From Roseibium sp. SCP14 (GTDB taxonomy: Bacteria > Pseudomonadota > Alphaproteobacteria > Rhizobiales > Stappiaceae): a stretch of DNA of 24,000 nt. The position numbers and the translations under genes were made by a program. Position 1 is the first letter of the stretch. Each line of letters starts with the position of its first letter. A model generated the notes under the pieces. It did no database searches and had not been told where the DNA came from. It was given only the letters and a program-made list of their open reading frames with translations. This document shows, piece by piece, positions 1 through 24,000 of the stretch. The stretch spans positions 18,896 through 42,895 of the forward strand of contig NZ_JBDZYH010000013.1 in the NCBI RefSeq assembly GCF_040329475.1, written 5' to 3'.

Positions 1-362
1 GGTACGATCCAGCGCAAATGCAGCCAGCCGCGGCTCTTTCCCTCCGCAACAAGGGTTTCAATGATCTTGCGGCCAACGCCCTGGTTGCGATGATCGGGAT
101 GAACGTAGATGTCATCCATCTGGCCGATGCGAAGGCCGGTGATCAGTTCGGGCAGGTCGAAATAGACCGCGAAGCCGATCAGCCTGCCACTCGAGAATGC
201 GCCCAGCACTTCAGCGGTCTTGTCGCCAAGGATGCGTTCTGCGTAAAACTCGTCGGGGCGGCGCGGCGCTCCGCGTTTCAGCGCTTGAGCGTTCTCGGCA
301 ATGAGCGGTGCAAGCTGGTGGGCATCTTCTGGTCCGAGGACCTTGATTTCCGTAGTCGTCAT
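1..362 (-). CDS. GNAT family N-acetyltransferase (partial; C-terminus lies beyond the window edge)
   Basis: Absent from the ORF track because it runs off the edge. Manual reverse-complement translation from the ATG (complement of 360-362) gives MTTTEIKVLGPEDAHQLAPLIAENAQALKRGAPRRPDEFYAERILGDKTAEVLGAFSSGRLIGFAVYFDLPELITGLRIGQMDDIYVHPDHRNQGVGRKIIETLVAEGKSRGWLHLRWIV with no stop. 'HRNQGVGRKII' fits the GNAT acetyl-CoA motif A (Q/R-x-x-G-x-G/A). The listed + strand ORF 18..395 is its antisense shadow. Confidence 0.8.
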   Translation of the reverse strand, partial: MTTTEIKVLGPEDAHQLAPLIAENAQALKRGAPRRPDEFYAERILGDKTAEVLGAFSSGRLIGFAVYFDLPELITGLRIGQMDDIYVHPDHRNQGVGRKIIETLVAEGKSRGWLHLRWIV

Positions 363-527
363 GTATTCCCCGACAATGGCAGGACAAAGAAATGATCCCC
401 AACATGTCCTGAAACCGGAGTCGGGATCAAGGACCTGAATCAAATTCTGCGAAAGCCTTCCGATGTTTTTCGTTTCGTGTCATGAGCATGTGTCGTTCGG
501 CTGGATGCTTCAAGGCAGTGAGGTGAA

Positions 528-1421
528 ATGGAAGGCTCGGGAAGAGTGAAGGCAACGGTCGTCGGGCTGAGCGCGGTGCTCATGTGGGCAACGCTCGGCG
601 TGTTCGGTGCGGGCTCCGGGCAGGTTCCGCCTTTTCTGCTGAACGCGCTTTGCTTCGGAACGTCCGGCGCGCTTGCAATGCTCTGGCTGGCTGTGACCGG
701 CAAACTTGCGCTGTTGCGCCAACCTCCAGGCGTGTGGGCCTTCGGTACGTTGGGCCTTTTCGGCTTTCACTTTTTCTATTTCACGGCCATTCGCAATGCA
801 CCGCCGGTAGAGGCCAACCTGATCAACTACACCTGGCCTTTGCTGATCGTGCTGTTTTCCGCCTTTTTGCCGGGTGAAAAGCTGCGAGCGCATCACGTTC
901 TGGGGACAATCCTCGGACTTGCGGGAGCGGCCCTGTTGATTACCGGAGGCGACGGAATTCAGTTTTCCGGCGGCTCGGCATTGGGATATGGCGCTGCCAT
1001 CGCGTCCTCCCTGTTCTGGTCCAGTTATTCGGTCCTGTCCCGCCGCCTTGGGTCGGTTCCGACCGAAGCGGTTGCGGGGTTCTGCCTTATGACGGCGCTG
1101 CTGTCTGCCTTGTGTCATGTGGCGCTGGAGGAAACAGTCTGGCCCGCGGCACCCCAGGAATGGGCTTCGGTCCTGGCTCTGGCGCTGTTTCCGGTCGGCT
1201 TGGCTTTCTTCACATGGGATATCGGTGTCAAACGCGGCGACATTCAGGTTTTGGGAGCCGCCGCTTATTCTGCGCCTTTGCTCTCGACGCTGTTGCTCAT
1301 CGCTTTCGGGTTCGGGGTCTTGACCCTTTCGGTCGGCATCGCCTGTCTCGCCATTACCATGGGGGCCGTGATTGCCGCCAAGGACATGATCTTCGGCCAT
1401 CGGGCGCAAAGTGCGTCTTGA
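528..1421 (+). CDS. DMT superfamily (EamA/RhaT-type) membrane transporter
   Basis: 297-aa ORF. The ATG is preceded by the RBS GAGGTGA (520-526). The protein is almost entirely hydrophobic, with about 10 helix-length segments arranged as two EamA-like halves. Confidence 0.85.
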   Translation: MEGSGRVKATVVGLSAVLMWATLGVFGAGSGQVPPFLLNALCFGTSGALAMLWLAVTGKLALLRQPPGVWAFGTLGLFGFHFFYFTAIRNAPPVEANLINYTWPLLIVLFSAFLPGEKLRAHHVLGTILGLAGAALLITGGDGIQFSGGSALGYGAAIASSLFWSSYSVLSRRLGSVPTEAVAGFCLMTALLSALCHVALEETVWPAAPQEWASVLALALFPVGLAFFTWDIGVKRGDIQVLGAAAYSAPLLSTLLLIAFGFGVLTLSVGIACLAITMGAVIAAKDMIFGHRAQSAS

Positions 1422-1509
1422 TGATCTTCCCCCTTCGGTGAATTTCGCTTGATCTTTCGATCCGCTAGGTTAACTCAAATCCCGTTTCGAATTCCCGTAG
1501 GATCAGTCG

Positions 1510-2394
1510 ATGACCGCACCGCTTAGACCTCGCCGTTCCGCCCTCTATATGCCGGGTTCCAACGCCCGGGCACTGGAAAAGGCAAAGACCTTGGATGTCG
1601 ATTGTCTGCTTCTGGATCTGGAGGATGCGGTCGCCCCTGATGCCAAGGAACTGGCCCGGACGCAGATCAGCGATGCGGTTTCTGCCGGTGGTTATGGTGA
1701 AAGGGAAGTCGTCATCCGGATCAACGGTATGGATACCCCGTGGGGAGAAGACGATTTGAAAATGGCGGTCAAGGCCGCGCCTGACGCCATTCTCGTTCCC
1801 AAGGTCAATGCGCCGGCTGATCTGCAACGCGTTGCGCATATGTTGTCTCTGCATGGCGCGTCGCACGACCTGAAAATCTGGGCGATGATGGAAACCCCCG
1901 AAGCGATGCTCAATGCCGCCGCCATCGGTGCTTGCGGCAGGGATCCGGAAGTCCGGCTCTCTTGTTTCGTCATGGGGACGAATGATCTTGCCAAGGAAAC
2001 CCGTGCGCGGTTGATGCCGGGCCGGGCCGTCATGATGCCCTGGCTGATGACATGCGTTGCGGCTGCAAGGGCTGGAGGCATCGATATTCTCGACGGCGTC
2101 TATAACGCCTTTCAGGACGACGAGGGTTTTGCTGCCGAGTGTGCACAAGGTGCTGAAATGGGCATGGACGGCAAGACACTGATCCATCCCAAGCAGATTG
2201 CTTCCTGTCACGCGGCATTCAGTCCGACAGAAGAAGAAGTCGCCTGGGCGCGCAAGATCAACGAGATTTTCGATCTGCCGGAAAATGCAGACAAAGGTGC
2301 AATCCAGGTGGACGGCAAGATGGTGGAGCGGTTACATGCGGAAATGGGTAAGCGGGTGATCGCCATCGCCGACGCCATCGCTGCCCGTGCATGA
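1510..2394 (+). CDS. HpcH/HpaI aldolase / citrate lyase beta (CitE)-like CoA-ester lyase (malyl-CoA lyase/thioesterase-like)
   Basis: 294-aa ORF. The N-terminus 'RRSALYMPGSNARALEKAKTLDVDCLLLDLEDAVAPDAK' is the characteristic CitE/HpcH signature (LEDAV, metal/substrate-binding Glu-Asp). The length is typical for the family. Confidence 0.85.
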   Translation: MTAPLRPRRSALYMPGSNARALEKAKTLDVDCLLLDLEDAVAPDAKELARTQISDAVSAGGYGEREVVIRINGMDTPWGEDDLKMAVKAAPDAILVPKVNAPADLQRVAHMLSLHGASHDLKIWAMMETPEAMLNAAAIGACGRDPEVRLSCFVMGTNDLAKETRARLMPGRAVMMPWLMTCVAAARAGGIDILDGVYNAFQDDEGFAAECAQGAEMGMDGKTLIHPKQIASCHAAFSPTEEEVAWARKINEIFDLPENADKGAIQVDGKMVERLHAEMGKRVIAIADAIAARA

Positions 2395-2410
2395 CAGGAC
2401 GGACACACAA

Positions 2411-2614
2411 ATGAAGCTTTATCGGTTCATCACCGGCGTAGACGACAGCGAATTCTGCCATCGGGTCACCCAGGCCCTGAACAAGGGCTGGGAACTTTCC
2501 GGCTCACCTTCTTTGACTTATGACGCCACGCGCGGCGCCACCATCTGCGGCCAGGCGGTCACCAAGGAAGTCGACGGCGAGTATTCCCGCGACATCAAGC
2601 TCGGCGATTACTGA
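2411..2614 (+). CDS. DUF1737 domain-containing small protein
   Basis: 'MKLYRFITGVDDSEFCHRVTQALNKGWELSGSPSLTYDATRGATICGQAVTKEV' matches the pattern I recognise for DUF1737. I prefer the ATG at 2411 to the track start at 2387. It lies 16 nt after the CitE-like stop. Confidence 0.7.
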   Translation: MKLYRFITGVDDSEFCHRVTQALNKGWELSGSPSLTYDATRGATICGQAVTKEVDGEYSRDIKLGDY

Positions 2615-2670
2615 GTTTCTCGATTTGCCTGGCACAAAGGCACTTCGGACGCACCGTTCACAAAACGGAA

Positions 2671-2701
2671 GGATTGAGAGTGCGCAAGGTACTCTCAATC
2701 C
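2671..2701. terminator. Putative bidirectional intrinsic terminator between convergent genes
   Basis: Perfect 11-bp stem GGATTGAGAGT (2671-2681) / ACTCTCAATCC (2691-2701) with a 9-nt loop. On the minus strand it is followed by TTCCGTTTTG. On the plus strand a T-rich tract (CGATTTTCTG) follows a little further downstream. It sits between the DUF1737 stop and the azoR stop. Confidence 0.55.
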
Positions 2702-2736
2702 CGATCTATTACCGATTTTCTGAAAATTCCACTGGC

Positions 2737-3318
2737 TCAGGCAGCGACGGCGCTGATCTGGTCATGAGCTTTGGCGAGTACCTCCTCACCCCCGAGGACC
2801 TGCTGGTCTGCTGCCACGATCTGAATATCGGTGATGCCGAGGAAACCGAGCAGGTGCTTCAGGTAACCGGTGACGAAATCGTCGTAGGCACCAACCTGCG
2901 TCATTGCGGACGCCATCGCGAGGATGGCGCGTTTACCCGTCAGCGTTCCGGCCGGACCCGTTTCGGTGTAGTTGAAGGTCACGCCGTGACGTGTGATCAG
3001 ATCGATCCATGCCTTCAGTGCCGCCGGGATCCCGAAATTGTAGACCGGCACACCTATGACGACCGTGTCGGCGGCCTTCAACTCGGCGATCAAGGTATCG
3101 GATAGAGCGAGCAGATTGCGCTGTTCGTCATTGCGATCATCAGCACTCGTCATGTTCGCGCCGATCCAGGAATTGTCGATCAGCGGAAGTCCATCAGCGA
3201 GATCACGAGACACGACAGTGTCTGGAGACAGGCGGGCAATCACCCGGTCGGTCAGATCCCGGGAAACGGAGCCTTCGGTACGGGCAGATGAGTCGATACG
3301 CAGAACGCTGTGTGGCAT
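2737..3318 (-). CDS. azoR: FMN-dependent NADH-azoreductase
   Basis: The C-terminal 193 aa of the 424-aa track ORF, starting at MPHSVLRIDSS (ATG = complement of 3316-3318), align by eye along their whole length with E. coli AzoR. Examples: 'LSDTLIAELKAADTVVIGVPVYNFGIPAALKAWIDLITRHGVTFNYTETGPAGTLTGKRA' and 'GFLGITD'. The upstream 231 codons of the track ORF overlap the LysR gene and are rejected. Confidence 0.9.
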   Translation of the reverse strand: MPHSVLRIDSSARTEGSVSRDLTDRVIARLSPDTVVSRDLADGLPLIDNSWIGANMTSADDRNDEQRNLLALSDTLIAELKAADTVVIGVPVYNFGIPAALKAWIDLITRHGVTFNYTETGPAGTLTGKRAILAMASAMTQVGAYDDFVTGYLKHLLGFLGITDIQIVAADQQVLGGEEVLAKAHDQISAVAA

Positions 3319-3420
3319 GGGGCTGATCCTTCTTGGACGTTGACTGAAGCCAGGTTCGTGGGCTGACCGGATATTTGTTTCTTGCAAATTCAAACGCAAT
3401 ATTCCCAAATGCACAGGATA

Positions 3421-3436
3421 TGTGCGTTTACGCACA
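3421..3436. promoter_or_regulatory. Perfect palindrome TGTGCG-TTTA-CGCACA in the azoR/LysR divergent intergenic region (candidate LysR operator)
   Basis: Seen directly in the sequence. It is a 6-bp inverted repeat with a 4-bp spacer, 15 bp upstream of the preferred LysR ATG. A second, imperfect dyad TTGCAAATTCAAACGCAA lies at 3382-3399. Function is inferred only from position. Confidence 0.3.
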
Positions 3437-3450
3437 GACAGGGCGCGGCC

Positions 3451-4332
3451 ATGGACAATTGGAACGAAATCCGGACTGCCTATCACGTGGCACGGCTCGG
3501 CTCCGTCAGTGGGGCCGCGAAGGTACTGGGGGTCCACCATGCAACGGTGATCCGACACATCGATGAGCTTGAAAAAACTCTGGGAGCAAAACTCTTCCAG
3601 AGGCACTCGAGAGGCTACACCGTTACCGAGGCCGGACAGGATCTGCTTCAGGTTGCGCAGGCGACCGACGATCAGTTCAGTCAGCTGGGCAACCGCATAA
3701 AGGGGCGTGGCGGTGAGGTAACCGGTGAACTGGTGATTACGTCGCTCGCAATCGCTTCGGCGGCGATGACTTCCCTTTTGGCGCGGTTTCAGGCCATGCA
3801 TCCTCACCTGATCGTGCGCTTCCTGACCGACCCGCGCCTGTTTCGACTGGAATACGGTGAGGCCCATGTGGCTATCCGGGCGGGCAGCCCTTCCAGTCAG
3901 CCGGACAACGTCGTTCAACCATTTGCTCGCCAACGGTTTGCCATCTATGCCTCCCGGGCGTACATCTCTCGCAATGGCATGCCACAAGACGAAAACGAGA
4001 TTGTTTCGCATCGATTTGTCGGTTCGGATGATCTAACGATCAACTCACCCATGATCGCCTGGTTGCGTGACCATGTGCCTGAAGAAAATCTGATTTTCCG
4101 AGCCACCGACATGACGGTCATGCGTGAGGCAACGCTTGCGGGCGTCGGTCTGTGCTTCCTGTCGGTCATGGAGGCGGCCTCTCACCCGGAGTTGGTAGAG
4201 GTCATACCCAGCAAGGAAGACTGGGTGGTTCCCTGGTGGCTCCTGACGCATGTCGATCTGCATCGAACGGCCAAGGTTCAGGCTGTATTGTCGTTTCTCA
4301 AAGAAGAAGCGAAAAAAGCTACGGTCATTTGA
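3451..4332 (+). CDS. LysR family transcriptional regulator
   Basis: 'MDNWNEIRTAYHVARLGSVSGAAKVLGVHHATVIRHIDELEKTLGAKLFQRHSRGYTVTEAG' is a canonical LysR N-terminal wHTH, followed by a substrate-binding domain of about 200 aa. It is divergent from azoR, the classic LTTR arrangement. The track start at 3382 is a TTG; in-frame ATGs occur at 3409 and 3451, and I prefer 3451. Confidence 0.9.
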   Translation: MDNWNEIRTAYHVARLGSVSGAAKVLGVHHATVIRHIDELEKTLGAKLFQRHSRGYTVTEAGQDLLQVAQATDDQFSQLGNRIKGRGGEVTGELVITSLAIASAAMTSLLARFQAMHPHLIVRFLTDPRLFRLEYGEAHVAIRAGSPSSQPDNVVQPFARQRFAIYASRAYISRNGMPQDENEIVSHRFVGSDDLTINSPMIAWLRDHVPEENLIFRATDMTVMREATLAGVGLCFLSVMEAASHPELVEVIPSKEDWVVPWWLLTHVDLHRTAKVQAVLSFLKEEAKKATVI

Positions 4333-4499
4333 CCGGAAGACGGCGTGCCTGCTTTCAGACGGGTTCAGCCAGAGCTTGCGTCTCCGGAGGCGAAAGTGTG
4401 CAAAGCGATTACTCTGATTGTCTTGCGGCTTGCCGTCGTTCAAAAACCACAGCGACATCTTCCCAGTCATCAACGGTTTGCGACGAAAGGGACATCCGA

Positions 4500-4799
4500 A
4501 TGCCAGCCTATATGCTCACTTTCTTGCGTGTGGAAGATGCTGAAACCCACGCACGAGATTACCTGCCTGAAGCACACCGGATCCTGGTCAGCTACGGAGG
4601 CAAACCGCTGGCTGTGACCGAACAGGTCGATGTGAAAGAGGGGGCCTTACCAGAGGGCCGTCTGATCCTGGTGGAATTCCCGACGAAGAAGCACGCGGAA
4701 GATTACTATTTCGGTCCCGAGCACAGACCCTACAAGGAAATCCTGGAAAGGGTCTCCTCCTGCGATATGGCGATTTTTGACTCTGGCCTGCTGCCGTAA
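4500..4799 (+). CDS. DUF1330 domain-containing protein
   Basis: 'MPAYMLTFLRVEDAETHARDYLPEAHRILVSYGGKPLAVTEQVDVKEGALPEGRLILVEFPTKKHAEDYYFGPEHRPYKEI' matches the DUF1330 pattern (about 95-100 aa, dimeric alpha/beta-barrel-like). An AAGGGA RBS lies upstream of the ATG at 4500. The longer track ORF from 4152 overlaps the LysR 3' end and is rejected. Confidence 0.8.
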   Translation: MPAYMLTFLRVEDAETHARDYLPEAHRILVSYGGKPLAVTEQVDVKEGALPEGRLILVEFPTKKHAEDYYFGPEHRPYKEILERVSSCDMAIFDSGLLP

Positions 4800-4921
4800 A
4801 GAACGGATCGAACCGCAGCGGAGATCCAGCTGTCTGCAACTGTTGACTGTTGCGATTGCCTGCAACCTGCTGCAGTCTTCTTGCCATTGGCAACTCCGGG
4901 CGCGGTGATCCAGGCGGTAAA

Positions 4922-5794
4922 ATGGACAGACGGGATGTTGTGGCGGCTGTCTTTGCCGCGTTCATCTGGGGAGCAACCTTTCCGATTTCGGCCCTCGCGC
5001 TTGAATCAACGCCGCCTATTTTCTTCACATTCTTACGGTTTTTCTGCGCAGCGCTTTTTGTGGTGACCATCGCGCGCCCACGGGTTTCGTGGTGGAAACT
5101 GACATTGGCCGGCCTGCTTCTGGGAGCCGGGCAATACGGATTGATGTTCACATCGATGGCTATGGGTCTTCCAGCAGGACTGGCATCGCTGCTGGTGCAC
5201 ACCCAGGCATTCTTCACGATTCTGATTGCGATGGCCGTCTTTTCCGAACGGCTGGATGGCCGCGCAGCTTTTGCCGTCCTGCTGGCACTTGCCGGACTTG
5301 CATGCCTGATCCTCGATCGCTCGGATGCCAGCGCGCTTGAAGGTATCGGGTTGATCCTGCTGGCCGCTCTGTGCGGTGCCGGCGGCAACATTGTTCTGAA
5401 ATCCATGGGCCAGGTCGACATGCTGGCGGTGGTGGTCTGGATGAGCCTGATGTCACCCATTCCCCTGGGAATTCTGTCGCTGCTGCTTGAAAGCAACGGT
5501 GACCCGCTCAGCCTCTTCGCCAAGGTTGGCTGGATGACTGCGTTCGCAGTCGCCTATTCCGCCTTGCTCGCGACCATTGTCGTCTTCACGATCTGGGGTC
5601 GACTACTGGTGAAATACGACGCCTCGAATGTTGCGCCGTTCTTTCTACTGGTTCCGGTTTTCGGCATCAGCCTGTCGGCTGTCATTCTGGGCGAGCGTCT
5701 GACGACGTTTCAGATGACAGGCGCGGGCCTGATTTTTTGCGGTTTGGCCTTGACCTTGTGGCCTCGCAGCAAACGCGAACTGGAAGCTGGTTGA
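4922..5794 (+). CDS. eamA: EamA-like DMT exporter (homologue of the O-acetylserine/cysteine exporter family)
   Basis: Starting at MDRRDVVAAVFAAFIWGATF, the protein aligns by eye with E. coli EamA/YdeD. Compare 'LPAGLASLLVHTQAFFTILIAMAVFSERL' here with 'MPAGLASLVLQAQAFFTIMLGAFTFGERL' in E. coli, and 'VAPFFLLVPVFGISLSAVILGERLT' with 'VAPLSLLVPVVGLASAALLLDERLT'. The substrate is not established for this copy. Confidence 0.8.
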   Translation: MDRRDVVAAVFAAFIWGATFPISALALESTPPIFFTFLRFFCAALFVVTIARPRVSWWKLTLAGLLLGAGQYGLMFTSMAMGLPAGLASLLVHTQAFFTILIAMAVFSERLDGRAAFAVLLALAGLACLILDRSDASALEGIGLILLAALCGAGGNIVLKSMGQVDMLAVVVWMSLMSPIPLGILSLLLESNGDPLSLFAKVGWMTAFAVAYSALLATIVVFTIWGRLLVKYDASNVAPFFLLVPVFGISLSAVILGERLTTFQMTGAGLIFCGLALTLWPRSKRELEAG

Positions 5795-5825
5795 AGGTCT
5801 GATCAGATCCACCTGTGTTGCAGTT

Positions 5826-6437
5826 TCAACGCTTTGATACGCTCTCAAACTTTCGGTGAAAATCGTCGGCGTTGTTGCTGCGGGGATAGGGTTCGCCCGG
5901 AACCTGACAGCCGAGAAAATCACACAGTGGTTCCCACCCCGATCCCAGCTCATAGGTTAAGAGACGGTCCGGACCAAACGCTGCCTGAACGTCGGATATG
6001 TTCTTTTTGTACGTCGCGATAATATGGTCGCGATCATCCAGACGGCCCTTGAAAACACGTTGAGCAACCAGTCTTTTCCCCACCGTGTTTGGATCGTCTC
6101 CGTTCCTGAGAGCTTTCAGTATGGTGCCGTCCATACTCTTGAACCAGCTGTCGACATCGCGAACCGACAGGATGATCTTGGCGTCGGGATAATGGGCGCT
6201 CAGTTCCCGCCAGAAAAATGCAGCGGGCCAGTCGACGGTTGCCCGGTAATCCGAAAACACTTCGTGCCAGTCAGGCAAGACTCCCATCGCGGCCGTTCGC
6301 CAAAGCGCGACGCGTTCCGGGTGAGGCACAACCTCGTACATGTGGTAGCACGGTCCATACCCCAGGATTTCCAGCGCCTTTTTGAGCGACTCCGTGCCGG
6401 TTCGGCCAAATCCGGCGCCAATTATCGAAAGTGTCAC
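5826..6437 (-). CDS. Sulfotransferase family protein (Sulfotransfer_4-like, PAPS-dependent)
   Basis: 203-aa ORF. The start is GTG (complement of 6435-6437) with an AAAGGAA RBS 6 nt upstream. The N-terminus 'IIGAGFGRTGTESLKKALEILGYGPCYHMYE' is the 5'-phosphosulfate-binding loop typical of this family. 'ILSVRDVDSWFKS' fits the 3'-phosphate-binding region. Confidence 0.8.
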   Translation of the reverse strand: MTLSIIGAGFGRTGTESLKKALEILGYGPCYHMYEVVPHPERVALWRTAAMGVLPDWHEVFSDYRATVDWPAAFFWRELSAHYPDAKIILSVRDVDSWFKSMDGTILKALRNGDDPNTVGKRLVAQRVFKGRLDDRDHIIATYKKNISDVQAAFGPDRLLTYELGSGWEPLCDFLGCQVPGEPYPRSNNADDFHRKFESVSKR

Positions 6438-6557
6438 ATAACGTTCCTTTGCGGTGATGCCAGTCTTAGCATTGCAGGCCTCGTCAGTACCTGCAGCAAA
6501 AAATTGGAACGCATCTCGGTTCCACCGGTGATCCGAACCGGGCCGAAGGCATACATA

Positions 6558-7424
6558 TTAAAATCGCGCGTTTTCCCGGAATGCCGTCGGTGAACGTCCG
6601 CAATGGCGTTTGAAATCCCGGCTGAAGTGAAACGGGTCGGCGTAGCCGCAACGTTGGGCGACGGCTGATACATTCTCGGAACTGACCGTCAGCAGATGCT
6701 CGGCCTGCACCATACGCTCCCGGCGAAGCCAGGAGACCGGGGAGGTTTCTGTCGCGGCCTGGAACCGTCGGAACAGTTGCGACTGGCTGAGACCGGCAAC
6801 CACAGCCATTGCCGTTATGTCCCAGTTGCGGGACAGATCCTTGCGCAATTGTTGAATGACCTTGGATACCGGGTCGACCTCATTCAGGGGCGGAGTTCCG
6901 GCTCGCTTCGTGAACACTTTGGCAAGAATCGCCGCGACCTGTGTGTTCATATGAGCATCCATGAGCGGATGCTGACTGGCCAGTTGTTGGATGATCCCCT
7001 CGAAATCGGGCAGCAGGTCCGCCATCTCGTCGACAACCGGCTCAGCCCGCAGATTGAGCTGCATGAAGAAGTTGTCGAGGGTCGCACCCGACAGTGCTAT
7101 CCAGACATAGGACCAATGGTTTCCCGGCGTGGCGCGATGCGCATAGGTGCGGGATGTATCCAGCCAGGCCAGACAAGCCTCTTCGGCAGCGACTTCTCTG
7201 TCACCGACACGGATCCAACCCTCGCCGGACAGCGTCAGGATCAATGTGTGCTGATGATATTTCCGGTCAACGATCCCGCCGCTCCCGGGGTCATGCGTTC
7301 GTCCACCGGCCGCGACCTGATACGGCCAGGGCGAAACGGCCGGGTCACTGCTGTGGAAGTATATCTGTGTTCCGCCAATCACCTTCATGAATGCGAGTAT
7401 TGTCCAGCTGAATGCCAATGTCAT
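6558..7424 (-). CDS. AraC family transcriptional regulator (N-terminal cupin-type sensor plus C-terminal double HTH)
   Basis: 288-aa ORF. The C-terminus 'WDITAMAVVAGLSQSQLFRRFQAATETSPVSWLRRERMVQAEHLLTVSSENVSAVAQRCGYADPFHFSRDFKRHCGRSPTAFR' is a textbook AraC/XylS HTH pair. The N-terminal 'HTLILTLSGEGWIRVGDRE' is cupin-like. An alternative ATG at 7388 is possible. It is divergent from the GRE operon. Confidence 0.85.
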   Translation of the reverse strand: MTLAFSWTILAFMKVIGGTQIYFHSSDPAVSPWPYQVAAGGRTHDPGSGGIVDRKYHQHTLILTLSGEGWIRVGDREVAAEEACLAWLDTSRTYAHRATPGNHWSYVWIALSGATLDNFFMQLNLRAEPVVDEMADLLPDFEGIIQQLASQHPLMDAHMNTQVAAILAKVFTKRAGTPPLNEVDPVSKVIQQLRKDLSRNWDITAMAVVAGLSQSQLFRRFQAATETSPVSWLRRERMVQAEHLLTVSSENVSAVAQRCGYADPFHFSRDFKRHCGRSPTAFRENARF

Positions 7425-7517
7425 GCATTCTTTGCGCGATTTGGTGCGGGTATCTTCTAGTCAGTATCCGTCTTGCTGAACATGTGCAGCTATCAGGTCC
7501 GCTTAGAGGGGCATGAA

Positions 7518-9053
7518 ATGCCAATTGAAAATCCGACCCTCCGCCACATCGTCAACGATCCCACGCTGAGCTTCGCGCAAAAGGCACGTGCCCTTTCGCT
7601 TGAAGCGGAGAATTCTCTGGACTATCCGTCGATCGATGACGAAACGCGCGCCGCACTGGAGGCGCGGGTGATCTGTGACATGTATGAAGGCCACGCCCCT
7701 TACAAGCCGCGTTACGTTCTTCCGGACTATGAGGTCGTTCTGAAAAACGGCAGCGAATGGTTGGAGTTGCCGCCGCCGCAGACGCTTGATGAGGCAATCA
7801 ACACGCTGATGATTGCCTATCACCATGTGCCCTCGGTAACGGCGATGCCGGTTTTTATCGGTCATCTGGACAATTTGCTGTTGCCCTTTTGCGATGGGGT
7901 ATCGGACGACGCGCTGTATCAAAAGATCAAACTGTTCTGGCGATACCTGGACCGGGTACTGCCCGACGCCTTCATGCATGCCAACATCGGCCCGACAGAC
8001 AACCGCGTTGCCCGGGCAATCCTGCGTGTTGATGCCGAACTCAAGCAAATTGCCCCCAATCTGACCTTCTCCTACGATCCGGAAATCAGCGGCGATGACA
8101 TATTGCAACTGGCGGCTGAAAACATAACGAAGTGCTCAAAGCCCCATATCGCCAACCATCCCTTGCACCGGCAAGTGTTCGGTGAGCGCGGCTACGGCAT
8201 TGTCAGCTGCTACAATGCACTACCGGTTTGTGGTGGAGCCTCAACCCTGACGCGGGTGAACCTCGCCGCCGTGGCTGAGCGATCGGCGGGCCTGAACGAT
8301 TTTCTGACAAACAAGTTGCCCTTTTATGTCGACCTGAATTTCCGGCTGACTGAGGCGCGGATCGATTACCTGTTCAATCAGTCCGGTTTCTTTGACAGCT
8401 TTCTTGTGACCGAAGGCTGGGTTGACGAGACACGCTTCACCGCGATGTTCGGCATCTTCGCTATGGCTGAGGCCGTGAATATCCTGCAGGACAAGGCAGG
8501 TGCCCAAGGGCGTTACGGTCATGCTCCGGAAGCAAACGCCATCGGCCACGAGATTTCCAGGCAGCTGGAACAGCTGGTGGGTGCGCACGAGCTGAAAAAT
8601 GTCTGGCATGGAAGGGCGATGCTGCATTCTCAAGCAGGTTTGTCGACCGATACAGGGCTTACGCCGGGTGTGCGCATTCCCTACGGTACTGAACCTGACC
8701 CGGTTTCTCACATACTGGCACTGGCACCTCATCACCGGCACTATGCCTCCGGCGTCAGTGAAATCCTGACGCTCGACGAGACCGTCAAGGCAAATCCGAA
8801 TGCCGTCGTTGATTTGTGCAAGGGTGCCTTTGCCAGGGGTTTTCGGGAGTTTACCGCAAATGTCGGTGGCAATGACCTGGTTCGCGTGACCGGCTACATG
8901 ATCCGCCTGACCGACATTGAGAAATTCAATGCGGAGGCCGGTTCGCGGACAAATACGACGGCGCTAGGAGCGGAAGCTGCCGACTGCACGTCGATCCTGA
9001 AACGCAAACTGCGGGTCGTTGCCAGTGAACTCCTTGCGGGCACAAATCAGTAA
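7518..9053 (+). CDS. yjjI: Predicted glycyl-radical enzyme, YjjI/HI0521 family (DUF3029-type)
   Basis: About 511 aa from the ATG at 7518, with GAGGGG RBS at 7506-7511; the track start at 7473 is a TTG. A glycyl-radical-like core 'VRVTGYMI' has its Gly codon at 8892-8894, about 52 aa from the C-terminus. A candidate thiyl-Cys loop 'SCYNALPVCGGAS' has its Cys codon at 8229-8231. A YjjW-type activase follows immediately. Size and gene pairing match the YjjI/YjjW pair of E. coli as I know it. Confidence 0.78.
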   Translation: MPIENPTLRHIVNDPTLSFAQKARALSLEAENSLDYPSIDDETRAALEARVICDMYEGHAPYKPRYVLPDYEVVLKNGSEWLELPPPQTLDEAINTLMIAYHHVPSVTAMPVFIGHLDNLLLPFCDGVSDDALYQKIKLFWRYLDRVLPDAFMHANIGPTDNRVARAILRVDAELKQIAPNLTFSYDPEISGDDILQLAAENITKCSKPHIANHPLHRQVFGERGYGIVSCYNALPVCGGASTLTRVNLAAVAERSAGLNDFLTNKLPFYVDLNFRLTEARIDYLFNQSGFFDSFLVTEGWVDETRFTAMFGIFAMAEAVNILQDKAGAQGRYGHAPEANAIGHEISRQLEQLVGAHELKNVWHGRAMLHSQAGLSTDTGLTPGVRIPYGTEPDPVSHILALAPHHRHYASGVSEILTLDETVKANPNAVVDLCKGAFARGFREFTANVGGNDLVRVTGYMIRLTDIEKFNAEAGSRTNTTALGAEAADCTSILKRKLRVVASELLAGTNQ

Positions 9054-9888
9054 GATCCTGACCTGGTCCTGCGTCGACGGACCGGGCAATCGGATGGTCC
9101 TTTTCATGCAGGGGTGCAATTTCAACTGCGCCACCTGCCACAATCCGCATACGATCGGTCAATGTGACAGTTGCGGCGAGTGCCTGCCCGTTTGTGAGCC
9201 GAAAGCTCTGTCGCTGGTGGACGGAAGGATTGCATTCGAGCCGTCCGTCTGCACGCAATGTGACGCCTGCTTGGACGTTTGCCCGATCAGCGCCAATCCA
9301 ATGGTTCGCAGTTACACCGTTCAGGAGATCCTGGATCTGCTTCATGAGCATGCCGGGTTTCTGTCCGGCATCACCATCTCGGGCGGTGAAGCAACGCTGC
9401 AATTGCCCTTTATCCGCAGCCTCTTCTCGGCGATGGGAGAGGATGTAGACCTGCGCCATCTCACGCGCTTCATCGACAGCAACGGGCATCTTGGACCTGT
9501 TGCCTGGAAGTCGGTTTTGGAGGTTACCGACGGCGTTCTTCTCGACATAAAGGCGTTTGATCCAGAGCTGCACGTTCATTTGACGGAAAGATCAAATGCC
9601 AGAAGCCTCGCAAGCGCGCGGCTCTTGCACGAGGCCGGAAAGCTGTATGAATTGCGTTTTCTGATGGTTCCGGATGCGACAGACCGTGACGAGGAAATCG
9701 ACAGTCTGATCAAATTTGTTCAGTCGCTTGATGGTCCGGTGCGATTGAAGCTGAACGCCTTTCGCACCCATGGGGTTCGTGGTGCGGCTGCACAGTGGCC
9801 GGCCATGAAGAAAAAGCGTGTGGAGGCGGCTGCGGAGCGACTGGTGCATGCGGGGCTTGGTCCCGTTGAACTGCCTGCCCTCTGGTAA
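9019..9888 (+). CDS. yjjW: Glycyl-radical enzyme activating protein, YjjW family (radical SAM)
   Basis: 'WSCVDGPGNRMVLFMQGCNFNCATCHNP' contains the activase VDGPG motif and the radical-SAM CX3CX2C (9115-9138). Two ferredoxin-like CX2CX2CX3C motifs are present (9163-9195 and 9250-9282). 'ISGGEATLQ' is the SAM-binding GGE motif. Only non-ATG starts are compatible with these motifs (TTG 9019, GTG 9025, TTG 9034), and all overlap the yjjI 3' end. Confidence 0.85.
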   Translation: MPVNSLRAQISKILTWSCVDGPGNRMVLFMQGCNFNCATCHNPHTIGQCDSCGECLPVCEPKALSLVDGRIAFEPSVCTQCDACLDVCPISANPMVRSYTVQEILDLLHEHAGFLSGITISGGEATLQLPFIRSLFSAMGEDVDLRHLTRFIDSNGHLGPVAWKSVLEVTDGVLLDIKAFDPELHVHLTERSNARSLASARLLHEAGKLYELRFLMVPDATDRDEEIDSLIKFVQSLDGPVRLKLNAFRTHGVRGAAAQWPAMKKKRVEAAAERLVHAGLGPVELPALW

Positions 9889-9919
9889 CTGGCTGTACGG
9901 TAACAGACGGTGCGATGTT

Positions 9920-10900
9920 TCAATCGCAAAAGATTGCGGCAAATACCCTGTCGTAGATTGCCTCGACAAGCGCTGCTTCCTCGGTCCCCTGGCGGGCGAG
10001 ATTGCTGAGACCCGGCGCGGCATTCACCTCCAGAACAACGGCTTCGTTTTCTGAAGATAAGCCGTCGGGAACGATCATGTCGACGCCGGCATATCTAAGC
10101 GACAGGATATCCGCCGCTTGCTGCGCGGTTGCAAGAATTTCCGGGGCTAATTCAGGCGTGACGATCCTGGCAGTTCCCCCGCAAGACAGGTTGGTCACCG
10201 GCAGCAGCGTCACTTCCTGTCCGTTTTCGGGCACGCTTTCCAGATCCAGCCGCTGGGCGGCCAGTTCCCGGATAATACGGCTATCAGATACCGGCAGTTT
10301 CGCATGGGTTGCCAGCAGTTCCGCCAAGTTTTGTGTACCGTTGCCGAAAATGACGGGACGCTTTCGCTCGATGGCGCAAAGCACTTCACCGTCAAGAACG
10401 ACGACGCGAAGCTCCCGTCCACGGATTTCCGGCTGCACGAGCAAATGTTCGTGGTTTTTGGCGAGACATTGCAGCGCGGATCCAAGGGTGTCGAGCGTGT
10501 CGACCCGCATGACACCCTGGCCTTCCTGACCGATGTTCGGTTTCACGAAGAGCGGAAACCGCTTTTCCTCGGTGAAGGTCAGAAGGTCGTCGTCGATGGG
10601 CGTGTTGTCGCTGATCTTATCGCTGAAGACAAAATGGCTGTCGGGAACGCTTATGCCGGCCTCGGCAAGGAACCTGGCTGCATAAGCCTTGTCGTTGGCG
10701 ATCTCCGACGCGCCGAGCCCATTCAGGTCGAACCGGGTGCCTTTGAAATACCAGCGTTTGCCCGCCGGGCTCTCGACCATGCCGGCGTGGCCATAAGGAT
10801 CGCCGGCGGACAGGCGTAGGCCCCTCCGGGCGCAGAAGCGTTCAAGCAATTGAAAAACGAGGGACCGGCTGCCCGGATCCCCCGCGTCAAACGAGCCCAT
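9920..10900 (-). CDS. ATP-grasp domain ligase (RimK / cyanophycin-synthetase-N-terminal-like), substrate unknown
   Basis: ATP-grasp hallmarks: 'FPLFVKPNIGQEGQGVMRV' (ATP-binding Lys and Gly-rich loop), 'LLVQPEIRGRELRVVVLDGEVL', and 'YAGVDMIV...VVLEVNAAPGL' (Mg/ATP-binding Asp/Glu-Asn). I prefer the ATG at 10900 (MGSFDAGDPG). The track start at 10909 is a TTG that would overlap the lolA stop by 4 nt. Confidence 0.75.
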   Translation of the reverse strand: MGSFDAGDPGSRSLVFQLLERFCARRGLRLSAGDPYGHAGMVESPAGKRWYFKGTRFDLNGLGASEIANDKAYAARFLAEAGISVPDSHFVFSDKISDNTPIDDDLLTFTEEKRFPLFVKPNIGQEGQGVMRVDTLDTLGSALQCLAKNHEHLLVQPEIRGRELRVVVLDGEVLCAIERKRPVIFGNGTQNLAELLATHAKLPVSDSRIIRELAAQRLDLESVPENGQEVTLLPVTNLSCGGTARIVTPELAPEILATAQQAADILSLRYAGVDMIVPDGLSSENEAVVLEVNAAPGLSNLARQGTEEAALVEAIYDRVFAAIFCD

Positions 10901-10905
10901 TCGGG

Positions 10906-11553
10906 TCAATTCTTGCCTTGCCGTGCGTTGGCCAGATAATCGATCTTGAACAGGTCCGGATTGGTCGGACCGTTGGAGACCACGTTATAGACCGCTACAG
11001 ACGTGTCGTAGCCCTGCTGGTCGGTCACGGTCCACTGCTTGAGCGCATAGTCCTTGGCGTCGAAGATCAGTGTCAGCGTGCCGGAATTGAACTTCGTCTT
11101 GTCGAAGATGGTTACGGTAATCAGATCCGATTCAACCAGAACATTGGTGACGTTGGTATCCTTCTGGAGATCAATCGTATCGGACAGAAGGAAGCGCAGC
11201 GGGGTCTGGCCAAGTGGCCAGATGTCCTGAGTGTTGAGTTTGCGGTCGCGAACGGAAACGGACTTGCCGTCCGCAACGATGTCCAGCACCGAAGGCTTGT
11301 TGTAATAGAAGCGGACCTTGCCGGGACGGGCCATGTAGAACTTGCCGTCAGACTGGCTGCCGTCTGGGCCGAACTGAATGAAGTCTCCGTGCATGGTCTT
11401 CACGGAGTTGAAATAGCTGTTCAGGTCCTTGAGGGCTTTTTGCTCGTTTTCCGTCAGCGCGTGCGCGGGAGCAAGAGCGGCTACGGCAATGGCTGCGGCA
11501 AGAAGCGGGCGCGTAACGTGCCTTGCCAGTTTGTGAGCGAAATGTTTCAGCAT
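10906..11553 (-). CDS. lolA: Outer-membrane lipoprotein carrier protein LolA
   Basis: 215 aa from the ATG at 11553 (MLKHFAHKLARHVTRPLLAAAIAVAALAPAHA|L, a Sec signal peptide). 'LNSYFNSVKTMHGDFIQ...GKFYMARPGKVRFYYNKP' is the typical LolA fold signature. It sits downstream of ftsK, as is common in proteobacteria. Confidence 0.85.
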   Translation of the reverse strand: MLKHFAHKLARHVTRPLLAAAIAVAALAPAHALTENEQKALKDLNSYFNSVKTMHGDFIQFGPDGSQSDGKFYMARPGKVRFYYNKPSVLDIVADGKSVSVRDRKLNTQDIWPLGQTPLRFLLSDTIDLQKDTNVTNVLVESDLITVTIFDKTKFNSGTLTLIFDAKDYALKQWTVTDQQGYDTSVAVYNVVSNGPTNPDLFKIDYLANARQGKN

Positions 11554-11702
11554 GTTGCAATGTCCCAATTCGTTAATGCCGTGGAGCTTTTGCCTTAGCT
11601 AGGTACTGTGTGTGGCAAAGCTTGGGCACGCTAAGCTACGGACGTGGAAATCGATCTTCAGAACACTTGGAAAATGCGATTTCGTCAGCCCGTATCCTAA
11701 CA

Positions 11703-14459
11703 TCAAAATTCTTCCTCGACCCCATTTTGCACGAGAATTTCTCGTTTCCCGGCATGGTTTGCCGGGCTGATAAGGCCTTCCTGCTCCATGCGCTCGATCA
11801 ATGAAGCGGCACGGTTGTAGCCGATTGACAGGCGGCGCTGGACATAGGAAGTCGACGCCTTCTTGTCACGCAGCACGATGGCGACGGCCTTGTCGTAAAG
11901 GTCGTTGCCTTCACCGCCCCCGGCAAGTCCACCGTCATAGGGGCTCTCGGCTTCCTCTTCCTCTTCGGTGACTGCTTCCAGGTATTGGGGTGTGCCCTGA
12001 ACTTTCAGGTGCTTGACGATATCCTCAACCTCGTCATCCGAAACAAACGGACCATGGACACGCTGGATGCGGCCGCCGCCGGCCATGAACAGCATGTCAC
12101 CCATGCCAAGCAATTGTTCCGCACCCATTTCACCCAGGATGGTCCGGCTGTCGATCTTGGACGTCACCTGGAACGAAATACGGGTCGGGAAGTTCGCCTT
12201 GATGGTACCGGTGATGACGTCCACTGACGGGCGCTGGGTCGCCATGATGAGGTGAATACCGGCAGCACGCGCCATCTGCGCCAGACGCTGGATCGCGCCT
12301 TCGATGTCCTTGCCGGCAACCATCATGAGGTCTGCCATCTCATCGACGATCACGACGATGTACGGCATTGCCTCGAGCGGCAGTTCCTCTTCCTCGTAGA
12401 TCGGCTGGCCGGTGTCCCGGTCGAAGCCGGTCTGAACTGTGCGTGTGAAGCTCTCGCCCTTTTCAAGGGCCTGCTTGATGCGGGTGTTGTAACCGTCAAT
12501 GTTGCGGACGCCCATCTTGGACATCTTCTTGTAACGGTCCTCCATTTCCCGGACCGTCCATTTCAACGCGACAACCGCCTTTTTCGGGTCGGTTACCACC
12601 GGTGTCAGCAGGTGCGGGATGCCGTCGTAGATGGAGAGTTCCAGCATTTTCGGATCGATCATGATCATCTTGCACTGCTCCGGCGTCAGCCGGTAAAGCA
12701 ACGACAGGATCATGGTGTTGATCGAAACGGATTTACCCGAACCGGTCGTACCTGCGACCAGCAAGTGCGGCATGCGGGCCAGGTCGGCAACAACGCTTTC
12801 GCCATTGATGGTCTTGCCGAGTGCCAGTGCCAGCTTGGCCTTGGCCTTTTCAAAGTCCTGCGCCGCCAGCAGTTCACGGAGATACACGGTTTCGCGGCGC
12901 GCATTCGGCAGTTCGATGCCGATCGCGTTCTTGCCCGGAATGACTGCAACACGGGCGGATATCGCGCTCATGGAGCGGGCGATATCATCCGCGAGGCCGA
13001 TAACCCGCGAAGACTTGATGCCCGGTGCCGGCTCGAGTTCATAGAGTGTGACCACCGGTCCGGGGCGAACTTCGATGATTTCGCCGCGCACGCCGAAATC
13101 CTCCAGAACGCCTTCAAGGATGCGGGCATTCTGCTCAAGGGCGTCGGCCGACAGGCCCGGAACCTTTCCGGCGACCTTCGGTTCAGCCAGAAGGCGAAGC
13201 GGTGGCAGTTCGTACTCTTCCGGCGCGCCAAGGAAAGACGGCTGCGCTTCTTCGATGGCCCGCTTGCTTTGCTTCGGACGTGGAGCCTGTGGGATTACCC
13301 GACCCGCTTGTGGGGCAGGCGTCGCCATCTGTTCCTGCTGCCTTGGATCCGGTTCCGGAGCCGCGATACCGACCGGGACAGCAGGCCGGCCGGTGACCGG
13401 ACCCTTGTCTATCATGAGCTCATCCGGCTCGAAGGACTCGCCTTCCTCGCCATAAGGGTCCTCGGCGTACATATCTTCAGGCTCTTCGGGGTCCTGATCG
13501 CGGCCGCGGTCATAGAACTCGTCCAGGCCATCGTCGTCTTCAGGCATCAACCGGCCGGCAAGCGCCCGTCGAAAGGCATTCAGGCGGCCGCCCTGCGGTT
13601 TGTCCTCCGGCTCATGGTCGCCGTCATGCTCCTCGTCTTCCCAGACCTCCTCTTCCGGCACCCTGGAGCGCTTGAGGCCGGTCAGCCGGCGAATCTGTGC
13701 TGCGGACTGAAGTCCCCAATGCCCGACCTGTCCGACCAGAGCCGTGGTGAGCATGGACAGGCGGGATTCGCCCTCGTCTTCTTCCAGTCCGAGCTCTTCC
13801 TCGATCGACTTGCCATGACCCTTGGGTGTGCGTGCAGGCTCGAGACGTTCGGAAATCTGATTTTTTGCGCCAAGCCAGCCGGCGGCGGCAAGAAGGAACA
13901 GGATGGCTGGAACGCCGAGGCCGAGACCTCCGACAATTGTGGCCGCACCACTGGTCAGATTGGAGGTGATGAGTGCGGGTGCCTGATGGACCGTGTCACC
14001 GAAAAAGCCGCCCAGTCCTGTCGGCAGCGGCCAGCTTTCCGGCACGGGCAAGGCTGCAAGCGCGCCGGCGGCAAGGCAAGACCCGATAACCCAGAAAACA
14101 AGACGTTTGCGGCCAATGCCCAGAGCGTTGCCGGTAAGAAGCCGCCAGCCCCACAGGACAAGCGGGATCAGGAAGACGGCGGTGGCAAGACCGATGGTCT
14201 GCATGAGCACGTCGGCGACAACGGCACCCGGCGCGCCGAGGGCATTTCGAACCGGTCCGCTCGTCGCGTGATTGAGGCTTGGATCGCCGACCGACCAGGT
14301 TGCCAGACTTGCAGCGAGCATTGCTGCAAGGGCGATGATACCCAGTCCGGCAGCGCCGACCAGATTGCGTCTCAGGAAACGCTTAATCGGGCTTTCGGTA
14401 TCCAGCAGATCCACAGAGGACCGGCGACCGTTGCCGCGAACTGCGCTGGCCCGTCTCAT
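11703..14459 (-). CDS. ftsK: DNA translocase FtsK
   Basis: 918 aa. It has N-terminal TM helices and an acidic/Pro-rich linker. The motor domain carries Walker A 'GTTGSGKS' and Walker B '[13 protein letters not shown]'. The C-terminal gamma wHTH is '[39 protein letters not shown]'. Confidence 0.95.
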
Positions 14460-15679
14460 GCTTTTTCTCCCAACCAGTTTGCCAAGCGTTCAAGCGCGAT
14501 TTCCGTCTGTTCGAGCGGTGCGCACAGACCGACGCGGATGTAGTTTCGACCGGGGTTGCTTCCATCGGACTGATCGGACGCCAGGAAGCTTCCCGGCAAT
14601 ACCTTGACGCCGATGTCGCGCCACAGATCCTTCGTCACGCTGACCGCGTTGCCCCATTTGGAAACGTTCAGCCACAGGAAGAACCCGGCTTCAGGTGTGA
14701 CCGGCCCCATGATCGGACCGAGAAGACGTTCCGCAGCCTCGAATTTTTCGTTGTACAGCCGTCGATTTTCCGCAACGTGCGTCTCATCCTGGTAAGCCCT
14801 GACCGCAACGGCCTGGGCAGGCAGTGGCACTTGCGGTGCCGCGAGACCACGGAACCGCACCCATTTGCGCAGGAACTCCGGATCACCGGCGGCAAATCCG
14901 CAACGCAATCCGGCGAGGTTCGACCGTTTGGAAAGCGAGTTCAGGACAATGATGTTGGCGAAATCAGTGCCCATGGCTTTTGCGGCCTGCAAGATGCCCG
15001 GGGGTGGCGTCTTTCGGTAGATTTCCGAATAGCATTCGTCTGCAAAAATGTAGAACCGGTGTTTTCTTGCCAGTGAAATCAACCGTTGCCAATAGGCGAT
15101 GTCGGCAACATAACCTTCCGGGTTCGTTGGTGAGGCGACGTAAAATGCGACCGTTCCGTCCAGCAGTTCAGCGTCGAGACCGTCCAGGTCGGGCAGGAAA
15201 TTGTTTTCGGCAGTCGCGTCGAGCAGAACCGCCTCGGCGTCCGCCACGTGCGCGGCAGCGGCATAGGTCTGATAGAACGGATTGGGCAGGATTACGGCCG
15301 GATGGTCGATCCCCTTGTCCAGCTGATCCCTTGCGGATATCGCGCCGAAGGAAAGGCCCTCACGGGAGCCGTTCAGCGGCAAGACACCGTGGTCCTTGTC
15401 GACCATTCCGTCCAGATCGTAGCGCTCGTCAAGCCAGGCGGCGATCGTTTCCCGGAACTCGGGCGATCCGGCAATGGGCGGATAGCGCCTGAAGCTTGCC
15501 ATGTTTTCCGCCAGAACTTCCGCGGTGAAGTCCGGAATGGCGTGCTGAGGTTCGCCAATTGTCATGATGATCGGGTCGAGACCCGCCGTCTCGCCGTCAA
15601 GAAGCTCGGCAAGGCGTTGAAAGGGATTTGAGCTCGGCAGAGCCGCGCCGCGCTGATAGGCTTTAGGGCTGGCAGTCAT
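14456..15679 (-). CDS. Class I/II pyridoxal-phosphate-dependent aminotransferase (DapC/AspC-like)
   Basis: About 407 aa from the ATG at 15679; the track start at 15682 is a TTG one codon upstream. '[16 protein letters not shown]' carries the PLP-lysine (S-x-S-K) motif. 'ASPTNPEG' is the class I aminotransferase N-P motif. The TGA stop overlaps the ftsK ATG (ATGA, 14456-14459). Confidence 0.85.
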
Positions 15680-15849
15680 CAATGATCCGGCGGTCGTTAC
15701 GCATAACTTTGACCCGACCCTATCGCCTCCTTGGTAAATCTCTTATTAACCAAGCGGGCAGGGGCGTGCATTTCCAGCGGATTGCCAGTCGTCCGGTTCT
15801 TGCCTAAATTTCCTTGCGGCTCTCTCTACTTGATTAGTAAGGATTTTTC

Positions 15850-16506
15850 ATGGCTGGCAGCAAAGATCCGATTTCTGTCGTTTGTTTTGGCGACTCTCTC
15901 ACGTGGGGCTTCAATCCGGTGGATATGTCCCGCTATGGCCACGACATCCGCTGGACACGGCTGCTGCAAAAGGATCTCGGACCCGATTTCTATGTGGTCG
16001 AAGAGGGCGTGAATGGCCGCACGACGGTCTTCGAAGACCCGGTCAAGGGCGACAAGAACGGGCTGGAACACCTTTTCACCGTTCGAAAGACCCATATGCC
16101 GATCGATGTCCTCATCATCATGCTGGGCACCAACGATCTGCAGGATCGGTTCGGCATGAACGCGGAAACAATCTCGATTGCCATCGGACGCTTGCTTTTC
16201 CTTGCAACCCAGCCGACCGATGACGTCGAAGGTCGGGCTCCGAAAGTGTTGTTGATGTCGCCGCCACCGCTCGGAGATCTCCAGGGGACGCCGTTCGAAT
16301 TGCAGTTCTCCAGTCGCAGCCAGGAAGAATCCACAAAGCTCGCCGACGCTTACCAGTGCAAAGCCGAAGAATATGGGGTCGCTTTCTTTGATACAGGCAC
16401 CGTGATTTCGGCCAGTCCGGTCGATGCCATTCATTTTGAGGCCGAACCACAGGCGGACCTGGCCAAGGCGATCGCCGTTGAAGTACGCAAACTGGTGGGG
16501 CGATAG
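15850..16506 (+). CDS. SGNH/GDSL hydrolase, arylesterase/acyltransferase (MsAcT-like)
   Basis: All four SGNH blocks are present: 'VCFGDSLTWG' (Ser nucleophile), 'EEGVNGRTT', 'IIMLGTNDL', 'VDAIHF' (Asp-x-x-His). It is collinear by eye with the Mycobacterium smegmatis acyltransferase/perhydrolase MsAcT. The TAAGGA RBS lies 7 nt upstream of the ATG. Confidence 0.85.
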   Translation: MAGSKDPISVVCFGDSLTWGFNPVDMSRYGHDIRWTRLLQKDLGPDFYVVEEGVNGRTTVFEDPVKGDKNGLEHLFTVRKTHMPIDVLIIMLGTNDLQDRFGMNAETISIAIGRLLFLATQPTDDVEGRAPKVLLMSPPPLGDLQGTPFELQFSSRSQEESTKLADAYQCKAEEYGVAFFDTGTVISASPVDAIHFEAEPQADLAKAIAVEVRKLVGR

Positions 16507-16507
16507 G

Positions 16508-17023
16508 TTACACTTCCAGCTTTTTCAGAGCTTTGCGAATTCGAACCTTGATCGATCCGGCTATTTCCTTCTCCTGAGCAGAGGTAAGAAAATCAAGCGC
16601 GGCCTTTTTTCTCTTCGGAAACCGGTAGGCGAGGGTCGCCAATCCGTAATAAGCCCAGGCCCGTACCAGTTTGTTTTGCGAAGTGAGTGCCTCGGTGATG
16701 AAGTCGCTGATGGTTGTTTCCGCCTCTGCCGGCACCTCAAGTTGATCAAGGTATTGAAGAATATGCAGTTTTGCTTCCCAGTGCCGGACATGCGGCAGGG
16801 AAGCGAGATGTTTCCTGGTCTGGCTGAAAGAAAGCGGTTCGCCTTTGGTATCGAAATGATGTTTCAACAGCCAGGTTGAGGCGCGCTCGCAGGCTTCGTT
16901 TTCGCTTAAGTCAATGAGCGAACCCAGAAAATCCGGGTCGGCCCGATGAACGGCAAAGACCTCTTCCAGAGGTTTCGTAAGTTTGCCGTCCCACGCAACA
17001 AGAACTGATTGAAGCGTTTCCAA
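16508..17023 (-). CDS. Hypothetical protein, predicted all-helical (possibly a HEAT/AlkD-like repeat; weak)
   Basis: 171-aa ORF with a protein-like amphipathic helical pattern, e.g. 'NKLVRAWAYYGLATLAYRF'. The only available start is the TTG at 17023, because the in-frame stop at 17051-17053 bounds the ORF upstream. There is no internal Met. I could not recognise a family with confidence. The opposite-strand ORF 16424..16879 looks less protein-like. Confidence 0.5.
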   Translation of the reverse strand: METLQSVLVAWDGKLTKPLEEVFAVHRADPDFLGSLIDLSENEACERASTWLLKHHFDTKGEPLSFSQTRKHLASLPHVRHWEAKLHILQYLDQLEVPAEAETTISDFITEALTSQNKLVRAWAYYGLATLAYRFPKRKKAALDFLTSAQEKEIAGSIKVRIRKALKKLEV

Positions 17024-17050
17024 GATCGAGACCCTGTCAGTTGTCGATTG

Positions 17051-17314
17051 TCAAAAGTCGACCGTCAGGCCCTTGATCTCCCAGTCGTCGTAACGTGTCG
17101 GTTCCAGTCCGCCGCGACCATTGACCTCTTCCGGCAGTGCGTCCTGTTTGGCATCGATCTCCTTGCGGCGTTCCTCGGCCTCCTTCAAGGCGCGCTGGGC
17201 CGCGGGCGGCAGGTCTTCGAAGCGTTTTTTGGGCGCGTCCTTGATGCTTGTTTTCAAGGAAGGGACGTCTGTCTGGCGAAAGGTGTCCGTGAGATGTTCT
17301 GGTTTGTCCGGCAT
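17051..17314 (-). CDS. DUF1674 domain-containing protein (SDHAF4/Sdh8-like)
   Basis: 87 aa from the ATG at 17314 (MPDKPEHL...). The C-terminus 'PPAAQRALKEAEERRKEIDAKQDALPEEVNGRGGLEPTRYDDWEIKGLTVDF' matches the DUF1674 signature (GGxEPTRYGDWExKG). The Cys-rich 51-codon 5' extension in the track (to 17467) is rejected. Confidence 0.75.
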   Translation of the reverse strand: MPDKPEHLTDTFRQTDVPSLKTSIKDAPKKRFEDLPPAAQRALKEAEERRKEIDAKQDALPEEVNGRGGLEPTRYDDWEIKGLTVDF

Positions 17315-17361
17315 GGATGCGTTCTTCAAGATTACGTCGTTGTCATGCTTTATAAGATAAG

Positions 17362-17390
17362 CTTGCCAAGATTGGCAGCAATACCCATGT
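17362..17390 (+). promoter_or_regulatory. Candidate RpoH (sigma-32)-type heat-shock promoter upstream of htpX
   Basis: CTTG (17362-17365) - N18 - CCCATGT (17384-17390) resembles the sigma-32 consensus CTTGAAA-N13/14-CCCCATNT. It lies about 77 nt upstream of the htpX ATG. It also contains the palindrome TGCCAA-GA-TTGGCA (17364-17377). This is pattern-based only. Confidence 0.35.
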
Positions 17391-17466
17391 TCAAATCTGG
17401 ATTGAGCGCATTTGTCGCTCGACTTTTGATGGTTGCAGCCAGAATAGGAAACGGAACACAGCGGCA

Positions 17467-18426
17467 ATGAACTATATTCGCACAGCGATGCTTTTGGCGG
17501 CGATGACCGCCCTTTTTATGGGAATCGGCTTCATGATCGGCGGCCAGTCGGGAATGCTGATCGCCCTGGCCATTGCCGCGGCCATGAACGTGTTCAGTTA
17601 CTGGAACGCGGACAAGATGGTTTTGCGCATGCACCATGCACAGCAGGTGGATGAGCGTTCAGCGCCGGAATATTACCGCATGGTGCAGCGATTGGCGCAA
17701 AACGCCGATCTGCCGATGCCCAAGGTCTACATCATCAACAATCCGCAGCCGAATGCGTTCGCGACCGGCCGGAACCCGCAAAATGCGGCGGTTGCCGCCA
17801 CGACCGGCCTGTTGAACATGCTGACGCCCGAAGAACTCGCCGGGGTGATGGCCCATGAGCTGGCGCATGTGAAAAACCATGACACCCTGATCATGACCAT
17901 CACGGCAACGATCGCCGGTGCGATCTCGATGCTTGCGAACTTCGCGTTCTTCTTCGGCGGCAATCGCAACAATCCGCTTGGCATTGTCGGTGTTCTGCTG
18001 ATGATGATCGTTGCGCCTATGGCAGCAATGGTCGTGCAGATGGCCATTTCCAGGACCCGTGAATATGCCGCCGACCGCATGGGCGCGCAGATTTGTGGCG
18101 AGCCGATGTGGCTGGCCTCCGCACTTGGCAAGATCGCGGGCGGTGTGGAGCGAATTCACAATCCCGATGCGGAAGCCAATCCGGCGACAGCGCACATGTT
18201 CATCATGAACCCGTTGTCCGGCGAGCGAATGGACAATCTGTTTTCGACCCACCCGAATACTCAGAACCGGATCAATGAGCTGCGCAAGCTCGCCGATTCC
18301 GGACTTGGAACCGGTGGACGTACCTCCTATCGCAGCGGATCTGCGCCGCAAACCGGCCCATGGAGCGGGACCGGTGGTTCGACGCAAGATAGTGAGCCCC
18401 GCCGGCCGAAAGGGCCTTGGGGCTGA
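17467..18426 (+). CDS. htpX: Zinc metalloprotease HtpX homologue (peptidase M48)
   Basis: 319 aa. It has N-terminal TM helices and the '[14 protein letters not shown]' HEXXH zinc site. A second TM pair is followed by 'EYAADRMGA' (third zinc-ligand Glu region). There is a Gly/Ser-rich C-terminal tail. Confidence 0.92.
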
Positions 18427-18490
18427 CACCCGCCGAAGCGGCAAAAACCGCTTTGCCCGACGCGTTGCACAGCTTAGAGTGATCAGAACT

Positions 18491-18531
18491 GCGCCGCAGC
18501 CGGAGGTCCGGTCTGCGGCGCTTGGTTTTAT
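18491..18531 (+). terminator. Rho-independent terminator of htpX
   Basis: GC-rich stem GCGCCGCAG (18491-18499) / CTGCGGCGC (18513-18521), with further inner pairing CCG...CGG, followed by TTGGTTTTATT. Confidence 0.65.
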
Positions 18532-18563
18532 TCCCGAAAAAAGCCCGAGATTAGGACACTCCT

Positions 18564-19940
18564 TTGACGAGACGCCCCAACAAGAAAGCAAAACCTGCAG
18601 ACAAGCAGGATCGGCAGCAGACCGACAAACCGGGTTTTTCCGCGCGCAAGGTCGCCGCGGACATTCTGGGAAACGTAGTGCACAAGAAACGGCCCCTGGA
18701 TGGCGAACTGGATGTTGCGTCCGGGCACTCCGGTTTTCGGGCTCTTGCGGCGAACGACCGGGCTCTGGTACGGGCGATTGTAGGGGCTTCCCTTCGCCAT
18801 CGCGGTGAAATCTCGGAAATTCTGGAACGCTTGCTGGATCGCCAGATTCCGGAGAAGACAGGCCGGGTGCTCGACATTCTTCATGTTGCCATTGCCCAGA
18901 TGCTCTTTCTGGATGTTCCTGACAGGGCTGCAGTCTCCCTAGCGGTCGATCACGCCGGACTGGATCGAAGAGCGAGGCCATACAAAGGACTGGTGAACGG
19001 CGTCCTGCGCCGCCTGGGCCGTGAACGCGAAGAGATAACGGGCGACCTGGATGCGGATCTGTTGAATACTCCGGACTGGCTGTTTGAAAGCTGGCAGAGC
19101 TCTTATGGCGCGGAAACGGCCCGTGCAATTGCACGGGCGCACCAGGGCGAAGCGGATCTGGACCTGACTGTGAAAAAAGGCCCCGAAGACTGGGCGGAGA
19201 AACTTGAAGGTAGCATCGTCGGAGCCGGAAGTGTGCGCCTGGCTCGAAAAGGTGCTGTTGAAGCCCTTGAGGGTTTCGAAGACGGCGACTGGTGGGTGCA
19301 AGACGCTGCTGCCGCCTTGCCTGCGCGTCTTCTTGGAGATGTAGAGGGTCTGCAAGTTGCGGATCTTTGCGCTGCTCCTGGCGGCAAGACGGCGCAGCTT
19401 GCCGCGTTGGGTGCTGATGTGACTGCTGTCGATATCTCGAAGAGCCGATTGAAGCGCCTGGAGGAGAACATGGCCCGTCTGGGCCTGAAGGTGACGACGG
19501 TCGCCTCGGATCTCAGGGAATTCAAACCGGAGACTCAATTTGATGCGGTCCTGCTTGACGCCCCGTGCAGTGCAACGGGAACTATCCGGCGGCATCCCGA
19601 TGTTCCCTGGATCAAGAAGCCGTACGATATTGAAAAGTTAAGTGAAATTCAGCGCGAGCTGCTTGATGGGGTTCTGGCCTGGGTCAAGTCAGGTGGTTTG
19701 ATTGTTTATTGTACCTGCTCACTGGAAACAGCTGAAGGCGAACGGCAGGTCGAGGCGTTTCTGGAGCGCCAGGCCGGAAAGGTTGAGCTTGTTGCCGTCG
19801 ATGCGGAAGAGATCGGCGGCCTTGATCAATGCGTCACGAACGAAGGGTTTTTACGCTGTTTGCCCTGCCATGTTGCGGGGGCTGATGCCGATTTGAAAGG
19901 AATGGATGGCTTTTTCGCAGCCAGATTCCGGGTCTCTTAA
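18564..19940 (+). CDS. rsmB: RsmB/NOP-family SAM-dependent rRNA (cytosine-C5)-methyltransferase
   Basis: 458-aa ORF with a TTG start at 18564 and no in-frame ATG near the N-terminus. It has a NusB-like N-domain, SAM motif I 'DLCAAPGGKT', motif IV 'LLDAPCSATGTIRRHPD' and motif VI 'YCTCS', which carry the two catalytic cysteines. Confidence 0.88.
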   Translation: MTRRPNKKAKPADKQDRQQTDKPGFSARKVAADILGNVVHKKRPLDGELDVASGHSGFRALAANDRALVRAIVGASLRHRGEISEILERLLDRQIPEKTGRVLDILHVAIAQMLFLDVPDRAAVSLAVDHAGLDRRARPYKGLVNGVLRRLGREREEITGDLDADLLNTPDWLFESWQSSYGAETARAIARAHQGEADLDLTVKKGPEDWAEKLEGSIVGAGSVRLARKGAVEALEGFEDGDWWVQDAAAALPARLLGDVEGLQVADLCAAPGGKTAQLAALGADVTAVDISKSRLKRLEENMARLGLKVTTVASDLREFKPETQFDAVLLDAPCSATGTIRRHPDVPWIKKPYDIEKLSEIQRELLDGVLAWVKSGGLIVYCTCSLETAEGERQVEAFLERQAGKVELVAVDAEEIGGLDQCVTNEGFLRCLPCHVAGADADLKGMDGFFAARFRVS

Positions 19941-20057
19941 CGTGGCATAAACTGTTCACTTGCAATGTTTCTTTAAACGAAATGCTAACCTTAACATTTG
20001 GTTCTGTGACCGGAGAGTTCCCATAGACGCGCTTGAACCATCGATGCTGGGGATGGT

Positions 20058-21845
20058 TTGGTGAATATTGCAAGCCTGAGTGAAAGAAGCCGTGTCTGGC
20101 GACTTTTGGCCCTGCATGTTTGGCAACGTACCCTTAAATGGATGCATGGCGGACCGATTTTCCGCATGCAGCCGTTTTCGGCTGTTCCCGCGCGTCTTCT
20201 GATCGCTCCTCAAGATCTGCGTACTGCAGATGCAACCAACGCTGCCGATATCTATGGCGGAAGATTCCTTTTTTCCGGTCATCTGGTGGAAACGCAAGGC
20301 CGCTCGCCCTTCGAGCTGGAGGCGGTGCACGAAGATTGGCAGCGGGAGTTGCACAGTTTCGGTTGGCTCAGGGACCTGCGTGCTTCCGACAGTCAGATCT
20401 CCCGGCAAAATGCCCGCGCCCTGGTGGAAGACTGGATCAGGTACAGCGGCCGCTGGCACGACGTGGGGTGGGAAGCCGCTGTCGTCACAAGACGTATTCT
20501 GTCCTGGCTGGCACATTCCCCGTTCATTCTCCAGGACGGTGATGCCGAGTTTTATCGGAGTTTCGTCAAATCATTGGCCCGTCAGGTCCGTTACCTGCGC
20601 CGGACCATAAACGAAACCGAAGATGGTGTTGAGCGGCTGCATGCGGCGCTGGCAATTGCCTCCGCCTGTATTTCCATGGCCGGGCAGGGACGGTTTGCGC
20701 GCCAGAGCATTCGCCGTCTGGAGCATGAGCTGACGCGGCAGATCCTTCCCGATGGTGGGCATATCTCCCGTAATCCAAGGGCTCTGATCGACATTCTGGC
20801 CGATCTCCTGCCGGTTCGTCAGGCCTTCGTTTCGCAAGGGCTGGAAATGCCTCCCGCCATGCTGCAGTCCGTCGACAGGATGATGCCCCTGTTGCGGTTT
20901 TTCCGGCACGGGGACGGAGCGCTGGCACATTTCAACGGCATGGGTTCGACACCCAGTGATCTGGTTGCCACGATCCTTGCCTATGACGATGCCCGGGGGG
21001 CTCCACCGGTCAACGCTCCCCATTCTGGATATCAGCGCCTCAGCGGGGCGTCTTCGGTGGTATTGATCGACACAGGTCCCGCTCCTGCAATTTCGGTGTC
21101 GGGTGACGCGCATGCCGGTTGTCTTTCCTTCGAGTTTTCATCCGGAGTGAACAGGCTTGTCGTCAATTGCGGCGTGTCTTCGAAATCCAATCCACTCTGG
21201 CGCAAGGTGAGCCGGTCAACCGCCGCCCATTCGACGGTGACCGTAGAGGACACCTCCTCTTGCCGCTTTCTGTCGGAAAAACCCTTTGGGCATTTGCTTG
21301 GCGCCCCCATCCTCTCAGGTCCTGGGGATGTTCCGCTGGAGCGGGAGGACGACAAGGCCGGGAGTCGGATCACTGCCTCGCATGACGGTTACGCAGCCGA
21401 ATTCAACGTTCTTCATGAGCGCGATCTGCGCCTGTCGGCTGACGGTACGGTGCTTGACGGCATCGATACGCTCAAGGCGGTCGGCGATGTGGACCCTGAA
21501 CAGCTTTACGCAGTTCGTTTTCACCTTCACCCAGGTTTGAGAACGTCGCTGATCCGAGGTGGATCCGCGGTTCTTCTGGTGTGCAGAGACGGGGAGGCCT
21601 GGGAGTTCGAGGCGCCTGGAAGCGAGCTGAGCCTGGAAGAGAGTATTTATCTGTCCGATGTCTACGGCCATCGCAAAACCGAGCAGATCGTCGTTGCCGG
21701 GTCTCTTCTGGAAGCACCGTCCGTCGGCTGGCAACTCCGCAAGACGGCCACCGCCAAACTCAGCCGGCGCGGAACCAGCGACTTTGACGAGATGAATGAG
21801 GCGGATGTACCGGAGGAGCCGCAAGAGCTGCCGCTCGAGGAATAA
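20058..21845 (+). CDS. Heparinase II/III-like family protein (conserved, function unknown in this context)
   Basis: 595-aa ORF; the start is TTG at 20058 or GTG at 20061. '[12 protein letters not shown]' and '[24 protein letters not shown]' match the heparinase II/III-like C-terminal domain pattern. The position between rsmB and purH is one I recognise from alphaproteobacterial genomes. Confidence 0.72.
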
Positions 21846-21979
21846 TACGCCTCCGAGCGCGACCCAACGGCTCAATATGGACGGTTATTGCCAGACAACC
21901 TTCCGATTTTCCTGCAGACGTGTTAGGGCGACGCGCATCACCTGAGATCCGGATCGTCCCTACCTGCGAGGCATTCCTC

Positions 21980-23596
21980 ATGGCCATTGTGTCCAAAGCC
22001 ATTCCTGTTCCCGAATTGGTTCCCGTCAAGCGCGCCCTTCTTTCAGTTTTCGACAAGACCGGTCTTGTCGAATTCGCCAAGGCACTGGCCGAGCGCGGCG
22101 TGGAACTTGTGTCGACCGGAGGGTCCTACAAAGCTTTGAAAGACGCTGGTCTGACTGTTCTGGACATCACCGAAGTGACCGGATTTCCGGAAATCATGGA
22201 TGGCCGGGTCAAGACACTTCATCCCATGGTCCATGGCGGTTTGTTGTCGATCCGTGATGACGCGGACCACCAGGCGGCGATGGGCGAACACGGCATTACC
22301 GGGATCGATCTTTTCTGCGGCAATCTTTATCCGTTCGAAGATGTAGTCGCCTCCGGAGCCGACTATGCGACCGGCATTGAGAACATCGACATCGGCGGGC
22401 CGGCAATGACGCGCGCTGCTGCCAAGAATCATGCCTATGTCACCGTGGTCACCGATCCAGCCGACTACGACAAGGTGATCGCCGAGCTCGATGCAAATGA
22501 AGGGCAGTCGCCGATTGCGCTGCGCAAGAAACTGGCGCTGAAGGCTTTCGCACGAACAGCAGCTTATGACGCGGCTGTCTCCAACTGGCTGGCGGATCAA
22601 CTGGATGAAGCGACACCCGCACATCGTGCGGTTGGTGGTGCCCTTGCAGAAGTCATGCGCTATGGCGAAAATCCGCACCAGACAGCGGGTTTCTACAAGA
22701 CTGGTGAGAACCGCCCGGGAGTGGCAACCGCGAAGCAGCTGCAGGGCAAGACGCTTTCTTACAACAATATCAACGATACGGATGCGGCGTTCGAACTGGT
22801 CAGCGAATTCGATCCCGCGCGGACGAGTGCCGTTGCCATCATCAAGCATGCCAATCCGTGTGGCGTGGCCGAAGGGGCAAGCCTCAAGGTTGCCTATGAA
22901 AAGGCCTTGCGCTGTGATCCGGTATCGGCCTTTGGCGGTATCGTGGCTCTGAACAAGACGCTGGATGCAGCCGCTGCCGAAGAAATCGTCAAGATCTTTA
23001 CCGAAGTCATCATAGCGCCGGATGCCGATGAAGCTGCAAGAGAAATCATTGCCGCCAAGAAGAACCTGCGTTTGCTGGTGACCGGAGGTCTGGCTGATGC
23101 GCGGGCGCACGGCCTGTTCGTCAAGTCCGTGGCCGGTGGTCTTCTGGTTCAGTCCCGCGACAACGGTGTCGTTGACGATCTCGATCTGAAGGTCGTGACC
23201 AAGCGTGCGCCGAGTGAACAGGAACTGGCCGACCTGAAGTTTGCCTTCCGTGTTGCCAAACACGTCAAGTCGAACGCGATCGTCTACGCCAAGGACGGCG
23301 CGACCGTTGGTGTCGGCGCTGGTCAGATGAGCCGCGTGGACTCAGCCCGGATTGCAGCCCGCAAGGCGCTGGATGCAACAGCAGCAGCGGGCTTGAGCGA
23401 ACCTCTGACAAAGGGTTGTGTCGTTGCGTCGGATGCCTTCTTCCCGTTTGCCGATGGGCTTCTGTCAGCTGCGGAAGCCGGTGCAACCGCGGTCATTCAG
23501 CCAGGCGGATCCATGCGAGACGACGACGTCATTGCAGCAGCGGACGAAGCGGGACTGGCAATGGTCATGACCGGGATGCGGCATTTCCGACATTGA
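21980..23596 (+). CDS. purH: Bifunctional AICAR transformylase / IMP cyclohydrolase PurH
   Basis: 538 aa from the ATG at 21980 ([34 protein letters not shown]). 'STGGSYKAL', '[15 protein letters not shown]', 'IIKHANPCG' and the C-terminal 'GMRHFRH' are canonical PurH motifs. The track start at 21920 adds 20 unsupported codons. Confidence 0.95.
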
Positions 23597-23604
23597 TTGT
23601 AGAT

Positions 23605-23630
23605 TTTCAGCCTAATGGGCTGAAATTATT
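23605..23630 (+). terminator. Putative intrinsic terminator after purH
   Basis: 8-bp stem TTTCAGCC (23605-23612) / GGCTGAAA (23618-23625) with a 5-nt loop, followed by TTATT. It starts 9 nt after the purH stop. The stem is AT-rich, so it is of moderate strength only. Confidence 0.45.
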
Positions 23631-23762
23631 GTAAGAATTGACGAGAGGGTTTCATGAAAAAGCTCTCTCGTTGAAGACCTTGTTAACAACCGAAATGTAA
23701 TCTTGCCAAAGTTGCGGCCGTCTTTATTTGGCCGCTTTCGTGTGAATCGCGGAGATTACTCG

Positions 23763-24000
23763 GTGTTGAAGAAAGCGAAGGTCACTACAAAGCTCATCGG
23801 CGCGAGCGCATTGACCCTTACGGTTGCAATGGCAATCGGAATTAGCGCCATCGGCTGGCAGGCTTCTCAGATTACGAGTGAGCTTGCACGAGAGGAAGCG
23901 GAAACCGTTGCCCGTGAGCAAGCCCAGTTCGTACAACGCGGACTGGAAAAGGGTCTGAAGTCGGCCCAGGCCCTCGGCAGCGCGCTGAGTGGGTTGAAGA
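23763..24000 (+). CDS. Probable methyl-accepting chemotaxis protein, N-terminal fragment (runs off the window)
   Basis: Absent from the ORF track because no stop lies inside the window. Manual translation from GTG 23763 / TTG 23766 gives (M)LKKAKVTTKLIGASALTLTVAMAIGISAIGWQASQITSELAREEAETVAREQAQFVQRGLEKGLKSAQALGSALSGLK. That is a basic N-terminus, one TM helix, then a helical periplasmic sensor start, which is the typical MCP N-terminal layout. Only 79 codons are visible. Confidence 0.5.
   Translation, partial: MLKKAKVTTKLIGASALTLTVAMAIGISAIGWQASQITSELAREEAETVAREQAQFVQRGLEKGLKSAQALGSALSGLK

Follow-up and report, generated by a model that had tools for sequence, protein, structure and literature searches.

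The closest described systems to the locus considered here are the YjjI/YjjW pair of Escherichia coli (b4380/b4379) and HI0521/HI0520 of Haemophilus influenzae, which are covered by the family models TIGR04040, TIGR04041, and PF11230 (DUF3029). YjjI is widespread, occurring in enterobacteria, in Haemophilus-type gut and oral bacteria, and in marine alpha- and gammaproteobacteria, and to our knowledge it is apparently the last glycyl-radical enzyme of E. coli without an assigned reaction. A search of the literature on YjjI, YjjW, DUF3029, HI0521, and glycyl radicals together with nucleosides found no functional assignment, in agreement with a preliminary description of this DNA, which had stated that the pair has no assigned reaction. 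In a preprint of August 2026, the E. coli protein is termed an 'uncharacterized putative GRE' (10.64898/2026.08.13.742689).

The yjjI-yjjW cassette of Roseibium

The window analysed is a stretch of 24,000 nucleotides from Roseibium sp. SCP14, in which positions 7518-9888 hold a cassette of two genes, yjjI and yjjW, both on the + strand. The first (7518-9053; ATG at 7518, stop codon at 9051-9053) encodes a YjjI-family glycyl-radical enzyme of 511 aa, and the second (9019/9025-9888) encodes a YjjW-type radical-SAM activase that matches TIGR04041, Radical_SAM, Fer4_12, and Fer4_7. The window YjjI is identical in sequence to WP_352950358.1, a RefSeq entry from the same organism that is named as YjjI family, and the pair is a real but previously catalogued orthologue of a known family. 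We consider with good confidence that the best explanation as a whole is a self-contained cassette for a YjjI glycyl-radical enzyme and the YjjW activase dedicated to it, accompanied here by a divergent AraC-type regulator; this explanation embraces the identity of the pair, a radical relay between Gly459 and Cys231, and a lead towards a nucleoside-type substrate. The window itself contributes only one more catalogued orthologue, and it is the comparison across the family that adds the catalytic residues and the substrate lead.

Profile searches bear out the assignment made in the preliminary description, with matches above cutoff for both proteins and over the full length for YjjI. YjjI scores 709.9 bits against TIGR04040, a hypothetical equivalog model (cutoff 498.3; residues 8-499 on profile positions 3-497 of 497), and 672.6 bits against PF11230 (cutoff 23; 3.4e-202), while YjjW scores 336.1 bits against TIGR04041 (cutoff 250.2). 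Because both proteins score so far beyond the curated equivalog cutoffs, chance resemblance is excluded. When the motifs were re-read in the DNA, every coordinate given earlier was correct, as was the remark that YjjI is shorter than characterised glycyl-radical enzymes, the difference being about 250-300 aa. E. coli YjjI is 59% identical to the window protein (516 versus 511 aa). The SCYN and RVTGYM motifs and the gene order are common to both species, and they differ in that E. coli yjjI lies beside deoCABD whereas yjjI in the window lies beside an AraC regulator.

The reading frame of yjjW gives 289 aa from a TTG at 9019 and 287 aa from a GTG at 9025. Sequence comparison suggests that the GTG is likely to be the true start, giving a 29-nt overlap with yjjI: E. 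coli YjjW (47% identity) has 287 aa, its Met1 aligns with residue 3 of the longer window protein, and the E. coli genes likewise overlap by 29 nt. The gap of 20 nt between the yjjI stop codon and the VDGPG motif of YjjW (9073-9087) is the same in 59 of 81 loci. Further along the + strand are the CX3CX2C motif (CNFNCATC, 9115-9138), which is the radical-SAM [4Fe-4S] cluster site and is matched by the Radical_SAM Pfam model, and the GGE SAM-binding motif in SGGEATLQ (9379-9402). Between them, a ferredoxin-like insert (9163-9282) contains two CX2CX2CX3C motifs (9163-9195 and 9250-9282) for two predicted auxiliary [4Fe-4S] clusters, with Fer4_7, Fer4_10, Fer4_9, and Fer4 matches at residues 48-92. 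The next-best matches of YjjW are to PFLA, the hydroxyproline dehydratase activase, and TIGR02494. The gene adjoins yjjI on the same strand at all 81 genome loci of the marine set and at 75 of 95 metagenome loci.

Divergent from yjjI is a gene for an AraC-family transcriptional regulator of 288 aa (6558..7424, - strand), with a cupin-type AraC_binding domain and HTH_18; its Pfam matches are HTH_18 (6.6e-22), HTH_AraC, and AraC_binding, and no NCBIfam equivalog scored at or above cutoff. This gene is a probable local regulator. At 15-16 of the 81 loci a full-length orthologue lies next to yjjI in divergent orientation, and all of these loci belong to the half of the YjjI tree that contains the window protein. 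The earlier suggestion of a small-molecule-inducible module holds in part, in that it rests on the divergent AraC gene, which is present here but partners the pair at only some 16 of the 81 related loci. Within the spacer of 93 bp between araC and yjjI, alignment of 10 AraC-linked loci revealed a conserved element at 7445..7460 on the + strand (window TGCGGGTATCTTCTAG; consensus of the 10 loci TTGCGGGTATTATCAAG), in which columns T46, G47, C48, G50, T52, A53, T57, C58, and A60 are invariant or nearly so. The element is possibly a promoter or operator. A search of the spacer for FNR, FixK, or NnrR boxes or palindromes returned only the clade-conserved TGCGGGTAT..TC.AG element and no canonical box, and scans for consensus promoters and terminators gave results at chance level.

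It had also been proposed that the cassette lies in an accessory region and may have been acquired horizontally. This finds support in the YjjI tree to the extent that the tree mixes alpha-, beta-, and gammaproteobacteria and places Roseibium in three positions. Signs of a mobile element within the window, however, are lacking: there are no tRNA genes and no flanking repeats, such repeats as occur are short and at chance level, and the GC profile is flat. The same synteny is also kept in Roseibium sp. SCP15.

Gly459 and Cys231 as probable catalytic residues

Comparison of 190 YjjI homologues points to Gly459 and Cys231, and not Cys238, as the residues likely to be catalytic. Gly459 (GGC codon at 8892-8894, + strand) lies in an RVTGY motif 52 residues from the C-terminus, within a 'VRVTGYMI' stretch that begins at aa 455. 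It was previously remarked that L, T, and I in this region depart from the glycyl-radical fingerprint, and this deviation is real and extends across the whole family. PS00850, tested in the form [STIV]-x-R-[IVT]-[CSA]-G-Y-x-[GACV] used in the preliminary description, is not matched, since L-V-R-V-T-G-Y-M-I in the window fails at positions 1, 5, and 9; the consensus of the Gly loop in the 190 sequences is [VI]R[VI][TS]G[YF][LM][VIA][KR]. Gly459 is nevertheless conserved in all 190 homologues, as are Arg456, Ser230, Cys231, and Asn233, and about 30 columns of active-site type are invariant throughout the family. A profile alignment sets Gly459 on G734 of PFL ('RVSGY'), and in the confident AlphaFold model it occupies the tip of the beta-hairpin that strands 454-456 and 461-463 form. 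It corresponds to Gly465 of E. coli YjjI, a residue tagged in living cells by a radical-trapping probe (10.64898/2026.08.13.742689). Gly459 is likely to be the glycyl-radical site.

The thiyl radical had been placed on Cys238 (TGT at 8229-8231, + strand) in the loop 'PVCGGAS', 7 residues from Cys231. A cysteine does occur at this position in 42 of 190 homologues, including the closest relatives of the window protein and the Haemophilus-type clade, but it is replaced by Gly, Ala, or Arg in the other 148 (Gly in 81, Ala in 52, and Arg in 10), and where the window has Cys238, E. coli has Ala. Cys238 is unlikely to be catalytic because it is not conserved; in the model it sits beside the hairpin tip and not on it, and the residue that matches PFL C419 is another one. 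The conserved glycine of the earlier proposal has thus been upheld and its cysteine has not, and we regard a radical on Cys238 as barely credible. The sole invariant cysteine in the family is Cys231 (TGC at 8208-8210, + strand), with Cys53 next at 177 of 190. Cys231 is in the loop S230-C231-Y232-N233, at a hairpin tip between strands 226-229 and 233-236 of the AlphaFold model, and the profile alignment sets 'ivSCYN' of YjjI on 'iaCCVS' of PFL, so that Cys231 pairs with Cys419. From its conservation, this alignment, and the hairpin geometry, Cys231 is the probable thiyl-radical cysteine.

These residues suggest how the pair may work. Under anoxia, and by analogy with the activase family, the CX3CX2C [4Fe-4S] cluster of YjjW would cleave S-adenosylmethionine, with the two ferredoxin-like clusters feeding electrons to the reaction. 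The resulting 5'-deoxyadenosyl radical would take a hydrogen from Gly459 to leave a stored glycyl radical, a step to which the probe labelling of E. coli Gly465 lends support. During turnover the radical would move from Gly459 to Cys231 in the predicted adjacent finger loop, and the Cys231 thiyl radical would then take a hydrogen from the substrate.

Predicted fold and comparison with NrdD and PFL-type enzymes

A Foldseek search of the PDB with the AF2 model of YjjI (pLDDT 88.6, pTM 0.89) ranked structures of NrdD, the class III ribonucleotide reductase, on top (TMq 0.70-0.75, E 2e-17 to 1e-14), ahead of HypD, PflD, glycerol dehydratase, and PFL at TMq of about 0.7. The predicted fold of YjjI is thus closest to that of NrdD, and hhalign pairs it with E. 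coli NrdD over 336 columns (E 1.8e-6), in an alignment that is imprecise near the Cys loop, where NrdD C384 misses C231 by 3 residues and a gap. The C-terminal glycyl-radical loop and the Cys finger loop of NrdD have predicted counterparts in YjjI, at only 12-14% identity. YjjI does not have the ATP-cone and C-terminal zinc ribbon of NrdD: the hhalign match begins at NrdD residue 121, there are no NRDD or ATP-cone Pfam matches in YjjI at E<=0.01, and there are no C-terminal CX2C pairs. The activases also differ, that of NrdD being the small NrdG, whereas YjjW is PflC-like with a two-cluster ferredoxin insert.

This resemblance raises the question of whether YjjI could be a reductase similar to ribonucleotide reductase, converting nucleosides, nucleotides, or ribose phosphates to 2-deoxy sugars with formate or a thiol as reductant. 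Among solved structures NrdD has the most similar fold, its sequence homology to YjjI is detectable, the nucleoside gene context described below would fit, and in E. coli the gene is adjacent to deoC, which encodes deoxyribose-phosphate aldolase. However, the second active-site cysteine of NrdD ('FNCML', in the C175 region of the E. coli protein) faces a 2-residue deletion in YjjI ('PRY--VLPDY'), opposite the invariant R65-Y66, and C231 is the only invariant cysteine. The specificity region is missing from YjjI along with the ATP-cone and zinc ribbon, and a reductase of this kind appears unlikely.

The predicted YjjI barrel is also similar to that of the PFL-type enzymes, which include PflB, HypD, the glycerol and propanediol dehydratases, CutC, and PflD/YbiW, with activases of the PflA/PflC type; both the RVxGY Gly loop (G459 with G734) and the Cys loop (C231 with C419) align. 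YjjI might accordingly be a PFL-like 2-ketoacid formate-lyase, as in the legacy name 'formate acetyltransferase', that cleaves C-C bonds through a Cys-Cys relay. The profile matches at the Cys and Gly loops, a weak match to PF02901 (17.9 bits, over residues 162-252 only), and the likeness of YjjW to PflA/PflC-type activases are consistent with this, but the PF02901 score does not reach the gathering threshold of 24.3, YjjI is about 250 aa shorter, and its fold ranks closer to NrdD. In addition, the Cys-Cys pair of PFL (C418-C419) becomes Ser230-Cys231 in all 190 homologues, and such a lyase is highly improbable. The glycyl-radical enzymes of the eliminase group carry Glu at the second position after the cysteine, where YjjI has Asn233.

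Gene neighbourhoods and possible substrates

Comparison of gene neighbourhoods, an approach proposed in the preliminary description as a source of substrate hints, revealed recurrent nucleoside genes in distant lineages. A core nucleoside gene, for a transporter or a catabolic enzyme, lies within 5 kb of yjjI in 22 of 65 distant loci, often in the same operon, and these loci are spread over 10 of 40 YjjI lineages (clusters at 70% identity). For example, same-strand arrays of yjjI, yjjW, Bmp/PnrA, an ABC ATPase, and two permeases occur at L176 and L153, arrays of yjjI, yjjW, nupC, and PNP at L100-L107, and adjoining genes for nucleoside hydrolase, PfkB kinase, and PNP at L084, L149, L156, L089, and L037. 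In E. coli, the genes divergent from yjjI are deoCABD. The contexts of the archaeal P0126 and of P0127, P0133, P0134, and P0141 were uninformative. Two unrelated families of nucleoside transporter, together with hydrolase, phosphorylase, and kinase genes recurring in the same operons, provide a concrete substrate lead, and for the family as a whole the genomic contexts tentatively suggest that the substrate may be a nucleoside or a nucleoside-derived ribosyl compound. Alternatively, the neighbouring PNP_UDP_1 genes could serve to clear 5'-deoxyadenosine for the radical-SAM activase.

The NrdD-like fold, the single invariant cysteine, the Asn beside it in place of Glu or Cys, and the operon-level nucleoside linkage in many other lineages together lead us to expect that YjjI would catalyse a redox-neutral radical step, either an elimination or a lyase reaction, and not a reduction of the ribonucleotide reductase type or a C-C cleavage of the PFL type. 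A bolder and more doubtful proposal is that YjjI is a minimal glycyl-radical enzyme derived from NrdD that subjects a nucleoside, or its ribosyl moiety, to a radical reaction of a kind not described before, such as a redox-neutral 2'-dehydration or a C-N or C-O elimination. If true, this would define a branch of anaerobic nucleoside catabolism common to enterobacteria, Pasteurellaceae, gut anaerobes, and marine Roseibium. The combination of nucleoside linkage with an NrdD-like fold that is without the reductase cysteine gives a short, testable list of substrates.

Co-expression in E. coli counts against a nucleoside substrate, as it links yjjI to nitrate-respiration genes and not to deo genes. 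Together with data from Salmonella, it could indicate a role in anaerobic metabolism of nitrogen oxides (nitrate, nitrite, or NO): yjjI falls in a bicluster with narG and with FNR/NarL-like motifs (PMC3228777), it is anaerobically induced in Yersinia intermedia, and an NnrS gene lies upstream of it in one locus. Anaerobic or FNR control, though, is expected of any oxygen-sensitive glycyl-radical enzyme and carries little information about substrate. No nitrogen-oxide gene recurs beside yjjI in 176 loci, and no FNR box is found upstream of it in the window; we give this role only a small probability.

The nucleoside lead is less likely to apply to the clade of the window than to the family at large. 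No nucleoside gene was found near yjjI within the window, and in its own clade such genes occur at 3 of 74 loci (L037, L053, and L056). It is conceivable, if on balance doubtful, that the marine alpha- and gammaproteobacterial clade acts on a different small molecule sensed by AraC, for example a sugar, an osmolyte, or a sulfonated compound; the nucleoside link seen in other lineages would then not transfer to it. The scarcity of nucleoside genes, the AraC partner at about 16 of 81 loci, and the sulfotransferase and EamA exporter genes beside the window cassette are in keeping with such a substrate. Against it stand the active-site-type columns that are invariant family-wide, the hypothetical equivalog status of TIGR04040, the sharing of the sulfotransferase, EamA, and ATP-grasp neighbours with only two near-identical genomes, and the three loci in the clade that do have nucleoside genes.

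The sulfotransferase, EamA, ATP-grasp, LolA, and FtsK neighbours in the window were considered as functional partners and rejected, because they are common only to two near-identical genomes (L002 and L003). In a Pfam scan of the immediate neighbours at all 81 loci, only AraC recurs (16 loci), apart from small clade-specific sets, among them U32 peptidase, GATase, and Aldolase_II with IF-2B.

Identity and arrangement of the gene pair

The yjjI gene extends on the plus strand from an ATG at 7518, preceded by a Shine-Dalgarno-like GAGGGG, to a stop codon at 9051-9053, and encodes a protein of 511 amino acids. It is followed on the same strand by the yjjW ORF (9019-9888), whose product carries VDGPG and SGGEATLQ, a CX3CX2C motif (9115-9138) and two CX2CX2CX3C motifs (9163-9195 and 9250-9282). 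An ORF map and coordinate check located every feature that a preliminary description had listed across 7518-9888, and HMM searches exceeded the cutoffs of both families to which it had assigned the proteins. YjjI gives a full-length match to NCBIfam TIGR04040 (‘YjjI family glycine radical enzyme’) at 709.9 bits (cutoff 498.3), along with Pfam PF11230 (672.6 bits), and YjjW scores 336.1 bits (cutoff 250.2) against TIGR04041 (‘YjjW family glycine radical enzyme activase’), in addition to Radical_SAM and ferredoxin-type matches. The Escherichia coli proteins are 59% (YjjI) and 47% (YjjW) identical to those in the window. The pair is real, yet it is already catalogued under the same name: RefSeq WP_352950358.1, ‘YjjI family glycine radical enzyme [Roseibium sp. 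SCP14]’, is the exact YjjI sequence, and the closest genome locus is that of Roseibium sp. SCP15 (L002, 92%). Since this YjjI is a known, annotated member of its family, its novelty is low. The family is compact, with 489 clusters (50% identity) at E<=1e-3 among 1.84 billion representatives, about 25 of them full length.

In all 81 loci of a marine genome set containing the window's relatives, and in 75 of 95 further metagenome loci, yjjW is the next gene after yjjI and shares its strand. In the window the yjjW start falls within the 3' end of yjjI (9019-9053). Residue 3 of the ORF aligns with Met1 of E. coli YjjW, and a GTG start at 9025 yields an overlap of 29 nt, equal to that of the E. coli genes. 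In 59/81 related loci exactly 20 nt separate the stop codon of yjjI from the codons for VDGPG, a fixed spacing suggesting that translational coupling of the two genes is conserved. Some distant YjjW partners (L086-L088, in an archaeal context, L093 and L156) have only ~243-251 amino acids and lack ferredoxin-type matches, so the two-cluster insert of the window protein may not be universal across the family.

Probable catalytic residues and predicted fold of YjjI

The glycine of the glycyl-radical-like core described earlier, Gly459 (codon 8892-8894, plus strand), lies in ‘VRVTGYMI’, 52 residues before the C-terminus, and is present in 190/190 aligned YjjI sequences; the L, T and I deviations of this motif from the classical glycyl-radical fingerprint are all real. 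An August 2026 preprint (10.64898/2026.08.13.742689), which terms E. coli YjjI uncharacterised, reports a radical trapped in living cells at its equivalent residue, Gly465. The cysteine suggested to host the thiyl radical, Cys238 of ‘PVCGGAS’ (codon 8229-8231, plus strand), fared differently. Position 238 is Gly in 81, Ala in 52, Cys in 42 and Arg in 10 of the 190 sequences, with Ala in E. coli, and this variability, set against the invariance of Cys231, makes it an unlikely thiyl site. Ser230, Cys231, Asn233 and Arg456 are each found in 190/190, and among 19 diverse members S230-C231-Y232-N233 is invariant while only the window has Cys at 238.

Comparison of the family profile with PDB sequences aligned ‘ivSCYN’ of YjjI with ‘iaCCVS’ of E. 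coli pyruvate formate-lyase (PFL), and ‘vRvtGY’ with ‘iRVSGY’, equating Cys231 with PFL Cys419 and Gly459 with Gly734. In an AlphaFold model (pLDDT 88.6, pTM 0.89) Cys231 lies at the tip joining strands 226-229 and 233-236, and Gly459 at the tip joining strands 454-456 and 461-463, so that the prediction shows the pair of finger loops typical of glycyl-radical enzymes. Invariance, alignment and hairpin-tip position together make Cys231 (codon 8208-8210) the most likely thiyl site.

There is no solved YjjI structure, and PFL was the best PDB sequence match (E 0.005). Foldseek placed class III ribonucleotide reductases first (NrdD of Prevotella copri, phage T4 and S. thermophilus; TMq 0.70-0.75, E 2e-17 to 1e-14, 12-14% identity), followed by PFL-type HypD, PflD/YbiW, glycerol and propanediol dehydratases, and PFL. 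An hhalign comparison of the family with E. coli NrdD gave 89.8% probability (E 1.8e-6, 336 columns). In this alignment the NrdD segment ‘FNCML’, with the second active-site cysteine, is deleted opposite invariant R65-Y66 of YjjI. YjjI also differs from NrdD in having neither ATP-cone nor C-terminal zinc ribbon, and from PFL in lacking the Cys-Cys pair; Cys231 is its sole invariant cysteine. Because of the deleted segment, the missing domains and the single invariant cysteine, YjjI looks like a trimmed NrdD-like barrel to which the reduction chemistry of NrdD would not be open.

Gene neighbourhoods and a possible substrate

The preliminary description was right that the protein is short and its chemistry without assignment, as the searchable literature gives no reaction for YjjI. 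Remaining interest lies in this unsolved reaction and in a nucleoside lead from gene contexts. In distant members, nucleoside genes lie on the same strand as yjjI: in P0138 the order is nucleoside hydrolase, ADP-ribosylglycohydrolase-family protein, PfkB kinase, PNP, YjjI-YjjW, MFS and Bmp, and in P0139 an ADP-ribosylglycohydrolase-family gene, a nucleoside hydrolase and an ABC permease adjoin the pair. Neighbours in the 95 further loci were clustered and Pfam-annotated for recurring arrays. The array yjjI-yjjW-Bmp/PnrA-ABC ATPase-permease-permease occurs in 12-16 of them, and Haemophilus-type loci have yjjI-yjjW-nupC-PNP, with an orfH-like GT9 gene upstream (compare PMC13552136). IU-nucleoside hydrolase (8), PfkB (10) and PNP (8) also recur. 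Of 65 loci spanning 8 kb or more, 22 have a core nucleoside gene no further than 5 kb from yjjI, and these represent 10/40 YjjI lineages (70% identity). In E. coli, deoCABD is divergent from yjjI.

The convergence of two unrelated nucleoside transporter families on yjjI, along with the NrdD-like fold, makes a nucleoside or ribosyl derivative the best available hint to the substrate. PNP-family neighbours could, alternatively, merely remove 5'-deoxyadenosine. The nucleoside lead is also weakened by the window's own clade, where the link is mostly missing: 3/74 marine loci have a core nucleoside gene (nucleoside hydrolase, PfkB, NupC and DeoB in L037; DeoB in L053 and L056).

ADP-ribosylglycohydrolase-family genes recur beside yjjI with nucleoside hydrolase and PfkB in two distant lineages (L084, 1187-2206; L089, 7449-7874; L090). 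Separately, in a Woeseiaceae-type gammaproteobacterial clade, genes for Aldolase_II and IF-2B (MtnA-like) proteins, which form the enzyme pair of the 5'-deoxynucleoside DHAP shunt, lie in convergent orientation 0-1.5 kb downstream of yjjW (L020, L023, L047, L048, L051, L054, L055).

Possible regulation and transfer, and surrounding genes

Small-molecule inducibility, proposed earlier, is weakly supported by the divergent AraC-family gene adjoining yjjI (6558-7424, minus strand), but full-length orthologues accompany yjjI in only 15-16/81 loci, all from the portion of the YjjI tree to which the window's sequence belongs. The spacer between the two genes holds a conserved element (7445-7460) resembling TTGCGGGTATTATCAAG, the consensus from 10 loci, which could be a promoter or operator; the right half of the window copy is degenerate. 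No canonical FNR box was found in this intergenic region. A 2011 biclustering study tied yjjI expression in E. coli and Salmonella to nar genes and FNR-like motifs (PMC3228777), and in Yersinia intermedia yjjI and yjjW are induced anaerobically. In some Rhodobacteraceae, yjjI is immediately preceded on its own strand by Peptidase_U32-family genes (~330 amino acids, with a partner of 187-205), ~0.9-1.9 kb away in L011, L012 and L014, and also in L036, L039, L043, L045 and L049. Their similarity is to oxygen-independent hydroxylases of the UbiU/UbiV type, and with them the yjjI-yjjW cassette would have a second module for anaerobic adaptation at its side.

In a neighbour-joining tree of YjjI, Woeseiaceae and Lysobacterales (gamma) are interspersed with Rhodoferax (beta), Devosia and Rhodobacteraceae, and Roseibium occurs at three positions. 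Such mixing and scatter fit a cassette that has been transferred horizontally more than once, lending slight weight to the suggestion of horizontal origin, but the window itself shows neither a shift in GC content nor tRNA genes nor repeats at the flanks.

The flanks of yjjI-yjjW are highly variable elsewhere, and the window's EamA, sulfotransferase, ATP-grasp, LolA and FtsK neighbours recur in only two near-identical genomes. An exporter of the EamA family (4850-5794, plus strand), similar to that for O-acetylserine/cysteine, and a Sulfotransfer_4 (PF17784) protein without NCBIfam match (5826-6437, minus strand) flank the AraC gene in closest relatives only. Convergent with yjjW and adjoining lolA is a stand-alone ATP-grasp protein of 329 amino acids (9920-10909, minus strand), whose closest resemblance is to the ATP-grasp portion of cyanophycin synthetase, at 131.6 bits well short of the cutoff of 850. 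A 424-amino-acid ORF (2737-4011, minus strand) matches Flavodoxin_2/FMN_red on residues 236-420 only; its N-terminal 235 residues, without Pfam match, may reflect an over-extended start or a domain of unknown kind. A 202-amino-acid ORF without Pfam match (15826-16434, minus strand) and a heparinase II/III-like protein of 595 amino acids (20058-21845, plus strand) sit among housekeeping genes (aminotransferase, M48 peptidase, RsmB).
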